Below are positions 1 through 64,000 of a stretch of 64,000 bases of DNA, one piece after another. Source of the DNA: a virus. Position 1 is the first letter of the stretch. Each line of letters begins with the position of its first letter. A model generated the notes under the pieces. That model made no database searches and had not been told where the DNA came from. It saw only the letters and a program-made list of their open reading frames with translations. Where the stretch lies: IMG/VR virus record IMGVR_UViG_3300027763_000038, positions 1-64,000 of that record; one strand, written 5' to 3'. Position numbers and translations under genes: made by a program.

Positions 1-2
1 CC

Positions 3-347
3 CAATCAGTAGCTGTTCCTCAAGCATGGAATGTATTACAGTTAGCAGTAGCAGATATAGTCCAACAAATTCAATTAACTCATCCAGAACTAAAAGGATC
101 TAATAAAAAAGAAATAGCTATGAATGCCGTTTCTAGTTTTTATGATCAGGTTTTTTTAGTAGTAGAATTTCCCTTTCTACCACACTTCCTACAACCTATT
201 ATACAAAGGTACGTTAAACAACTGTTGATGATTTTGGTAGGAGCTTCCATAGATGCTATGGTTACCACCTTTAAAAACACTGGTGTTTTCAGTACTCCAA
301 CAGTTGATAACACAGTCGATAATATTCCCAAAGTTTCAGATAAATGA
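3..347 (+). CDS. Hypothetical protein, 5'-truncated by window edge; holin-like (LL-H-type) character
   Basis: Frame is open from base 3 (QSVAVPQAWNVLQ...ELKGSNKKEIAMNAV...). The G-x-x-K-K-x-x-A pattern and hydrophobic stretches recall LL-H-like holins; the track's ATG at 120 is internal. Confidence 0.55.
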   Translation, partial: QSVAVPQAWNVLQLAVADIVQQIQLTHPELKGSNKKEIAMNAVSSFYDQVFLVVEFPFLPHFLQPIIQRYVKQLLMILVGASIDAMVTTFKNTGVFSTPTVDNTVDNIPKVSDK

Positions 348-362
348 GAAAGAGAGATTCCA

Positions 363-752
363 ATGAATTTCACAGAAAGTTTTCAAGAGTTTAGTAGTCG
401 TTTGAGCACAATGGATTTGGCTCTTTATGCTGGCGCTGGTCTTGTACTATGGGTTTTATTTAAGGATAAGTTGAGTCCTGTACAAACATTCTTGGGTGGT
501 CTATTAGCTAAAATGAAAGGCTCTACTCCTTCTTCTGTTGTGCCAATTGTTGTACCATCAGTTGATGCTGTTGTTGTTCCAAAGTTAGTAGCTAATCAAC
601 CAGATGATACTTTTTTTAAGTTAGTTGTATCATGGAAGCAAACCAGAGATTTGGCTGTTCAAAGCGGTTGCGGCGAAGCAGTTAAGGTTGCTGACCAAAT
701 GTTTCCTTTCCTAAGTCCCAATGTTTGCAAAAAAGAGGATAAAGTATCATGA
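363..752 (+). CDS. Membrane protein with one N-terminal TM helix
   Basis: LALYAGAGLVLWVLF hydrophobic helix; ATGA overlap with the next gene. Confidence 0.75.
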   Translation: MNFTESFQEFSSRLSTMDLALYAGAGLVLWVLFKDKLSPVQTFLGGLLAKMKGSTPSSVVPIVVPSVDAVVVPKLVANQPDDTFFKLVVSWKQTRDLAVQSGCGEAVKVADQMFPFLSPNVCKKEDKVS

Positions 753-1240
753 GCATGGATAAAAAAGTATTATTAGCACTAGGTGGTTTACTCATTTTAG
801 TAGGCCTACTTAAGCCAGAGTTTTCTGATATGTTTAAACCTAGGCCAGCTGTAGTAGATGTTCTTGAATTATCAGTACCAACAGATGAAGCTGTAAAAAA
901 AGAAGCTGATGATGTTGTGGTAGTTCTAAAAGAAGCTGGCATCAAGTCAGAAGCTAGGAAGCTAAGAGATTTATATATTGATTTAGCAAAGCTAGTTGAA
1001 CTTGATGGTGAAGATGAAGTAATTAAAAGTACTGAAGAAATTCGTCAGGCTAATAGTCTAGCTGGTATTATGCTCAGGTTGGATATGAAAGGTAAGTATC
1101 CAAATCTAGCTAAAGAAGCAAAAGAAGTAGTAGTCGCTTCTATTGGTGATGATCAAATTCTTTTATCAAAAGAGCTAAGAGTTAAAGCTGTAGAAGGTCT
1201 TAATGCTTTAGCTTGGGCTTGCAACGAAGGGTCAAAATAA
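749..1240 (+). CDS. N-terminally anchored helical protein (exported or periplasmic)
   Basis: KKVLLALGGLLILVGLL signal anchor; TAATG coupling to the peptidase gene. Confidence 0.75.
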   Translation: MSMDKKVLLALGGLLILVGLLKPEFSDMFKPRPAVVDVLELSVPTDEAVKKEADDVVVVLKEAGIKSEARKLRDLYIDLAKLVELDGEDEVIKSTEEIRQANSLAGIMLRLDMKGKYPNLAKEAKEVVVASIGDDQILLSKELRVKAVEGLNALAWACNEGSK

Positions 1241-2166
1241 TGCCACGGTATTCTCCAAAAGAACTTTACGATAACTATCGTCAAGGATTTAGTGGTTGCA
1301 TATGGGAGCAACACGTATACGACCATTTTATGGAGAATGCAAAATATCCATTGTTTGGTGATGCTAGTAAAAAAATTAAGAATTCAGGTAAGGGCAAACT
1401 TTCAACACCATACAAAAGTGTGTTGAGATTTGAGAAGAATCCTTATAATGAACGACAAACTGTCGGAGATTGTGTTAGTCATGGAACACGAAATGCTTGT
1501 GATGTTACTAGAGCAGTCGAAATAGATGTGAATAACGAAAGAGAAGATTGGGTAACCAAGGGAGCGACAGAAGCTATCTATGGTGCTAGAGGTTTCTCTG
1601 GAGAAGGCATGAGTTGCGCTAGGGCTGCTGAGTTTGTTAGTAAGATTGGAGGTATAGTTCTTAGAAAGAATTATCCAGGCATTGCTGACTTTAGTAAATA
1701 CAATGGTAATCTAGGTGCTGGCTGGGGAGGCAGAGGACTTCCAGATAAAGTATTAGACTTAGCCAATGATCATCAGATTAAGACTGCTTCACTAATCAGA
1801 ACAGTAGAAGAGGCTCGTGATGCTCTTTCTAATGGTTATGGAGTAGCAGTATGTTCTAATTATGGTTTTAGTAACACAAGAGATAAAAAGGGATTTGCTA
1901 GACAATCTGGTAGTTGGGGACATTGCATGGCTTGGATAGCATGTGATGATACTGGTAGTGAGCCAGCCTTTTTAGTCCAAAATAGCTGGGGTAAGTGGAA
2001 TGATGGAGGACATCCAGAATGGGGTCCAATTCCAGATGGTTCATTTTTAATTCATGCTGATGTGGCTGCTGGTATGCTCGCCATGAATGGATCATATACA
2101 TTTAGCAGTTTTGACGGTTTTCCTCTCCAAAAGCTACCAAGCTATGGATTTGAAGACTATCTCTAA
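1240..2166 (+). CDS. Papain-like (C1-type) cysteine peptidase
   Basis: Q-T-V-G-D-C (oxyanion Gln, catalytic Cys at 1471), WGHCM (His), QNSWG (Asn); start set at ATG 1240 by TAATG coupling. Confidence 0.88.
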   Translation: MPRYSPKELYDNYRQGFSGCIWEQHVYDHFMENAKYPLFGDASKKIKNSGKGKLSTPYKSVLRFEKNPYNERQTVGDCVSHGTRNACDVTRAVEIDVNNEREDWVTKGATEAIYGARGFSGEGMSCARAAEFVSKIGGIVLRKNYPGIADFSKYNGNLGAGWGGRGLPDKVLDLANDHQIKTASLIRTVEEARDALSNGYGVAVCSNYGFSNTRDKKGFARQSGSWGHCMAWIACDDTGSEPAFLVQNSWGKWNDGGHPEWGPIPDGSFLIHADVAAGMLAMNGSYTFSSFDGFPLQKLPSYGFEDYL

Positions 2167-2204
2167 AATTCGCAATTAGCTATTTTAAACCATCATCTCT
2201 ATTA

Positions 2205-2211
2205 GGTGTAT
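2205..2211 (+). promoter_or_regulatory. Recurrent intergenic motif GGTGTAT (candidate phage-specific promoter)
   Basis: Same heptamer in the intergenic gaps at 4987 and 19200; variant AGTGTAT at 16888. Confidence 0.45.
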
Positions 2212-2248
2212 ATACTTATATGCTTAAATTCCTACTGGGAATAATTTT

Positions 2249-2443
2249 ATGAGACTAATAGATAGAATAGCTCTAAATAGAGCAATACAAATGCTTTTAG
2301 ATTTTATCTTAGCTATCATTAAGATGTTTGATAAAAGTACTCCTGAGAATAAACCAGATGGTCCAGTAAAACCAAGGCCAAAACCCAAAAGGCCTTTGAG
2401 AGATTTAGTGGACAATATATTACCATGGAGAGATAAGAAATGA
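2249..2443 (+). CDS. Small basic protein with amphipathic/hydrophobic helix
   Basis: 64-aa ORF, ATGA-coupled to the next gene. Confidence 0.65.
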   Translation: MRLIDRIALNRAIQMLLDFILAIIKMFDKSTPENKPDGPVKPRPKPKRPLRDLVDNILPWRDKK

Positions 2444-2781
2444 ATAAATTATTTGTTGGTTTATTTTGCGTTAGTTTATTATTTACTCAGTCTCACTACT
2501 ATGGGTCAACAACAGCCCCAGTAACTCTTGCTGGAGGCATTATTAAAGCCAAGCATGTGCAGGAAGTATCCCAAAAGTATAAAAGAAAAGATTGCCCAGT
2601 TTGCAAGGGTAAGGGTTGGTATATGAGTGGTGATGGTATTCTTAAAATTGATTGTACATATTGTGAAGCAGATAAAGGATCAATTTCTATAGGTCCAATT
2701 AAGTCATTTAACCCACAAACCCCCTCTCCAAAAGCATATTCAGCACCATGTCCCGACGGCAAATGCCCTCTTAAAAAATAA
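2440..2781 (+). CDS. Signal-peptide protein with DnaJ-type Zn finger
   Basis: N-terminal signal-like stretch; CPVCKGKG...CTYC; C-terminal CPDGKCP. Confidence 0.7.
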   Translation: MNKLFVGLFCVSLLFTQSHYYGSTTAPVTLAGGIIKAKHVQEVSQKYKRKDCPVCKGKGWYMSGDGILKIDCTYCEADKGSISIGPIKSFNPQTPSPKAYSAPCPDGKCPLKK

Positions 2782-2802
2782 ATACGGGGAGTTTGAAATC
2801 AT

Positions 2803-4983
2803 ATGTTTGATCCAAGCCTTCCTCCCCCATTTCCTATTGTAGAAGATGATTTAGTTTATGTTATAACTGGATACAATAAAATTAATTGTTTACCAGACTC
2901 TAGAGAATCATCAATACAAAACTTAAGAAGATATTTAGTACAGATCAGTGGAGTTTCTGGTATTGGGGTTCGTAATATTGATGGGTTTCCATTCATATAC
3001 TCCACTGCTCAAGAAGATAATTTAATAGACATTAACTATTCTAGTTCCTATCCATATTATCAAAGTATTGCAACTACTGGATTAAATGCCAGGATTGGTA
3101 ATAACATGGAAATCCAGTTTGCTACAGGAACTCCAGCAGCTAATAAATATGGTGGAGTAGGAGGCAAATATTTTAGCGGAATTATTTCTACTACGGGACT
3201 TAATACTAAAACAGAAAATCTAATAGTAAGAGATTTTGAAAGTATTTGGCCTTATAGTGGTATTATCTACAATACTGGTTTAAATGCCCGAGTTGGTAAT
3301 AACATGGAGATTCAATTTACCACAGGTACACCAGCAGCTAATCTATACGGAGGTGTTGGTGGTAAATATCTTAGTGGAATTGTTTCTACCACAGGACTTA
3401 ATGCTAGAACAGAAAATCTAATAGTACGAGATTTTGAGACCATATGGCCATATAGTGGAGTGATATATAATACTGGATTAAATGCTGTCGTTGGAAATAA
3501 TATGGAGGTTCAGTTCTATTCAGGCACACCGGCAGCAGATAGATATGGTAGAGTTGGGGGTAAGTATGTTAGTGGAATTATTTCAACAACAGGACTCAAT
3601 GCTCGCACCGAAAACTTAATAGTAAGAGATTTTGAAAGTCTCTGGCCTTATAGCGGAGTAATCTACAATACTGGACTCAATGCCGTTATCGGAAACAATA
3701 TGGAGATCCAATTCTACTCAGGAACACCCGCTGCAAATAAATATGGTAGAGTTGGAGGCAAATATATCAGTGGTATTATTTCTACTACAGGATTAAATGC
3801 TCGTACAGAGAATCTGATAGTACGAGACTTCGAAACTACTTGGCCTTACAGTGGAGTAATATATAATACTGGACTTAATGCTAGAGCAGGAAATTTGATA
3901 GAAATTCAATATAAAACATCTTCTCCAGCAGGAGGTCTTTACGGAGGTACAGAAGTTAAATATTGGTCTGGTATTATTTCTACCACTGGATTGAATATAG
4001 TTGATGGGAAAAATATTGCATATACTATAGATAATTCATTTCCATATAAATATACTATTTTTACAGTAGATAAAGCAGTTATTGCCACAGGATCTATAAC
4101 CTACTCAAATAATAATATATCCTCTAATGGCTATAGTTCAAATGTAATATCTTATACAGATACAAGTCTTTTAATAGATTATAGTATATTATATACTTCA
4201 AAAACTAATGAAACTATTGATTTAATATCTACTTTTAAATTTTTATTGCCAGAAAATAACGTAGAATTTTATGTGCCTTTTGCTGGTTATGATGGAACTC
4301 TTTCTCGTGGTAATACTAGAGCAGAATTAGAGGCGATAGGCGGAATACTTAATACTCCGTGGGTAGGAATAGTAAGCGGTTGTCCTGGGCCGGGTACTAC
4401 TAGTCCTGCTTGTCAAGCTTATACATATTCTGATAATACCTTACCATTAACTTCACCTGCTAACTCTTATGATTTACAATATTGGGAACCAATAGAGTTA
4501 AAAATAATAGCAGGATCATTTGAATTTACTATCTCCTGTACTGGAGGTGCTTCAAGTGTATTTGCTAAATACCCTGTAGTTTTTACTAATCTTGGTACTG
4601 GTATTCCAAACCCAAGCGGAGGCATTAGCTATCAATTTGGCTCAAATTTGATTTATGAAAAATATAGATCATCAACAAATAGTTCTCATAAATATGCTAT
4701 TAATAATGTAGATCCAATGGAAATAGAATATTTTCAACAATTACTGATAAATAGTAACTCAATGAATTCTCAAAACTCAATTGCTCCACTAGTTAATATC
4801 TCTAATTTTGGATATACTAGAACATACAGGAAAAAGATAGGTATGCAATACCCATGCGAGCCAGACTGCACAACCCCTTTTTATCTTTATCCACAACCAG
4901 TATATAGATATGTAACATATACAGGATATAATCAATCAGCTTTTTCAATTGGTCAAAGATCCTTTAAAACTAAAAATGTATAA
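2803..4983 (+). CDS. 726-aa repeat protein (likely virion or surface protein)
   Basis: SD-like GGGAG upstream; about 4.7 copies of a 66-aa repeat; Gly/Ser/Thr/Tyr-rich; Cys-containing C-terminal region. Confidence 0.8.
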   Translation: MFDPSLPPPFPIVEDDLVYVITGYNKINCLPDSRESSIQNLRRYLVQISGVSGIGVRNIDGFPFIYSTAQEDNLIDINYSSSYPYYQSIATTGLNARIGNNMEIQFATGTPAANKYGGVGGKYFSGIISTTGLNTKTENLIVRDFESIWPYSGIIYNTGLNARVGNNMEIQFTTGTPAANLYGGVGGKYLSGIVSTTGLNARTENLIVRDFETIWPYSGVIYNTGLNAVVGNNMEVQFYSGTPAADRYGRVGGKYVSGIISTTGLNARTENLIVRDFESLWPYSGVIYNTGLNAVIGNNMEIQFYSGTPAANKYGRVGGKYISGIISTTGLNARTENLIVRDFETTWPYSGVIYNTGLNARAGNLIEIQYKTSSPAGGLYGGTEVKYWSGIISTTGLNIVDGKNIAYTIDNSFPYKYTIFTVDKAVIATGSITYSNNNISSNGYSSNVISYTDTSLLIDYSILYTSKTNETIDLISTFKFLLPENNVEFYVPFAGYDGTLSRGNTRAELEAIGGILNTPWVGIVSGCPGPGTTSPACQAYTYSDNTLPLTSPANSYDLQYWEPIELKIIAGSFEFTISCTGGASSVFAKYPVVFTNLGTGIPNPSGGISYQFGSNLIYEKYRSSTNSSHKYAINNVDPMEIEYFQQLLINSNSMNSQNSIAPLVNISNFGYTRTYRKKIGMQYPCEPDCTTPFYLYPQPVYRYVTYTGYNQSAFSIGQRSFKTKNV
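3076..3996 (+). repeat. 198-bp (66-aa) intragenic tandem repeat, about 4.7 copies
   Basis: TGLN anchors at 3076, 3274, 3472, 3670, 3868 (exact 198-nt spacing); a second TGLN per unit from 3193 to 3985. Confidence 0.92.
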
Positions 4984-4986
4984 TAA

Positions 4987-4993
4987 GGTGTAT
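4987..4993 (+). promoter_or_regulatory. GGTGTAT motif copy
   Basis: Intergenic; ends 38 nt before ATG 5031, the same distance as the 2205 copy to ATG 2249. Confidence 0.45.
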
Positions 4994-5030
4994 CGAATTA
5001 AGATTCAATCATTTTAATAAGGTGATAATT

Positions 5031-5435
5031 ATGACAACTCCAGATAATGAAAAACTAAAAGCTATAGCTGTTAAAATTTTAGAAAAATCTAATGTACAAA
5101 AAGATGAAGTATATGGATTTGCTATTATTACTATTTTAATGATAATTAGTATAGTTCTAACGTGTGTTAGAGTTTTACAAGAATGTAATAAAAGTAAGAT
5201 GACTACTAATTCAACAGCAGAAGATAAATATTCTATGTATGGTGAACAGCTCCATACTTTTAGTGAGCGTCGAGGCTGGTTTACAAAAATGAGAATCAAG
5301 AAAATTTTACGCAGAGAAATGAACAGAGAAGATTATGAAAAGTATTCATTAAGTATTTTGAATGCTTTGTTAGAAACAGGAGAAGTTCTCACGGATGATG
5401 AAATTAAAACCCTAGTGGAGAATGCCAATGTTTAA
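5031..5435 (+). CDS. Membrane protein, one TM helix
   Basis: SD AAGGTGA before ATG 5031; TM FAIITILMIISIVLTCV. Confidence 0.75.
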   Translation: MTTPDNEKLKAIAVKILEKSNVQKDEVYGFAIITILMIISIVLTCVRVLQECNKSKMTTNSTAEDKYSMYGEQLHTFSERRGWFTKMRIKKILRREMNREDYEKYSLSILNALLETGEVLTDDEIKTLVENANV

Positions 5436-5679
5436 TATTTTAGTGTGGTGTGTTTACGGTCTATTTGTGGGATCTATTGCCAAAAGCCTAGTTCCCGGCG
5501 AAGAAAATTTCGGCTTTGTTAAGACTGTTGCTCTTGGAGTAGCTGGTTCTTATTTAGGTGGAGCCATAATGTATTTAATAGGACAATATAATAGCTTGAG
5601 TCCAGCAGGTATATTTATGGGTGTTACTGGTGGCACTTTAGCTCTTGTGGTTTATAATAAGCTAAATCAGACTAAATAA
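5428..5679 (+). CDS. GlsB/YeaQ/YmgE (transglycosylase-associated) family membrane protein
   Basis: W..GL.VG.IAK.LVPG...G...T..LGVAGS.LGG pattern; three TM helices; SD GGAG. Confidence 0.85.
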   Translation: MFNILVWCVYGLFVGSIAKSLVPGEENFGFVKTVALGVAGSYLGGAIMYLIGQYNSLSPAGIFMGVTGGTLALVVYNKLNQTK

Positions 5680-5717
5680 AGTCTCAGCTTGGCCTTTAGC
5701 TTAAATTAGACCAATAT

Positions 5718-7304
5718 ATGTTTACTCCAACCCAACTATATAATGAATACTCCGCAAATGTCTGTGAGGGTACTCCATATGACTTGATCCGTTTGGTCAA
5801 GTTTGTAAAACATTTAGATAGACCATGTTATAATCCAATAACTTCTGGAGTTCCAAATATTTCTCCAGCTCTTACTGGTAATATTAGTGGAACTGGCGCT
5901 AATAAATTAGGTATGCCTTTTAAATTCTTGATGAGACTAGATGCTGAAGCATTTACAGAAATTCAATCCAGTATTAAAAGCGGAACTGCTCATGGTATAA
6001 GAAATGCTTGTGATATTACACGAGCTTGTGATATAGAAGTTAGCGGCAATTATCAAGATTGGGAAGCCAGAATGTCTACAGAATATCTTGAATATTTTGC
6101 AGGCAATTCTTTACCAGACTGTTTAATGATGCTTGGTCCAGACGTAGTTTCTGGCATTTTATTAGATAGTGATGGAGAACCAGTAACCAGTACTCTTGGA
6201 AGATATACATATCCTGATGTAGAAAGAACCATAGGTTGTGACCAAGAATTGTCTTGTTTTGTTACTTCCGTACCGGGTTCTTTAGGAGCACCACATTCTT
6301 GTCAATTAAATCTGTTGACTATGAAAAGTACATGCGACAGTTGTAGTCCATGCACAAGAGAAGCAGATGATCCAGGTTATGCTACAGATCCGTGTTGTGC
6401 TGGTACTTGTAGAGAGAAAATGAATTTTTGTTGTGGTCAACCACAAACAAGTAGATTTGATTTTCAATATTTAGTACCATCTGAAGATAGTTATTTTGGT
6501 GGAAATACTTTAACTGGTTGGATTGATGAAGTTTTTAAACATATAGGAGTAGTTAAAAGAAAAAGGTATGATGGATATGCTAACTTTTTAGATCCTGTTG
6601 TTTCCTCTAGTATAAATATTTGTAAAAACGAACTAGCTCTAAAATATTTTCAAAAAAATAATGACTATGATTATGTCAAAAATACTGGAGAATCCAATAA
6701 TTTTGTTCCACGAATCAGAACTATTGGTTTTATCCAAAAAAATCAAACTAGTAGTGTTAAAGACCTACTATATAATGGTTACGGAGTAGTCTTATTTACT
6801 AATGTAGGATTTCCTAATACTAGAGATTCTACTGGATTAAGTTATCCTGACCGTAATCATTATCATACATATTCCATTATAGGATATGATGATCGTAAGA
6901 TAGAATATCCAGAGTGTGTATTTTTAATTGCCAATAGCTGGGGAAATTGGAATACTGGTGGTGGTCCTAGTTGGGGGCCAATACCAGACGGTAGTTTTCT
7001 AGTTACAGAAACCCACCTAAGTAAAATGGTAAAATTTAATCAAAATCCAGATTTAATAGGATGTCGTAAAAAAGAATGTCCCGAGCCATGTGACAGTATA
7101 ACAAGAGCAATGACTAATGCTTGTACGGAAGATGATTCTTGTGTTCCTTTTTCTTGCACAGACCATCAAAGTGCTTTTGGTTTAATTATAGGATTATCTA
7201 CTCATAGTGGCTTTCCGCCCAGAACTTTGGATTACAAGCAATTCTATCCTATAAATAAGTTTAAAAACCAAGAAACTACTCCTATTCTATATTTTGATCA
7301 ATAA
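5718..7304 (+). CDS. Papain-like peptidase paralogue with catalytic Cys replaced by Gly and Cys-rich insertions
   Basis: Shares HG.RNACD.TRA, GF.NTRD..G and NSWG.WN.GG.P.WGPIPDGSFL with 1240-2166; the nucleophile position reads KSGTAHG instead of GDCVSHG. Confidence 0.8.
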   Translation: MFTPTQLYNEYSANVCEGTPYDLIRLVKFVKHLDRPCYNPITSGVPNISPALTGNISGTGANKLGMPFKFLMRLDAEAFTEIQSSIKSGTAHGIRNACDITRACDIEVSGNYQDWEARMSTEYLEYFAGNSLPDCLMMLGPDVVSGILLDSDGEPVTSTLGRYTYPDVERTIGCDQELSCFVTSVPGSLGAPHSCQLNLLTMKSTCDSCSPCTREADDPGYATDPCCAGTCREKMNFCCGQPQTSRFDFQYLVPSEDSYFGGNTLTGWIDEVFKHIGVVKRKRYDGYANFLDPVVSSSINICKNELALKYFQKNNDYDYVKNTGESNNFVPRIRTIGFIQKNQTSSVKDLLYNGYGVVLFTNVGFPNTRDSTGLSYPDRNHYHTYSIIGYDDRKIEYPECVFLIANSWGNWNTGGGPSWGPIPDGSFLVTETHLSKMVKFNQNPDLIGCRKKECPEPCDSITRAMTNACTEDDSCVPFSCTDHQSAFGLIIGLSTHSGFPPRTLDYKQFYPINKFKNQETTPILYFDQ

Positions 7305-7316
7305 AAGGATATAATA

Positions 7317-10300
7317 ATGATGTCTGAATGGTGTGATTCTCATCATTGGTGGAAAGATGCTGAATTTAGTAATCCAAGTACAGCTATTCCAAGAAATCAA
7401 ATTGACGAAGTACAAGTTGATTCTTCTTTTTTTGCTTATTCTTTAATAGAAAATAGTCAGTGTTATTCTCAAATTCCATTTCTACAATGCAATAATATCA
7501 ATATTGTTTTAAGTACAGGAGGAGGAGTTACTAATGTAGGAAATATTAGAGGACTTTTTACTTGTGCAGAATTAGCTGCTGCAAATGTTGTTGCAGGGAA
7601 TAATATCATTTTTTCTCATTGGTATCCAAATACATATTGCCAGTGGAATATTAATTCTTTTTCTGGAGGATCAAATGATATTGATCAAATTATATTTGAA
7701 GGATTAAACTATTTTATTCTAACTAATAATTCTTTTATTCGTAAATCTTATATATCAGCAAATACTATCAATTTAAGTGGCGTAACTTTACAAAGCATAG
7801 ATAAATATGTTACTACTCTCAAAGCTAAAGGAGGAAATCTTTTTTCAACATTAGATAATGTCTCTTGCGTTGGAAATAGATTTCAGTATGATGGTTCTTT
7901 TTTAGTTAATAACTCTATTATTGAAGGAACGGGTAATGGAAAATTTATTTTCCAGAATAATTCTACCAATAAGGCAACTCTATCCGGATCATTTTTATTT
8001 GAAAACTGTATCAATGAAGGTAAAATATATGGTCAAAATACTTTCTTTATCTCTTCTGGGGGTAATTCTTGTGTTAACAATGGAACAGTATATGGAGATG
8101 CCATATTTAGTGGATTAGGGTCGGTTAATGCTGGTACTGTTTCTGGTACTACTATTTTTATTAGTGGAGGCATTAATAGAGGAACTATCTTAGAACCAGC
8201 TATTTTTTATTCTGGTACTTCTAATGAAGGAACATTATCAAAATATTCTTTATTTGACTATGCAACTAATAATGGACCACTACTTAGTGGTTCTAAGTTT
8301 ACATTTTCTACAAATAATTATTCTATTGGAGATGGTTCAGGAAATTTCTTATTTGAAAACAATTCACATAATCGAAAATCAATTGGTACTTCTGGTGTTA
8401 TTTCTTTCATTAATGGTTCTAATAATTGGGCAGCATTGAGCGCACCTTCTGCAACAGTCATTTTTGACTTAGCTTCATTTAATAGAGGAGGCCCAATACA
8501 AGGCATAGCTACTTTTGGATCAGAATGTGCTAATGTTATAGGGGGAATTTTAGTTACAGGTATTTTCAATAGTAATTCTATAAATAGTGGAATGATTTTA
8601 TCTTTAGGTGTTTTTAATGATTCATCCATTAATATGTGGGATGCTACAAATGCAATATTTAATAGTCGATCAGCTAATAGCGGAAGAATTATTGAAAGTG
8701 GAAGATTTGAAGATTCCTCACGTAATGGAGCTATTGTTAAGAATGGATATTTTTATGGTCGTAGTGCACATGCTTCTGGTGCTACAGCACAAATCAGCGC
8801 GATATTCTGTAATCAAGCTAGAAACGTAAGCGGATCTAAAATTAATCAATTAGCAGAATTTGGACAAAGCTCTATTAATTACGGAGGAGATACCGACACT
8901 AATGCTAGTTTTAACTTTTTTGAAAATGCTATTAATTATGGTTACATAAATAATGAAAAAGTTTTATTTTCTGGTTCTTCTATTAATAGAAATTATGGTA
9001 AAAAAATACATTTTTATAATTCGTCGATAAATGATACGACTGGTAGTGGTTATGAGGCTGCATTTTTAAATAGTTCAATTAATAATGGGTATATATCGTA
9101 TACAGGACACTTCTTCAATACTTCTCAGAATGGTAAACTAGGAGTATTAAATACAGGAATTTTTCATGATTTTGCTATAAATAATGGGTCTATGAGAAGA
9201 CCTTTGGTATCTGGACTTGAAGCATTAACATCTGGTTATCGTAAAATTGATATACTTGATAGTGGAATTAATAATGTTTCTCTGTATAACGTAGAATTTA
9301 ATGTAAAAACATCTGGAATAAATAGAGGTAATTTACAGTGGGTTTTTGATCCTCTAATAATCTTCACTACATCAGGAATATATAATACAGGAACCACCCC
9401 TTATTCAATAGTAGAGACAGGAACATTCCAAAGCTCTTATATTAGCGCAATCATTCCTAGTATAACTTTTGATGATAGCTCAATTAATAGAGGAACTATT
9501 GTTGGGTATAAAGAGATCAAATTCTTAAACAAATCTAGTAACTATGGAAACATTCGTACCTATCCTCCTATCGAGACGAACACACCATGTGTAACATTTA
9601 AAGGTAGTGGAAAAGTTTTCGATATACCTCCATCAGCCATTTTTTGTAAAAATTATGGAATTATTCAAAATGGCGCTACTTTTACAAGTGGAATTAATTT
9701 TTCGTCTATTGGTTCTGGTGATTTTACAGAGTCATCAAATTCTGGATCAGCAGAGTCTGCTCGATTTAACAAATCAAGAAATTTTGGTTCTATAAATAAA
9801 ATTGGAGTTTTTAATGATTCTTCTAATTTTGGTATAATAAATCAATCTGGTTTTTTCTATAACTCAATAAATATGGGTCCTGTATATAGTGGATATTTTA
9901 ATAAGTCTAGTAATTCAGGATCATTAGATATTGGTGAATTTGTCGATCAATCTAAAAATTCAGGAAATATTTTACAATCAGGTTCGTTTTTAAATTCTTA
10001 TAATGTTAATCAATTTATACCATTGCCATTAGCTACGTTTGCTGGAGCATCAAATAATTCTGGTATTGTAGCATTAGGCTATTATTATGGATCTTCTACA
10101 AATAGTAATACCGGGCTTGTTAATGAATTTTATGATTCATCAAAAAACAAAGGAACAGTATTTCGACAAGCAATGTTTAGTGGCTCATCAACGAATAGTG
10201 GACTGGTAGTAAATACTTCATATTTTAGAGGAAATAGCAGTAATCAAAATAGTGGTTTGGGATTATTATTTTTTTATGACTCAGCAAAAAATGAAAGTCT

Positions 10301-11201
10301 TTTGTCTGGCATTGTTAGTTTTGAAGCAGGAATTAATAATGGAGTTATTGTAGGAGATAGACCAATTTCTTTTTTTTCTGGATCTATTAATAATAATCTT
10401 ATAATTGGAGATACCACTTTTTCACTAGACTGTATTAATAATGGATATCTTAAAGGCAAAGGAATATTCTTGTCTAATAGTTTAAATAATGGTACTGTTT
10501 CTGGAGATACTTCTTTTTCTTCTGGCTGTAAAAATGCTAACATAGTCATGAGTGGTCATGCAATTTTTCTTTCAGGGTCTGCTAATGATAAAAATGTTTT
10601 TGGTACCTCTGAATTTTATAACAGCAAAAATAATTCTTTTGTATCTGATGAGTCTAAATTTTATGATAGTATTAATTTTGGAAATGCTCAAACATATGGT
10701 CTTTTTTATGGAACAGGTTATAATGCAGGTTCTGTGGTTACAGGAATATTTAATAATAGATCATCTAATAATGGAGTAGCAACTGTTGGACTATTTTATA
10801 ATGAATCTAAAAATTCTTTGACAGTTAATTCTGGAGCATTTTATAATGCTTCCTATAATCAATCTAGTGTCACAAACGCTTCCTTATATGATTCTGCTAT
10901 AAATCAGGGAACAATTAACAATGGATATTTCTATAATCAATCTTTTAATTCTGGGACAGTTTCTGTAGGATACTTTTTATTTGGAGGAACTAATTATGGA
11001 ACAATTAGTTCAAATGCTTCGTTCAATAACGCATTCTCAAAATCAGGAAATATTGGTGGTAATGCTATTTTTACTAATAATAGCTATTGTGAGAAAACAT
11101 CCATCAATGGATCTGCTACTTTTGACGGCACCTCCTGCTATGATAAAAATACTACTAGTATAAATGGAACTATTACAAAGTCACAAGACTGTAATCCATA
11201 G
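7317..11201 (+). CDS. 1294-aa Asn/Gly/Ser/Phe-rich repeat protein, predicted beta-helix/solenoid (fibre or adhesin-like)
   Basis: Dozens of degenerate F-x-x-x-S-x-N-x-G-x-[IV] units; SD AAGGA. Confidence 0.75.
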   Translation: MMSEWCDSHHWWKDAEFSNPSTAIPRNQIDEVQVDSSFFAYSLIENSQCYSQIPFLQCNNINIVLSTGGGVTNVGNIRGLFTCAELAAANVVAGNNIIFSHWYPNTYCQWNINSFSGGSNDIDQIIFEGLNYFILTNNSFIRKSYISANTINLSGVTLQSIDKYVTTLKAKGGNLFSTLDNVSCVGNRFQYDGSFLVNNSIIEGTGNGKFIFQNNSTNKATLSGSFLFENCINEGKIYGQNTFFISSGGNSCVNNGTVYGDAIFSGLGSVNAGTVSGTTIFISGGINRGTILEPAIFYSGTSNEGTLSKYSLFDYATNNGPLLSGSKFTFSTNNYSIGDGSGNFLFENNSHNRKSIGTSGVISFINGSNNWAALSAPSATVIFDLASFNRGGPIQGIATFGSECANVIGGILVTGIFNSNSINSGMILSLGVFNDSSINMWDATNAIFNSRSANSGRIIESGRFEDSSRNGAIVKNGYFYGRSAHASGATAQISAIFCNQARNVSGSKINQLAEFGQSSINYGGDTDTNASFNFFENAINYGYINNEKVLFSGSSINRNYGKKIHFYNSSINDTTGSGYEAAFLNSSINNGYISYTGHFFNTSQNGKLGVLNTGIFHDFAINNGSMRRPLVSGLEALTSGYRKIDILDSGINNVSLYNVEFNVKTSGINRGNLQWVFDPLIIFTTSGIYNTGTTPYSIVETGTFQSSYISAIIPSITFDDSSINRGTIVGYKEIKFLNKSSNYGNIRTYPPIETNTPCVTFKGSGKVFDIPPSAIFCKNYGIIQNGATFTSGINFSSIGSGDFTESSNSGSAESARFNKSRNFGSINKIGVFNDSSNFGIINQSGFFYNSINMGPVYSGYFNKSSNSGSLDIGEFVDQSKNSGNILQSGSFLNSYNVNQFIPLPLATFAGASNNSGIVALGYYYGSSTNSNTGLVNEFYDSSKNKGTVFRQAMFSGSSTNSGLVVNTSYFRGNSSNQNSGLGLLFFYDSAKNESLLSGIVSFEAGINNGVIVGDRPISFFSGSINNNLIIGDTTFSLDCINNGYLKGKGIFLSNSLNNGTVSGDTSFSSGCKNANIVMSGHAIFLSGSANDKNVFGTSEFYNSKNNSFVSDESKFYDSINFGNAQTYGLFYGTGYNAGSVVTGIFNNRSSNNGVATVGLFYNESKNSLTVNSGAFYNASYNQSSVTNASLYDSAINQGTINNGYFYNQSFNSGTVSVGYFLFGGTNYGTISSNASFNNAFSKSGNIGGNAIFTNNSYCEKTSINGSATFDGTSCYDKNTTSINGTITKSQDCNP

Positions 11202-11227
11202 GCTTCATTTAAAGAAAGATACCAGAC

Positions 11228-11255
11228 TTGCCATGTGTTCTCCAGAAACTATAAT
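11228..11255 (+). promoter_or_regulatory. Sigma70-type promoter TTGCCA-N16-TATAAT, probably leaderless
   Basis: The -10 box ends 5 nt before ATG 11261; no SD present. Confidence 0.6.
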
Positions 11256-11260
11256 GTTCT

Positions 11261-11722
11261 ATGAGACCAAACTGGCAAGAATATTTTATAGGACTAGCAC
11301 ACGCTGTATCCGTTCGTAGTCATGACATACAAACACAGCATGGATGTGTTATAACAGATAATCACAATAGAATTCTAGGGTTAGGATATAATGGTTTTCC
11401 TAAAGGACTGGATGATAGTAAACTGCCCAATACTCGACCAGAAAAATATCCTTGGATGATCCATGCAGAACGAAATGCTCTTTCCAATTGTACAATTAGG
11501 CCTGAAAATGGAATAGCATATGTAACAGGACAGTCTTGCAATGATTGTATAATGGCTTTATGGCAAGAAGGAATTACAAAAGTTTATATGAGAGAAAACC
11601 ATGGAACCCATTTGTTTGATGAAGAGCAAAAGAAAAGATTCGATCTATTTATTAAAATGAGTGGAATAACTATTGAATATATAAATCCAGATCTATCATG
11701 GATTAATAATCTTAGAGTTTAA
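11261..11722 (+). CDS. dCMP deaminase (ComEB-like)
   Basis: GYNGFP, HAERNA and SCNDC Zn-deaminase motifs. Confidence 0.93.
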   Translation: MRPNWQEYFIGLAHAVSVRSHDIQTQHGCVITDNHNRILGLGYNGFPKGLDDSKLPNTRPEKYPWMIHAERNALSNCTIRPENGIAYVTGQSCNDCIMALWQEGITKVYMRENHGTHLFDEEQKKRFDLFIKMSGITIEYINPDLSWINNLRV

Positions 11723-11739
11723 TAAAGAAAGACTAAAAC

Positions 11740-12615
11740 ATGAATATTACAGAAATCAATGTTTGTGCAACGTGGAGAGATGCTGAAGCTTATGCAGAAA
11801 GAACTTTGGCCTGTCTAGAGAAATTGCTAAATTTAGACAATTTCAAATTCAATTTTTATTTTTACGAAAATGACTCTACAGACAATACTCGACAAATTTT
11901 GAGAAACTGGATAGAAAACAAATCTGGTGAATTATTCTATGAGGATCTTGGTGTTCCTAAACTAGACAGTTTGGAACCGCTGCATAAATTTATCTTATTG
12001 TCTTATTGCAAAAATAAATTAAATCAGTTGTCAATGCCCGAAACAGATTATACTCTATTAATTAATACAGACGTTATATTTGATCATATAGACTTTACTT
12101 CTTTGTTTGAAAAAGCTCAAACCCTTCCAATGGCTGTAATGCTTGTTGCTAATACAAGAGACTTTCAGACCAAAGATCTTATGGAAGAAACTACCTCAGA
12201 TAGCTTCTATGATATATTAATATTTAGGGATAAATATTTTCATCACGGACTACCATTCACAGATTGTCCATTTTTATTAAAAGAAGACAGAGAAGCTTGG
12301 GATAAAAATTTACCTATTCTAATTAATTCTGGTTTTGGTGGATTTAGCTTAATTAGAACACCAGTATTAAAACAATGTTTTTGGTCAACTGTTGGTCAGC
12401 CCGAGTATGTTAACTTTTGTTCTGAGATTTCTAAATTTGGTAATATAATGATAATTCCAGATTGTAAGCCCAAGGCAGCTTTAGATTTATCCAATATTTC
12501 TTTAGAGTCTTGCAATAAGATAGCCAAAGAACAAATAGAAAAAATGGAACAGATTAATCAGATCTTCTATACCTCCTTATCATCAGAAATAACTAAACAA
12601 GATGACAATGAATAA
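11740..12615 (+). CDS. Glycosyltransferase-like, GT-A fold (Anp1/CAP59-like), possibly degenerate
   Basis: YENDSTDNT, FYD..IFRD, SGFGGF; DxD position reads NTD. Confidence 0.65.
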   Translation: MNITEINVCATWRDAEAYAERTLACLEKLLNLDNFKFNFYFYENDSTDNTRQILRNWIENKSGELFYEDLGVPKLDSLEPLHKFILLSYCKNKLNQLSMPETDYTLLINTDVIFDHIDFTSLFEKAQTLPMAVMLVANTRDFQTKDLMEETTSDSFYDILIFRDKYFHHGLPFTDCPFLLKEDREAWDKNLPILINSGFGGFSLIRTPVLKQCFWSTVGQPEYVNFCSEISKFGNIMIIPDCKPKAALDLSNISLESCNKIAKEQIEKMEQINQIFYTSLSSEITKQDDNE

Positions 12616-13360
12616 ACCAGTTATATTTACTACTTATTTTTCACAGAAAAAACACCCAAATGATCCGTCTGATGATGCTGTAATAGGCAGAGATAAAGAC
12701 GGAAGAGTCTTGCAAAATAATTTTGATTATATCAAGAATTGGTATAATTCAATTGTTTCCTTGGGATTAGAAGCTAGGGTATTTTATGATAATTTATCTG
12801 ACGAATTTTTGAGAACATATGAAACAGATAAAATTAAATTCGTCCACGCTGCACCATCAGAATACTCGAATAACGATTGGAGATTCTTTGTTTACAAAAA
12901 ATATCTATTGGCTAATAAGTTCGATTCTGTTTTCTTAACAGATGGCTCAGATGTTGCAGTTGTTAAAGACCCATCTCAAATACTAATAGATTTTCCTGAT
13001 ACAGACTACTTTATTTGTAAAGATAGTATTAAGCTAGTTGAGTTTCCTTACTTATGGATACATAGAGATCTTAAGTGGGATAACCTACAATTTTTTACAG
13101 AAAATGCTAAAGAATGGGATTTAATCAATATGGGTGTTATAGGTGGTTCATATACTAATATAGTTGAGTTCTTAAAAACATTCTGTCAAGCAAGAGAAGA
13201 TATGAAGTATGAATACTTTAATGCTGATATGTGGGTTGGTCAGTATGTATTCAGACATTTACTACCTAGTAGCAAAAAACTATTAATTGGTGAGCCTTTT
13301 ACTAGTAACTTTAAAAAATATGAAACCAATAGACAAGATGTCTATTTTATTCACAAATAG
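12602..13360 (+). CDS. Glycosyltransferase-like, GT-A fold
   Basis: RFFVY, FLTDGSDV, LINMGVIGG motifs typical of viral/PLOD-like GT domains; start may be 12608. Confidence 0.65.
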   Translation: MTMNKPVIFTTYFSQKKHPNDPSDDAVIGRDKDGRVLQNNFDYIKNWYNSIVSLGLEARVFYDNLSDEFLRTYETDKIKFVHAAPSEYSNNDWRFFVYKKYLLANKFDSVFLTDGSDVAVVKDPSQILIDFPDTDYFICKDSIKLVEFPYLWIHRDLKWDNLQFFTENAKEWDLINMGVIGGSYTNIVEFLKTFCQAREDMKYEYFNADMWVGQYVFRHLLPSSKKLLIGEPFTSNFKKYETNRQDVYFIHK

Positions 13361-13369
13361 GATTTATTC

Positions 13370-14290
13370 ATGAAAATTACCTTCGTTGGTCCAGGCGAAA
13401 TTAATATTCCTCCTAACGGCTGGGGAGCATTAGAGACAGTAGTTTGGAATCAGTTCGCTAATTTACAAAAGATGGGTCATACTGTTAACATAATTAACGA
13501 GAAAGACACTAATTTAACATATCAAAGGGTTTTAGAAACCCAACCAGATATTGTTCATTTACATTATGGTAAGCATTGGCAAATAATGCCTTATTTAAAG
13601 TGTAAAAAAATTGTAACATCTCATGATGGAGGATTTTTATATTCTCAAGCTTTTCATAAAAATTTAATCAGAAGCTTTTTTAAAGACTGTAATTTTTTCA
13701 TGTTAACATCATGGGAAAAACAACTTCTATTAGATAGCGGAATTGATGAGTCTAAAATAAAAATACTGCCTAACGGAGTAGATAATGGTCAATTCAAAAT
13801 TACTGATCAGCCACAATTTAAAGACAAGAGTATTTGTTTAGGAAAAATAGATCAAAGAAAAAGACAGGCTTTCTTGCAATCATTAGATTGTAATATCTGT
13901 TTTGCTGGACAAAACACTATAGCAGAATTTGATCCACTAGATAATAATTATTTAGGTTTGTGGGATCGTGAGACAGTATTTAGTGAATTGACCAATTATA
14001 ACAATTTAGTATTACTATCGGTGTCTGAATTACATCCATTAGTTTGTTTAGAAGCTTTAGCTGCTGGTTTGGGTCTAGTAGTCTCAGAAGTTGCCTCACA
14101 AAATCTAGATCTTTCTCAACCTTTTATTTCGATGATTCCCCAAGATCAAATAGATAATACAGAATTAGTAAAAACCACTATTGTTAAAAATAGAGAGCTA
14201 TGCTCTAGTATTTCTCGTAATATAATAAAAGAGTATGCACAAACATTTGATTGGATAGAAATACTAAAAAAATATGAGAGCTACTTATGA
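13370..14290 (+). CDS. Glycosyltransferase, GT-B/GT4 family
   Basis: IPPNGWGALE, PDIVHLH, LPNGVD, E.HPLVCLEALAAG. Confidence 0.88.
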   Translation: MKITFVGPGEINIPPNGWGALETVVWNQFANLQKMGHTVNIINEKDTNLTYQRVLETQPDIVHLHYGKHWQIMPYLKCKKIVTSHDGGFLYSQAFHKNLIRSFFKDCNFFMLTSWEKQLLLDSGIDESKIKILPNGVDNGQFKITDQPQFKDKSICLGKIDQRKRQAFLQSLDCNICFAGQNTIAEFDPLDNNYLGLWDRETVFSELTNYNNLVLLSVSELHPLVCLEALAAGLGLVVSEVASQNLDLSQPFISMIPQDQIDNTELVKTTIVKNRELCSSISRNIIKEYAQTFDWIEILKKYESYL

Positions 14291-14964
14291 AAATTCAAGC
14301 AATATTATTTATGTGTAATGATTTTACTAGAGCTAAATTTACTCTAGAAAACTTTAGAAAACATAATCCTGAAATACCTATTAGAGTAATAAATGTCGGT
14401 GGAGATTCTCCAGAATTATTATTGTCTCATATTTCTAATATCGAATTTATAGATGCTCCAAATCTATGGCATAAACAAACTCATTGTGGCAGAGGTTCTT
14501 TTGGACCAAAATTTGCTGATTACTTTTTTGAATTTGGTCTTAATGATAAATTTACACATACTATTTTATTAGAAACAGACGTATTAACAAATAGAGCCAT
14601 AACTATAGAACCCAAATTTGATATAGCTGGACCAAATAATCCTTGTGGACCAAGAGAACTTGCATTATATGATGCTTTAGGTATTAAAGAACCTAGAATA
14701 CACACTGGATGCGGTGGCACTATTTTTAGTAGTAAATATTTTACAACTATCAAAGATAAGAATTTTTTTGGTTTATTTCAAGAACTATTTGATAAATTTT
14801 CTGGCAACTATTTTATGGATTTAATTTTGACATTAGTTGGACGAATAGCCGGACTTTCTGTTGGTCATTGGGAAGAAGTATCTAATATCCCAATCCATGT
14901 TGTTGATGGCAGATTTGTTAATGCTGATATGAACGCAACTCTTGTGCATAATTTTAAGGTATAA
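14287..14964 (+). CDS. Glycosyltransferase-like, GT-A fold
   Basis: ILLETDV (ExD) and GCGGTIF; cluster context. Confidence 0.6.
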   Translation: MKIQAILFMCNDFTRAKFTLENFRKHNPEIPIRVINVGGDSPELLLSHISNIEFIDAPNLWHKQTHCGRGSFGPKFADYFFEFGLNDKFTHTILLETDVLTNRAITIEPKFDIAGPNNPCGPRELALYDALGIKEPRIHTGCGGTIFSSKYFTTIKDKNFFGLFQELFDKFSGNYFMDLILTLVGRIAGLSVGHWEEVSNIPIHVVDGRFVNADMNATLVHNFKV

Positions 14965-14966
14965 TT

Positions 14967-15812
14967 ATGGGACTAGTTTTAATATCACAAGATGAAAAAA
15001 AAATAGAAGCAAATTTATTTAAAAACTACGAAAACAGAGGAGAGTCTGTTAAAGACTTAATAGCAGGATCTATTCGTTATGGTATTCAAAAATACAATAA
15101 CTATCCTGGTAAAGAGTTTAAAATGTCAATATGGACTGGTGATCGTCCAGTAGATGAAGCCCATTTTTCTTTTTCAACCATAACAAAAAACTATAAAAAA
15201 ACATTCCCCTGTTTTGTATACGATTCTTGGCCAGCCTGCAATATTCAAAATTATAGTGAACTGATTCATTCTTTTGAGGATACTATTCCATCAAGTAATA
15301 AAATAGGATGGATAGGAGCTTTAACGGGAGATAAAAGGAAAATTTATCATGATCAGTATCATGATACGTCTTTTACTGAGACTGTGACGATAGACTGGAA
15401 TCGTGAAGATCCAGACAATCTATGGAAAAATACTTCAAAATATCTGTCTTTTCAACAACAAATAAATAGATGGAAATATTTACTAGACATTGAAGGAGTA
15501 GGATATTCTGCCAGATTAAAAATATTATTACATTCTCCAAGAATTATTTTTATAGTCAACAATCCTTACAAAGAATGGTGGCATGAATTTTTTATTCCTT
15601 GGAAACATTATATTCCTATTAAAGAAGATTTAAGCGATCTAGAACAAAAATATAATCTTATTGAAAATAATCCAGATGCACAAAAATACATTAAACAAGA
15701 ACAAAAAAAGTTTGCTCTTAAATATCTGACCAAAGAAGCGGCATACGAAAAAATCTATAAAATCCTTTTATACTTTCAAAACAAAAAAACATATGCTAAT
15801 GCCAAAAGCTAA
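14967..15812 (+). CDS. Glycosyltransferase family 90 (CAP10/Rumi-POGLUT-like)
   Basis: WIG, KYLLDIEGVGYSARLK.LL, EWW...F.PWKHYIPIK.DLSDL signature. Confidence 0.85.
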   Translation: MGLVLISQDEKKIEANLFKNYENRGESVKDLIAGSIRYGIQKYNNYPGKEFKMSIWTGDRPVDEAHFSFSTITKNYKKTFPCFVYDSWPACNIQNYSELIHSFEDTIPSSNKIGWIGALTGDKRKIYHDQYHDTSFTETVTIDWNREDPDNLWKNTSKYLSFQQQINRWKYLLDIEGVGYSARLKILLHSPRIIFIVNNPYKEWWHEFFIPWKHYIPIKEDLSDLEQKYNLIENNPDAQKYIKQEQKKFALKYLTKEAAYEKIYKILLYFQNKKTYANAKS

Positions 15813-16797
15813 AATAATAGGTTGTGGATTATCTGGAATTACCTCAGCAATCTTATTAAAAGATAGAGGATATGACGTTACTATTTTTGATAAACGAAAT
15901 CATATTGGAGGAAATTGTTTTGATAGTAATGTATGCGGAACTATGTTACATAATTATGGTCCTCATATATTTCACACAGATGATGACGAAGTTTTTGAGT
16001 TTTTAAGCAGATATACCGAGTGGGTGCCATTTAGATTACAGCCTAAAGGCAATTCCAAATTAGGTCTCATCTCTTTGCCATACAGTAAGAAAACAGAAAA
16101 AGAAATTGGGAGACAACTATCTCAAGAAGAGATACTAGAATTTATCTTCAAAGATTACTCAGAAAAACAATGGGGCGTTCCTTTTGAATATATTCCACGA
16201 ACTATAACGAATAGAATACCAAAAACAAAAGACTGTGAAGATCCTACTTGGTTTGAAGGACAAAAGTATCAGTGTTTACCTAAGTACGGATATACTAAAA
16301 TGATGCAAAATATGTTGAATGGATTTGATGTTAGACTATCTTGTTCCAATAAAGAATGGAAAAATTTTAACACTGATCTTACTGTGTATACTGGGAAAAT
16401 AGATGAATACTATGATTATATCTATGGTGAGCTTCCGTACAGATCATTAGAGTTCAAACATACTGTTACAGATAAAAAAATGCCATACTTCATAGAGAAT
16501 CAGAATAATGATATTGTAAAATATACAAGAAAATACGACCACAGCTTTCTGCAACATAATCATTCACAACCCACAACCGTTATTACTGAAGAGTATCCAG
16601 TAGAATATAACCAAAATAATATTCCTTATTATCCTATACCATTTGGAGATGGTGTTGAAATAGCAAAGAAATATATCCAATTATCTAAAAATGAACAGAA
16701 TACTATTTTTCTAGGAAGATTAGCCACTTACCAATATTTAGATATGTGGATGGCTATAAAGCAAGTTATGCTGAAATTCAAACATTCCGACTGGTGA
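15799..16797 (+). CDS. glf: UDP-galactopyranose mutase
   Basis: IIGCGLSG FAD site, R.HIGGNC.D, H.YGPHIFHT, Y..KQWG, LPYRSL, PYYP, GRLATYQYLDM. Confidence 0.95.
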   Translation: MPKAKIIGCGLSGITSAILLKDRGYDVTIFDKRNHIGGNCFDSNVCGTMLHNYGPHIFHTDDDEVFEFLSRYTEWVPFRLQPKGNSKLGLISLPYSKKTEKEIGRQLSQEEILEFIFKDYSEKQWGVPFEYIPRTITNRIPKTKDCEDPTWFEGQKYQCLPKYGYTKMMQNMLNGFDVRLSCSNKEWKNFNTDLTVYTGKIDEYYDYIYGELPYRSLEFKHTVTDKKMPYFIENQNNDIVKYTRKYDHSFLQHNHSQPTTVITEEYPVEYNQNNIPYYPIPFGDGVEIAKKYIQLSKNEQNTIFLGRLATYQYLDMWMAIKQVMLKFKHSDW

Positions 16798-16798
16798 G

Positions 16799-16887
16799 AC
16801 AAATAAAAAACAATGCGCTGGTGTTTTTGTTGTGTGGAGATATGATAAATTCATCGCTCACAGAGATCGAATTCTTTTTCATTCGAT
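16799..16887 (+). promoter_or_regulatory. Three consecutive hairpins in the leader of the RNR gene
   Basis: AAAAACA/TGTTTTT; TGTG..ATGA/TCAT..CACA; ATCGAAT/ATTCGAT (16866-72/16881-87). Confidence 0.4.
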
Positions 16888-16944
16888 AGTGTATTACCAA
16901 TAATCCACTTTAGTCAGAATCATTATAGGAGTACCATTTATATC

Positions 16945-19137
16945 ATGTCAGCTCTACAAGAACTTCAAAATTATACCTTCGTTAGTAAGTATGCCAGATG
17001 GTTAAGTGATCAAAATAGAAGGGAAACTTGGAAAGAAGCTGTAGACAGAGTTAGAGAAATGATGCACTCTCGTTATGATACATTTGGCATCTCGGAAGAG
17101 ATCGATTGGGCTTACGATATGATGTATAAGAAGAAAGTATTAGGTAGTCAGAGAGCATTACAATTTGGTGGAGATCCTATTCTCAAGCGACACGCTAAGA
17201 TATATAATTGCACAGCTTCTTATTGTGATAGACTAAGATTTTTCCAAGAGTGTTTTTGGTTACTATTGTGTGGATCAGGAACTGGTTTTAGTGTTCAAAA
17301 GCACCATGTTGCTAAACTACCATCATTAGAGCATGAAGTGGAAAAAGGACAATCAACTAAGTATGTTATTGATGATAGCATTGAAGGCTGGTCAAATGCT
17401 CTAGGCGTTTTATTGAGTTCCTATTTTAGTAAACCCATAGAAGAATTTAAACAATATAAGAATAGTCATATCTCATTTGATTATTCTAATATCAGACCAA
17501 AGGGCGCAGCACTAGCTTCTGGGGTGGGTAAAGCTCCGGGATATGAGCCACTAGCTAATGGTCTAGAAAAAATTCGTGCTTTGCTAGACCGACGTTTAGC
17601 AGATGGGCAAAAGAAACTTAGGCCTATTGACGCATATGATATTGTTATGCATAGTAGTGATGCTGTTTTATCTGGTGGTGTTCGCAGAAGTGCATCTTTA
17701 GCTTTGTTTAGTCATGATGACGAAGAAATGGCTAAAGCTAAGACTGGAAACTGGTATATTGAAAATCCACAAAGAGCACGAAGCAATAACTCTGCCCTAC
17801 TCTTAAAGAGTGATACAACTTTTGAAGAATTTTCTGCACTGATGCAATCAGTTAAAGAATTTGGAGAACCCGGATTTATCTGGAGCGAATCTACAGAAAT
17901 GATTTTTAATCCTTGTGTAGAAATTGGTATGTGGCCTATTGAAGAAGAATCTGGTAAGTCTGGATGGCAAGGTTGCAATCTTTCAACAATTAACTGTTCT
18001 AGTGTTGATGATGAAGAAGATTTTTATGAAAGATGCAAAGCAGCAGCTATTATTGGAACATTACAAGCTGGTTTTACAAAACTAGATTATCTTGGACAAA
18101 CTAGTGAGAAGATTTTTGCAAGAGAAGCTCTTTTAGGGGTGTCTTTAACTGGCACTATGGAAAAGCATGATCTTGTTCTTACAGAAAAGGCATTAACTAA
18201 GGGCGCTAAAATTGCTGTTGATACCAATAAGCATATTTCTAAGAAGATCAATATTAATCAAGCAGCTAGAGTCACATGTCTAAAACCAGAAGGAACATCA
18301 TCAAGTATGCTTGGTACTAGCTCTGGTATCCATCCACACCACGCTAAACGCTATATACGTCATGTGCAGGCCAATATTTTAGAAGCACCATACCAACACT
18401 TCAAAAAAGTAAACCCACAAGCCTGCGAAAAATCCTCGTGGTCTGCAAATAATACCGACGAAGTAGTTAAGTTTCCAATAGAAGTACCAGATGGAGCTAA
18501 ATTAAGAAATCAATTACCAGCAGTAGAAATGCTTTCTGTTGTAAAAGATACACAAAAGAATTGGGTTCATTCTGGCAAAAATAGATCATTATGTACACAA
18601 GAATATTTGAGTCACAATGTTAGTAATACTGTAACAGTGAAACCCGATGAATGGGATTCTGTAACAAAATATATCTATGATAATAGAAAGTATTTTGCAG
18701 GTATATCTTTAATTCCTCAAAGTGGAGACAAAGATTATCCACAAGCTCCTTTTACTACTGTTTATACTAGTAGAGAGATTGTTAAAGAATATGGAGATGC
18801 TGCATTGTGGTGTTCTGGTTTGATTGAGCTTGGTCTAAATGCTTTTAACAATAATCTATGGGCAGCTTGTGATTATGTTAGTTTAAATCAAGCCAAAGAT
18901 GGAGATGATGAAAATAAAGTTAGGTTTATTAATAAGATGAAAAACTTTGCTACTAAGTATTTTAATGGAGATAACAGGAGACTAACTTATTGCATGAAGG
19001 ATGTCTACAACTGGAAGTTATACTGTGATCTTTATGATAGTTTTGAGAAGGTGGACTATACTCAATTACTAGAAACAGAAGACAATACTGCGGGTATTGA
19101 GGAGATCAGCTGTGCTGGTGGGGCTTGTTTACTCTAA
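16945..19137 (+). CDS. nrdJ: Class II (B12-dependent) monomeric-type ribonucleotide reductase
   Basis: KYAR, RRETW, YNC, GGVRRSA, NPCVEI, CNL, KPEGT.S, C-terminal CAGGAC; no beta subunit nearby; SD AGGAG. Confidence 0.93.
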   Translation: MSALQELQNYTFVSKYARWLSDQNRRETWKEAVDRVREMMHSRYDTFGISEEIDWAYDMMYKKKVLGSQRALQFGGDPILKRHAKIYNCTASYCDRLRFFQECFWLLLCGSGTGFSVQKHHVAKLPSLEHEVEKGQSTKYVIDDSIEGWSNALGVLLSSYFSKPIEEFKQYKNSHISFDYSNIRPKGAALASGVGKAPGYEPLANGLEKIRALLDRRLADGQKKLRPIDAYDIVMHSSDAVLSGGVRRSASLALFSHDDEEMAKAKTGNWYIENPQRARSNNSALLLKSDTTFEEFSALMQSVKEFGEPGFIWSESTEMIFNPCVEIGMWPIEEESGKSGWQGCNLSTINCSSVDDEEDFYERCKAAAIIGTLQAGFTKLDYLGQTSEKIFAREALLGVSLTGTMEKHDLVLTEKALTKGAKIAVDTNKHISKKININQAARVTCLKPEGTSSSMLGTSSGIHPHHAKRYIRHVQANILEAPYQHFKKVNPQACEKSSWSANNTDEVVKFPIEVPDGAKLRNQLPAVEMLSVVKDTQKNWVHSGKNRSLCTQEYLSHNVSNTVTVKPDEWDSVTKYIYDNRKYFAGISLIPQSGDKDYPQAPFTTVYTSREIVKEYGDAALWCSGLIELGLNAFNNNLWAACDYVSLNQAKDGDDENKVRFINKMKNFATKYFNGDNRRLTYCMKDVYNWKLYCDLYDSFEKVDYTQLLETEDNTAGIEEISCAGGACLL

Positions 19138-19190
19138 TAGAGTTAACGGTCAATTAACTAGCAAGTGCTAATTGTTTACGATAATAATAC

Positions 19191-19214
19191 TTCTTATATG
19201 GTGTATTATAAGAA
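19191..19214 (+). promoter_or_regulatory. GGTGTAT motif inside an 8-bp inverted repeat (TTCTTATA/TATAAGAA)
   Basis: Perfect inverted repeat 19191-98/19207-14 flanking TGGTGTAT upstream of phoH. Confidence 0.45.
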
Positions 19215-19257
19215 TAACTTGGGATCTCTATTCCATATATTAGCTAAAGGGTAAGCC

Positions 19258-19986
19258 TTGAGAAAAAATAAAACCACCAAGAAAAGGTCCAAGGTCATCG
19301 ATGCTACTAAAGAACTCCCCATCCCAGAAATTTACAGAAATAGGCTAAAACCCAGATCAGAAAACCAAAAGCAATATATCAGAGATATAGCAGAAAATGT
19401 TATTACATTCTGTCAAGGAGTTGCTGGTAGTGGCAAAACACATATTGCTGTTGGTATGGCTTTAGAATATTTACTGGACGACAAGGTAAAAAAGATTATT
19501 ATTACCAGACCAGTAGTTGAATCAGGAGAAAAGATTGGATATTTGCCCGGAACAGCAGAAGAAAAATTACATCCTTATCTATTACCATTATTAGATGAAG
19601 TAAATCATTTCATACCTAGTGCTAAATACGCTAGTCTTAAAACTAATAATAAAATAGAAATTGTTCCTCTTGGATTAATGAGAGGACGTAATTTTCATAA
19701 TGCTTTTATCGTAGCAGATGAATGTCAAAATGCTTCGTATGATCAGTTAAAAATGTTACTAACAAGAATTGGTACTAACAGCAAAATGGTATTAACTGGG
19801 GACGTTAGTCAATCAGATTTACACAGACATATGCAGGGTGGTTTTTGGTCTATGACAAATGCCTTAGCTGATATTGAGGGTATTGCTGTTGCTAGACTAG
19901 AAGCATCAGATATTGTTAGAAATCCAATTATAGGAAAAATTATCGGACGACTAGACAACTACGAAAAAGATGAAACCTCAAAATAG
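19258..19986 (+). CDS. phoH: PhoH-like ATPase
   Basis: GVAGSGKT, RP.VE.GE.IGYLPG, MRGRNF, DECQN, TGD..QSD, VRNP; TTG start. Confidence 0.95.
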   Translation: MRKNKTTKKRSKVIDATKELPIPEIYRNRLKPRSENQKQYIRDIAENVITFCQGVAGSGKTHIAVGMALEYLLDDKVKKIIITRPVVESGEKIGYLPGTAEEKLHPYLLPLLDEVNHFIPSAKYASLKTNNKIEIVPLGLMRGRNFHNAFIVADECQNASYDQLKMLLTRIGTNSKMVLTGDVSQSDLHRHMQGGFWSMTNALADIEGIAVARLEASDIVRNPIIGKIIGRLDNYEKDETSK

Positions 19987-20551
19987 TAGATGCTTAATTT
20001 TAAATGCTGATTACACCCCACTAGGTATCATCTCTTGGAAAAGAGCTTTGGTGTGGTCTTTCAGACACGATGAGAATTCTCATGTAGGTGTAGAAATTAT
20101 AGATTTCTATAAAGATGATCATATCTGTGGTGCTAACAATAAAAAAATACCGATACCAGCAGTAGTTAAAACAGCAAAATATTTTCGTCTAAATCTCCAG
20201 AGCGTTAATTTTTCTAGAAAAAATTTATTCATTAGAGATAATTATAGCTGTCAGTATTGTGGTTCTGAAAAAGAAATCAATCAATTAACTTATGATCATG
20301 TTATTCCTAAATCTGTTTGGAACAAAAATATAGGATCACCTACTTGTTGGACAAATATTGTTACAGCTTGTGTTGAGTGTAACCGCAAGAAGGGTAATAG
20401 AACACCAAAAGAGGCCAATATGCCTCTTAGAAATCTTCCAGTAGTACCAAATAAAAGTGCAAAGTACTTGCCAGTTAGAGGACTTCTTCTTAAGATAAGG
20501 TCAGACATTCCCAAGGAATGGACGATTTACCTTCCAGAGTCTTATTTATAA
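19970..20551 (+). CDS. HNH endonuclease
   Basis: LILNADY.P, RDNY.CQYCG, TYDHVIP, N.VTAC.ECN..KG. Confidence 0.92.
   Translation: MKPQNSRCLILNADYTPLGIISWKRALVWSFRHDENSHVGVEIIDFYKDDHICGANNKKIPIPAVVKTAKYFRLNLQSVNFSRKNLFIRDNYSCQYCGSEKEINQLTYDHVIPKSVWNKNIGSPTCWTNIVTACVECNRKKGNRTPKEANMPLRNLPVVPNKSAKYLPVRGLLLKIRSDIPKEWTIYLPESYL
20468..20496 (+). promoter_or_regulatory. Sigma70-type promoter TTGCCA-N17-TAAGAT inside the HNH gene 3' end
   Basis: Near-consensus hexamers with 17-nt spacer, upstream of the replication operon. Confidence 0.5.
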
Positions 20552-20901
20552 TGCCGTGCTATACATATTGTTGCGAAAAGTGTGAAGCTAAATTTGAATT
20601 AGTAGTTCCCATCAAAGACTATGTGGATCAACCAAAGTGTGAACATTGTAATAGCAAGAAAACATACAGACTATATATGGAAGATATTAAAACTCTCAAT
20701 ACTTCCATCAAAAAGTCAGATAGCGAACTTAAGACACTTGGCGATTTAGCTAATCGTAATAGAGATAGGCTTAGTCAAGACCATAAGATAAGTTTAGAAA
20801 AAAAACATAACGACTATAAAGAAGAGCCATCTCAAAAAGAACTACCTAAAGGTATGTCTAGAATACAAAAACCTAAATTCAAAACTAAATGGACCTCCTA
20901 A
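20551..20901 (+). CDS. FmdB-family zinc-ribbon protein
   Basis: MPCYTY.CEKC...FE...P.CEHC.S; TAATG coupling sets the start at 20551. Confidence 0.85.
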   Translation: MPCYTYCCEKCEAKFELVVPIKDYVDQPKCEHCNSKKTYRLYMEDIKTLNTSIKKSDSELKTLGDLANRNRDRLSQDHKISLEKKHNDYKEEPSQKELPKGMSRIQKPKFKTKWTS

Positions 20902-20916
20902 GAAGGATCAGATACT

Positions 20917-21312
20917 ATGGATAATTTTATTTTTAATCCTGAGAGCAAATATTCATCAGAGAATATTGATGAAGAAATTGTTTCTGAGTTCTTTACTTTA
21001 TCTGGAATGGAAGACTTTTTGGATACAGATGATCTTCCACAAATAAAAACTGAAACAGATTCTGTTTTTGCTAAAAGAACAAAAAGGAAGAATGGAACAA
21101 CTAAATTTACTATTAGGCTAAGTAATAATGGTAAACTATATAATCCGGTATCTATTTTGGGTCAAGAAATTAATCATAGTTTTTTGAATAGAGTTTGTCG
21201 ATCAAATAATAAATTTGCTGAAGTAAACCAAAAGGTGTTTAATTGGTATGTCAAATTTTTAAAAACCAAAAATGTTGCATGGCTTCACAATGCTGAAAGA
21301 GAGAAAGAATAA
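20917..21312 (+). CDS. Hypothetical protein
   Basis: SD AAGGA; coupled operon member. Confidence 0.7.
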   Translation: MDNFIFNPESKYSSENIDEEIVSEFFTLSGMEDFLDTDDLPQIKTETDSVFAKRTKRKNGTTKFTIRLSNNGKLYNPVSILGQEINHSFLNRVCRSNNKFAEVNQKVFNWYVKFLKTKNVAWLHNAEREKE

Positions 21313-21653
21313 TGGCTAGAATTAATAAGATTCAAAAGTACGCTGCTCTATGGCTGAATAGTCAAGGGTGGGATTCTCCAAAGATTGCAAATGAACTATC
21401 TCTTACTGATAGTCAGGTTAAGAATGTTGTAGATAGTCCATCGACTACTCCTCAAGCTTCTATCAAAACTGTTTCTTCTCCTATGGGTAAATCTCCATCG
21501 AAGAACTTAATGATTAATGAAAGTGCTGGAGGTACTCGTAAAGTCTCTATTATGACTAAAGAAGCTTCTGCTATGAATGACGATCTAAAGAAAGCTAATC
21601 ATCCAGAAGGACGTAAGAATCAAAAGGGTATTTTCAGACCATTTAATAATTAA
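21312..21653 (+). CDS. Hypothetical protein with N-terminal HTH-like segment
   Basis: L.SQGW....IANELSLT.SQVK pattern. Confidence 0.65.
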   Translation: MARINKIQKYAALWLNSQGWDSPKIANELSLTDSQVKNVVDSPSTTPQASIKTVSSPMGKSPSKNLMINESAGGTRKVSIMTKEASAMNDDLKKANHPEGRKNQKGIFRPFNN

Positions 21654-21659
21654 ACTATT

Positions 21660-22076
21660 ATGATAGAATCATTTGAAAGCATATACGAACAATTGACAGA
21701 AGAAGAAAAACAGCTTCTGGCTAAGATAGAAAATAAACTAAATTCTGTTGTAGAAGAAATTAAGGATAATCGCTTTGTAAATATTGATACGGATAATCCT
21801 AATGTTGTTCCAGACTTTTCAGAAAAACATCCAGATTTGATACACCCCAAACATCTGACAATAGCTCCTCATGAAATTACATTTTTAATTAAAGCAGAAG
21901 TTTCTGAGATAGATGACAAAGGATATCTCGGTGAGATTAAAGAGATAGTAGAAAAATATTATCATGTACCAGTTAAAGCCAAAGACGATTATGAGATATA
22001 CATGAATAAATTTTTTGAGAAGTTTCATTCTTCCTTGGAAAGCGTTTGTCAGGAATTAAACCAGTTTAAAAAGTAA
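21660..22076 (+). CDS. Hypothetical acidic protein
   Basis: 138-aa ORF in a coupled operon. Confidence 0.65.
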   Translation: MIESFESIYEQLTEEEKQLLAKIENKLNSVVEEIKDNRFVNIDTDNPNVVPDFSEKHPDLIHPKHLTIAPHEITFLIKAEVSEIDDKGYLGEIKEIVEKYYHVPVKAKDDYEIYMNKFFEKFHSSLESVCQELNQFKK

Positions 22077-22495
22077 TGTGCGACAAATACATATCTAAGT
22101 ATTCTAATGGGAAAGAAGTGTCCCAGGCTCAGTTTATTACAGAGATTATCTGTGAACGTAAAGCTCAAAAAGACAAGCTAGATCTACATTATCGTTTTTG
22201 GGTACATAATAAGTGGGCAACTTTTTTCAGAAACCAAATAGGTTCAGCTCATAAGTTGCTTAAGACGTATTCAGCTAAGGCGATCATAAGGGCTCTCAAT
22301 ACTGATCAGGGGAAGAAAATCTATTCTTTGCGAGCACCCCATCTGCCTGCTATTATAGAACAACAAGAAATTAATATTACACAAGAAAACACAACTCTTA
22401 GTTTAAATATTGAAAGAAAAGATAATATCACCTTTGGTATTAAATCTCCAGTTTCTAAAAACATTATTTCCAAGCTTAAGGATTTAGATCAATGA
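22076..22495 (+). CDS. Hypothetical protein
   Basis: TAATG/ATGA coupling on both sides. Confidence 0.7.
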   Translation: MCDKYISKYSNGKEVSQAQFITEIICERKAQKDKLDLHYRFWVHNKWATFFRNQIGSAHKLLKTYSAKAIIRALNTDQGKKIYSLRAPHLPAIIEQQEINITQENTTLSLNIERKDNITFGIKSPVSKNIISKLKDLDQ

Positions 22496-23517
22496 GTCTC
22501 AAAGAAGATGTAATTAAAAATTTTGGTAATGAAATCATGCTAACGGCAAGCGCTGTTGTTGACAAGAAGCTCATTACGATTCCTGTGAGTCCTTCTCTGG
22601 ACATTATTTTAAATGGAGGTGTCCCAGAAGGAAGTTTTATGATTTTAACCGGACAACCCAAATGTGGAAAGACCACAACCTCTTTAGACTTCGCTGCCAC
22701 AGCACAAAAACCCGAATATGCTTATCAGGGATTCAAAGAGGGTAGAGAAGTGTACTACCTTAACATTGAAGGTAGATTAAAGAAAAGAGATCTAGAAGGA
22801 ATTCCAGGATTAAATCTAGATAGATTTCATATTATAGGTTCTCAGCAAGGTAAGATTTTACACGCAGAAGAATATCTTCAGATTGGCGAGAGAATTATTA
22901 ACGAAATTCCCGGATGTGTTCTAATCATAGACTCCTACTCTGCATTATGTACTGAAACAGAAATTACTTCCGATATGAATAAGATGCAAAGAGCAGATGG
23001 CGCTAAACTATTAGCTAAGTTTTGCAGGAAAGTGGCGAATGTTATTCCTGTGAATAGAAATATTGTTATTGGTATTACTCATCTTATGGGTAATCCGGGA
23101 ACCGGTCATGTTGAGTGGAAAGAAAAGAGTGGTCAGGCTATTGCTTATCAGACAGATATTAAACTAAGAGCTAAGTTCCACACAGCTTGGAAAATTGGGT
23201 CGGCAGAAGATGGTCAACAAATTGGTCAAGAAATTCAATGGCAAGTAATGTGTTCTGCGTTAGGCGCTCCCGGTGGGACTATTACTAGCTATATTCGATA
23301 TGGTCAAGGTATAGATAAGCAAATGGAATTACTTATGCTTGCAGTTGATATTGGCATTATACAAAAGGGTGGAGCTTGGTATACTCTAACTTCAGTTACA
23401 GACAAGCCCAAATTTCAAGGAACAGAGAAACTAAGACAATATATAGTAGATAATCCTTCTGTCTATGATAGCTTACTAGCACAAGTCAAGGAAACAATGG
23501 GCATTAAATGCAAGTAA
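22492..23517 (+). CDS. recA: RecA/UvsX-like recombinase
   Basis: SLDIIL.GGVP.G, Walker A GQPKCGKTT, Walker B LIIDS, C-terminal IIQKGGAWY....KFQG.E. Confidence 0.9.
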   Translation: MSLKEDVIKNFGNEIMLTASAVVDKKLITIPVSPSLDIILNGGVPEGSFMILTGQPKCGKTTTSLDFAATAQKPEYAYQGFKEGREVYYLNIEGRLKKRDLEGIPGLNLDRFHIIGSQQGKILHAEEYLQIGERIINEIPGCVLIIDSYSALCTETEITSDMNKMQRADGAKLLAKFCRKVANVIPVNRNIVIGITHLMGNPGTGHVEWKEKSGQAIAYQTDIKLRAKFHTAWKIGSAEDGQQIGQEIQWQVMCSALGAPGGTITSYIRYGQGIDKQMELLMLAVDIGIIQKGGAWYTLTSVTDKPKFQGTEKLRQYIVDNPSVYDSLLAQVKETMGIKCK

Positions 23518-23918
23518 AAGACCTTGATGGAAACATATGTAATTGGCAACTTATTGGAGGCATTGCTCATGGGAAGGCTAAAAACAAATCGTCCTTGCAT
23601 TTGGTTGCTAGGGACTTACTACATAAATGCTTCCCCACGATGCAAATTCTGGAAGAAGTGCCGATTCCTCTAAGAAGATCAGAAACTTTATACTTAGATT
23701 TCTATATCCCTCTATTAAAGAAAACAATAGAGGTACATGGAGAGCAACACTATAAATTTGTTCCCTTCTATCATAACACTTTGTTAGGATTTGTTAGACA
23801 TAAGAAAAGAGATCAAGAAAAACAGGAATGGTGTGATATAAATGGCATAACTTATATTGAGTTACCATTTCATGAAGATGTAGAACTTTGGTCTAATAGG
23901 ATAAAAAATGAGCAATAA
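23508..23918 (+). CDS. PD-(D/E)XK (DUF559/Vsr-like) endonuclease
   Basis: LDFYIP....IEVHGEQHY...RD..K..WC..NGI. Confidence 0.8.
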   Translation: MQVKDLDGNICNWQLIGGIAHGKAKNKSSLHLVARDLLHKCFPTMQILEEVPIPLRRSETLYLDFYIPLLKKTIEVHGEQHYKFVPFYHNTLLGFVRHKKRDQEKQEWCDINGITYIELPFHEDVELWSNRIKNEQ

Positions 23919-24402
23919 AACTGCTAAAGAAGAATTGCAAGATTGGGATAATCTTCTAGATGAATATGAAAACAATCTAGGACTACCTAGATATGCTGCT
24001 GGAGGTTTACCAGAAGCAGAGTTAAATAGTTATCTCTCTATGAACAGGGATGAACTAGAAAAATTAACACCAGAAGATTGTGGTCAGATTTCTTACAGAC
24101 TAGCACAGTTCTCTTTTCATGTTCAGAGAACCATTAATAGAGAAATAGCTAGATATAACTGGGCAGAAGATACTACTAAGATAGTGATAGCAGATGATAT
24201 CAATAACTATAAAGGTTATGGATACGTTGAAAAATCTAATCAGGCCATTAAACATAATGATAAAGCACAGTCCTTAAATAAAATTAAGATTTATGCTAAA
24301 CAAAGAACTGATAGACTATCGTATATAGCTAATTCTATTAAGAATCTGTCGGATATTCTGATTGCTATCCAAAGAATGAAAGTGACTAAACATGGACAAT
24401 AA
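23908..24402 (+). CDS. Helical protein, possible UvsY-like recombination mediator
   Basis: Coiled-coil character and position between recA and dnaB; family call tentative. Confidence 0.5.
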   Translation: MSNKTAKEELQDWDNLLDEYENNLGLPRYAAGGLPEAELNSYLSMNRDELEKLTPEDCGQISYRLAQFSFHVQRTINREIARYNWAEDTTKIVIADDINNYKGYGYVEKSNQAIKHNDKAQSLNKIKIYAKQRTDRLSYIANSIKNLSDILIAIQRMKVTKHGQ

Positions 24403-24778
24403 TATTAATCTAGATCCTCAACAAATACAGCAGATGATTTTAATGCTTCAATCAATGCTACCGAAGCAGGATGGCTCAGAACAGAAAAACTTGAAGACTA
24501 AAAAGAAAGCTCCTCGTACTAATAATAAAAGTAAAGAGTCAACATCAAAGCCTTCAAATAATAAATTTGATTCTATGATGGAAAAAAGAATGCACATGGA
24601 AGATATCGAAATAGATAAGAAATTAATAGTTCAACCTCCAGTTCCAAGAGCAAGACCATTTAATTTGGTGACTGCTACTTGTAGAGTTTGTGGAAAGAAA
24701 GAGACTGTTAATCCAGTACTGATTACAGACTCAATAGACAGATATAAGTGCAACAAATGTTCCGGAGCAGCAGGTTAA
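24392..24778 (+). CDS. Hypothetical protein with C-terminal Zn ribbon
   Basis: CRVCG...YKCNKC. Confidence 0.7.
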   Translation: MDNNINLDPQQIQQMILMLQSMLPKQDGSEQKNLKTKKKAPRTNNKSKESTSKPSNNKFDSMMEKRMHMEDIEIDKKLIVQPPVPRARPFNLVTATCRVCGKKETVNPVLITDSIDRYKCNKCSGAAG

Positions 24779-24779
24779 T

Positions 24780-26234
24780 ATGATACTTTGTGACGTTGCA
24801 GCAGAACGTGCTGTTTTATCTGGAATATGTAATTATGGCGAAGATGCCTATTTAGATGTTGCAGATATTATTCAGGATACTTCATTTACTATAGATAGTA
24901 ATTCTATCATTTTCAAATGTCTAAAAACTGTTTGTGAAAGAGAACAAAAGCCTAATATCGACGTAGCTACTATTTTTTCAGTAGCAGAAGAATTGGGCTA
25001 TGGACATATTTTAAGCAAAAAAGAAGAGGTACAGCATCTTAGAGCTATTATTGATTTTCCAGTAGCTTTAGATAATGTTCGTAAATTTGCTGCTAAAATT
25101 CGTAAACTGGAAATTGCCAGACTTTTACGCAAGCAACTAGAATTAGCTCAAGAAAAAATTCTAGATGTTAACGGTACAGAGCCTATCGGTTCTATTCTTG
25201 GTATTGCAGAAGAGACGATATTTAATTTTACTTCTTTACTAAATGATAGTGATAATAACCCTGTCACTATTGGTAAAGATCTGGATGCCTACATTCGTAA
25301 TCTTGAAGAGAATAAAACTGATCAGATTGGTATTCCTACTGGCTTTCCAGCATATGATCAAGCTATTGGTGGTGGTTTAAGAAAAGGCACAGTTAATGTT
25401 ATAGCTGCTCGTCCTAAAACTGGTAAGACTTTATTATCAGATAATATTGGTCGTAATGTAGCCAAACTAGGTGTTCCCGTGTTAAATATGGATACGGAAA
25501 TGAACAAAGAAGACCATATTAATAGAATCTTGGCTATGATGACTGAAATTGAAATTAATGCAATTGAAACAGGGAAGTTTGCAGAATCACCAGACAAAAA
25601 GACAAAACTACTACAGGCAGTAGAAGAAATCAAGAAAACACCATTTTATCACAAGAGCATTGCTGGTAAACCATTTGAAGACCAGCTAGCTATTATGAGA
25701 AGGTGGGTATTGAAAGATGTCGGTCTTAATGACGATGGAACAGCAAAAGATTGTGTTATATTTTATGACTATCTAAAACTTATGGATAGTGCTGGTATGA
25801 GCCAAGACCTAAAAGAATATCAGGTTCTTGGTTTCATGATGACCTCGCTGCATAACTTTGCTGTTAGATATAAGGTTCCTATTGTCGCCTTTATCCAATT
25901 AAATAGAGATGGCATTACCAAGGAAAGCACAGATACAGCAAGCGGTTCAGATAGAATCATTTGGTTGTGTAGTAATTTCAGTATCTTTAAGAGAAAAACT
26001 CCTGAAGAGATTGCTGAAGATGGTCCAGACAATGGTAATCGTAAATTAGTTCCTTTGATTAGTAGACATGGTGGTGGATTAGATGATAACGATTACATCA
26101 ACTGCCACATGAAAGGTTGGTGTGCAAAGATTACTGAAGGTAGAACAAGATTAGAAGTCATTAATAATAAAGGCGGCGCATCTGATGGATTTGTTGTTGA
26201 AGAACAAAATAATGAAGAAATCCCATTTGAATGA
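24780..26234 (+). CDS. dnaB: Replicative DNA helicase, DnaB family
   Basis: AE.AVL N-domain, GIPTGF..D..IGG, ARPKTGKT, DTEM, DYLKLM, QLNR, SRHG. Confidence 0.93.
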   Translation: MILCDVAAERAVLSGICNYGEDAYLDVADIIQDTSFTIDSNSIIFKCLKTVCEREQKPNIDVATIFSVAEELGYGHILSKKEEVQHLRAIIDFPVALDNVRKFAAKIRKLEIARLLRKQLELAQEKILDVNGTEPIGSILGIAEETIFNFTSLLNDSDNNPVTIGKDLDAYIRNLEENKTDQIGIPTGFPAYDQAIGGGLRKGTVNVIAARPKTGKTLLSDNIGRNVAKLGVPVLNMDTEMNKEDHINRILAMMTEIEINAIETGKFAESPDKKTKLLQAVEEIKKTPFYHKSIAGKPFEDQLAIMRRWVLKDVGLNDDGTAKDCVIFYDYLKLMDSAGMSQDLKEYQVLGFMMTSLHNFAVRYKVPIVAFIQLNRDGITKESTDTASGSDRIIWLCSNFSIFKRKTPEEIAEDGPDNGNRKLVPLISRHGGGLDDNDYINCHMKGWCAKITEGRTRLEVINNKGGASDGFVVEEQNNEEIPFE

Positions 26235-27363
26235 TCAACACAAGCTTAAAATAGTTTGTGATGAGGTATGTGATAATATTGATACCTTACTAGACTTTTT
26301 TAATATTGAGTACAGATCAAATAATAAGATGATTTCAATGGCTTGTCCTATCCACGGTGGAGACAACATTTCAGCTATCAATCTATATCCAGAAGGAGAT
26401 CGATATAGAGGTAATTGGAAGTGTAGAACACATGGATGTGATAAGGTATTCAAAGCATCCGTAATAGGTTTTATTAGAGGGGTATTATCTCATCAAAAGC
26501 ATGGTTGGGAAAAAGATGGAGATAAGGCCTGTTCTTTTAATGATGCTTTAGACTTTGCTCTCAAGTTTATTAAGAAAGATCTAAAGAATATCAAGATATC
26601 TGGCTCAGATAAAGATAAAAAGTTATTTACTAGTACTATTAACTATATTGGTAATGCTACAGCTACACAAACTTCAGTATCACAACTTCCTACAAGGGAA
26701 CAGGTGAGAAAGTCTTTAATAATGCCAGCTAAATATTATTTAAGTAGAGGATATTCATTAGAAATACTTGATAAATATGATATAGGATTCTGTAACAAGC
26801 CAAATAAAGAAATGTCTAATAGAGTTGTAGTTCCTATTTACAATAATGATTATACACATATGATAGGATGCTCTGGAAGAAGCATATCTGAAAAATGTAC
26901 AAAGTGCTCATCGTATCATGATTCAGAAGAAAATTGTCCATCTGATGAAAAGAAATGGTTGTCTTCTAAGTGGAAACATAGTGTAAATTTTAAAAGCCAA
27001 AATTGTTTGTATAATTTCTGGTTCGCTAAAGAACATATTATTAAAAGTACCGTAGCTGTTATTGTAGAAAGTCCAGGTAATGTATGGAGATTAGAAGAAA
27101 GTGGCATACACAACAGCGTAGCTATATTTGGTTCTTCTCTCAGTGATAGACAGAAAATCATGCTTGATTCTTCTGGAGCTATGACTATTGTTATATTAAC
27201 AGACAACGATGACGCTGGTAAAAAGGCTGCTGAACAAATTAAAGAGAAATGTAGAAATACATATAGAATATTTATTCCTCAAATCTCCAAGTCAGATATT
27301 GGAGAGATGACTAAATCAGAAATAGAAACAGAAATCAAACCATTCTTAGAAAGTATTGTATGA
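26212..27363 (+). CDS. dnaG: DNA primase, DnaG-type (Zn finger + TOPRIM)
   Basis: CPIH...WKCRTHGC, Y..RG, R.V.PI, G.SGR, IVE, TDND.AG. Confidence 0.88.
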   Translation: MKKSHLNDQHKLKIVCDEVCDNIDTLLDFFNIEYRSNNKMISMACPIHGGDNISAINLYPEGDRYRGNWKCRTHGCDKVFKASVIGFIRGVLSHQKHGWEKDGDKACSFNDALDFALKFIKKDLKNIKISGSDKDKKLFTSTINYIGNATATQTSVSQLPTREQVRKSLIMPAKYYLSRGYSLEILDKYDIGFCNKPNKEMSNRVVVPIYNNDYTHMIGCSGRSISEKCTKCSSYHDSEENCPSDEKKWLSSKWKHSVNFKSQNCLYNFWFAKEHIIKSTVAVIVESPGNVWRLEESGIHNSVAIFGSSLSDRQKIMLDSSGAMTIVILTDNDDAGKKAAEQIKEKCRNTYRIFIPQISKSDIGEMTKSEIETEIKPFLESIV

Positions 27364-27956
27364 CCAAAATTATAGCCTTTGCTGGCAGAAAACAATCTGG
27401 TAAAACAACCTGTGCAGAAGCTGTTTTAGGTTATTATAAAGCTAATCTAGGAGAAGATCGTTTTGTTAAGATATACAATTTTGCTGACCCACTCAAGCAA
27501 GAAATCTGTATTAATATTCTTGGCCTAACTCATCAGCAATGTTATGGAGAAGATGCTGATAAGAATACGGAGACAGACATTTCATGGGAAGGTAAAAATC
27601 TAACAGCAAGAGAAGTAATGCAATTTGTTGGTACTGATTTATTTCGTAAAATGAAAAATGATGTATGGACTAGTGCTACGATTAATAAAATCAATAATGA
27701 AAAACCAGACTTGGCTATCATAGCCGATTGTAGATTTCCTAATGAGGTCGAAGCTATTCAAGCTGTTGGTGGATTAGTAATAAAGCTTACTAGAAATCCA
27801 TATAATTCAGACCACCCAAGCGAAACAGCATTGGATCCAGAAAAGTACTCTGTATGGAAGTTTGATTCTTTTGTTCAAAATGATAGATTAAATATTTTCC
27901 AACAGTCAGAATTAATAGTAGCTTTCTTAAAAGAAAAAGGAATATTCACATTATAA
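27360..27956 (+). CDS. Deoxynucleoside monophosphate kinase (T4 gp1-like)
   Basis: GRKQSGKTT, FADPLK, REVMQFVGTD, DCRFPNE, H.SE. Confidence 0.9.
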   Translation: MTKIIAFAGRKQSGKTTCAEAVLGYYKANLGEDRFVKIYNFADPLKQEICINILGLTHQQCYGEDADKNTETDISWEGKNLTAREVMQFVGTDLFRKMKNDVWTSATINKINNEKPDLAIIADCRFPNEVEAIQAVGGLVIKLTRNPYNSDHPSETALDPEKYSVWKFDSFVQNDRLNIFQQSELIVAFLKEKGIFTL

Positions 27957-28990
27957 TTACATATCTTAGAAGTAGTTCTTATGGTACACATTCTATGTGT
28001 CCACAACAATATTTTTTTGAGTATATTCTTGGTTTAAGATCTCCATCTAATAAAAAAGCAGATAAAGGAACTATTTGTCATAAGGCTTTAGAAATATTAG
28101 CATTTATTAAACTTAATACCCAAAACAATAATCCAATTTTTGAGGATGATGTTGTGGGGAAAGTAGATATAAATAATTATAGCATTAAAAAAATAACTGA
28201 TCAAGTATATGAATATTATACTTCTCAGTTCACCCATCATGTTTGGGAACCAAAAGATCATAAGGATTGTCATGCATGGATTAATAAAGCTTTAGATTAT
28301 AATAAGGGAATGTTTGATCCTAGGAATAGACATATCGTTCAGCCAGAACAACGCTTTGATCTTGAGATTAAGAAACCTTGGTCATCTTACCGATATGAAA
28401 CTAAAGATGGAATCCTTGAAGGAAACCTTGCTATAAAAGGAACTATTGATCTTATCACTAAAGTCAACGATAATACTCTAGAAGTTATTGATTGGAAAAC
28501 AGGACGAAGATTAGATTGGGCTACTGGAGAAGAAAAGACCTTAGAGAAATTACAAAATGATCCTCAATTAAGAATATATCATTATGCAATTCAACATATG
28601 TATCCAGATATCGAACACGTAATGATATCCATTAATTTTATCAACGACGGAGGAGCATTCACTATTTGTTTTGATAAAACTGATTTATACAAAACAGAAA
28701 TAATGTTAAAACAAAAATTTGAGACTATTAAGAACACTCAAAAGCCACAACTAAATAAAAGTTGGAAATGCAGTAAGTTATGTCATTTTGGTAAAACTAC
28801 ATTTGCTAATAGTTCAATAGAGCCGTTAACAGAATATAGAGATGGTCAACTAACAGCTAAAGATCAATGTATGACAAAGTGTGAACAAGTTAAACATGAC
28901 ATAGACACGACCGGAATGAAAGCTGTCATTGACAAGTATCAGGCTCCCGGCTATAGTATAGGTCATTACAAGGCACCTGGCACCGTATAA
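27950..28990 (+). CDS. PD-(D/E)XK Cas4/RecB-like exonuclease (probable Fe-S), ATT start
   Basis: RSSS..T..MCP..Y, G.ICH..LE, GTIDL, IDWKTG, QL.IY, C..LCH...C; SD AAGGA 8 nt before in-frame ATT 27950. Confidence 0.85.
   Translation: MIITYLRSSSYGTHSMCPQQYFFEYILGLRSPSNKKADKGTICHKALEILAFIKLNTQNNNPIFEDDVVGKVDINNYSIKKITDQVYEYYTSQFTHHVWEPKDHKDCHAWINKALDYNKGMFDPRNRHIVQPEQRFDLEIKKPWSSYRYETKDGILEGNLAIKGTIDLITKVNDNTLEVIDWKTGRRLDWATGEEKTLEKLQNDPQLRIYHYAIQHMYPDIEHVMISINFINDGGAFTICFDKTDLYKTEIMLKQKFETIKNTQKPQLNKSWKCSKLCHFGKTTFANSSIEPLTEYRDGQLTAKDQCMTKCEQVKHDIDTTGMKAVIDKYQAPGYSIGHYKAPGTV
28929..28957 (+). promoter_or_regulatory. Sigma70-type promoter TTGACA-N17-TATAGT upstream of dnaE
   Basis: Perfect -35, 17-nt spacer, 5/6 -10. 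Confidence 0.65.
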
Positions 28991-29026
28991 CATTTTTAGT
29001 TATCACAAATAAACAAGGAGACAATT

Positions 29027-29072
29027 AGATATGGACATGACTAGAGGATATGTGCCTCTGCATGTCCATTCT
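29027..29072 (+). promoter_or_regulatory. Long mRNA stem-loop covering the dnaE start and first 14 codons
   Basis: ATGGACATG (29031-39) is the exact reverse complement of CATGTCCAT (29061-69); inner AGAGG/CCTCT; outer AGA/TCT. Confidence 0.7.
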
Positions 29073-29075
29073 TAG
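29031..29075 (+). CDS. dnaE: DnaE N-terminal mini-ORF MDMTRGYVPLHVHS* (first strand and HxH ligands of the PHP domain)
   Basis: SD AAGGAG at 29015-20; YVPLHVHS is the canonical DnaE N-terminal motif; ends at TAG 29073-75. Confidence 0.8.
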   Translation: MDMTRGYVPLHVHS

Positions 29076-29082
29076 GTGGGCT

Positions 29083-30924
29083 ATGTACTCACTTTTGGAT
29101 GGACTATCGCAACCGAGAACTATTGCTGAAAGATGTCAGGAAATAGGTGCAACTTCTTGTGCATTAACTGATCATGGTAATATTGCTGGATCAGTTAAAT
29201 TTTATACAGAAATGAAAAAGAAGGGGATTAAACCTATTCTAGGGTGTGAGATTTATGTTTGTGATCAAGACCCCAAGATTAAAACCAAAGAAAATAAAGA
29301 TCTGACCCACTTTGTTATTCTAGCTAAGAATTATGAGGGGTGGAAAAGCCTTATTAGAATTGTTTCTGAGTCTAACCAGCCAGATCATTTTTATCATAAG
29401 CCAAGACTCAATATAGACACTCTTGCACAATATTGTAACAATAATGTTATCGGGTTTTGTGGTCATGCCGGATCCTATTTAGCAGATAAAATTAGTGCTG
29501 ATAATCAGCTACTTGGTGACTGGAGAAATATAGGTATTGACCAAATTGGTAAACTTAAAGACGTTTTTGGTAAAGACAATTTCTTCTTAGAAGCACAATT
29601 GATGGATTCGGTCAATTCTCCTATTCAAACAGTTTTGACTGGTGCTATGAGAGATTTGGCCAAAATTACCAATACGAAAATCATCTCCACGCCAGACGCT
29701 CACTATTGCCGTAAGGAGGACGCTGTAGATCAAAGGGTGCTTCTCTGTAATAATTTAAAAACGACCTTCCCAGAGATCAGCAGGAAGATCAGTAATGATG
29801 AGGAGGTGCCTCTTGGGTGCTTTTTTACATCTGATAACTTCCATATCTTGTCTCCAGAAGAAATGGGCCATTTTCATACAGAAGAGGAAATGGAAAATAC
29901 TAAGTTAGTAGATGCATTATGTGAAAACTATAATATCTTAGATAAGCCACATTTACCTCCGTTTCCTTGTCCAGATGGGACCAATCCAGATGAATATTTG
30001 AGGCAGTTATGTCGTAATGGTTGGAGAGATAAAATTGCTAATAATATAGATAAAGATCTTCAAAATGATTATGTTAATAGAATTAAGTACGAATTAGAGG
30101 TTCTACAAGGAGCGGATCTTTCTAGCTACTTTTTAATTGTACAAGACATTGTGAATTATGTCAGAACAAATAACTGGCTTCCGGGACCGGGAAGAGGAAG
30201 TGCTGCTGGTTGTCTGGTTTCTTACTTGATTGGTATTACTAGTATTGATCCTATTAAATATGGTTTATTGTTTGATAGATTTTATAATGCTGGACGAAAT
30301 AGTAAAGACCATATCTCTATGCCTGATATCGACGTAGACGTACCTATCAATAAGAGAGAAAACGTAATTGAATATATTAAGCAGTGTTATGGGGCCGATA
30401 AGGTTTCTCAAATGATTACATTTAATACCATTAAGGGTCGTGGAGCTATTAAGGACGTATTAAGAGTATATGGTAATATATCTTTTGATGAAATGAATAA
30501 GATTACTAAAAGTATTCCAGACGAAGCTAAAATTGCAGACGATCTTCAAGAAATGAAAGAAGAAACCGGTGAAGCATCTATTATTCGTTGGGCTTTAGAA
30601 AATGAGCCAGATAAACTGAAAGAATGGTGCTATATAGATGAAAAAAATGAATTGCAGGGACCACTTGCCAAAAGGTTTGAACAGGCTATTAGATTAGAAG
30701 GCACCAAGTCCAATCAGTCTAAACATGCGGCTGGTATTGCAATTAGTGCTCAACCATTAAATACTCTATGTCCTATGGTGTACGATTCAAAAAATGATCA
30801 ACTCATAGCTGGCATGGAAATGCAAGATTTAGAAGCGTTAGGTATTATCAAATTTGATATTCTTGGCGTGGCAATGTTGGATAAAATTATGACTATTCAA
30901 GACATCTTATCAAAAGGAGACTAA
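29083..30924 (+). CDS. dnaE: DNA polymerase III alpha, PHP + palm part
   Basis: YSLLDG, TDHG, GCE, KPR, DAHY, YFLIV.D, GRGSAAG, PDIDVD, HAAG, KFDILG. Confidence 0.93.
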   Translation: MYSLLDGLSQPRTIAERCQEIGATSCALTDHGNIAGSVKFYTEMKKKGIKPILGCEIYVCDQDPKIKTKENKDLTHFVILAKNYEGWKSLIRIVSESNQPDHFYHKPRLNIDTLAQYCNNNVIGFCGHAGSYLADKISADNQLLGDWRNIGIDQIGKLKDVFGKDNFFLEAQLMDSVNSPIQTVLTGAMRDLAKITNTKIISTPDAHYCRKEDAVDQRVLLCNNLKTTFPEISRKISNDEEVPLGCFFTSDNFHILSPEEMGHFHTEEEMENTKLVDALCENYNILDKPHLPPFPCPDGTNPDEYLRQLCRNGWRDKIANNIDKDLQNDYVNRIKYELEVLQGADLSSYFLIVQDIVNYVRTNNWLPGPGRGSAAGCLVSYLIGITSIDPIKYGLLFDRFYNAGRNSKDHISMPDIDVDVPINKRENVIEYIKQCYGADKVSQMITFNTIKGRGAIKDVLRVYGNISFDEMNKITKSIPDEAKIADDLQEMKEETGEASIIRWALENEPDKLKEWCYIDEKNELQGPLAKRFEQAIRLEGTKSNQSKHAAGIAISAQPLNTLCPMVYDSKNDQLIAGMEMQDLEALGIIKFDILGVAMLDKIMTIQDILSKGD

Positions 30925-30926
30925 TT

Positions 30927-31121
30927 ATGGCAACACAAAAACTTAAGTTTATGGATGTTCCGGTTGATACTATATTCATATTTGAGAATAATAAGTACAA
31001 GAAGATTCCAGAAGAAAGAATTAGTTGCTGCACAGTTATGAACGCTGTTAGCGCCGCTAATGCTGAACAAAAAGTTAATATTTTACCACTAATAGAAGTA
31101 GAGGTTGAGACCGCCGAATGA
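30927..31121 (+). CDS. Small hypothetical protein between DnaE parts
   Basis: SD AAGGAG; ATGA coupling to the exonuclease gene. Confidence 0.7.
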   Translation: MATQKLKFMDVPVDTIFIFENNKYKKIPEERISCCTVMNAVSAANAEQKVNILPLIEVEVETAE

Positions 31122-31819
31122 TCAACTATAACAAAATTTGTGTTTTTGATTTTGAAACAGATGGCTCAGATCCTAAGTCCTGTAGTCCTGTGCAAATTGC
31201 GGCTGTAATTATTGATCCATTAAAATTAGAGATTGTTCCAAACTCAGAGTTTAATATCTTTTTTAAGCCAGAAGTTTTAGCAAATGACGAGGATTATCAA
31301 TATACTACAGACATCTTAGATTTTCATGCTAAAGTAAGAGGCTCTTCAAAAGAAACTATCTTAGCAGAGTGGAAGAAATATCCCTCGCAAGATCAATCTT
31401 GGAAGTTATTTACAAATTATCTAACTATGCACCACAGTAGGTCTAGCAAGAAGAGTCAATTTAGTGCTCCTATTGCTGCTGGCTACAATATTAATCGATT
31501 TGACCTACCAATTATTGATAGGCTTAGTCGTAAATATGGTAATATTAATAAAGAGGATAGAAGTGATATTTTTTATCCAAGAGACGTATTAGATATTATG
31601 AATCTAGTTTTTTATTGGTTTGAAAATAATGGAGATCTAAAAAATCTATCTTTGGATACTCTTAGAGATTATCTTGGTATCAATAAAGATGGTGCTCATG
31701 ATGCCCTTAAGGACGTTAAAGACTGCGCAGAGATTCTAGTTCGTTTTATGAGATTACATCGTAACCTAGGAAATAAGATTAAGTTTAAAGACTCATTTCA
31801 ATCACCATCTCATGCCTAA
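31118..31819 (+). CDS. DEDDh 3'-5' exonuclease (DnaQ/epsilon-like)
   Basis: ExoI DFETDG, ExoII YN..RFD, ExoIII HDALKD. Confidence 0.9.
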   Translation: MINYNKICVFDFETDGSDPKSCSPVQIAAVIIDPLKLEIVPNSEFNIFFKPEVLANDEDYQYTTDILDFHAKVRGSSKETILAEWKKYPSQDQSWKLFTNYLTMHHSRSSKKSQFSAPIAAGYNINRFDLPIIDRLSRKYGNINKEDRSDIFYPRDVLDIMNLVFYWFENNGDLKNLSLDTLRDYLGINKDGAHDALKDVKDCAEILVRFMRLHRNLGNKIKFKDSFQSPSHA

Positions 31820-33443
31820 AAAATTTCAATACAGTTGCGGGTGTTCTTTTGATATTCTGTCTGAACATGATGACAAAGACAGGATGACTCTAAAATTTAA
31901 TCCAAAAATAGAAGAGATTAGTTTGGAGTGTCAAAAGACTTGGGATCTAATTTCAGACGGAAATACTAAAGGGTGTTTTCAATTGGAATCTAGACTTGGT
32001 AAATCTATGGCCAAAAAATTAAAGCCAGAGAATATAGAACAGCTTTCTGCATTGATTAGTATTATGAGACCAGGATGCTTGGAAGCTTTTAGAGACGGTA
32101 AATCAGTTTCCAATCATTTTATAGATAAGAAGAATGGTCAGGAGTCTGTAGATTATTATCATCCCTCTTTAGAGCCTATTTTAAAGGGAACTTATGGGGA
32201 AATGATTTATCAAGAACAAGCTATGGAAATCGCTAAGATTGTAGCTGGCTTTGATCTTCAAGAAGCAGATATGTTAAGAAAAGCCATTGGTAAAAAGAAA
32301 CCAGAAGAAATGGCTAAGATTAAAATTAAGTTCTTAGAAGGTACAGAAAAAGTAGGAACAGTAGCTACTTCTCAAGCAGAAGAAATTTTCGGCTGGATTG
32401 AAAAGTCTCAGAGATATTCTTTTAATAAATCCCATGCTGTTAGTTATGCCATTAATAGTTATTTGTCAGCTTATACTAAGGCTCATTTTCCCAAAATATT
32501 TTTTGCTGCATACTTGAGATTTGCAAAAGATAAAATTGATCCTAAGGCAGAAATTAAAGAATTGGTACAAAATGCTAACGAAATGGATGTTCCTGTTTGC
32601 ATACCAGATATTAGAAACTTAAATCAACTATTCATTCTTAAGAATAATAAGATCTATTTTGGACTAACAGATATTAAAGGTTTTGGACAGTCTGTATTCG
32701 ATAAATTAGTAAAACTTAAGGAAGATAAGAAGTTAGATTTTGATACTATGAATTGGGTAGAAATACTTATGAAAGTTTTAATAAATATTAACTCTACATC
32801 GGCTAAGGCTTTGATTCAAAGTGGAGCTATGTCTTATTTAGGTAAACAGAGAACAGGAATGTTATTTGAATTTGGATTAGTGTCTGAACTTACAAAAAAA
32901 GAATCAGATTTCATTCTAGCTAATCTACATCAATATAAGTCTATCGGAGATGCTTTATATGATTTATATCACAATGGAAAGTCTAACAAGAACAGAAAAA
33001 CAATCATACTTGATTTAATTAACAGCTATAATAAACCCCCATATTCTTTAGAAGATAATCCAGACTGGATCTCTGATGCAGAAGATGCTTTCTTGGGGTG
33101 TAGCATCACCTGTTCTAAAGTCGATATGTATGATATTACAATGACTAATACAACTTGTAAAGATTTTAAGAATACCACACTAAAAGATAATATAATTCTG
33201 TGTGGAGAGATAGAGAATGTTGGTGTTACTAAAACTAAATCTGGTAAGACTCCGGGACAAGAAATGGCATTTGTTACTATGAGTGATGGAACAGGAGTAA
33301 TAGACTCTGTTGTGTTCTTCCCAGAAGCATATAAAGCTTATCGAAACATTTTGTTTGATGGTAATGTGATCATTATTAAAGGAAACAGAGCCAAGTCTGG
33401 TGATTCGTTAATAGTTGAAAAGACGTATATTCCTAAGACTTGA
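31812..33443 (+). CDS. dnaE: DNA polymerase III alpha, C-terminal part (fingers, HhH, OB)
   Basis: G.FQLES, RPG, YQEQ.M, LRKAIGKKK, YSFNKSHA..Y, GL..IKG.G, MAFVT..D..G...V.F. Confidence 0.93.
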   Translation: MPKKFQYSCGCSFDILSEHDDKDRMTLKFNPKIEEISLECQKTWDLISDGNTKGCFQLESRLGKSMAKKLKPENIEQLSALISIMRPGCLEAFRDGKSVSNHFIDKKNGQESVDYYHPSLEPILKGTYGEMIYQEQAMEIAKIVAGFDLQEADMLRKAIGKKKPEEMAKIKIKFLEGTEKVGTVATSQAEEIFGWIEKSQRYSFNKSHAVSYAINSYLSAYTKAHFPKIFFAAYLRFAKDKIDPKAEIKELVQNANEMDVPVCIPDIRNLNQLFILKNNKIYFGLTDIKGFGQSVFDKLVKLKEDKKLDFDTMNWVEILMKVLININSTSAKALIQSGAMSYLGKQRTGMLFEFGLVSELTKKESDFILANLHQYKSIGDALYDLYHNGKSNKNRKTIILDLINSYNKPPYSLEDNPDWISDAEDAFLGCSITCSKVDMYDITMTNTTCKDFKNTTLKDNIILCGEIENVGVTKTKSGKTPGQEMAFVTMSDGTGVIDSVVFFPEAYKAYRNILFDGNVIIIKGNRAKSGDSLIVEKTYIPKT

Positions 33444-33467
33444 CGCTGGCTCCTCTCAGTCTATAAT
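33440..33467 (+). promoter_or_regulatory. Sigma70-type promoter TTGACG-N16-TATAAT upstream of ssb
   Basis: Shares AGACTTG...CTATAAT with the 11228 promoter. Confidence 0.6.
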
Positions 33468-33519
33468 ATGGAGCAGTTCGTTTTTTGGACCTTGGTTTTT
33501 TATTTTTAAGGAGAACTTG

Positions 33520-33891
33520 ATGAATATTAATATTCTACGTGGTAATTTAGCTAGAGACCCTGAAATGCGTGTTGTGAATACAAATGGTAAGCAAACTTCA
33601 GTAGTTAATTTTACTGTAGCTGTTTCTAGGGAATACACAAAGGCAAACGGTGAACGAGATAAGGTAACAACATTCGTTCCATGTGAAGCATGGGATAGTG
33701 GTGCTGAAATTATTGGTCAGTCATTTAAGAAGGGTGATTTTGTTTTGGTCGAAGGATCTCTCAGGAACGACTCATGGGAAAAGGATGGCGTCAAGCATAA
33801 TTCCCTGAAGGTTCGTGTTAATAACTTTTCTAAGATTACTAAGCTATCTAAGAAGAGCAAAGATCAAGCAGAAGAAGTAGTTAGTTTCTAA
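33520..33891 (+). CDS. ssb: Single-stranded DNA-binding protein
   Basis: SD AAGGAG; GNLARDPE, F.VAV.R, EAW, KG..V.VEG.L...W; acidic tail EEVVSF. Confidence 0.93.
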   Translation: MNINILRGNLARDPEMRVVNTNGKQTSVVNFTVAVSREYTKANGERDKVTTFVPCEAWDSGAEIIGQSFKKGDFVLVEGSLRNDSWEKDGVKHNSLKVRVNNFSKITKLSKKSKDQAEEVVSF

Positions 33892-33919
33892 ATTAAACCC
33901 CTTTTACCATTTTAAGAGA

Positions 33920-33946
33920 TGGGGGTGCAAAACACCCCCGTTTTTT
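33920..33946 (+). terminator. Intrinsic terminator GGGGGTG-CAAAA-CACCCCC-G-TTTTTT
   Basis: 7-bp GC stem followed by a U6 tract after ssb. Confidence 0.8.
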
Positions 33947-35614
33947 ATGTCTAACAAAAAACTCAAAATTTTAATGTGTTCTGAGGCCAGCTTTCTAAGT
34001 TCTGGTTTTGGAACATATGCCAGAGAAATACTAAAAAGACTTCATGCTACCGGAAAGTATGAAATAGCAGAATTCGCTTCTTATGGAAAAGTTAATGATC
34101 CAAAAGATATTGATATTCATTGGAAATATTATGCTAATGCTGTAGATCCTAAAGATCCTAGGCATCAAGAATATCATAGTTCTATGGAGAACCAATTTGG
34201 TCGATGGAGATTTGAGAGAGTATTATTAGATTTTCAACCAGATATTGTGTTTGATGTTAGAGATTATTGGATGAGTTCATATCAGCAGTTTTCTCCACTA
34301 AGACCATTCTTCCACTGGGTTCTTATGCCAACTGTGGACTCTGCTCCACAACAAGAAGAGTGGATTGATACCTTCTTACAAGCTGATGCTATTTTCACAT
34401 ATTCTGACTTTGGCAAAGACACATTACTAGCACAGAGCAATAATAAGATTAAGTATATAGATACCACTTCTCCCGGCGTTGATCTAAATACATTTAATAT
34501 GATAGCAGATAGAAAAACACTAAAGAGTCACTTGGGTCTTGACCCAGACAGTTTCATTATCGGCTCTGTGATGAGAAATCAAAAAAGAAAACTTATTCCG
34601 GAACTATTCTCAGCACTAAAGTCTTTCTTATCAAAATTACAAGCAGAAAATAATCCTATAGGAGAAAAGACTTATCTTTATCTTCACACAAGCTATCCAG
34701 ATGCGGGTTGGGATATACCTCAGCTTCTCAAAGAATATAAGGTAGGAAATAGAGTACTATTCTCTTATAGTTGTAAGAATTGCGGATACTTTTATCCTTG
34801 CTTATATCAGCATCCTATGGCTCATTGTCCAAGATGTAGTCAGAAGGCATTTTCTCTTCCTAATGTTAGTTCCGGAGTATCGTCAGAAACATTAAGTATG
34901 TTGATGAATTCTTTTGACATATATGTTCAATATGCTATCTGTGAAGGTTTTGGTATGCCTCAGGTTGAAGCATCTGCCTGTGGAGTGCCAATCGCATCTG
35001 TTGATTATAGTGCCATGAGCGACGTTGTTCGTAAAGTCGGTGGCTATCCTATTAAAATCAATCAGTACTTTAAAGAACTAGAAACTAAAGCCGTTAGAGT
35101 ATATCCAGACAATAATCATTTAGTAGAAATTTTACATAATTATCTTTCTTTGCCAGACTTCCTTAAGGAACAAAAAAGATTTGAGACACGCAAGCTTACT
35201 GAAGAACATTATAATTGGGATAATATTGCTAAAAAATGGGAAAAATATTTTGATAGCGTTGTATTAAAAGGAATGCAAGGAAAGTGGAAAGAAAATCTTC
35301 CGATGCTTGAACCAGTAAAGAGTTTGCCTACTAATATTAGTCCTTATGACGCAATCACCGGCACTATTTCTAAGCATATGCCTCAACATCAACTAACATC
35401 CTCTTTGATATTACTAAATATGATTAGAGATTTGGATTATGGTTTTTCTATTAATGGAATGCACACAGAACCGTATGGTCCTGAACAAGCTATTAATTCA
35501 ATCAACAATATCATTACTAATAATAATGTAGCTCAAAATGTAAAGAATAATGATAATGCTTTAAGAGACGAAGATTTTATTCAATATGCTAGAATGAAAG
35601 AAGATATCAAATGA
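33947..35614 (+). CDS. Glycosyltransferase, GT-B/GT4, with Zn-ribbon insertion
   Basis: SGFG.Y, PDIV, RNQ.RK, EGFGMPQVEA.ACG, Y.WD; CKNC...CPRC insert. Confidence 0.88.
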   Translation: MSNKKLKILMCSEASFLSSGFGTYAREILKRLHATGKYEIAEFASYGKVNDPKDIDIHWKYYANAVDPKDPRHQEYHSSMENQFGRWRFERVLLDFQPDIVFDVRDYWMSSYQQFSPLRPFFHWVLMPTVDSAPQQEEWIDTFLQADAIFTYSDFGKDTLLAQSNNKIKYIDTTSPGVDLNTFNMIADRKTLKSHLGLDPDSFIIGSVMRNQKRKLIPELFSALKSFLSKLQAENNPIGEKTYLYLHTSYPDAGWDIPQLLKEYKVGNRVLFSYSCKNCGYFYPCLYQHPMAHCPRCSQKAFSLPNVSSGVSSETLSMLMNSFDIYVQYAICEGFGMPQVEASACGVPIASVDYSAMSDVVRKVGGYPIKINQYFKELETKAVRVYPDNNHLVEILHNYLSLPDFLKEQKRFETRKLTEEHYNWDNIAKKWEKYFDSVVLKGMQGKWKENLPMLEPVKSLPTNISPYDAITGTISKHMPQHQLTSSLILLNMIRDLDYGFSINGMHTEPYGPEQAINSINNIITNNNVAQNVKNNDNALRDEDFIQYARMKEDIK

Positions 35615-36735
35615 ACGTATTATTTTTGGGACCATATAGACAACAAGATGATTCTGGAATAGCTTCTCAAAACTATATTAAAGCAATAGGTTCTCAACAA
35701 AAATATAATCTCACTACTAGACCGATATTTTTGGGACAACCATCAGATAAGATTGATAGAAACATATTAGAATATGAAAATTCTCTATATGATTCTTATG
35801 ATGCTGTTATTCAAGAAACATTACCACACTGTTTATTTTACAATAGAAAATTTAAGAAACACATTGGGTCCATCAAGCTGGAAACAAATAATATTTCTAA
35901 TTCTGTATGCTTATTTAATATCAACCAAATGGATGAAATTTGGGTAGCTAGCACACAAGAAGAAAAATGCTTGAGAAAGTCTGGGGTTACCAAACCAATA
36001 AAAATTATATCTCAACCATTAGATATTGATCTAATTAAGAAAAATGAAGACAAAGATCTAGATTTGCATCCAATGATTAAACAAACATTTAAGTTTTATT
36101 ATATTGGAGATCATACAGAGAGGGCGAATCTTAAAGATCTAGTTGTTGCTTTTCATTTAGCTTTCGATATAACACAACCTGTGTCGTTGATTATAAAAAG
36201 CAGTATACCTAACATGTCTGTTGGAGATTCTTATAAATCAATAGAAAAAGAAATAGACGACATTAAAAAAAGACTTAATATCAGTAAGAAATACAAAAAA
36301 GAAGTTATTATTACTGAGGATTTATCTTATGAGAATACTATCCGGTTACATAACTGTGGCGATTGTTTTGTGTCTACTTCTAAAGGAGAATCTTTTTGCA
36401 GAGCAGCTGCTGAAGCTCTTGTTCTTGGCAAAACTCCAATAGTTACAGACAATACTGGAATGACAGACTTTGTTGATACTAAGAACGGTTATGTTGTACA
36501 AAGTCATAGAACACCAGTTGTCTTAGAGAAAAAATTTCTAACAGATGATTTCGATATCTATAATGCTAATGAGTATTGGTATCAAATTAACATATATGAT
36601 CTAGTAGAAAAAATGAGAGCAGCGTATTCTTTGTATAAAACTAATAAAAAAGAGCTAGAACAAAAGAAAGAATTAGGATTACAATCAATTGATCAATTTA
36701 GCTATGAGACAATAGGGAAAAAACTATGTATTTGA
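35611..36735 (+). CDS. Glycosyltransferase, GT-B/GT4-like
   Basis: DEIWV.S, R.NL..L..AF, DCFVS.S.GESF....EA..LGK.PI. Confidence 0.8.
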   Translation: MNVLFLGPYRQQDDSGIASQNYIKAIGSQQKYNLTTRPIFLGQPSDKIDRNILEYENSLYDSYDAVIQETLPHCLFYNRKFKKHIGSIKLETNNISNSVCLFNINQMDEIWVASTQEEKCLRKSGVTKPIKIISQPLDIDLIKKNEDKDLDLHPMIKQTFKFYYIGDHTERANLKDLVVAFHLAFDITQPVSLIIKSSIPNMSVGDSYKSIEKEIDDIKKRLNISKKYKKEVIITEDLSYENTIRLHNCGDCFVSTSKGESFCRAAAEALVLGKTPIVTDNTGMTDFVDTKNGYVVQSHRTPVVLEKKFLTDDFDIYNANEYWYQINIYDLVEKMRAAYSLYKTNKKELEQKKELGLQSIDQFSYETIGKKLCI

Positions 36736-37649
36736 GTTTTGTTACTGGAAATATATTACAAAAAATTGCAGAAGATACCTATAATATTATATACTACCCA
36801 CAAAATAATATCATAGACCACTGTATCTCAGCTATTGATAAGCATAAATACTATATGTTTGGGAGTAATCGTCTTAACTATAAGATCGATAATATGATCG
36901 ATTTACCAGATCAACACCTCTCATTGTATAATTATAACTTATGTATTACAAATAGACTTCTTAGTTATACTACTAATCCAAGTATTAAACAATTTCATTT
37001 AAATACTATCATTTTAACACATTCACATAGGCCGCCAAATATTAAAAAAGAAGATGCTGTCCTTATGAATCAAAGACTTAAGAAAGAAATCAAAGTATTT
37101 TTTTCAGAGGGTGCAAAAAATTCTTGGAGGCTGGATAATAGTATTGTTGTAAAGTATGGAATCCCACGAATTTTCCAGTGTGTTAATGATGTCTCAAAAA
37201 GGAAAGATGTCTTGATCCTAAATTATGACAATCTGCCACACGCACAGCAAATTCAAGCAGCTCTGATTAATAAAAATTATTCTTGTGATACTATGAATTC
37301 TTGTAGAATGCCTATGGAAGAGATAAATTCTACAATGAATAACTATAAGGTATGTATTGATTTAGCCGAGCATAATATTTTAAATCTATTATGTGGAGTA
37401 GCATCAGGATGTACTGGAATATCTATTAAACCTCCCACAACTTCAGAAGAATACTCCAATATTAATGGATTAACATTCATCTCAAACATAGAAGAGATTC
37501 TTCCTGCATTATCTCAAGTTTTGGATATAGGAGATGAGGAAAGAAAAAATAATTCAGATAGCATACTAAACGAATTTGATTTTACTAACTTTAGTACCAT
37601 TATGAGTAATATAATCCAAAAAGCTAATAGAGAGGCATTCATACTATGA
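36726..37649 (+). CDS. Degenerate GT-B-like protein
   Basis: Fold-like pattern (YGIP, YKV.ID, ..ASGC) without a clear E-x7-E motif. Confidence 0.5.
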   Translation: MYLSFVTGNILQKIAEDTYNIIYYPQNNIIDHCISAIDKHKYYMFGSNRLNYKIDNMIDLPDQHLSLYNYNLCITNRLLSYTTNPSIKQFHLNTIILTHSHRPPNIKKEDAVLMNQRLKKEIKVFFSEGAKNSWRLDNSIVVKYGIPRIFQCVNDVSKRKDVLILNYDNLPHAQQIQAALINKNYSCDTMNSCRMPMEEINSTMNNYKVCIDLAEHNILNLLCGVASGCTGISIKPPTTSEEYSNINGLTFISNIEEILPALSQVLDIGDEERKNNSDSILNEFDFTNFSTIMSNIIQKANREAFIL

Positions 37650-38062
37650 TTAATCAGATTAATATTGTTGTAGATAAAGAAAAGGATGTTGTAACAGGAT
37701 ATTCTAATATTGCTATAGAAAATATTACTCAAATTACTAATGGTTATGTTAATAACATTATCTTTACTACTATTGATAAAGTAGAACAAGAGAACAGAGA
37801 CAAAATTTTACTTGAGCTATGCAAAAAACTGAGCCATGGAGGCTCTATGACAGTAAAGTTTTTGAATCCAGATGCTTTGGCTCATAAAATTAAAAATGGT
37901 AACGTATCCGGAGGCACATTCTCCTCTTTAGTTCAGAATGTAAAATCCTCATGGATGGAGACAGATTTGCTTACACTAATATCCGGTTTGAATGGATTTA
38001 ACTTATTAAAGCATGTTCATGAGGATGTATATTCTATTGTAGTAATTGAAAAAAGTAAATGA
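37646..38062 (+). CDS. Degenerate SAM-methyltransferase-like protein
   Basis: L.ELCKKLSHGG.M.V resembles the MTase '..L.PGG' motif; no GxG motif I. Confidence 0.45.
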   Translation: MINQINIVVDKEKDVVTGYSNIAIENITQITNGYVNNIIFTTIDKVEQENRDKILLELCKKLSHGGSMTVKFLNPDALAHKIKNGNVSGGTFSSLVQNVKSSWMETDLLTLISGLNGFNLLKHVHEDVYSIVVIEKSK

Positions 38063-38751
38063 ACAGAATAGCGTGTTTTATTTTATCTTATGAGATCACA
38101 AAAGGAATGAAGTCTTTTGGTCCTATTGGACTATTAAAGTCTAGTGGATTTAATAGAGAATTAATTTTGTGTCAAATTCATAACCTAAAAAATCTTTTTC
38201 CAAAAACAGACATATCTATTATCTCTGGTTTTGGTGGAGATAAATTACATAAAAAAATACCAGAGGATATTAAAACAATAACTAATAATGAATTTGATAC
38301 CAAAAATCAAGGATATGCTTTAAAGCTTATTTTAGCTAATTATGAGCTAGACAGATATGATGGAATTTTTATTATCAATAGTGGAACCCTAATTAGAAGC
38401 TTATCACCACACAAAAATCTGTCTACAAAAAAATCATGGATTATATCAAAAGCTATAAGAAAATCTCAACAAAATATAAAGTTTTTAGGAGCCAGAGCAG
38501 ATAACAAAGGACAAGTAGACTATATTTTTTACGATATAGGAGACTATGCTTGGTGTGACAGTGTCTATATTTGTAACCGTGATATAAACTTAATTAAAAA
38601 TGATATAACTTCTTATTACGATAATATGTTTTTATTTGAAGCAATTAACAAGTCTATTTCTAACGACGCTAGATATGAACAAATTATTGTAAATCATGAT
38701 TCGGTCATTAACATAATAGGAATGAAAGATAAACACAAAATCAAAGACTAA
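38059..38751 (+). CDS. Nucleotidyltransferase-like (LicC/GlmU fold), degenerate
   Basis: KGMKSFGP.GLL, ISGF, N..F...N..Y.L; glycine-rich LAAG and Asp motifs altered. Confidence 0.6.
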   Translation: MNRIACFILSYEITKGMKSFGPIGLLKSSGFNRELILCQIHNLKNLFPKTDISIISGFGGDKLHKKIPEDIKTITNNEFDTKNQGYALKLILANYELDRYDGIFIINSGTLIRSLSPHKNLSTKKSWIISKAIRKSQQNIKFLGARADNKGQVDYIFYDIGDYAWCDSVYICNRDINLIKNDITSYYDNMFLFEAINKSISNDARYEQIIVNHDSVINIIGMKDKHKIKD

Positions 38752-38754
38752 ATA

Positions 38755-39537
38755 ATGAAAAATAAAATTTTAATACATGTAGCTAAAGAAAATGAGTATA
38801 TTTCCTTTATTCAAAATCTAAACACCAGTGTTTCAGATAATGATGAGATTATAGCAGTCAGTGTTCATGGTAATTTATTTGAATTGTTTCATGCTCATAA
38901 ACCAAATATAGTAATTTTACCCGCCCATGAATATACTCAAGAGTTTCATGATTTTATTAATGAACACAATAAAACTATCAAAATAATTATTTTTATAAAT
39001 GTTCATATTAAAGACCAACAGATAATTGAATATTGGAATTTAAATAAGCTTACTCTAGCTGGGAAGAAAGAATATTTGGTTGCTGAGTCCGACAATTCTT
39101 TACTATACTCTAAATTATATGATAGCAATATTTTTACCAGAATTTCTCCTGAAAAACCCAGGAATGAAAAAATAGCTGTGATGCTATCAGATGATAATCA
39201 AAAAAATACTGCTATAATAGGCCCACTACTTTATCCATATAGTAATGCAAAACTGGTTTTATTTAATTCTCCAACATTCAATCCTCCACAAAACGTAGGA
39301 ATGTTAAATCAACATGATGCTTGCTTAATACTCAATACTTATCAGTTCTTGATAGATCTAGACGATAAATATTCTATTGAAGCACAAGTTTGTGGAATTG
39401 ATAACTTACAGATAGAGAATGATATTCCTTCTAATATCGCCAATAAGATTTTGAAAAATACACAATATGATCTAGATACTTCTTCATTTAAATATTATAT
39501 TCAAAATCAATTTTTACCAACTATTCTTGAGGCTTAA
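38755..39537 (+). CDS. Hypothetical, degenerate GT-B-like protein
   Basis: KPNIVI, YD..IF, EA..CG remnants; cluster context. Confidence 0.5.
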   Translation: MKNKILIHVAKENEYISFIQNLNTSVSDNDEIIAVSVHGNLFELFHAHKPNIVILPAHEYTQEFHDFINEHNKTIKIIIFINVHIKDQQIIEYWNLNKLTLAGKKEYLVAESDNSLLYSKLYDSNIFTRISPEKPRNEKIAVMLSDDNQKNTAIIGPLLYPYSNAKLVLFNSPTFNPPQNVGMLNQHDACLILNTYQFLIDLDDKYSIEAQVCGIDNLQIENDIPSNIANKILKNTQYDLDTSSFKYYIQNQFLPTILEA

Positions 39538-39539
39538 TC

Positions 39540-40019
39540 ATGGACATCGGATTTTACTTACTAGACATATTACCAAACGTTCCAGCACAAAATAATATTC
39601 TTACCGCATTAAATGATTTATGTAAGTTATGTCCATATGACAATATTGTTTTATTTAATGATCAATATAATAGGATAAATACAAACAATAAATATTATAC
39701 TCTACACATACAACAAGCTAAATATTTTGATGGAATTTTATTTGTTTTTGATACTAAAAGCGCAATGTTAACACAAACATTTCCTGTTCCTAAAAAACAA
39801 ATTTTATATATGCCAGAAGTTGAATGGAATAAAAATTCCTCTCTTCCCTATGGTTTTTGGTATAATATGTATATGAAAGATAATATTGAAATAATTACAG
39901 ATAATATTGATACATATGAACTATGCAATATTTGTTGGAAAACACCACTTAGTTTAATTAAACAAATAGACAGTAAGGAAATTAAAAATGTCATCGACAA
40001 AGTACAAACAACTATCTGA
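39540..40019 (+). CDS. Hypothetical protein (GT N-domain-like)
   Basis: SD GAGG; coupled operon member. Confidence 0.55.
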   Translation: MDIGFYLLDILPNVPAQNNILTALNDLCKLCPYDNIVLFNDQYNRINTNNKYYTLHIQQAKYFDGILFVFDTKSAMLTQTFPVPKKQILYMPEVEWNKNSSLPYGFWYNMYMKDNIEIITDNIDTYELCNICWKTPLSLIKQIDSKEIKNVIDKVQTTI

Positions 40020-40779
40020 TGCAGCTAAGAAGGATATTCTAAATAAGCATTATGTTCTAGAAAAATTAAGCTTTCAAGATATTGCTTTAAAGTATAATAC
40101 ATATGCTAACCAGATCAGAAGGGATGCCCAAAAATTTCAGATACCTATTAGAGATAAAAGTCAGGCTCAAAAAAATGCTTTGAGTAGTGGAAAACATAAG
40201 CACCCAACTAAAGGGTCTGAGAGAAGCATAGAAACTAAAGAGAAGATCGGTATGGGGGTTATGGATTCTTGGAGCAATCTAAGCAAAGACGAACTAGATC
40301 AAAGGAAAGAGAAAAGTCGTGCCAATTGGAATAATTTAAGTTCAGAAGAAAAAGCTAATATAGTTAAATCAGCAAACACGGCAGCTAGACTAAGTAGCAA
40401 AACAGGATCTAAATTAGAAAAGTTTCTTTTGGAAAAGTTGCTAGCTGATGGTTATGTGGTAGAATTCCATAAAGAGCAAATGTTATCAAATACCAAGTTG
40501 CAAGTGGACCTCTTTCTACCTACAATGAACTTAGCGATTGAAGTTGATGGTCCGTCTCACTTCTCTCCCATATGGGGAGAAGAAACATTTAAGAAAAATC
40601 AGAAATATGATGAAAAGAAGAATGGTCTTCTTATAGGTAAGGGATTAGGATTAATTAGGATCAAACAACAAAAAGACTTTTCTACAGCTAGAGCAAATTT
40701 GATTTATTCTAGATTAATAGACTGTCTTAAAAATAACAAATATAGTTCAGGAACCGTATTAGAAATAGAGGATGAATGA
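39988..40779 (+). CDS. Putative homing endonuclease (HTH/NUMOD3-like N-terminus + Vsr/DUF559-like nuclease)
   Basis: G..RS.ETKEKI NUMOD3-like motif; SKLE, VDL, IEVDGPSH, D..KN..L...G..LIRI. Confidence 0.72.
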   Translation: MSSTKYKQLSDAAKKDILNKHYVLEKLSFQDIALKYNTYANQIRRDAQKFQIPIRDKSQAQKNALSSGKHKHPTKGSERSIETKEKIGMGVMDSWSNLSKDELDQRKEKSRANWNNLSSEEKANIVKSANTAARLSSKTGSKLEKFLLEKLLADGYVVEFHKEQMLSNTKLQVDLFLPTMNLAIEVDGPSHFSPIWGEETFKKNQKYDEKKNGLLIGKGLGLIRIKQQKDFSTARANLIYSRLIDCLKNNKYSSGTVLEIEDE

Positions 40780-41504
40780 TGGCTAAGGAAAAGAAAGTTG
40801 CAGAAATAGCTGTGGAGTCAACAGAATCAACACCGGCAAAAGTTACACCTAATGATTTAGGATGGACGGATTATGTTTTAGGATTATTATCAGATGATGA
40901 AAAAATCTCTGGTAATCCTACCACCGATGGTCTAAGGAGAGTATTTGAAGTAGCTTTAAATTGTGATGTTATTGAGGCTATTACAGAAATTGTTCAAGCA
41001 CCCACACCAGAAAATGAAAAAAGAGCAACTGCTACCCACACCATTCGCTATGTATTAAAAAGTGATTCTTCCTCACAAGATGACGTTAAATACAGGGCTG
41101 TTACAGGCGCTGCTGACGTTTATTGGGGCAATTGTGATAAGATCTATCGTAACCATCCTACTGCTGTGGCAGAAACAAGAGCAGAAGGTCGTGCATTAAG
41201 AAGGGGTCTGAAACTAAGAAAAGTTGTGGCTGCTGAAGAAATTGCAAAAGATATTGAAGATCATCCAGATGAAAATTCAGTATCTAAGATAAGTGTTAAT
41301 CAAATTAACTTTATAGATGTGATTGCTCAAAGACTAAATGTTAATGTCAGTAATTTAATAAAATCGCTTGCAATTGCTGAGGAGAACATATATAATATCT
41401 CACATGAGGACGCAGTAGGTGTGATAAAGCACTTGACTTCGTATCAGCAAGATATGAGTAAAATTACAGAAGAATTAACAGGGTATTTACCAAACTGGAA
41501 GTGA
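40776..41504 (+). CDS. Putative single-strand annealing protein (Rad52/Sak/Erf-like)
   Basis: G.AD.....AVAETRAEGRALRRGL...AEE motif; C-terminal ..Q...I helical domain. Confidence 0.55.
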   Translation: MMAKEKKVAEIAVESTESTPAKVTPNDLGWTDYVLGLLSDDEKISGNPTTDGLRRVFEVALNCDVIEAITEIVQAPTPENEKRATATHTIRYVLKSDSSSQDDVKYRAVTGAADVYWGNCDKIYRNHPTAVAETRAEGRALRRGLKLRKVVAAEEIAKDIEDHPDENSVSKISVNQINFIDVIAQRLNVNVSNLIKSLAIAEENIYNISHEDAVGVIKHLTSYQQDMSKITEELTGYLPNWK

Positions 41505-41508
41505 TATT

Positions 41509-41841
41509 ATGAAAGTAACTTATACAGCCAATGACAAACTATCTTTTGAATTAGAAGCTGCTGGACAAAAGGAAATTTTTAAAGAATTAGCCTTAATTCA
41601 GGAAATTTTTTCAGAAGATAAGTGTGGGCTTTGTAAGAGTACTAATTTGAAGTTTATAGTTCGTAATGTCGAAGGTAACGATTATTACGAATTAAGATGT
41701 ATGGATTGTGGGGCGGTATTGTCCTTTGGTCAGCACAAAAAGGGTGGTACTTTATTTCCTAAGCGTAAAGATGACGAAAACAATTGGTTACCAAATAATG
41801 GTTGGCACAAATGGCAAAAGAATCAGGGCGAAAAGAGCTAA
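41509..41841 (+). CDS. Zn-ribbon hypothetical protein
   Basis: CGLC...CMDCGA.L.FGQ.K.G..LFPKRK. Confidence 0.72.
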   Translation: MKVTYTANDKLSFELEAAGQKEIFKELALIQEIFSEDKCGLCKSTNLKFIVRNVEGNDYYELRCMDCGAVLSFGQHKKGGTLFPKRKDDENNWLPNNGWHKWQKNQGEKS

Positions 41842-42791
41842 ACAATTATCCTAGTCTCTTAGATAGAATAGTTAACTATTTATATAGGATTGGTATGCTT
41901 CATAGTATAATATGGCATACTTCTATATTATTAGTTCTTTGTTTATCAGTGTCTTCAACTCTTCCTAAGAAAATTAGTTTAGAGTTATCTTTTTCAAGTG
42001 GGGAGTCTTCTGATGTTTCTATGGAAGATCCTGTAGAAATAAACTTTGATCAAGAATCTTCTGAATCAGGTTTTGATGAAAGTGAATTATTAGAAGAAGC
42101 TACAGCTTCAAATAGTCCATACACAGAAGAAATTGAACCACAACTATTCATTCAGGAATTATCAGAAAATAATACTGATAATTTAATATCAGATATATCA
42201 ATAAGTGATTTATCTACTCAGATAGTTAAAGAGTCTTCAGCATCACAGGTTCATTCCTCTAATAATAGTCAAAATGAAGCTGATGGGACGCTGGGAGAGC
42301 TTATTAAAAGTATACCCACTTCGGGGTCTAATGGTTTAAATAATGGCTTTGGAGAAAGAGGGGAGGCTCTTGAAATTGGTCGTAGATTAAATGAGGCAGG
42401 AGCGAAGACTGGGGATGTTCAAGTATCTATAGGATGGAATACTGTTGATGATATAGATGTTCATGTTCATTTTAGGTCATTCAAACAAAATTCTTACATT
42501 TCTTGGACAAATAGGTTTGGTGCTTGTGGTGGCATTTTGGATGTAGATATGAACGCTAATTCATATAAACTAAACAATAAGCCTGTAGAGAATATTTTTT
42601 GGCCAGCTGGATATTCTCCTTATGGAGAATTTGTCGTATCTCTTCATAATTTTAGAAATTGGTCTGGAGCTAGGTCAGTCCCAGTTGTTGTAATAATAAA
42701 AGTTGATGGTGAAACAAAAGTAATAAATACAGAAGCTGTTTATGGTAGACCTATGGTTGAGGTAGCAAGATTTATTAGGTTTCAAAAGTAA
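41811..42791 (+). CDS. Membrane-anchored protein with acidic linker and YfaP/DUF2135-like C-terminal domain
   Basis: TM SIIWHTSILLVL; acidic Ser/Glu linker; VQVSIGW...DIDVHV...G.LDVD.N...ENIFW; start uncertain. Confidence 0.7.
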   Translation: MAKESGRKELNNYPSLLDRIVNYLYRIGMLHSIIWHTSILLVLCLSVSSTLPKKISLELSFSSGESSDVSMEDPVEINFDQESSESGFDESELLEEATASNSPYTEEIEPQLFIQELSENNTDNLISDISISDLSTQIVKESSASQVHSSNNSQNEADGTLGELIKSIPTSGSNGLNNGFGERGEALEIGRRLNEAGAKTGDVQVSIGWNTVDDIDVHVHFRSFKQNSYISWTNRFGACGGILDVDMNANSYKLNNKPVENIFWPAGYSPYGEFVVSLHNFRNWSGARSVPVVVIIKVDGETKVINTEAVYGRPMVEVARFIRFQK

Positions 42792-43269
42792 TAATTGGCC
42801 CCCACTTATCAGCAGGACATTTTTGATTTTTATAAGCCAGTTTATTCTTGTAGTTTGCTTCTCTTATAACAGTACAGCCACACAATAGGCAAGAGTTTTC
42901 TTTAAAATATTCGCAAGTATTACAGATAGCTAATCTTCCTTCTATTTCTTCTGCTGAACATAACTTATTTCCAGCTTCCGAAGGAGGATTCTCAGCTCGT
43001 TTTATTGCGTCTTTTTTAGTCTCTTCTAATACTACGTCACTTATATTTTGTGTGCTAGAAAGATGTATGGGTGGTTTTGAGTCAAAATTACCAGTATGAT
43101 TTTGATGTATTTTATGTGCTATGTCTTCTATCTTTTTAAAACACATTATTTTAGTTTCTGGATCTTCTAAAGCGACTGTTAGATCACAATATTTACATTT
43201 ATAAAGTGGTTTATTATTGAATGTGCTATCTAAAAGCTCTAAATCACAATAAGCTGTTTTATTATTCAT
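42775..43269 (-). CDS. Cys-rich small protein (DUF6171-like C-terminus)
   Basis: RL.IC..C.Y....C..CGC......K.....CP..KW; N-terminal CKYC. Confidence 0.75.
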   Translation of the reverse strand: MNNKTAYCDLELLDSTFNNKPLYKCKYCDLTVALEDPETKIMCFKKIEDIAHKIHQNHTGNFDSKPPIHLSSTQNISDVVLEETKKDAIKRAENPPSEAGNKLCSAEEIEGRLAICNTCEYFKENSCLLCGCTVIREANYKNKLAYKNQKCPADKWGPIITFET

Positions 43270-46200
43270 GATATTGAATTTTTCCCTATTCTACAACAAT
43301 AATTATTATCATCACATTTTGGTACTTGAGTATCATAACATCTTGGAATATTCTCGCAATCAAAAGTTTTCACTCTTTCTGTTTTATTGATAGTGGCTGA
43401 TGGAGGACACGAACCAACAACAGCACTACATTTTTCTATTAATTGATCTCCTTTAAAAATATCCTGTATAGTTTTTGGTCTACGATATTGATAAGTATAA
43501 GAAGCTACTGTGAATGTTACAGAATTAGAGCTTACTACTGGATCTCCCAAGGTTGCTTTGTATTTCATTCCATTATAAACCACAGGAGTAAATGTAACCT
43601 CTCCACAAGATCCGGGGACAACACCTTCTACTATATCATCAACATCTATTGTAGTTATATTATTAAAACATGGGGCAGTATTGAGCCTTACTTGTTTCAT
43701 TTGTTCTTTCCATATATCAACATATCTTCGATTAGCGTTGGAGTTAGAGGTAACAATGGGATAAACTATCGGAACATCGCAACCTCCCACAACGCTATGG
43801 GGATAACGATCATTGCCTCCAACACAAACAGATGGTTCGGTATATGTTATACAAATACTCCAAGGGAAAGAATCTGGAGCTTCTTTAAGAGCAAGTCCTT
43901 GGCCACAGCTAGTATAATCACTATTACAACACTGATCGCTACAACAACCATTACAATATCCGCAACCAATTGTTTGACAACCCAATTCTAGAGGACCATT
44001 CTCATTTGGGTTTCCTCCGCTTAAAATAGAACCTAAAATACAAGTACGAGTTTCTGTAACAATTTCCCAGTTTTGTTTTTGATCAACCATTGCAATTTTA
44101 TTGGGTTCAACCCCACAGTTATCACAACTGCTTGAAATAGAATCTGATACGGTATAGGTATCATTTGGAACAGTAATATTTATGATTGGACAAGTATTTC
44201 TAATTGTATTATTAATACATAAATTAGATCCATTAGGCATGATAATAGTCAAGGTATTATTATCGTATTCAATAGAACATAGCTCTTCTGGACACTTTGC
44301 TTCGTAGTTTGGATATGTTGAAGTAGTTTCTCCAGTATGTACATAATATATAGCAGGTGCTCCGGCAGAGCTTTCTAAAAAGCTAAATTCTTCTTCTACT
44401 TCTCCTCCTCTATCAGAAGATCCAGGGAAGGTTCTCCCTGGCTCTGTACCGTTGCAGGCTGCACTCTTAGTAACTACTATTCCATTAGGATTATATTTTA
44501 TTTTTCGTTTATGAGCTTTTAAAGAAATATTATATCTACAGTATTCAAAGCTGTAATCAAATTCATCATATTCATAAGACTCTGTGCTACATAAACAACT
44601 ACTATTATTAGAATTTCTACAATAACCGTAATCCCAATCTGCACACTCACAATTATTTTCAAGGTTTCCATCAGAAGGAGGAATTGATGTTTTCCTTATT
44701 GGATCATAATAATCAAATCCAGTTAAAGGATCTTTATAGTCTAATGTTTTACAACTTCCACAACGAGGACCTGTGCTTGTTACTTTACTTGGTATTGCAT
44801 ATGGATGAGCGATAGCGGATCCTCCTATTTTATCTTCAATATCTCCACCATTATTTCTGGTAAGATTAATGCTACCTCCCATAACAAAACAATCTTTTAC
44901 TAGACCAAAAATACCCCTAGCGACTCCTCCTAGTTTTATTGTTCTACTTGTGCTACTTAAAACTGTAAATACATTTGGATTTAAGCTATCTATACCAAGA
45001 CCAACTCCCCAATTTGTACATCCCCAACCTGGTGGTCCTCCTGCACTTGATGTGTTAGCACAACCTCCTGCTCCACGAGGAAAAGGAGAACTTGGAATTT
45101 TTCTTCCTTGAGAATCAAGAAAGTTTGGACTGCAATTGTAAAAATTATAAGTCCAATAATATTGACCAGCTAAATCCGATGGATATGGACAAGCATATGG
45201 CTTATATTGATCTTGAGCGGATTGAGATAATAAATCTGCAAGATCATTATTTCCAGCATTTCTAGCTGCTTGGGCATCTCTTTCAGCTTGGGCTATTGCT
45301 AGCCATGCTTCTCTATCTAGAATAGGCCAATATGGATAAGTGAGCTGATTGCCATCACAATCAACATCTCCATAAATTTTTCCAGAGGTAAAGGCGTGAT
45401 AAAATCCAAGATTTCTTCTTTCTAGCTCTTCGCATTTTTTTAGCAAAGTGTAATTAGCAAGTTGTCTATCACTAACAATTAAATTATTAGTAATAGCAGA
45501 TTCAGTATATATTACTCCTGATATACTTTTCCCATCTACTGTGGCTAAAGCGATTATTTTACCATTTTCTCTAACAATAGAAATATCAATAGTCTTACCA
45601 GCAACCTCTGCTGTGATAGAATCTCCTACTTTCAAGATGCCTCTTATTGATAATGACCCAGATATTTTACGATTACTAGTATCTGCTGAGGTATCTAAAT
45701 CATAAGGAATATTTTTGTATACATCTTTTGCTTCTATCTTGGGATAATTATACTTAATAAGATCTGTAAAAGAAACTGAATTATTAACATTGTCTATAGT
45801 ATTTAGATTAATCTTTTGTTTTTCTCCATACATTAGCCTAAAAAACATTTCGTTAGCTAATATGTCGGTATTTTGAACTAATGCTGTATGATCATCTACT
45901 ATACTATCATTCATTAATGATTGATATTCTTCATTTAATACAGAAATTCTGTTATTTATTGGCCTAGGAGATACATTAGTATTACAATTGGAAGCTGGAT
46001 ACAAAGTATTATCTGGGGTAAGCTCTAATCTTTGAATATATTTTAAAGATTTATTTCCTATTGGATTATAAAAACCAGCATCATATGATAGAATATAAGG
46101 GATATCATTATTTTCATCAGTTAATTCTTTTGTTTTGTTAATTTCTATATCATATGTTCCGCTGTATGAGATATATCCAGCAGTATTCATCCCACACGCT

Positions 46201-49200
46201 AAACTTGAACATGCTCCTGGTGGAAGATTGTCTGTATCACAGTATACTGGAAACCTAGAAAAAACACCTCCCGTATATGGAACTTGTTTGAAATGATCAA
46301 ATTCCAAAACGTTATCTGCAAATGTTTGTTGATCAGTGGGAACTAATGGATCAAAGACTCTATAACAACCATTTGAATTTACTCTTCTTGTAGAATTAAT
46401 TTCTCGTAATTGAAAAGGAGAACTATCTACTCTTAGCGTATTAGTATAAAAAGTTTTATTTGAATTGATTGTTAAAGCAGACTCTAAGAGCTTACCAGCT
46501 CTCAAATTTACCCAAAACAAATTAGCAGTAGGAGAAATAAAATCATTTTCATAAGGATGTGCAGATCCTAAATTTGCTAGAATACCACTAATTTTAATAG
46601 ATCCTAAAGGTATTTTATTGGCATCAATCATTTGTTGTAAATGAGGTTGGATTTTTTCTCTAAAGTCATTTGTAACATTATCACCTGACTGAGGAATATT
46701 GATATCTATAAAAGATAGATAATTTTGATAATCTTCTATTGATCCATTAGTTAAAATATCTAAACCAATATTATATGGTTGATGTATTGTAAAATTTGCT
46801 AATCCGGAGTGAGTAATAAATAAGTTATTATTATTTAAATTAATATTATATCTATGTATTTTATAATCGGTATTATTAATGATAATCTTAAAAAAATTAT
46901 TATTATACAAACTAGATGGATATATGACATTTAAGTAATCGGAACCATAAAAATATTGAGATAAATCATTAGTTAATTTACCATCAAAACTAAAAATATC
47001 AGACCACTTGGTTAAATAATTCCCATTAACTAATAATGTATCATTCTCTCTAGCTAGTGTGGGTTGGCTTTGATAAAGAAAAAATGAGTCCGCCCCCTCT
47101 TGGTTGGATGAATCTAAATTCAATAAACTAAAATCAATATAGGACTGCTTATATCTTATATCTTGATCAAACTTTATTTCTGTATAAAAATTTCTATACT
47201 CATTAATAAGGCTATTGCTTCTTTTAATTTTATTCTTGCTCTTATCTATAGTCACATGATATAAGCTTTTTTCAATAATTTTAGCATCATAATTTTCTGA
47301 TAGATTTTCTTTGTTATAAATTTTAACAGTTTGATTACATTTCTTTTTAGTATCAAAAATATATCCTTGTCTATTTCTTTCGTTATAACCTATGTGTAAA
47401 TCACTAAAATTAGTATATAAACGATTATAATCTACCAAAGAATAAGAATTGCGGTTATTTTTTGCTCCATTTCCTCTATATTTCCATCTTTCTCCATTAA
47501 CTAATATTAATTCTGGATAAGTAGCAGTAATTTTATCTTGCTCATCTGTTGTTAGCTGATCAATAGAATCATGCAACGTCACTAGTGCCGAATCATTTTC
47601 TCCTAAAATAAAATATAATCTTACCCCATCAAGTTTTGCTGTTCTAAGATCATCTTCATTTTTAATAAAGTCCGTATGGAAAAAGGGGTATTTTTTTTCT
47701 GAATAGTGTGTAATTTGATTTCCACTAGGAATAAAATTATACATAAAGCTGAAATTTATATGTCCTTTTGGTGATACTGGTATTATTGGACCATCAACCA
47801 TTTCGAAAGAATCTTGACTAGAATATTTAAATAAATATGGTTCTCCAATATATGTATTATTGTCTTTTTTAAATCCAAAAACATCGTCAGTATTATACTC
47901 ATACCACCTATCTTCTAATTTCAGGTACAGCCTCGGTTTTTTGTGTGATTCAAATCCATTAATTTGAGCAAGTATCTTTTTCACATCATCTGTAAAATTT
48001 CCTATTAATATAGAGCCAGAATTATACGGGGAACCAGAATTAAAAAGTTCTTTATCATAAGAAATATATGGAGATTGTTTCAAATATTCTATCGGACTAT
48101 TTCTAATAGTTTGTTCTCCATTAATAGATAAGTCAGTTTTATATGTAAGACCACTATTAGGATGAAAAAATCCTCTTTTTAGAGTTCCCATTCCGGTAGT
48201 AGACGGAATAGCAAAATTAATGATTTGTTTTCTTGGAATTCTAGTAAATTTAATAGGAACCAGAATATTTTCGTCTCCTCCTATTATATTACTAGCAAGA
48301 CACGAATTACCATTTGGAGGATATAATACATATTGGTTACCTCCGAGTATCGCCTCTAGATAAGGATTAGTAATCTGTGCTGTAATCTCAGATGCTGTAT
48401 TTCCTTTTTCTACAACTATTTTTTTCTGTTTATCGTATACTACTGTGTTATTAATATCTACTTTACTAGCAAATCTTTGATATCCTGCATTAGGAATAGA
48501 TTCAAGTTCGCCATCGACAGAAGTAAAAGAAAGTGTGGTTCTAAAAAGATCAACATTCTCTAATACTTCTGCCCAAATATCTGCATGAATAGTATCATAG
48601 CTAGGCAAAGAAAAAGCCCATGAGCTATATACATAATTAGGTAGACTAAGCTGAATAGATTTTTGACATCCATAAGGCATTTCTGGATCAATTTTTTTAT
48701 TAACAGCATTTAAAATAGTGCCTGTTGCTGGATGATTTGGTATTGTCTCACTACCTAATATTCCAGTAATATAATTAGATGAGTACCCGCCGTATGATTT
48801 TAATCTCGGACTATTTGAGGTAGATAATCCAGGAGTAAATCTTAATGGATCATTACTAAAAATGAAAGAGTTTTGGTTGCAAATATAAGGATATTCTGTG
48901 AAAGTAGACAAACCAAGACAACCACAAGTATTTTGATTAGGAAAAGCTCTACATTCATACGTGTCTTCGTTCGATCCTCTTAGTTTTTCTATTTTTAAGC
49001 TATAAAGTTTAATACCAGCATCTTTAGTAGTAAATGTAATTTTTGCTCTTGGATTATTAATGAATTGTAATGATACGTTATTAACAAACACAGTACTATT
49101 ATCTACTCCAAAAATTTTACTATCGTAGTATACTCCTCCTTGATGATGAAAAGCTGCTTTATCAATTCTTGGATTAATAGCAGTAGCGCTATATCTTCTA

Positions 49201-51098
49201 TCTAGTTCAGCTTTTGGATATTTAGCATAATAATGTTTCAAACCAGTAGAATAAACCATTTCTTTGATAAGATTATCATTGAAATAAACTCCGGCCATTT
49301 TTGCAGCCTTATCAGTTTCTACCACCCCACTTATACAAGTCTGGGAATATCTTGTTCTAGTGTCTCTTTTTGTCTCTAGTTTTAGATTAGCCAATTCTAA
49401 AGACTGAGAATAATCGAAATTTTTTCTAAGACCAGGATCAGAACAATCTTTCATCCCTTTCAAACTAGCACTAGAAAGTCTATAGGTATCTGATAATTTA
49501 ACAGTCATATCAAAATCCAAATCCACATAACATGCGGCATCAATATTTTTAGTAAATTCTAGTGTGGTTGTGGATTGAGGTGGAAACCAGATATATGCAC
49601 CATATTTATTAGCTAGTGCAGTTATCAGGTCTCCTGTAGTTTTTATATAGTCTAATTTACTAAGCGAATTAATTGGACTAGTAGACATGTCAGCATTAAA
49701 TCCAGATAATTGCTTGTATTCATTAAGTACATAGGTTTGGTCTAAATTTCTTTTTAATAGATCTATTGTAATTTGATCATATTCTGGAGATGTACATAAT
49801 AATGCAGATAGCTCGAATATTTGTATAGGGTTTAGAATACTAATACTAGAATTTCTTTCATGATCTTCTTCATTAATGTAGTCCAGTGCTGTATAAATAC
49901 TATAGAATCGATCATATAGATTACTAGAAATATAAGTAAACTTAGAACCACTAGGAATAACTCCTACAACACCATTATTTTGAATTAGTTTTAGACCAGA
50001 AGGACAGAACTTAGTAGTTCCTCCTCTATCTCCGCTATAAGGAGGATATTCTGGGCCGTCATTAGTAGCATAGAATACGTCTCCGGGAGAAATATAAAGA
50101 TCAACGCCAGATATTGGTCGAGGATCATTTATTATCCCGGTTTGATAGTATCTATACCAGCCTAATACTCCAGAACTATAATTCCACTTCCAATGAGACC
50201 CAAGTTTAGTATGTTTAACAAATATATTGTCATAAGTTTTATTGTTAAAACCATGTGGTATTACAGAAAATTCATCTGGTGTTGGTAATACATCTCTCCA
50301 ATTTGGCCAAGGAATATTATCTCCAGTAGGCCCTATTAGTCCATCAAATATGGAATATTCGGGATTATATCCAGATGAATCAGGATTAACGTGAGTAAGT
50401 ATAAAATTGCCACAAGTTTTACCAACTTGTAAAAACTTAGCATACGCTTTATTATGATCATCTATATTATCGTATTGAGAAGTTTCTTTATCATATGGTA
50501 TTTCTCCCATTCTTTCTTTCAAAGACCAATCGATCATCATTTTTGCTTCAGTTGTATTATCACTAGTAATAGTAAAATTTCTTAACTCAGATAATTTGAT
50601 GAAATTTTCAAAGCCTAATGGCTTGTTAGTTACTGCTGGAAATTGATCTTGATATTTCCAATCATAAAATTCAGTTAAATATTTTTGATTTAGTAATGGT
50701 ATTTTAGGAAGATAATCATCTTTAAACATTCTATTATCACAAGATCCTGATCCGGTACAACAGATAGTCGTAATAGGAGACAAAGGAGTACAATAGTTAC
50801 AATCTAAACCAAATATAGGTTTTTCCAAATCATTATAGTTTCCAACATAATTAATTGCTGATGAACAGTTAAATGGATCAAAAGCTTGAAGTAAAACCGT
50901 CTGAGGCTGAGTGAGTAAGTCAACATACTTATGATTTGAAATATTTCCACTAACAACAATAGGTCTCCATAGGCCACTAGTACCAGAACTAAACGCAGGA
51001 ACTAGATTTCTAAGTCTGGACATATCTACCTCAACACTAAGTCCAGTTAAGGTAGCTTCGGTAAATAAGGACCTATTAAATAGCGTACAACAGCTCAT
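43266..51098 (-). CDS. 2610-aa giant protein with Cys-rich termini (probable virion/tail-associated)
   Basis: Uninterrupted ORF at the end of the tail gene block; dense Cys clusters in the C-terminal ~700 aa. Confidence 0.75.
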   Translation of the reverse strand: MSCCTLFNRSLFTEATLTGLSVEVDMSRLRNLVPAFSSGTSGLWRPIVVSGNISNHKYVDLLTQPQTVLLQAFDPFNCSSAINYVGNYNDLEKPIFGLDCNYCTPLSPITTICCTGSGSCDNRMFKDDYLPKIPLLNQKYLTEFYDWKYQDQFPAVTNKPLGFENFIKLSELRNFTITSDNTTEAKMMIDWSLKERMGEIPYDKETSQYDNIDDHNKAYAKFLQVGKTCGNFILTHVNPDSSGYNPEYSIFDGLIGPTGDNIPWPNWRDVLPTPDEFSVIPHGFNNKTYDNIFVKHTKLGSHWKWNYSSGVLGWYRYYQTGIINDPRPISGVDLYISPGDVFYATNDGPEYPPYSGDRGGTTKFCPSGLKLIQNNGVVGVIPSGSKFTYISSNLYDRFYSIYTALDYINEEDHERNSSISILNPIQIFELSALLCTSPEYDQITIDLLKRNLDQTYVLNEYKQLSGFNADMSTSPINSLSKLDYIKTTGDLITALANKYGAYIWFPPQSTTTLEFTKNIDAACYVDLDFDMTVKLSDTYRLSSASLKGMKDCSDPGLRKNFDYSQSLELANLKLETKRDTRTRYSQTCISGVVETDKAAKMAGVYFNDNLIKEMVYSTGLKHYYAKYPKAELDRRYSATAINPRIDKAAFHHQGGVYYDSKIFGVDNSTVFVNNVSLQFINNPRAKITFTTKDAGIKLYSLKIEKLRGSNEDTYECRAFPNQNTCGCLGLSTFTEYPYICNQNSFIFSNDPLRFTPGLSTSNSPRLKSYGGYSSNYITGILGSETIPNHPATGTILNAVNKKIDPEMPYGCQKSIQLSLPNYVYSSWAFSLPSYDTIHADIWAEVLENVDLFRTTLSFTSVDGELESIPNAGYQRFASKVDINNTVVYDKQKKIVVEKGNTASEITAQITNPYLEAILGGNQYVLYPPNGNSCLASNIIGGDENILVPIKFTRIPRKQIINFAIPSTTGMGTLKRGFFHPNSGLTYKTDLSINGEQTIRNSPIEYLKQSPYISYDKELFNSGSPYNSGSILIGNFTDDVKKILAQINGFESHKKPRLYLKLEDRWYEYNTDDVFGFKKDNNTYIGEPYLFKYSSQDSFEMVDGPIIPVSPKGHINFSFMYNFIPSGNQITHYSEKKYPFFHTDFIKNEDDLRTAKLDGVRLYFILGENDSALVTLHDSIDQLTTDEQDKITATYPELILVNGERWKYRGNGAKNNRNSYSLVDYNRLYTNFSDLHIGYNERNRQGYIFDTKKKCNQTVKIYNKENLSENYDAKIIEKSLYHVTIDKSKNKIKRSNSLINEYRNFYTEIKFDQDIRYKQSYIDFSLLNLDSSNQEGADSFFLYQSQPTLARENDTLLVNGNYLTKWSDIFSFDGKLTNDLSQYFYGSDYLNVIYPSSLYNNNFFKIIINNTDYKIHRYNINLNNNNLFITHSGLANFTIHQPYNIGLDILTNGSIEDYQNYLSFIDINIPQSGDNVTNDFREKIQPHLQQMIDANKIPLGSIKISGILANLGSAHPYENDFISPTANLFWVNLRAGKLLESALTINSNKTFYTNTLRVDSSPFQLREINSTRRVNSNGCYRVFDPLVPTDQQTFADNVLEFDHFKQVPYTGGVFSRFPVYCDTDNLPPGACSSLACGMNTAGYISYSGTYDIEINKTKELTDENNDIPYILSYDAGFYNPIGNKSLKYIQRLELTPDNTLYPASNCNTNVSPRPINNRISVLNEEYQSLMNDSIVDDHTALVQNTDILANEMFFRLMYGEKQKINLNTIDNVNNSVSFTDLIKYNYPKIEAKDVYKNIPYDLDTSADTSNRKISGSLSIRGILKVGDSITAEVAGKTIDISIVRENGKIIALATVDGKSISGVIYTESAITNNLIVSDRQLANYTLLKKCEELERRNLGFYHAFTSGKIYGDVDCDGNQLTYPYWPILDREAWLAIAQAERDAQAARNAGNNDLADLLSQSAQDQYKPYACPYPSDLAGQYYWTYNFYNCSPNFLDSQGRKIPSSPFPRGAGGCANTSSAGGPPGWGCTNWGVGLGIDSLNPNVFTVLSSTSRTIKLGGVARGIFGLVKDCFVMGGSINLTRNNGGDIEDKIGGSAIAHPYAIPSKVTSTGPRCGSCKTLDYKDPLTGFDYYDPIRKTSIPPSDGNLENNCECADWDYGYCRNSNNSSCLCSTESYEYDEFDYSFEYCRYNISLKAHKRKIKYNPNGIVVTKSAACNGTEPGRTFPGSSDRGGEVEEEFSFLESSAGAPAIYYVHTGETTSTYPNYEAKCPEELCSIEYDNNTLTIIMPNGSNLCINNTIRNTCPIINITVPNDTYTVSDSISSSCDNCGVEPNKIAMVDQKQNWEIVTETRTCILGSILSGGNPNENGPLELGCQTIGCGYCNGCCSDQCCNSDYTSCGQGLALKEAPDSFPWSICITYTEPSVCVGGNDRYPHSVVGGCDVPIVYPIVTSNSNANRRYVDIWKEQMKQVRLNTAPCFNNITTIDVDDIVEGVVPGSCGEVTFTPVVYNGMKYKATLGDPVVSSNSVTFTVASYTYQYRRPKTIQDIFKGDQLIEKCSAVVGSCPPSATINKTERVKTFDCENIPRCYDTQVPKCDDNNYCCRIGKNSIS

Positions 51099-51104
51099 TT
51101 GATA

Positions 51105-54100
51105 TTAACACCTATAAGATTGTAAAACCCATCCGCTACCCATAAAGGTAAATAGTCCTGCATCTCCAACATTAACATTAAAATCTAAAGGATTAGAGAA
51201 AGTTGTTAGATAAGTTCCAGAAGTATTACGATATAGATTATACATATCTACAGAATTTGCTCCTCTAATAATACCGGAAGTCATAGATGGTTTATTAAAG
51301 ATTGGTTCATAAAATCCATTCTGGCCATTATAGTTACAGTAAACATGAGCTCCTCTAGGAGCACCATTAACTCCTAGTGGATCTTTTACAAATACTAAAC
51401 GACGTAATCCACTAGCTAATGGCTGATTACTATAAGAATCGTCTACTATCTCACCACGAGATGGTTGATTACCTACTAAATCTGTTTCTATAACTACCCA
51501 AATTGGTTTATATCCATTGCCTCCAGCAACCCAAACTCCAGCAACGTCATCCCATCTAAGATCAACAGGACCAACTGGCCATGTTCCTGGTAATTGCCCC
51601 CAACCTTTATAAAAAGAATTTTCTTTGTATGGTTCTGTCCAGGTTTGATCAGGTTTTTGAGTTTGGTTTTTGTATATAATATTACCACTAGTATCTTTAA
51701 CAATTTCTCCATTAGTATCTAATTTTGGTTCACCAGAAGAGTTAGGAACTGGAAATCCTTCTAAATCATATCCCCAAGCATGAACCATCAATGGTCCTCT
51801 TAATCCAAAAAATCTTGCATTATTAGCAGGACAACCAGATGCGCCCGTTGGACCAGGAATAGATTTAGCTGCACAATGATCAATATAATTTTGATCATAG
51901 TCAAGAAAGTTTTTCTCTATTGTTGATGAATAAGCAAATTTTAAAGAATTTCCTGTCTCGGGGACTGTCATACCCAAACCAACCAAGTCGATACTATGTC
52001 CAGTAAGATCTCCAGATTGTCTATTTTGAAAACAACTAAATTCTCCAGTAGCTAATAATACAGGATTTAATGTGGAATAATTAATAATAGTATTTTGATT
52101 GGTTTCACCAGAAGGTTGTCCAGTATTGGCATTTTTAGAAATAATAGTTAAATCATCTCCACTAGCTAAAATATATGGAGGATTTGTTTGTTTTGGAGAA
52201 GAACTCTTGTAAGCTCTTTTTTCTTTATTATCAATAGTTTCACAAAATGGACAAACATCAGTCTGGCTAGACTTTAATTGTATTAGTCCTGCAAAGCCTG
52301 ATGGTTGAGATCCTGAATCTCTAGGTATGTCAAATTTTTCCCAAGTATAATTGCCACTACCTTTACAAAATGCGCAGTTATCTCTAGGATATTTTGTAAT
52401 ATTATAAGTAGAACCATATAGTGTTGGATAAAAAGAAATAGGAGATAATAAACCATCTAAACTCATGAATGATTTTTGACTATAATCATCTTTTAATTCT
52501 CTTGGTAGTTCTTGAATATCTTGAACAGAGACATTGGTTAAGTATCTTAACATGTCTTTAGTATTATAGCTTGTATTTTTAGAATATGGAAATTTTGACC
52601 ATGATGGAGAAAATCCTAGATCAGCATAAATATCTCCAATAGAACTTTGGAAATTTAACTGAGGATATGCGGCGCCAGCTAAAATCTCGAACGGACTCCA
52701 TCTTAATGGCTTAGGAGTGTCTGCACCACCAAGTAAACCATTATTAGACTTGGGGAAAATATTTGATTTAATTTTATTTAGAGCACTATTTATGCTATTA
52801 TTAGTGTCTCTTCGTCTTTTCATAAATTCTAAATTAGTATCACGAATTCTATCAGAATTTTCTTTATTAAAAAACCCTATTTTTTTAACATATGTTCTCA
52901 TATTATAAGAGGAAGTAATACCAGCATTATTAAGACTAACATTAAAATTAGTTACTATTGGTCCTGCTGTATCTTCAGCAGTTAATTTTAGTACACTTCC
53001 TATACTATATGACTTACCGTTAGGATCTTTTAAAAGCAAACCCACAGCGCTAATACTACCTTGTTCAGTAACTTGTTGGTAGTTTATATCATCTTTAATT
53101 ATATTCATGACAACAGCATCTAAAGCATTCGTTCCTCCATAATTCCAAGGAACTAAATCATCCTGAACATTTACTTTAACTCCACCAACCAAATTATTTA
53201 CTAAATTATTCAAAGCATCCTGATTGTATGGGTTGTCTGCATCTGGTGGGATAAATATTAATGAAGAAACACCTTGTAAACCTGGATGATTAATCCAGGG
53301 ACCATAAGTATATCTATTGTATTTAACTGGAACTGCCGCAAACTCAGGACACGTTGCTTTTTTAGCAATAACAACATTCTCTGCTGAATTATTAATAGAT
53401 ATACCGTGATTACCACCAATTAATTTCATTGTACTAGAAAATCCCCAAGCACAAAGAATAGCTTTCCAATTCATAGGATTAGAAGTAGCTTTTAATGAAT
53501 TATTTGTGCGAGATCTATTATTTGGGGGTTGAGCAGATCCTCTGTTCATTATGATTAAAGCATCATGCAATTGAACATAGGATAAAGAATCCTGTGCATC
53601 AGATTTTCCTCCTCCTAAATATAAAGGATCTGGTAAAGATAAAATAGCTCTAGGACGATAAAGATCGTCAATGTCTTTTAAGAAAATTACTTTTGGTTCA
53701 ACTTCAGACTTGACATACATTTTAAATTGCCAGCCTGATGGAATTGGTTCTCCATGAGGAGTAGTAGGAGCCAGGGTTGCTCCAACCAAAGTGTTAGTAA
53801 CATTTTCTAATCCAAGATTAGATATTGTTGGATTTTGGTATGGCACATACAAATATTGATCAGGTTGCATACTGTGATCTAAAGGAAAATAAAAATATTC
53901 ACTTCTGTCTACAACAGAACCAAAAGAATGAGACATAGCTAACATTAGAGCAGTTAGTGAATTGGGATCATTCCTAGTAGCAAGATAAGTTTGAGACCAA
54001 AAATCTCTAGAAGCAAAATCTCCATTAGCATTAAATCCTAAAATAGGCTGTATTTTATTGTCATCGTCTGAAAATAAAGAAGCTTGCGAGGAACCAACAA

Positions 54101-56573
54101 CTATTGTATCATCTATAAAGTTACCTTCTTCTTCCCAGGCCCCATCAGTAGCTATTTCCCAATCGGTATAAAATCTACTACTAGTTGAATAAGCAAAACC
54201 TCCATAACTAACTGATGTCTCCCCATCACTATTACTAAAAGGAGACGTTTGATACCATCTCATTTTAGGTGTTTTCACCATAAATTTCTTACCATAGTAA
54301 GTATTACAAATATTTGCAAAAAAATCATGTATCTTTTTTAAATCTGCATATAATGATTGAACGTATGGCTGAGAATTTTCAATACTAATAGTATATGCTC
54401 TTGGTTCTTTAGTCTGAGTAACTGTACTTTTATTAACTGCATCCCAATTAATAATATTTAAACCAGCTAAAAAATCTCTTCTATTACCAAAAGTAGGATA
54501 TTGAGCACAAAAAGCTGAATATATTAAATCTGCAATGTCTGTATTAAATATGTTGTCAAAACAATAAGAAAACCAAGCTTCAAATCCACCACCAGCTGAT
54601 CTAATTTCATTTTCTAAAACTACAAACTCACCACTAGAGCCAAAAGATTTAGTTAATAAAGATGTAATATCATTATTTCTAAAAACAATTTGTAACTGAC
54701 CTGTCTTACGGTCTAAATATACTTTTCTCGGTTCATGCCAGTCAATAGCTGATGGTACTGTGGTTGTGGTAGTATCTTGACCATGGTAACCAAAATATGG
54801 ACTAATTAAATCATTGTATAAAGGATAGCTTTCATTATTTGCAAAAGCAGGATTAGGATTACCTCTGTAACGAGAAGCTGGATCTTGTTCTTCTGTAGGA
54901 AAATAATTTCCTCTATAAATATTCAAAGAGGTTCCAAAAGTATCTATAGTCTGAAATACGTCCCAATCATTAATTTGACCAACTGCTGATCCGCCATCTG
55001 TAGAGGTTTGAGTATATCTAGTGCTACCAGCATCTGGTATTCTAAAATAATTTTCATAATTAGTACCAGCACTAGTGGTGCCACCAAAATCCATAAAATG
55101 ACCAACACCATTATTATAGTATGGATCAAAAACTAAACTACTCTGTTTAGAAGATATATGTACAGATTTAACTTGTAATAATCTTTGCTGTTTACTTCCA
55201 ATATACATGGATCTAATTTCTTTATCATTATATTCTTGTCCATATGTATAAGAACTCACTTTTGCTCCAGCACCAACTAAATTAGCTACTATTTTTTTAA
55301 TAATTTCTCTAGGTGGTTGATTTCTTTTACTTACTGTACGAATGACAATAACTCCAGAAAAATTACCGACTTCATTAGGATAATTACTATCTGGAAGTCG
55401 AAAATCCACATAAAAGTCAAAACCAGAACCATTGCATATTTTGCTTATAAAATCAAGTATACTAATAGTTGGACCAGTATTTAAAAATAAGTCATTAGGA
55501 GGTATCGGTAATTCACTTAAGTCTAATTTTAATTTTGTTCTTCTAACACTATCTGTTGCTAAAATATTAGGACATAAACCACATTCTTGCAGAGTCATAG
55601 TTTGGTGAGGAGTAGCATTTGTGCTGAATATTTGTTGACTACTAACATCAACAGGAACTCCACTCATAGTTAATGGATGTTTAGCAATAATTGCTCCATA
55701 CGGAGAAAATGGGTTACTTATGCCTCCCGCTAAGTCTTGTAACGCATAATAAATTTGTAAAGCTGAAACTCCACTATCTGTTTTCCCAGCATATCCAAAG
55801 CCTTTGTTTTCTAAATATCCAAAAATATTAAATACATTTGGCATATTGCCCTTAACAATATCTGATGTATAAACACCAGTAGTATTTGATGGAACAGCTA
55901 TGTCATCATTAATTTCAGTTGATATTGATCCCATGTAGTCATCAATAATTAACCAAGACCCAGCTAGTAAACTAGCATAACTTTTTAGTGTAACTTCAAA
56001 TAAGCCACTACCGCCTTGACCACCATTAGCTTTCCAATCGGAAATCATTCCTCCAAAAGATATTCCGGGTGAAAACTTAAAAAAAGCTGGAGCACCAATA
56101 ATGTCATAAGCATCACGAACCAAGCTACTATCTGGATCATATTTAGGTAGTCCTAAAAATCCTGGATCTGGATCAGTCCAGTTTTTTTTCACATTATTAG
56201 CATTATCCCAGTAAACTTTTCCAAGATCATTATATTGATTTTGATCTGCTATTTGTGGACTTATAGTTTTGAATAAATTTCTACCAGGATCAGCATCACT
56301 AAATGAACCATCTGTGTTTCTTCTTAGCGCTGTGGATCCTCGGTTAGTATTAGAATTAGTATTAGCTACCAGAGTGTTAAGTGGACCATATTTTGTTGAG
56401 GCCGGGTGATATGCAGGGTCTGATACTAAGTTAATTGTTATTGAACTAGCATCGGCACCCCATCCTAGATTCATATTAAAACTAGTTAAGCTACATCCTA
56501 AAAATAATGTCTGATTATATGGCCCTACTTCTTCATATGATCCAGGACATGTAAACGGATTCTGTGGAGGCAT
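51105..56573 (-). CDS. 1822-aa tail/baseplate hub-like protein
   Basis: Downstream of tape measure; N-terminal FLG.S...F....GW....S.I.I.L pattern; CAFCKGSG..CPFC finger; SD AAGGA. Confidence 0.65.
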   Translation of the reverse strand: MPPQNPFTCPGSYEEVGPYNQTLFLGCSLTSFNMNLGWGADASSITINLVSDPAYHPASTKYGPLNTLVANTNSNTNRGSTALRRNTDGSFSDADPGRNLFKTISPQIADQNQYNDLGKVYWDNANNVKKNWTDPDPGFLGLPKYDPDSSLVRDAYDIIGAPAFFKFSPGISFGGMISDWKANGGQGGSGLFEVTLKSYASLLAGSWLIIDDYMGSISTEINDDIAVPSNTTGVYTSDIVKGNMPNVFNIFGYLENKGFGYAGKTDSGVSALQIYYALQDLAGGISNPFSPYGAIIAKHPLTMSGVPVDVSSQQIFSTNATPHQTMTLQECGLCPNILATDSVRRTKLKLDLSELPIPPNDLFLNTGPTISILDFISKICNGSGFDFYVDFRLPDSNYPNEVGNFSGVIVIRTVSKRNQPPREIIKKIVANLVGAGAKVSSYTYGQEYNDKEIRSMYIGSKQQRLLQVKSVHISSKQSSLVFDPYYNNGVGHFMDFGGTTSAGTNYENYFRIPDAGSTRYTQTSTDGGSAVGQINDWDVFQTIDTFGTSLNIYRGNYFPTEEQDPASRYRGNPNPAFANNESYPLYNDLISPYFGYHGQDTTTTTVPSAIDWHEPRKVYLDRKTGQLQIVFRNNDITSLLTKSFGSSGEFVVLENEIRSAGGGFEAWFSYCFDNIFNTDIADLIYSAFCAQYPTFGNRRDFLAGLNIINWDAVNKSTVTQTKEPRAYTISIENSQPYVQSLYADLKKIHDFFANICNTYYGKKFMVKTPKMRWYQTSPFSNSDGETSVSYGGFAYSTSSRFYTDWEIATDGAWEEEGNFIDDTIVVGSSQASLFSDDDNKIQPILGFNANGDFASRDFWSQTYLATRNDPNSLTALMLAMSHSFGSVVDRSEYFYFPLDHSMQPDQYLYVPYQNPTISNLGLENVTNTLVGATLAPTTPHGEPIPSGWQFKMYVKSEVEPKVIFLKDIDDLYRPRAILSLPDPLYLGGGKSDAQDSLSYVQLHDALIIMNRGSAQPPNNRSRTNNSLKATSNPMNWKAILCAWGFSSTMKLIGGNHGISINNSAENVVIAKKATCPEFAAVPVKYNRYTYGPWINHPGLQGVSSLIFIPPDADNPYNQDALNNLVNNLVGGVKVNVQDDLVPWNYGGTNALDAVVMNIIKDDINYQQVTEQGSISAVGLLLKDPNGKSYSIGSVLKLTAEDTAGPIVTNFNVSLNNAGITSSYNMRTYVKKIGFFNKENSDRIRDTNLEFMKRRRDTNNSINSALNKIKSNIFPKSNNGLLGGADTPKPLRWSPFEILAGAAYPQLNFQSSIGDIYADLGFSPSWSKFPYSKNTSYNTKDMLRYLTNVSVQDIQELPRELKDDYSQKSFMSLDGLLSPISFYPTLYGSTYNITKYPRDNCAFCKGSGNYTWEKFDIPRDSGSQPSGFAGLIQLKSSQTDVCPFCETIDNKEKRAYKSSSPKQTNPPYILASGDDLTIISKNANTGQPSGETNQNTIINYSTLNPVLLATGEFSCFQNRQSGDLTGHSIDLVGLGMTVPETGNSLKFAYSSTIEKNFLDYDQNYIDHCAAKSIPGPTGASGCPANNARFFGLRGPLMVHAWGYDLEGFPVPNSSGEPKLDTNGEIVKDTSGNIIYKNQTQKPDQTWTEPYKENSFYKGWGQLPGTWPVGPVDLRWDDVAGVWVAGGNGYKPIWVVIETDLVGNQPSRGEIVDDSYSNQPLASGLRRLVFVKDPLGVNGAPRGAHVYCNYNGQNGFYEPIFNKPSMTSGIIRGANSVDMYNLYRNTSGTYLTTFSNPLDFNVNVGDAGLFTFMGSGWVLQSYRC

Positions 56574-56601
56574 TTGATATCCTTGTATTCTTAAAACTAA
56601 A

Positions 56602-58209
56602 TTATTGTTCTATGCATCTTACCCATTCCCAAGTTTTACTAGTACTGATTCGTCCTTCTTTTGGATTCCAATTACTAGTATTAGCCGTTACATACGATTT
56701 GATACCTGCCGTATTAGCATATCCAATTGTAAAACTGGCAGGATTAAATCTTTCTACTACACCTGTTATAGTAGTATAGTGGTCACCTGGGAATAAAAGA
56801 TCTACTAAACTACTAGGTTTAGGAAGCACTACTTCAAAATTAACAGTTCTAGATGATGAACTAAAAGTTCCCAAATCTTGCAAAATAGGACCTAATTTAC
56901 GTCCTAATACGAAAATAGAAGCAATCATAGGAGTAGCATGACGATCATCAATACTTAGTGTTTCGCTAATAGCTCCACTAACCAAGGGTCTTGGTCTATT
57001 GTTAAAAACCCAACTATATGTTATTGTTCCTTCCGCAGGATTCATTCCTTCTGTTATGCTCATAGGAACAGGGTTTATTGGAGCAAGTCCGCTGCTAACG
57101 GAAGTTGAATAACCCAGAGTCATCAAAGTACCAGTAGCAAAAGCGCTACTTATTCTATTAATTAAACCAGATTTTATTTCAGCATATCCACTTAATGCGT
57201 TAACAAATTTGGTACCATTAGTTCCATTTGCATGAGTATTATCGTTATATAATTGATTTAATGTACCAGTTAAAGATCCACTAAGATATGGAAGCATACT
57301 ACTATTGTATATATTTCCACTATTCATTAACTCTAAACCTTTTATTGTACCCTGTACTGTTACAGTTCTTAATAATTCTGAGTCTAATGAGCTATCAATA
57401 TTAAAAGTTTCTATATATGGTAATGTTACTCCACTAGGTACTCCTATCCAATTATCTGTTATTCTAAAAGATCCTTCAACTTCGCTAACATTTAAACTTC
57501 TAACAAAATTATATAGCTTCAATCCAACAACACCACTATATGTTGGAGGTTCTCCAAGTTGATAATTTACCCATCCTTTAGCATTTTGCACAGCACTAAA
57601 TGAAGATCCTCCACCACTATTAGGTATGTACTTGCCTACTGCTCCAAGAGTACGAGTAATTCGATAAAAAGGATAATGTTGTCCTTGGTTAAAAGAAAGA
57701 GCAGGATTTCCATATCCTGGCAAATAATTACCTAAACTAAACGGCCCCTTAGCAAATGCTGTTTCATCTAAAGTTTCAATACTCCATTCGTCTTGAGTGC
57801 TATTAACATAAAATGCTGGACTAATACCTGTAACAACACTATCTTCAAATTGTAAACCAATACTATAGTCAATAGTAGTTGTCCAATTATTATCTGTTTT
57901 ATTAGCAGAATATTGGGATACTTTACCTCCAGAAAATATACTAAGAGTTGACCCACAACCAACTGTTAATGTACCGCCATCGACAAATACGGATCTCAAA
58001 CCACTTTCTAATGTTAGCAGTTGTGGCAATCCACTATTACCACTACCCGTAAATAATTGTCCTTCTAAAGTAACAGAAGTGGTTGCTCCAATAGTTCTTC
58101 CCGCTCCATTTCTTTGATATTCTTTAGAAATAGAAACAGACGGAACTGGATATCCACTTGCTCCTTGAAAACTAAAAGATCCATATTTAACAAATGCTGA
58201 CGTAGCCAT
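56602..58209 (-). CDS. Tail protein (distal-tail/tube-like), about 535 aa
   Basis: Beta-rich S/T/G protein in the tail block; start moved to ATG 58209 (AAGGA upstream). Confidence 0.6.
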   Translation of the reverse strand: MATSAFVKYGSFSFQGASGYPVPSVSISKEYQRNGAGRTIGATTSVTLEGQLFTGSGNSGLPQLLTLESGLRSVFVDGGTLTVGCGSTLSIFSGGKVSQYSANKTDNNWTTTIDYSIGLQFEDSVVTGISPAFYVNSTQDEWSIETLDETAFAKGPFSLGNYLPGYGNPALSFNQGQHYPFYRITRTLGAVGKYIPNSGGGSSFSAVQNAKGWVNYQLGEPPTYSGVVGLKLYNFVRSLNVSEVEGSFRITDNWIGVPSGVTLPYIETFNIDSSLDSELLRTVTVQGTIKGLELMNSGNIYNSSMLPYLSGSLTGTLNQLYNDNTHANGTNGTKFVNALSGYAEIKSGLINRISSAFATGTLMTLGYSTSVSSGLAPINPVPMSITEGMNPAEGTITYSWVFNNRPRPLVSGAISETLSIDDRHATPMIASIFVLGRKLGPILQDLGTFSSSSRTVNFEVVLPKPSSLVDLLFPGDHYTTITGVVERFNPASFTIGYANTAGIKSYVTANTSNWNPKEGRISTSKTWEWVRCIEQ

Positions 58210-58244
58210 AATAATAAATGTCCTTTCCCTAAACAAACTTAAAA

Positions 58245-61200
58245 CTAAACTGATCCGTATAGAGGATTAGCTCCAGGATGATTAAGCTGATTAACTCTAG
58301 CAGTAGCTGACCATAGAGCAGTCCATCCACCACCACCACTAGCAACTATACTAAGTCTTGGGATACTACTAGTATTTCTTATTTCTGTAGATAAGCTCAT
58401 CACACTTGGCATAGTATCTCCATAGTATCTAACATTTTCATTACCAAATTTATAAAACTCAGTACCAGCCGCTGATCTATATACGCCACCCTCAATTTCA
58501 TATGTTCCAGCAAATTTTCTAGGACCCTGTGGACCACCTTGTACACCAGACTGCCACAATACTGAAACACTAATTTTATAACCCCAAACTCTATCATATT
58601 GAGCAGAGCTTAAACTATAAAAATCATTAAAATTAATACAATTATTTGAAGTTTCATCCGATATAACGCTACTTTTTGACCAATTAGTAACTAATGGATT
58701 ACCAACACCATTTGGTCCTGTTGTGCGAGTTCTTAGATAATACTGAACATATTGAGATGATCCATCATATACTCTGTTAACATCATTATGGTTAAATGAA
58801 CCACCCGCAAATGAGTGACTATTATATGTGCTGGTTACTGAAGGTTTGTAACCAAAAGCTATACCAGGACAACTTTGTGGATTACTTGTTTCTACTTGGG
58901 TTTGATATGCTTTAAGGCCGCTAGCAGTAACCCAGGCATAACCATTATACGCAACATATGCACCATCGTCTTTATCAGTAAATTGACTTCCATTAGAATT
59001 TCTTTTGGTAAAACCAAAATTAGTAATAAATGAACCATCTGCTCCTTGTGCAGTAGAGACGACATTGAGGGGGTAACTATTGCCGATAATATCAGTAGAG
59101 TATGCTGTGAACTGATTATTAATATCAAGATTGCTAAAACGAATATTTCCAGAAGCATCAGTTCTTAAATAATATCCTGATGGAGCAGTATCATTTCCCA
59201 CCTTCAATTCTGTTACCCATGCTTTACCATTTACATATAAAGCAGCTTTTGGATTATAGGTAGATAAATTAGCAGCAGGAGTATTTATAGCTACTGCTCC
59301 AGTTGGACTAATATGGAAACCTTTAAGTTCAATTAAGCCAGAATTTAAAACTGAAAACCTGTTACCTAATCCACGATTATTAAATACCGTATCTACTTGT
59401 GAATTAGAGCTTAAAATTATGTTGTAGTAACTATCATATCCATTTGTTGGAACGGTGTCTTCTGTAACATCAACGGATGCGCCCATAGCCATAACTTGCT
59501 GTGAATTAATCCAGCGAAGAGAGCTATTTCCAGTAGAATATGCAGCACTATTAGAAAATAGAAGAGTGTTGGGTCTGGTAACATAAGAAGATAATTTACC
59601 ATTATTATTAACATACAAGTAAGTTCCAGTTAAACTAACTGGCAATGTTAATCCACTATTTAAACCAATATTATGGAAATTACCAGAGTTACCACTAACA
59701 TTATAAAAGTTAATTTTATGATTAACATAATCGGTATCAAATAATACTCTAGCAAAATCTACCCCACCACTACCACGGATTCTTACTTTATATGTTGCTG
59801 CTTCATCATTTAAGAATAGTCCAGTACTATTAATATAAACTTCATTATATCCACCTAAATTAAATCCTAATTGTTTGATAGTAGGATTATATGCAATCTC
59901 AGTAATACCACTAGCTCCCTTATCTGTAACCTTGAATAACATACCTCCATTATCACCAGATAATCTAACTGGTAGCTGCCATGTTCCAACACCATTAGTG
60001 TTAGTTGTTAGTACATAAGCGTCAGGAGCAGAAAAACCTAGTTTGAAATCTGTTGTAGTGAAAAGTCCACTAACAGAAAGAGAGGACGTGGGACTATCTG
60101 TATTAATACCAACACGATTATTATTAAGATTAGCATTGATAACGCTGGTAGAATCTGAAGCAGACTTAACAATAAGGTTTTGTTGTAGTTTACCAGAATT
60201 AAAGACAATCTTATAGTTATCAAGAATCATCTTATTGCTATTATTAGTTCCTAAATATATAGTATCATCTACAACACCAGTCAAACCATAGCCGATAGCT
60301 ATATTTCTAACACCAGATACATAATTATTATATCCTAAAATTAAACCACTACTAAAAGGATATTTGTTATTGGATCCGACAACAATATTATTAGACCCGT
60401 AAACAGGATTCACCTCTGCTCCACCAGCCCCACCCATTCTTTGGTATGGCATAATAAGTCCACTAACAACAGTAGACGCAGTATTATTATCATCAAATGC
60501 GTTATTCATATAGTAATAACCATTTGTACGATCAAGAATAATTGGAGTATCAAGTGTGATATAGGTTATAGGCTCTATGGTATCTTCAACAATAGCTGTG
60601 ATAGTTCTTGTAAAAGTATTACTCACTGATGGAGGATTCTGAAAAGAAACTAATATTTTATCTCCCTGTAAATACTGGGCTAATAATCCTTTGGTTGGAA
60701 TATTAATAACAGTACCGCCAACATCCGTCATTGTACAGGTATTTCTTGTGTAACCTAGAGTATTATTACGACCATAAACAATATTATTTAAGCCGTCTAA
60801 TTTATTTGAGGTTCCAACAGCGATACCATTATTAACAACTTGATTATATCCAAGAACAATATTACCACTACCAAAAACATCCATTTTTTTATCAGCAGTA
60901 TTGAAAACAATTGATTCTTGACCAACAAGATTAATTTTGCTACCTACTGTGCCTAATTGACTTCCAACTAACGAATTAGAATTACCAACATTATAAGCGC
61001 TTGTGCTATTTTTAAGATTGTTATATGATCCTAAAGTATTGCTATTTGAACCTGATATAGCATTTTTATTACCAACTACAATATGACTATTACCAGCATA
61101 TACAACATTATTAATACCAGCAACTATAGAGTTGATAACAGTTCCGGCCGGTCTTTTACCTGATCCTGTTATAGTTCCAACAGAATCAATATAAACCCCT

Positions 61201-62612
61201 GTCTGATTGTTCAATATACCGAGAACTAAATTATTTGTACTAGCTGATGAAACAGCATTAGTGTTGCCCATAACTAAATTATTAGTAACAGATCCACTAA
61301 TATTATTAGTATTGCCTAATATAACAGATCCAGTAATATTTTCAGTAATATTGGATTGACCAATCAATAATATCTGGTCTGGAGTACCACTAGTTAAATT
61401 ATTATTAATACCAATTAAAATACTTTGTGATAAACCATCTTTTGTATTAATATTACCCATACCTAAAAATAATAGCTTATTAGAGTTAGATAGAGACATA
61501 TCATTACCGATAAAAATACCACTAGTCATAGTATTTAAAGATTGATTTGATCCTATGGAGATTAATTTTGATCCTAGAATAGAATCAGAACTACCATAAA
61601 TATTATTATTGTCTCCAGTAACAGAAACTAATGACCCAACAACATTATTAGAATTACCAATTAAATTATTCAAGTTTCCTATGTATATGTTATTGTTGCC
61701 ACTGTTGGTGGCATAGGCTCCAAAAATAATACCTGATGATCCGGTGTTTGAAGATAATTGGGTTAAACCAATACTCATATCTCCATTAAAATTATTATTA
61801 TCTCCCATCAAAATATTGTTTGATCCAGTAAGGGAGTTGGAGTTACCAATAAAAATATTGGATATGCCAGTAATGGCTACAGTATCACCCATAGCAATAT
61901 TGTTAGCTCCAACAAATTTAGAATTATTAACCAGAGCAACAATTTTAGAACCATTAATAGTATTAACACTACCAATAATTAAACCACTATTAGATAATCC
62001 ACTATTATATGCTCCGATACTTGTGATACCCACGCCGGTCACAGCATTATTACCACCAACGACAGTGTATGCATAACCAGAAACGCTATTGTTACCGCCC
62101 AACACTACATTCTTAATATTAGCCCTAAAAACGGGAGTATTGGTACCGCGATTATCAACAGTAAAAAGAATTTCGCCACTAGTATAGCCAGTGATAGGAT
62201 CTAATATCTTAGAGATAATTTGTCCATAGGCAATTTCATTATAACTAGTATCTCTACCAGCCAAATTAATAGTAGCTGGTAAACTTCCTGATAGTGGTGT
62301 TGTTTGGGGATTATGAACTAATAATAGAGTAACCCCAGTAGGACAATTTGTTACGCTTTCAACAATTAGACCATCTTTAGAGCATGGAGCAACAACATGC
62401 AGAATAGCATCTGGTACACCCGTACCAATACCTAATCGTCCAGTTGAGGCATCAAAATACATCAAGCCATTGCCGGTTCCTTTAATGCTAAAATCAATAT
62501 CTAGCTTATTAATATTAAAAGAGCTAGCGACACCAGAGGTGTTTGATAGTTTTATATCTGGTGTTGTACCAGAACCAATATTTAGTATACCGGAAATTGT
62601 TGTGTCAGCCAT
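58245..62612 (-). CDS. 1455-aa tail fibre-like protein with G-x-x-N beta-roll repeats
   Basis: GRLGIGT..P...LHV and RVGINT..P...L.V.G fibre motifs; long [IV]-G-x-x-N array (YadA-head-like); TAATG-coupled to tape measure. Confidence 0.72.
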   Translation of the reverse strand: MADTTISGILNIGSGTTPDIKLSNTSGVASSFNINKLDIDFSIKGTGNGLMYFDASTGRLGIGTGVPDAILHVVAPCSKDGLIVESVTNCPTGVTLLLVHNPQTTPLSGSLPATINLAGRDTSYNEIAYGQIISKILDPITGYTSGEILFTVDNRGTNTPVFRANIKNVVLGGNNSVSGYAYTVVGGNNAVTGVGITSIGAYNSGLSNSGLIIGSVNTINGSKIVALVNNSKFVGANNIAMGDTVAITGISNIFIGNSNSLTGSNNILMGDNNNFNGDMSIGLTQLSSNTGSSGIIFGAYATNSGNNNIYIGNLNNLIGNSNNVVGSLVSVTGDNNNIYGSSDSILGSKLISIGSNQSLNTMTSGIFIGNDMSLSNSNKLLFLGMGNINTKDGLSQSILIGINNNLTSGTPDQILLIGQSNITENITGSVILGNTNNISGSVTNNLVMGNTNAVSSASTNNLVLGILNNQTGVYIDSVGTITGSGKRPAGTVINSIVAGINNVVYAGNSHIVVGNKNAISGSNSNTLGSYNNLKNSTSAYNVGNSNSLVGSQLGTVGSKINLVGQESIVFNTADKKMDVFGSGNIVLGYNQVVNNGIAVGTSNKLDGLNNIVYGRNNTLGYTRNTCTMTDVGGTVINIPTKGLLAQYLQGDKILVSFQNPPSVSNTFTRTITAIVEDTIEPITYITLDTPIILDRTNGYYYMNNAFDDNNTASTVVSGLIMPYQRMGGAGGAEVNPVYGSNNIVVGSNNKYPFSSGLILGYNNYVSGVRNIAIGYGLTGVVDDTIYLGTNNSNKMILDNYKIVFNSGKLQQNLIVKSASDSTSVINANLNNNRVGINTDSPTSSLSVSGLFTTTDFKLGFSAPDAYVLTTNTNGVGTWQLPVRLSGDNGGMLFKVTDKGASGITEIAYNPTIKQLGFNLGGYNEVYINSTGLFLNDEAATYKVRIRGSGGVDFARVLFDTDYVNHKINFYNVSGNSGNFHNIGLNSGLTLPVSLTGTYLYVNNNGKLSSYVTRPNTLLFSNSAAYSTGNSSLRWINSQQVMAMGASVDVTEDTVPTNGYDSYYNIILSSNSQVDTVFNNRGLGNRFSVLNSGLIELKGFHISPTGAVAINTPAANLSTYNPKAALYVNGKAWVTELKVGNDTAPSGYYLRTDASGNIRFSNLDINNQFTAYSTDIIGNSYPLNVVSTAQGADGSFITNFGFTKRNSNGSQFTDKDDGAYVAYNGYAWVTASGLKAYQTQVETSNPQSCPGIAFGYKPSVTSTYNSHSFAGGSFNHNDVNRVYDGSSQYVQYYLRTRTTGPNGVGNPLVTNWSKSSVISDETSNNCINFNDFYSLSSAQYDRVWGYKISVSVLWQSGVQGGPQGPRKFAGTYEIEGGVYRSAAGTEFYKFGNENVRYYGDTMPSVMSLSTEIRNTSSIPRLSIVASGGGGWTALWSATARVNQLNHPGANPLYGSV

Positions 62613-64000
62613 TATTTTCTCCCTAAAGCGCCTTCTGTTTGATCACTAAGAGTACCCATAGCTCTACCAACTTCTGCAACAACCATGTTACTGATTGCTG
62701 TTTCACTGAGCTGCTTTAACACTTCTGCTCCATTAAATACTACTTCAACTTTATGATTACCCATAACATTAATAACTGGTGGTAAGTTTATTGCTTTTAA
62801 TTGGCCAATAAATTCTGCAAATTTTGTCGTAAACTGGCTTAATCCATCCATATTGGGTGAGGATGAGCCTCCACTATTAGATACACCACCACCAGCACCA
62901 GATTCATCAGTCATTCCACCATTAGCTAAATACTTAACGCTACCACCACGACTATATCGATTATTGTTTATAGCTTGTAATAAGGGAAGATTTTGCTGGG
63001 CTGATGCTCGGTTAACAACAAACTCGCCCGGTGTTAACATAGCAGGAACAGTATCGCTTCCCCTTGGAATATAAGGAATCATCATTCCATGGTTAGCATA
63101 AATCATTCCACCGTATTGTTTATGAGTTGGTTCGGTGGTTGGAGGTGGGGGTGTTTGTTCTGGTTTTTTCTCTCCTGCAACTGAATTACCAGAAGCTTGT
63201 GATGCTTGTCCAGACATTATTTCGGGATGTTTCTTAAATAATATTCGCCATCCAGCATCAATAGCATCGCCTTCTATTTTTGCTCTTGCTTGACCATTAA
63301 GTATATCTAAAATACTCTTACCATTAACTCCTATTTTGCTAGCTTTTGGATCACGCTTTAAAATTGTATAAGCCTGTAAAGAATTATTGTAAATTGTTGT
63401 TAAATACTTATGTCTTTGTGTGTCTATGTCATATTGTTTTTTAGCATTAGTTTTAATTTCATCAGCTGATAGTTTACCCCATACTGACCAATATTTGTCT
63501 GCTAATCCTTCAGCAGTTAATGACTCATTTATTGCATCTGCTTTTAAAGCATCAAACATTTGTGGACTAGTTTCAGCTTCATTTTTAATTTGTAAGATTA
63601 ATGAGCCAGTTTGAGTTTTAGCGAGTGATCTCTCCATAATTATTTTTTGTTTTTCTTCTTCTGTTGGCGGCTGTGATCCTTTTGGGACACTACTAGATGC
63701 ACCTGCCATATCGGCCCAACCGCCGCCTTTAGCATATATGACTCCTCCCTGAGAATAAGCTTCAGTTTTACCATTATTAATGGCTTTTAATAGAGGTAGA
63801 TTTTTTTGTGTGGCAGCTCTGTTTACTACAAATTCTCCGGGTGTCAACATTGCTGGAACAGTATCTGTTCCTTTTGGTTCATAAGGAATCAACTTGCCTG
63901 TCTGTGCATAAATTACTCCGCCAGAAGCTTTATATTCTGGTTTAAGACTCAAAGGCCCGAGCACTTTACCATTGCTATATTTAAAATCCTGCGGTAAAAT
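62612..64000 (-). CDS. Tape measure protein, C-terminal part (gene continues beyond window)
   Basis: Two G[TS]DTVPAMLTPGEFVVN motifs and YA.GG boxes typical of TMP C-termini; frame open to base 64000. Confidence 0.8.
   Translation of the reverse strand: MLPQDFKYSNGKVLGPLSLKPEYKASGGVIYAQTGKLIPYEPKGTDTVPAMLTPGEFVVNRAATQKNLPLLKAINNGKTEAYSQGGVIYAKGGGWADMAGASSSVPKGSQPPTEEEKQKIIMERSLAKTQTGSLILQIKNEAETSPQMFDALKADAINESLTAEGLADKYWSVWGKLSADEIKTNAKKQYDIDTQRHKYLTTIYNNSLQAYTILKRDPKASKIGVNGKSILDILNGQARAKIEGDAIDAGWRILFKKHPEIMSGQASQASGNSVAGEKKPEQTPPPPTTEPTHKQYGGMIYANHGMMIPYIPRGSDTVPAMLTPGEFVVNRASAQQNLPLLQAINNNRYSRGGSVKYLANGGMTDESGAGGGVSNSGGSSSPNMDGLSQFTTKFAEFIGQLKAINLPPVINVMGNHKVEVVFNGAEVLKQLSETAISNMVVAEVGRAMGTLSDQTEGALGRK

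Follow-up and report, generated by a model that had tools for sequence, protein, structure and literature searches.

To our knowledge, the evidence for efficient programmed bypassing has long come down to little more than one natural system, gene 60 of phage T4 and its homologues, together with a few candidates. Short hops over a stop between matched codons were reportedly obtained by Weiss, Dunn, Atkins and Gesteland in 1987 with E. coli test constructs, at low efficiency and in artificial contexts. Homologues of the gene 60 bypass are present in topoisomerase genes of Myoviridae (bioRxiv 10.1101/2022.08.31.505936; Wills et al., bioRxiv 10.1101/2024.12.09.627546), and in the MobA/gene 60 element an endonuclease ORF overlaps an N-terminal extension, which is followed by a homologous region and then by the bypass, with progressive loss of the endonuclease (Manning and Atkins, bioRxiv 10.1101/2022.08.31.505936). 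The terminase gene of Streptomyces phage phiHau3 carries two 10-nt coding gaps, and in E. coli mass spectrometry detected the junction peptide of a UAA variant (PMC10732093).

Here we analyse a 10-nt interruption at the start of dnaE in the virus record IMGVR_UViG_3300027763_000038 of IMG/VR, of which the stretch examined, positions 1 to 64,000, is called the window. A sequence-only reading had proposed that ribosomes hop these 10 nt, and comparison with related phages favours this: the locus is probably a site of programmed translational bypassing over 10 nt, borne by a homing-endonuclease cassette that has since decayed, and a short, independent counterpart of T4 gene 60/MobA, the hop itself being inferred. 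As in gene 60, a stop directly follows the take-off codon, the landing codon is matched to it, and removal of the gap restores a conserved motif. However, the host gene is dnaE, not split by the insertion, rather than a topoisomerase II gene, the gap is 6-12 nt instead of 50 nt (20 nt in an Aeromonas clade), and the take-off codon is Ser UCY rather than Gly GGA; neither take-off codon nor gap is related to that of the T4 element. Within the literature collection searched, no published description of such recoding in a replicative polymerase was found.

Layout of the dnaE start

The anatomy of the site, all of it on the + strand, can be read directly from the window and agrees with the earlier layout. 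A Shine-Dalgarno motif, AAGGAG (29015-29020), serves a leader of 14 codons, MDMTRGYVPLHVHS (29031..29072), which opens at ATG 29031, ends in the take-off codon TCT (Ser14, 29070..29072) and is stopped by TAG 29073-75. DnaE goes on in the +1 frame at ATG 29083, reading MYSLLDG, and from this resume codon to its stop the resumed frame (29083..30924) encodes the PHP and palm N-half of the polymerase (Pfam PHP, 3.5e-31; DNA_pol3_alpha, 7.5e-73). Between the two lies the gap, TAGGTGGGCT (29073..29082), predicted to remain untranslated, which consists of the stop, the 5' arm of a hairpin, SL2 (29074-80), and a landing triplet, GCT (29080-82), that matches TCT at two of its three bases, as previously recognised. 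Since the PHP match of the resumed ORF begins only at profile position 8, the first strand with its HxH is absent from that ORF. When the gap 29073-29082 is skipped, residues 10-73 of the joined product fit Pfam PHP positions 2-65 without an indel (79.2 bits), confirming the proposal that removing these 10 nt restores the PHP motif. Leader codons 7-14 (YVPLHVHS) correspond by homology to the usual start of DnaE (PHP motif I, HxH), and codons 1-6 form an added N-terminal extension.

The left neighbour of dnaE is a PD-(D/E)XK nuclease gene (27995..28990; Pfam PDDEXK_1, 1.6e-18), which tblastn places 5' of dnaE in nearly all loci and whose stop overlaps the dnaE start (ATGA) in continuous relatives. 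dnaE is single-copy in the 108.8-kb record, in which neither PolA nor PolB was found, and aragorn finds in this record no tRNA or tmRNA that might mediate a hop. SD-like motifs are found 5' of 19 of the 66 long ORFs, compared with 4.6% for random windows. For this uncultured phage no relative that is annotated or open to experiment was found: blastn of the region against 50,697 phage records returned no match, and the closest cultured-phage DnaE is about 33% identical. One continuous relative lies on a 9.4-kb contig binned in a Flavobacteriales MAG, a weak hint of the host.

Recurrence and junction variants in related phages

The same dnaE interruption is present in 76 other IMG/VR contigs, which together with the window provide 35 junction variants. 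Their gaps are 6, 8, 9, 10, 11 or 12 nt long, i.e. in all three frames, with 10-11 nt modal. The take-off codon is TCY in all 35, TCT or TCC, and directly 3' of it there is always a stop (TAA in 19, TAG in 15, TGA in one). The last gap triplet is TCN (Ser) in 26, ACT in five and GCY in four, with an invariant middle C, and is never mismatched at both outer positions. Removal of the gap yields HVHS-x-[YF]SLLDG in every variant, and every relative retains an intact downstream ORF. In a relaxed scan, no cassette proved to have a sense codon where the post-take-off stop otherwise stands; one locus from that scan, L159, was dropped as a chance match within an unrelated gene. The second locus set was drawn by a DNA pattern fixing GTCCAYTCY and TCNYTNYTGGAYGG and is biased at those positions, but 18 gapped loci from a protein search show the same features.

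Independent recurrence with differing sequences in 76 contigs puts the feature far outside what chance would give and makes an assembly artefact untenable, and a private lesion of this one phage, which the sequence-only reading had named as a way to be wrong, is not what is seen; the alignment of dnaE 5' ends that it had suggested instead shows stop, short gap and compensatory hairpin changes recurring. The same distribution weighs against the idea that the gap is lost from the RNA or the DNA before translation, by a micro-intron, by processing of SL2 or through heterogeneity of the phage population, leaving a continuous template. The gap is indeed one arm of a conserved hairpin, and the case against removal is drawn from assembled contigs rather than from reads or transcripts, but the gap stands in 76 independent assemblies, the site has no homopolymer runs for transcriptional slippage, and we know of no bacterial or phage mechanism able to cut out 6-12 nt and rejoin the ends, which leaves this idea next to no likelihood.

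The 47 distinct leaders have invariant residues Y, P, L, H, V, H and S, encoded by five synonymous codons for Leu and two each for Pro, His, Ser and Tyr, and the sole variable position in Y-x-P-L-H-V-H-S is the same one that varies in continuous relatives; residues 1-6 are variable, constrained by the leader hairpin SL1. Judged by these residues being held through synonymous codon changes, the leader is translated. Another idea is a regulatory upstream ORF or decaying scar in which leader and hairpins merely tune initiation, DnaE being made without its HxH strand from some start further 3' and its PHP activity dispensable given a separate exonuclease gene. Such a gene does exist, of DEDDh type, between the two DnaE halves, and in the window fold SL1 sequesters the start codon. 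Against this, not only is YxPLHVHS kept, but YSLLDG is conserved directly past the gap, in most variants with no start codon before it, and the nearest Met beyond the resume codon is about 43 codons downstream. We consider a regulatory or scar origin very unlikely.

The resume codon likewise bears on whether two polypeptides are made, the alternative offered in the sequence-only reading. In this scheme ribosomes would stop at TAG, re-initiation or an independent start would follow at AUG 29083 via AGGUGG, and the 14-mer would supply the first strand and HxH in trans or be dispensable. The window's clade has its resume ATG in the SL2 loop with AGGTGG 3 nt before it, some in-frame ATG or GTG occurs in 14 of the 35 variants, and endonuclease-split proteins can reassemble, as in the MobA-split topoisomerase. 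However, the other 21 lack any in-frame ATG, GTG or TTG, their frame resuming at CAY, which rules out re-initiation as the general mechanism; re-initiation remains possible in the minority with an ATG resume codon or in-frame GTG. The window's resume ATG is in any case simply the Met that many continuous relatives have at this position (HCHS-M-YSLLDG), the continuous N-terminus reading M..Y.PLH.HS. Stable trans-complementation by a 14-residue peptide would be unusual, and the purine-rich run in the gap co-varies with downstream codons, not with the anti-SD. Two polypeptides are on these grounds a very unlikely outcome.

A third set of explanations would have the ribosome read the gap by conventional recoding and insert extra residues, with a +1 frameshift at TCT_TAG in the window (adding RWA), a -1/+2 shift in 8- and 11-nt gaps and readthrough in 6-, 9- and 12-nt gaps. 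An A-site stop with nearby structure is a classic stimulator of +1 frameshifting, the A-site stop and a purine-rich element near the shift site recall the prfB (RF2) frameshift, and the +1 product still fits Pfam PHP at 70.9 bits. This is nevertheless 8 bits below the joined product, and the residues would be inserted into a motif whose spacing is fixed in all 33 continuous relatives. Close relatives would need three different mechanisms at one homologous site, readthrough would need to work on TAA, TAG and TGA when most gaps are out of frame, and UCU_U gives no good +1 re-pairing. The dnaE site differs from prfB in that its gaps cover every frame, that it lacks a slippery site for re-pairing and that its purine-rich element pairs with codons further 3'; the gap itself shows no codon-like conservation, only this pairing and its conserved NCN end. 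Conventional recoding is therefore highly improbable, and the earlier judgement that a simple +1 shift is the weaker option stands, given the lower PHP score and a frame relation that differs between relatives.

Similar logic was applied to phiHau3, in which bypass was inferred because frameshifting would add residues at an invariant junction, and which resembles dnaE in having short (10-nt), frame-breaking blocks in a conserved motif of an essential phage gene with flanking secondary structure. In dnaE, by contrast, the A-site codon is always a stop, there are dozens of natural variants, the site is 14 codons from the start and an endonuclease is linked to it. The proposed hop also has the form of those in the 1987 constructs, with peptidyl-tRNA re-pairing a few nt downstream over a stop, and one variant, L063, is exactly TCT-TAA-TCT, but here the site is natural, conserved, placed between two co-varying hairpins and part of an apparently essential gene.

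Two co-varying hairpins flank the take-off site

A hairpin in the codons 5' of take-off, predicted earlier from the window alone, is clearly supported. SL1 (29031..29069) has an outer stem of AUGGACAUG (29031-39, including the start codon) with CAUGUCCAU (29061-69) and an inner stem of AGAGG (29043-47) with CCUCU (29055-59), and its 3' end is one base short of the take-off codon. It folds in the window with an MFE of -19.1 kcal/mol (z -4.8), and the mean leader MFE is -17.8 kcal/mol (z -5.1) for gapped loci, compared to -1.0 (z +0.25) for the 33 continuous relatives. RNAalifold returns 8 outer pairs unbroken in 47 sequences, with covariation observed at pair 37-63 (GC in 29, AU in 15, GU in three), and the 9-bp outer helix is 98.6% paired, compared to 29-51% when the whole structure is slid. 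The inner stem is only 60% paired at fixed register because the register shifts between lineages, per-sequence folding showing that the stem is kept.

The second hairpin, SL2 (29070..29099), which the sequence-only reading did not include, pairs the take-off codon and the gap with the downstream Tyr-Ser-Leu-Leu-Asp codons. In the window UCU 29070-72 pairs with GGA 29097-99 and AGGUGGG 29074-80 with CUCACUU 29088-94, around a loop, CUAUGUA (29081-87), in which the landing triplet ends and the resume codon lies. SL2 is within both the MFE and centroid folds of the window and is present in 42 of 44 distinct variants. Compensatory pairs in its 3' arm are seen at synonymous sites, at the third position of the Ser codon (TA 30, AT 4, CG 3, TG 2, GT 1), of the Tyr codon (GC 17, AT 10) and of the Leu codon (AT 31, TA 9, GC 1). 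SL1 and SL2 co-vary and are found only with the gap, and the G-U pairs in the hairpins indicate that the structure belongs to the sense RNA. Similarly, T4 gene 60 has a 5' stem-loop by its take-off site and a take-off stem-loop in which the stop is included; in T4, though, the landing triplet is beyond the take-off hairpin, whereas here it is in the loop.

SL2 also accounts for AGGTG in the gap, which the sequence-only reading had taken as a complement of the anti-SD and which is better read as the SL2 5' arm pairing the Tyr-Ser-Leu codons. Variants with AGAGAAT, AGCGAAT or TAACGA lose complementarity to the anti-SD and keep SL2 pairing via downstream synonymous changes. As the element co-varies with downstream codons, a role as SD mimic has been downgraded.

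Association with a homing endonuclease

The leader is linked to an endonuclease gene in the relatives; neither this link nor the patchy distribution of the gap was part of the sequence-only reading. A full HNH/EndoVII-like ORF abuts or overlaps it in nine gapped contigs, with remnants in eight more, and no endonuclease ORF is found at that position in about 50 continuous loci. PHROGs places the ORF in endonuclease, HNH and EndoVII families (E 6e-20 to 3e-13); Pfam gives weak HTH matches only, NCBIfam gives nothing, and no relative of solved structure was found by sequence. In the window the roughly 25 nt upstream of the leader (29005..29030), within which the Shine-Dalgarno motif lies, resemble the end of the intact HNH ORF, AACAAGGAGACAATTAGAT followed by ATGGACATGA in the window being similar to the AATAAGGAGAAAATTAG followed by ATGGACATGA that closes the ORF of L025 and L040. 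No homologue of this ORF was found in the 108.8-kb record; by this resemblance, the endonuclease gene of the window's cassette is lost and a relic of its 3' end is all that is left.

The distribution of the gap is patchy. On the DnaE tree, gapped forms are scattered among continuous ones, with gapped monophyly rejected (delta lnL 920, p-AU 1e-57), and sister pairs with and without the gap differ over only about 70 nt between flanks that are 70-85% identical. On the right, the link between gapped state and synonymous sites dies away within about 2-7 codons of the resume codon, although this estimate is noisy and partly biased by the search pattern. The cassettes of L040 and L025 are one T apart in the landing triplet (GGGTCT and GGGCT), and their endonucleases are 87% identical. 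From this comparison, the Shine-Dalgarno motif, leader, gap and first few codons are the right-hand end of an endonuclease cassette mobile among related phages. By analogy with MobA and gene 60, the conserved dnaE 5' end probably contains the target of the nuclease, which the gap would break up, both the cleavage and the protection it would confer being inferred.

The likeness to the MobA/gene 60 element is extensive. In both, an HNH-type ORF overlaps, out of frame, a new N-terminal extension that is followed by a short homologue of the host sequence it replaces, and in both there is repeated insertion at one site with patchy distribution and progressive loss of the endonuclease, the bypass being retained. 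No homology of the endonuclease to the T4 mobA remnant was detected, however (tblastn against the T4 39-60 region, best E 0.6).

A model for the hop

The gap frames, the three stops, the TCY and NCN triplets and the covarying hairpins together favour the programmed bypass first proposed for the window. As protein, ribosome-profiling and reporter data are lacking, the hop is solely an inference from sequence comparison. According to this model ribosomes would start at ATG 29031, make MDMTRGYVPLHVHS and halt when peptidyl-tRNA-Ser occupies TCT 29070-72 in the P site and TAG has entered the A site. No termination would follow; the tRNA would release TCT, the mRNA would slide 10 nt and the anticodon would re-pair with GCU 29080-82, a UCN triplet in most relatives, so that decoding restarts at AUG 29083. 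The predicted product is one DnaE N-half with a normal PHP motif, ...PLHVHS-M-YSLLDG..., and a tryptic junction peptide GYVPLHVHSMYSLLDGLSQPR. SL1 and SL2 are the likely signals, their roles being inferred: SL1, re-folding behind the ribosome, may draw the mRNA forward over a distance close to the gap length, and SL2, a counterpart of the T4 gene 60 take-off stem-loop, may hinder release-factor action and codon-anticodon pairing.

Several observations count against a hop. The landing triplet of the window, GCU, matches at only two of three bases, and the AUG resume codon of the window's clade, placed after AGGUGG, would allow independent initiation. The SL2 loop holds the landing codon, and there is no clear way for SL2 to act inside the ribosome. 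Finally, the nascent peptide is only 14 residues long. Bypass of gene 60 depends on a longer nascent-peptide signal, which with so short a chain cannot exist here in that form.

We raise, tentatively and short of favouring it, the further possibility that some 100 nt at this site make up a minimal, portable bypass module, in which two adjacent hairpins without a long nascent-peptide signal suffice for a hop of 6-12 nt, and which would have evolved independently of T4 gene 60 as self-protection of another homing endonuclease. In such a module SL1 would re-fold at the mRNA exit and set the slide length, the modal 10-11-nt gaps placing its whole 3' arm just outside the ribosome on landing, and the GGA of SL2, which has the sequence of a tRNA-Ser anticodon, would compete with the peptidyl-tRNA for the take-off codon.

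Implications

Bypassing is a very rare way of reading a gene, and the natural variants indicate that dnaE in these phages would be hopped rather than broken. Gene callers truncate such dnaE genes, leaving the PHP HxH ligands out of the predicted protein, and annotation pipelines for uncultured phages should recognise the dnaE gap pattern. If the hop is true, an independent system would separate general features of bypassing, for which the stop after take-off, matched codons and flanking hairpins are candidates, from those that may be specific to T4, such as the 50-nt gap and the long nascent-peptide signal, with dozens of natural variants as a ready-made mutagenesis series in a replicative polymerase gene. 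It would also mean that homing endonucleases have more than once found a way to interrupt a target of their own that lies within an invariant protein motif while leaving the protein undamaged. Should the portable module prove correct, endonuclease-borne bypassing would be a recurrent solution rather than a one-off.

Results and discussion

An interrupted dnaE gene

The window covers the first 64 kb of an IMG/VR virus record of 108,770 bases (estimated completeness 73%) that has a single dnaE and in which no family A or B polymerase was found. At the start of dnaE a Shine-Dalgarno-like AAGGAG (29015-29020; this and the other features of the site are on the + strand) precedes a leader, MDMTRGYVPLHVHS, which begins at ATG 29031 and ends with the putative take-off codon TCT (Ser, 29070-72), directly followed by TAG (29073-75). 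Exactly 10 nt (the gap, TAGGTGGGCT, 29073-82) separate this Ser codon from ATG 29083, from which MYSLLDG is read in the +1 frame as part of a long ORF (29050-30924, ...RWA-MYSLLDG...). This layout, with its stop, frame and 10-nt gap, was described in a sequence-only reading of the stretch, and on re-checking every statement made there about the sequence itself is correct. The ORF matches Pfam PHP and DNA_pol3_alpha, the PHP match beginning only at profile position 8. Deleting exactly 29073-82 does restore the PHP motif, as had been claimed: residues 10-73 of the gap-skipped product align with PHP positions 2-65 without an indel (79.2 bits). A simple +1 frameshift, already thought less likely since it inserts RWA, gives a product with a lower PHP score (70.9 bits).

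Two gene halves encode the DnaE protein (29050-33443), and no signs of an intein were seen. The N-half, with PHP and palm, extends in the resumed frame to 30924 on the + strand and is followed by a 64-aa ORF without a Pfam family (30927-31121), an RNase_T/DEDDh-type exonuclease gene lying between the halves (31118-31819), and the C-half, which carries finger, HhH and OB domains (31812-33443). The whole record has a G+C content of 33.6%, SD-like motifs upstream of 19 of 66 long ORFs (compared with 4.6% of random windows), and no tRNA or tmRNA genes that could be found in its 108,770 bases. A scan of 185,579 prokaryote genomes gave one relative only, a continuous dnaE (L157:1900-2080) on a 9.4-kb contig, probably itself of phage origin, in a Flavobacteriales MAG; as a pointer to the host this bin is a weak hint.

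Recurrence of the gap and the decoding mechanism

A protein-based IMG/VR scan recovered 80 loci with DnaE N-halves 64-98% identical, most of them continuous (M..Y.PLH.HS-x-[YF]SLLDG) and a subset interrupted at the identical place by differing sequences. With two further DNA-pattern scans the total reached 76 gapped contigs besides the window, in which we count 35 variants, each a distinct combination of take-off, gap and resume codon. The junction is therefore real, neither an artefact nor a private lesion. Gap lengths are 6 nt (1 variant), 8 nt (3), 9 nt (6), 10 nt (11), 11 nt (13) and 12 nt (1), so that all three frame relations are represented, and the stop following take-off is TAA in 19, TAG in 15 and TGA in one. 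The take-off codon is TCT or TCC in all 35. The last gap triplet, the putative landing site, is TCT, TCA or TCC in 26, ACT in five and GCT or GCC in four; its middle C is invariant and in no variant do both outer positions mismatch the Ser codon. The resume codon is CAY or ATG, matching the residues of continuous relatives at that position, and gap deletion restores HVHS-x-[YF]SLLDG in every case. The 12-nt gap (TAAGTGAGATCA, L160:2150-2226) is the longest observed and has landing triplet TCA and resume codon CAT.

The last eight codons of 47 distinct leaders encode Y-x-P-L-H-V-H-S, seven residues being invariant despite the use of CTG, CTT, CTA, TTG and TTA for Leu and of two codons each for Pro, His, Ser and Tyr. 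The sole variable residue (V, I, T, A or S) lies at a position that also varies in continuous relatives. Judged from these sequences, the leader is translated. Every locus of sufficient length keeps the ORF after the gap intact over at least 560 codons.

Re-initiation downstream of the stop, offered by the sequence-only reading as an alternative to a 10-nt hop, cannot be the general mechanism because in 21 of the 35 variants the stretch from the stop to the Tyr/Phe codon offers no ATG, GTG or TTG in frame. Conventional recoding by frameshifting or stop-codon readthrough would have to work through three separate mechanisms at a single homologous site, with readthrough acting on all three stop codons. 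A single hop accounts for all variants together, covering every frame and every stop, and is the favoured, although inferred, mechanism: peptidyl-tRNA-Ser would quit UCY and pair anew with the NCN triplet that closes the gap.

Two conserved hairpins

The leader folds into a hairpin (SL1), as had been suggested for the codons 5' of take-off. Leader codons 1-3, the start codon included (AUGGACAUG, 29031-39), form its outer stem with the His-Val-His codons (CAUGUCCAU, 29061-69), and this stem ends directly 5' of the take-off codon; stacked on it is an inner stem (29043-47 with 29055-59). RNAalifold recovers the outer stem, unbroken in 47 of 47 sequences, in which pair 37-63 is G-C in 29, A-U in 15 and G-U in three, and a GUG start once makes pair 31-69 G-C. 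The G-U pairs place SL1 on the sense RNA. In the nine-pair version 98.6% of cells are paired, compared with 29-51% when the whole structure is given a slid partner. Folded singly, gapped leaders average -17.8 kcal/mol (z -5.1) and 33 leaders of continuous relatives -1.0 kcal/mol (z +0.25).

A second, take-off hairpin (SL2) is found in 42 of 44 distinct variants, and both hairpins are present in the MFE and centroid folds of 29010-29105. In SL2 the take-off UCY pairs with G-GA, the third base of the second Leu codon and first two of the Asp codon (29097-99); the first base of the stop codon is bulged, or paired in one class, and the remaining gap pairs with the Tyr-Ser-Leu codons (29074-80 with 29088-94). 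The resume codon and the last part of the landing triplet fall within the 6-8 nt loop. Although the 3' arm is coding, its synonymous sites co-vary with the gap: third-base pairs are U-A 30, A-U 4, C-G 3, U-G 2 and G-U 1 for Ser, G-C 17 and A-U 10 for Tyr, and A-U 31, U-A 9 and G-C 1 for Leu, giving arms such as AAGUGAGU/ACUCACUU, AGAGAAU/AUUCUCU, AGCGAAU/AUUCGCU and UAACGA/UCGUUA. This co-variation identifies AGGTG, an element of the gap that had been assigned an anti-SD role, as the 5' arm of SL2; the anti-SD role is the weaker explanation, as variants without anti-SD complementarity retain the pairing. SL2 is most stable in L160 (-11.0 kcal/mol). The GGA at 29097-29099, kept in 42 of 44 variants, is also the anticodon sequence of tRNA-Ser(GGA) and may compete in cis for the take-off codon UCU.

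If the mRNA slides by g nt, SL1 would have its 3' end g+1 nt behind the P site, and we infer that the commonest gaps (10-11 nt) would leave its entire 3' arm just outside the ribosome. A role has been proposed for pairing of mRNA exiting the ribosome (bioRxiv 10.1101/2022.08.31.505936; bioRxiv 10.1101/2024.12.09.627546), which SL1 would fit by analogy.

A mobile endonuclease cassette

Of 76 distinct DnaE N-halves placed on a maximum-likelihood tree, 39 are gapped and 37 continuous; the two forms are interleaved, and well-supported branches require at least 12 state changes. Forcing the gapped rows into one group lowers the log-likelihood by 920 units (p-AU 1e-57). Gapped/continuous sister pairs are 70-85% identical on both flanks and differ only in about 70 nt 5' of the Tyr codon, and synonymous-site association with the gapped state weakens within a few codons downstream of the gap.

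In two gapped loci, L025 and L040, an additional ORF, 238-253 residues long, follows the upstream PD-(D/E)XK nuclease gene and runs into the leader: its stop codon lies across leader codons 3-4 (AUGGACAUGA), and its last codons contain the leader SD. PHROGs assign it to endonuclease, HNH and EndoVII families (E 6e-20 to 3e-13). An endonuclease ORF flanks the leader at full length in nine gapped contigs and as C-terminal remnants in eight more, and in none of about 50 continuous loci. The window has no endonuclease gene of this type; its positions 29005-29030 resemble the last codons of the L025 ORF, making this stretch a relic. The L040 and L025 endonucleases are 87% identical and the gaps of the two loci one T apart (L040 GGGTCT-ATG, 11 nt; L025 GGGCT-ATG, 10 nt), a natural one-base deletion that altered the frame relation yet was tolerated.

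In a 98%-identical relative without a gap (L020:585-2197), a further endonuclease ORF, related to the first (191 aa, ...SLDRIDSSKGYVVDNVQWVHKTIN...), has been inserted between the dNMP-kinase and PD-(D/E)XK nuclease genes; the nuclease ORF there runs across the stop codon of the endonuclease and is 346 codons long, against 331 in the window. Weakly similar copies occupy the same position in L008/L009, L050/L051, L138, L143 and L148.

The sequence-only reading knew of no such recoding in a replicative polymerase, and a full-text literature search found no published description of bypassing in a dnaE gene. The other short natural bypass candidate is the phiHau3 terminase, with gaps of 10 nt after the rare codon UUA (PMC10732093). 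The dnaE cassette has the same layout as the MobA/gene 60 element of Manning and Atkins, in which an HNH endonuclease ORF overlaps a new N-terminal extension out of frame, followed by a short stretch with homology to the host sequence that was replaced and then the bypass, with recurrent insertion at one site, decay of the endonuclease with retention of the bypass, and prevention of self-cleavage by the bypass (bioRxiv 10.1101/2022.08.31.505936). It differs in gene (dnaE, not topoisomerase II), gap (6-12 rather than 20-50 nt) and take-off residue (Ser, not Gly), in a landing triplet within the take-off hairpin loop and in a nascent chain of only 14 residues, and no similarity was detected between the T4 mobA remnant and the cassette endonuclease. 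The best reading of this dnaE, and in our judgement a probable one, is that a decayed homing-endonuclease cassette carries a programmed translational bypass of 10 nt, the act of hopping itself being wholly inferred.

Follow-up and report, generated by a model that had tools for sequence, protein, structure and literature searches.

How a phage dnaE gene can specify a complete DnaE N terminus when a stop codon directly follows its 14th codon, and what is contributed by a stable hairpin that engages the start codon, are the questions raised by positions 29027 to 29072 of the window (the whole stretch of DNA analyzed, 64,000 nt, being part of a 108.8-kb IMG/VR virus record; G+C content, 33.6%). 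To our knowledge, T4 gene 60 is essentially the only natural case of efficient programmed bypass to have been studied well, and the role of exiting-mRNA pairing in it is still debated. The hairpin described here probably serves, on comparative sequence evidence, as the 5′ stem-loop of a compact cassette for programmed translational bypass, located at codon 14 of the phage dnaE gene. The structure is real, selected, and strictly co-occurring with a gap in the coding sequence, with invariable spacing and geometry; from these properties we infer the hop, the role of the stem in pushing the ribosome, and the landing site. The elements concerned are as follows.

29015 to 29020, + strand: Shine-Dalgarno (SD) sequence AAGGAG, 10 nt 5′ of the start codon and not in the hairpin.
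29027 to 29029, + strand: outer stem extension AGA, pairing with the UCU take-off codon, with a 1-nt bulge at 29030.
29031 to 29075, + strand: 14-codon mini-ORF MDMTRGYVPLHVHS followed by UAG, carrying HxH(S), the start of the DnaE PHP motif.
29031 to 29039, + strand: 5′ arm of the outer 9-bp stem, AUGGACAUG (DNA ATGGACATG), the first triplet of which is the dnaE start codon.
29040 to 29041, + strand: 2-nt bulge AC between the outer and inner 5′ arms.
29042 to 29047, + strand: 5′ arm of the inner stem, UAGAGG (fold and covariation).
29048 to 29054, + strand: 7-nt loop AUAUGUG, Tyr-Val codons (fold).
29055 to 29060, + strand: 3′ arm of the inner stem, CCUCUG, Pro-Leu codons (fold and covariation).
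29061 to 29069, + strand: 3′ arm of the outer stem, CAUGUCCAU (DNA CATGTCCAT), His-Val-His codons, 0 nt before the take-off codon.
29070 to 29072, + strand: putative take-off codon UCU, Ser14, occupying the P site as the stop codon enters the A site; every cassette has TCT or TCC at this position.
29073 to 29082, + strand: 10-nt coding gap UAGGUGGGCU, which opens with UAG (29073 to 29075) and whose last triplet, GCU, is the presumed landing codon.
29083 to 29085, + strand: presumed resume codon AUG, Met, the x of HxHS-x-YS; CAT or CAC in most other cassettes.
29083 to 30924, + strand: rest of the N-terminal half of a split DnaE, i.e., PHP from YSLLDG on plus the palm (profile match).
29070 to 29099, + strand: 3′ stem-loop, −7.3 kcal/mol, pairing UCU with GGA (29097 to 29099) and AGGUGGG (29074 to 29080) with CUCACUU (29088 to 29094).

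The long open reading frame (ORF) lies in the +1 frame relative to the mini-ORF and reads ...M-YSLLDGLS...; it is matched by the Pfam PHP profile only from profile position 8, and the absent HxHS is found in the mini-ORF. Unbroken relatives read M-K-N-Y-[IV]-P-L-H-x-H-S-[MHT]-[YF]-S-L-L-D-G, and in the window this motif of invariant spacing is interrupted by exactly 10 nt. A hop across the gap would yield MDMTRGYVPLHVHS-M-YSLLDG... and thereby the canonical PHP spacing. Such a product scores 73.7 bits against Pfam PHP, with 61 residues placed collinearly on 61 profile positions, compared to 65.4 bits for a +1 frameshift product (64 residues on 61 profile positions) and 59.8 bits for the downstream part alone, which begins at profile position 8.

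A protein-homology scan of IMG/VR returned 80 loci of 64 to 98% identity, 22 of which, together with the window's own record, are interrupted by a stop codon directly after HVHS, with the other 58 being unbroken. Two DNA pattern scans brought the total to approximately 50 distinct cassettes; three pattern hits (L097, L119, and L158) were set aside as chance matches that are not in dnaE. The gap measures 6, 8, 9, 10, 11, or 12 nt, thus covering all three frames, and each of the 50 cassette variants has a stop codon immediately after the take-off codon, TAA, TAG, and TGA all being used. The flanks are contiguous in homologues, HVHS, gap, and x-[YF]SLLDG in the cassettes corresponding to HxHS-x-[YF]SLLDG in the 58 unbroken relatives. 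The last gap triplet is TCT, TCA, or TCC in most cassettes and ACT, GCT, or GCC in the remainder, and the presumed transition from take-off to landing codon is UCY to UCN (Ser to Ser) in most, UCU to GCU in the window (a match at two of three positions), and UCC to ACU in others. In most cassettes the first codon past the gap is CAT or CAC, with no in-frame start; ATG occupies this position only in some lineages, including that of the window. At one locus (L086, ~1509 to 1600), an 11-nt gap is followed by H-D-S-L-L-D-G, where Asp replaces the otherwise invariant Tyr/Phe. A recoded stop codon, i.e., an alternative genetic code, was rejected, given the use of three different stop codons and the closure of frame 0 again soon afterwards.

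The hairpin proper (29031 to 29069) comprises the 9-bp outer stem and a 5- to 6-bp inner stem with one U-G pair, and the ViennaRNA fold is identical to that given in the original prediction. The minimum free energy (MFE) of the 46-mer at 29027 to 29072 is −20.6 kcal/mol, against a mean of −9.1 kcal/mol (standard deviation, 2.6) for its dinucleotide shuffles (z score, −4.5), with none of 200 shuffles being as stable as the native sequence. In a 111-nt context the z score is −2.3, and the same hairpin forms the core of the MFE fold, with a smaller second hairpin after it. The MDM codons are, as had been noticed, the reverse complement of the HVH codons. Codon shuffling, which had been suggested as a check, gave a result of only moderate significance (z scores of −2.2 to −2.9), 19 to 92 of 3,000 recodings equaling the native fold; this synonymous-recoding control is weak, most of the stem being already specified by the amino acids M-D-M and H-V-H. 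The assertion that the hairpin ends at the take-off codon holds to the extent that the 3′ arm abuts the Ser codon in all cassettes, but does not extend to the outer AGA/UCU pairing, which is a trait of the window's clade; only 6 of 47 unique cassettes pair all three bases of the take-off codon with sequence upstream. UCU at 29070 to 29072 can pair with either AGA (29027 to 29029) or GGA (29097 to 29099), which are mutually exclusive partners, and this choice exists only in the window's clade. An Rfam scan of positions 28800 to 29300 at E values of up to 1 matched no family, and a terminator scan of positions 28700 to 29400 found none. An intrinsic terminator or attenuator was rejected, as the stem is followed by UCUUAGG and not by a U-tract, and no terminator-like site is present in the latter interval.

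Both hairpin and gap were scored in 78 of the 80 loci (22 interrupted and 56 of the 58 unbroken, the remaining two falling outside the motif-based script). The folding energy of the 42-nt segment that terminates at the Ser codon is −15.5 to −21.1 kcal/mol in 22 of 22 interrupted loci and 0 to −6.3 kcal/mol in 56 of 56 scored unbroken loci, and these ranges do not overlap (Mann-Whitney P = 8 × 10⁻⁸ for unique sequences). When the cassette columns are left out of the DnaE tree, at least nine changes of the interrupted state are required, and the hairpin tracks the gap in 9 of 9 phylogenetically independent contrasts (P = 0.004). A scan requiring only the 3′ arm, a stop codon, and SLLDG recovered 76 gap-bearing dnaE stretches, the additional ones of which also possess the hairpin, while a scan for the hairpin before an unbroken junction found none. 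A link between the hairpin and the recoding site, as originally proposed, is supported: the hairpin occurs in every gap-bearing relative and in no unbroken one, and it always abuts the take-off codon. Gap and hairpin lie within approximately 100 nt and may travel as one module, in which case their co-occurrence could partly reflect linkage.

Eleven unbroken genes carry the identical CAYGTCCAY codons, and 9 of these fold at just −0.8 to −6.2 kcal/mol. The other two (L165, ~393 to 424, and L170, ~5241 to 5272) possess a cassette-like leader, MGAKLNYVPLHVHS-H-FS, no gap, and a stem of only −11 kcal/mol, within an SD context that is that of the cassette locus L107. To judge from their sequences, these two genes look like apparent revertants that have undergone a precise gap loss, which would attribute the patchy distribution of the cassette at least partly to loss. 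Faster decay of the L165 5′ arm was not demonstrable, its identity to its relative being 72% against a background of 73 to 81%. Near-identical cassettes are present in distant DnaE clades, e.g., those of the window and of L024, both of which read gtgggct-ATG, and the scatter of the cassette suggests recombinational exchange as well as loss.

Covariation was assessed in an alignment of 39 distinct hairpin sequences (A1), in essentially all of which the nine outer pairs are kept. Pair 7-33 is G-C in 24, A-U in 14, and G-U in 1 sequence and is never mismatched, A-C having been permitted by the search pattern; pair 1-39 is A-U in 38 sequences and G-C in 1 (GUG...CAC in L062); and pairs 5-35 and 6-34 include 15 G-U or U-G wobbles, read on the sense strand. 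Such wobbles would be C-A mismatches on the other strand, and the sense-strand RNA is therefore the selected fold. The inner stem also covaries (columns 14-28, for instance, are AU in 13, GC in 12, and GU in 3 sequences), its variation being achieved through synonymous Pro-Leu codons, with Leu retained via five different synonymous codons among the cassettes, and through free change at residues 4 to 6. The observed covariation score was reached in none of 500 column shuffles, sliding the register lowered the paired share from 84% to 30 to 48%, and the outer stem was recovered by RNAalifold. On a tree of the cassette genes, pair 7-33 has changed approximately nine times, with co-change in 6 of 6 well-supported independent contrasts, and in an arm-swap test the native 5′ stems averaged −18.0 kcal/mol versus −14.8 kcal/mol for swapped partners. 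The truly independent compensatory events may be fewer than the DnaE tree implies if whole cassettes recombine. Substitutions in the 5′ arm are nonsynonymous (M to V and D to G), whereas those in the 3′ arm are synonymous only (CAU to CAC), and the N-terminal extension therefore exists to serve the RNA. Selection on RNA structure, previously suggested from the window alone, is thus supported by compensatory A-U to G-C changes, sense-only G-U wobbles, and inner-stem covariation, and the covariation that was to be sought in homologues is found in the outer and inner stems alike.

A second stem-loop can form from the take-off codon onward in every cassette. In this 3′ structure, UCY pairs with the GGA of the Leu-Asp codons and the stop codon and gap pair with the [YF]-S-L codons, leaving the end of the landing codon and the resume codon in the loop. 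It was scored by per-sequence folds and an arm-swap test, the column counts of a MAFFT alignment (A2) having been dropped because gap indels shift the register. The stem covaries at synonymous third positions of the Tyr, Ser, and Leu codons, the Ser third-base pair being U-A in 25, A-U in 4, and C-G in 3 sequences and the Leu third-base pair being A-U in 25, U-A in 9, and G-C in 1, and native stems average −7.8 kcal/mol versus −5.4 kcal/mol for swapped partners. The gap is approximately the reverse complement of the downstream codons, which accounts for the frequency of GUG within it and argues against an SD-like signal there. The SD-like GGUG of the window's gap was consequently rejected as a landing signal, since the gap sequence tracks the complement of the Ser-Leu codons and the variants AGAGAA, GCGAAU, and ACGA are without GGUG.

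In the mechanism that we propose, initiation would take place at AUG 29031, the first triplet of the 5′ arm, and translation would unfold the hairpin. When UCU (29070 to 29072) occupies the P site and UAG the A site, the 5′ half of the hairpin and its loop would already be outside the ribosome, and the 3′ half (29055 to 29069) would remain in the mRNA exit path. Once the peptidyl-tRNA(Ser) releases its codon, re-zipping of the hairpin would draw the mRNA from the exit side, each forward base allowing one more hairpin pair to form, which would favor forward motion over the 10-nt gap and prevent backward sliding. The tRNA would re-pair at the last gap triplet (GCU in the window and UCN in most relatives), and decoding would restart at AUG 29083; the junction peptide predicted for a hop landing at GCU is GYVPLHVHSMYSLLDGLSQPR, and that for a +1 frameshift is GYVPLHVHSRWAMYSLLDGLSQPR. 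The 3′ stem-loop (29070 to 29099) would hide the take-off codon, the stop codon, and the gap, representing the presumed counterpart of the gene 60 take-off/A-site stem-loop. If the ribosome is assumed to hold 12 to 15 nt 5′ of the P site, a border which is approximate, the exited mRNA gains a mean of 6.1 (15-nt border) to 9.7 (12-nt border) kcal/mol in MFE from take-off to landing across 49 cassettes, compared to 1.1 to 1.4 kcal/mol for an equal slide in unbroken genes.

A stem that refolds behind the ribosome and pushes it forward, as the original prediction envisaged, fits the geometry, this modeled energy gain on sliding, and published work on analogous systems. Pairing of the mRNA upon ribosome exit has been put forward as the forward driver in gene 60 (bioRxiv 10.1101/2024.12.09.627546), and hairpins that refold beside a recoding site, on its upstream side, promote +1 frameshifting and dampen −1 frameshifting (PMC3639245 and PMC6321510). 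A short translational bypass is favored because it explains all variants, and the canonical HVHS-x-[YF]S spacing, by one mechanism. Certain features are less readily accommodated. The landing triplet of the window, GCU, is only near-cognate for tRNA(Ser), and no tRNA genes were found in the window or in the whole 108.8-kb record, so that a phage-encoded tRNA(Ser) is not available as an explanation. At take-off the nascent chain would be just 14 residues long, too short to reach the tunnel constriction, and a gene 60-like nascent-peptide signal in the exit tunnel is therefore not expected; the efficiency of take-off without such a signal is unexplained by the hop model. Moreover, initiation should be lowered by a hairpin of about −19 kcal/mol that covers the start codon, an odd cost if the hairpin served only to stimulate the hop. 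It is conceivable, though we advance this only tentatively, that the hairpin is a self-contained zipper which supplies the hop with both force and direction in place of a nascent-peptide signal and at the same time renders DnaE output self-limiting, with approximately one productive ribosome at once. Because the 5′ arm is the start codon, the hop would succeed only if no second ribosome were initiating behind the first. An initiating ribosome on the 5′ arm may likewise space ribosomes, freeing the arm when it is needed.

Sequestration of the start codon by the hairpin, another element of the original prediction, is conserved in all cassettes; it may, however, be a by-product, as AUG is the complement of the His codon CAU and is placed in the 5′ arm for that reason. 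The companion proposal, that initiation at 29031 is throttled relative to initiation at 29083, finds no support as a general feature, given that most cassettes have CAT or CAC where some lineages have the ATG of 29083, a codon that corresponds simply to the Met of unbroken relatives (HCHS-M-YS). An operator function in initiation, whereby the hairpin hides the start codon to lower DnaE production or to space ribosomes and the drive for the hop comes from the stop codon and the 3′ stem-loop, is nevertheless the alternative to which we assign some weight, albeit it seems unlikely. The start codon is the first 5′-arm triplet in all cassettes, with an exposed SD 5 to 10 nt upstream (an SD-like 5-mer precedes the first 5′-arm codon at this distance in 49 of 49 unique cassette contexts), and the stem is strong enough to limit initiation. 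Cassette genes also have their own strong SD, as opposed to the ATGA coupling of unbroken relatives. The absence of the hairpin from all unbroken relatives, on the other hand, signifies that throttling is not a general need of dnaE; an AUG must stand in the arm as the complement of CAU; the 3′ arm always adjoins the take-off codon, at 0 nt; and the gapless L165 and L170, which retain the N-terminal extension, have a weakened stem (−11 kcal/mol).

Two further explanations dispense with a hop, and we regard each as improbable. If the 14-codon ORF were a leader or upstream ORF and a DnaE without HxH started after the gap, the hairpin could couple termination to re-initiation, and the window does have an ATG at 29083 with GGUGGG just upstream, as well as a downstream part that is still a PHP match by itself (59.8 bits). 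The spacing from GGUGGG to ATG is, however, just 2 nt, in most variants the gap is followed by CAT or CAC, with no ATG, GTG, or TTG available in frame, and the Y-x-P-L-H-V-H-S of the mini-ORF is kept through synonymous changes, as expected of a part of DnaE. Frameshifting stimulated by the upstream hairpin, +1 in the window and −1 or stop codon readthrough in relatives, appears no more probable than re-initiation. The +1 frame is open through the gap (HVHS-RWAM-YS), and +1 shifts are known to be stimulated by refolding upstream hairpins (PMC6321510); yet gaps of 6 to 12 nt in all frames would demand three mechanisms at one conserved cassette, Ser codons are recurrent at the end of the gap, and 2 to 4 variable residues would be inserted in a motif whose spacing is invariant in 58 unbroken relatives, as is reflected in a PHP score below that of the hop product (65.4 versus 73.7 bits). 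Least plausible of all, in our estimation, is a passenger without a translational role, such as a signal for recombination or homing in the DNA, or an element by which a mobile cassette affects mRNA stability. This would be in keeping with the patchiness of the cassette on the DnaE tree (at least nine changes) and with a hairpin segment that is more alike among cassette loci than the flanking DNA is, but it is countered by the wobbles that mark the sense RNA as selected, by the lack of a terminator or Rfam match, and by the fact that no nuclease accompanies the cassette in the window, the PD-(D/E)XK nuclease encoded upstream being present in unbroken relatives as well.

The genetic setting of the cassette-bearing genes differs from that of their unbroken relatives, in which (L004 to L017) the dnaE start overlaps the stop codon of the upstream nuclease gene as ATGA. 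Cassette-bearing genes instead have a spacer of approximately 40 nt and a strong AAGGAG before dnaE (28990 to 29031 in the window), and the cassette therefore substitutes an independent ribosome-binding site for translational coupling. A near-consensus sigma-70-like promoter sequence, TTGACA-17 nt-TATAGT (28929 to 28957, + strand; 11 of 12 matches), is situated approximately 75 nt 5′ of the dnaE start, within the 3′ end of the upstream PD-(D/E)XK nuclease gene; this match may be a coincidence, with TATAGT overlapping conserved GYSIG codons.

Bypass, as proposed here, resembles that of T4 gene 60 in several respects: the stop codon directly follows the take-off codon, both lie in the 5′ side of a stem-loop, and a further upstream stem-loop that can form only from exited mRNA is the proposed forward driver (10.1101/2024.12.09.627546 and 10.1101/2022.08.31.505936). 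Matching of the take-off and landing codons, a property of gene 60, is seen in most dnaE variants but extends to only two of three positions in the window. The two systems nonetheless diverge. The gap is 6 to 12 nt here as opposed to 50 nt in gene 60, and the 5′ stem-loop is located 0 nt rather than 9 nt from the take-off codon and includes the start codon. With 14 residues at take-off, the dnaE cassette would have no nascent-peptide signal in the exit tunnel; it has no conserved mini-SD 6 nt before the landing site; and its landing and resume codons are in the loop of the take-off hairpin. The host gene is dnaE and not a topoisomerase subunit gene, sequence similarity is absent, and, unlike in gene 60/MobA cassettes, no MobA-type HNH endonuclease adjoins the cassette in the window. 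The terminase of Streptomyces phage Hau3, which has two 10-nt bypass inserts and a proposed 5′ stem-loop and for which bypass is backed by mass spectrometry in E. coli (PMC10732093), is similar in that a short insert (10 nt) breaks the frame of an essential phage gene, with flanks that are contiguous in relatives. The trigger in Hau3, however, is a rare UUA in the A site with a regulatory rationale, whereas here it would be a stop codon; an internal SD is proposed in Hau3, and no SD is conserved in the gap here; and the approximately 50 natural variants of the dnaE cassette supply covariation. The SARS-CoV attenuator and engineered hairpins (PMC3639245 and PMC6321510) likewise lie directly 5′ of the recoding site, re-form at the mRNA exit, and produce a 3′ bias, but these concern 1-nt shifts and are mostly eukaryotic or engineered, in contrast to a natural, bacterial-phage element with gaps of 6 to 12 nt.

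Hairpins that sequester a start codon are also known from phage translational control, the MS2 coat and replicase operators being examples. The dnaE hairpin is like these in that AUG is paired in a stable stem with an SD nearby; the MS2 operators, however, serve protein binding or coupling and are unrelated to recoding, while the 3′ arm here consists of the His-Val-His codons beside the take-off codon. A literature search for bypass in dnaE found nothing relevant, and a preprint on gene 60 homologues does not mention a polymerase or dnaE (10.1101/2022.08.31.505936). Among isolated phages, the best DnaE match is only approximately 34% identical, and no annotated precedent was found there.

The dnaE cassette would thus represent a minimal natural version of programmed bypass, consisting of a 14-codon leader, a gap of 6 to 12 nt, and two hairpins. 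Because dozens of natural variants and strict presence/absence contrasts are available, the driver hypothesis is directly testable with short reporters, and, were the zipper reading true, approximately 50 natural variants would constitute a ready mutational series for exiting-mRNA pairing as a driver of bypass. There is also a consequence for annotation, as gene callers cut such dnaE genes at YSLLDG, with the loss of the HxH metal ligands of the PHP domain. In the window, DnaE is itself split, the PHP-plus-palm half extending to 30924 and the fingers/HhH/OB half occupying 31812 to 33443, with a 64-amino-acid ORF and an RNase T/epsilon-like exonuclease gene (31118 to 31819) located between the two.
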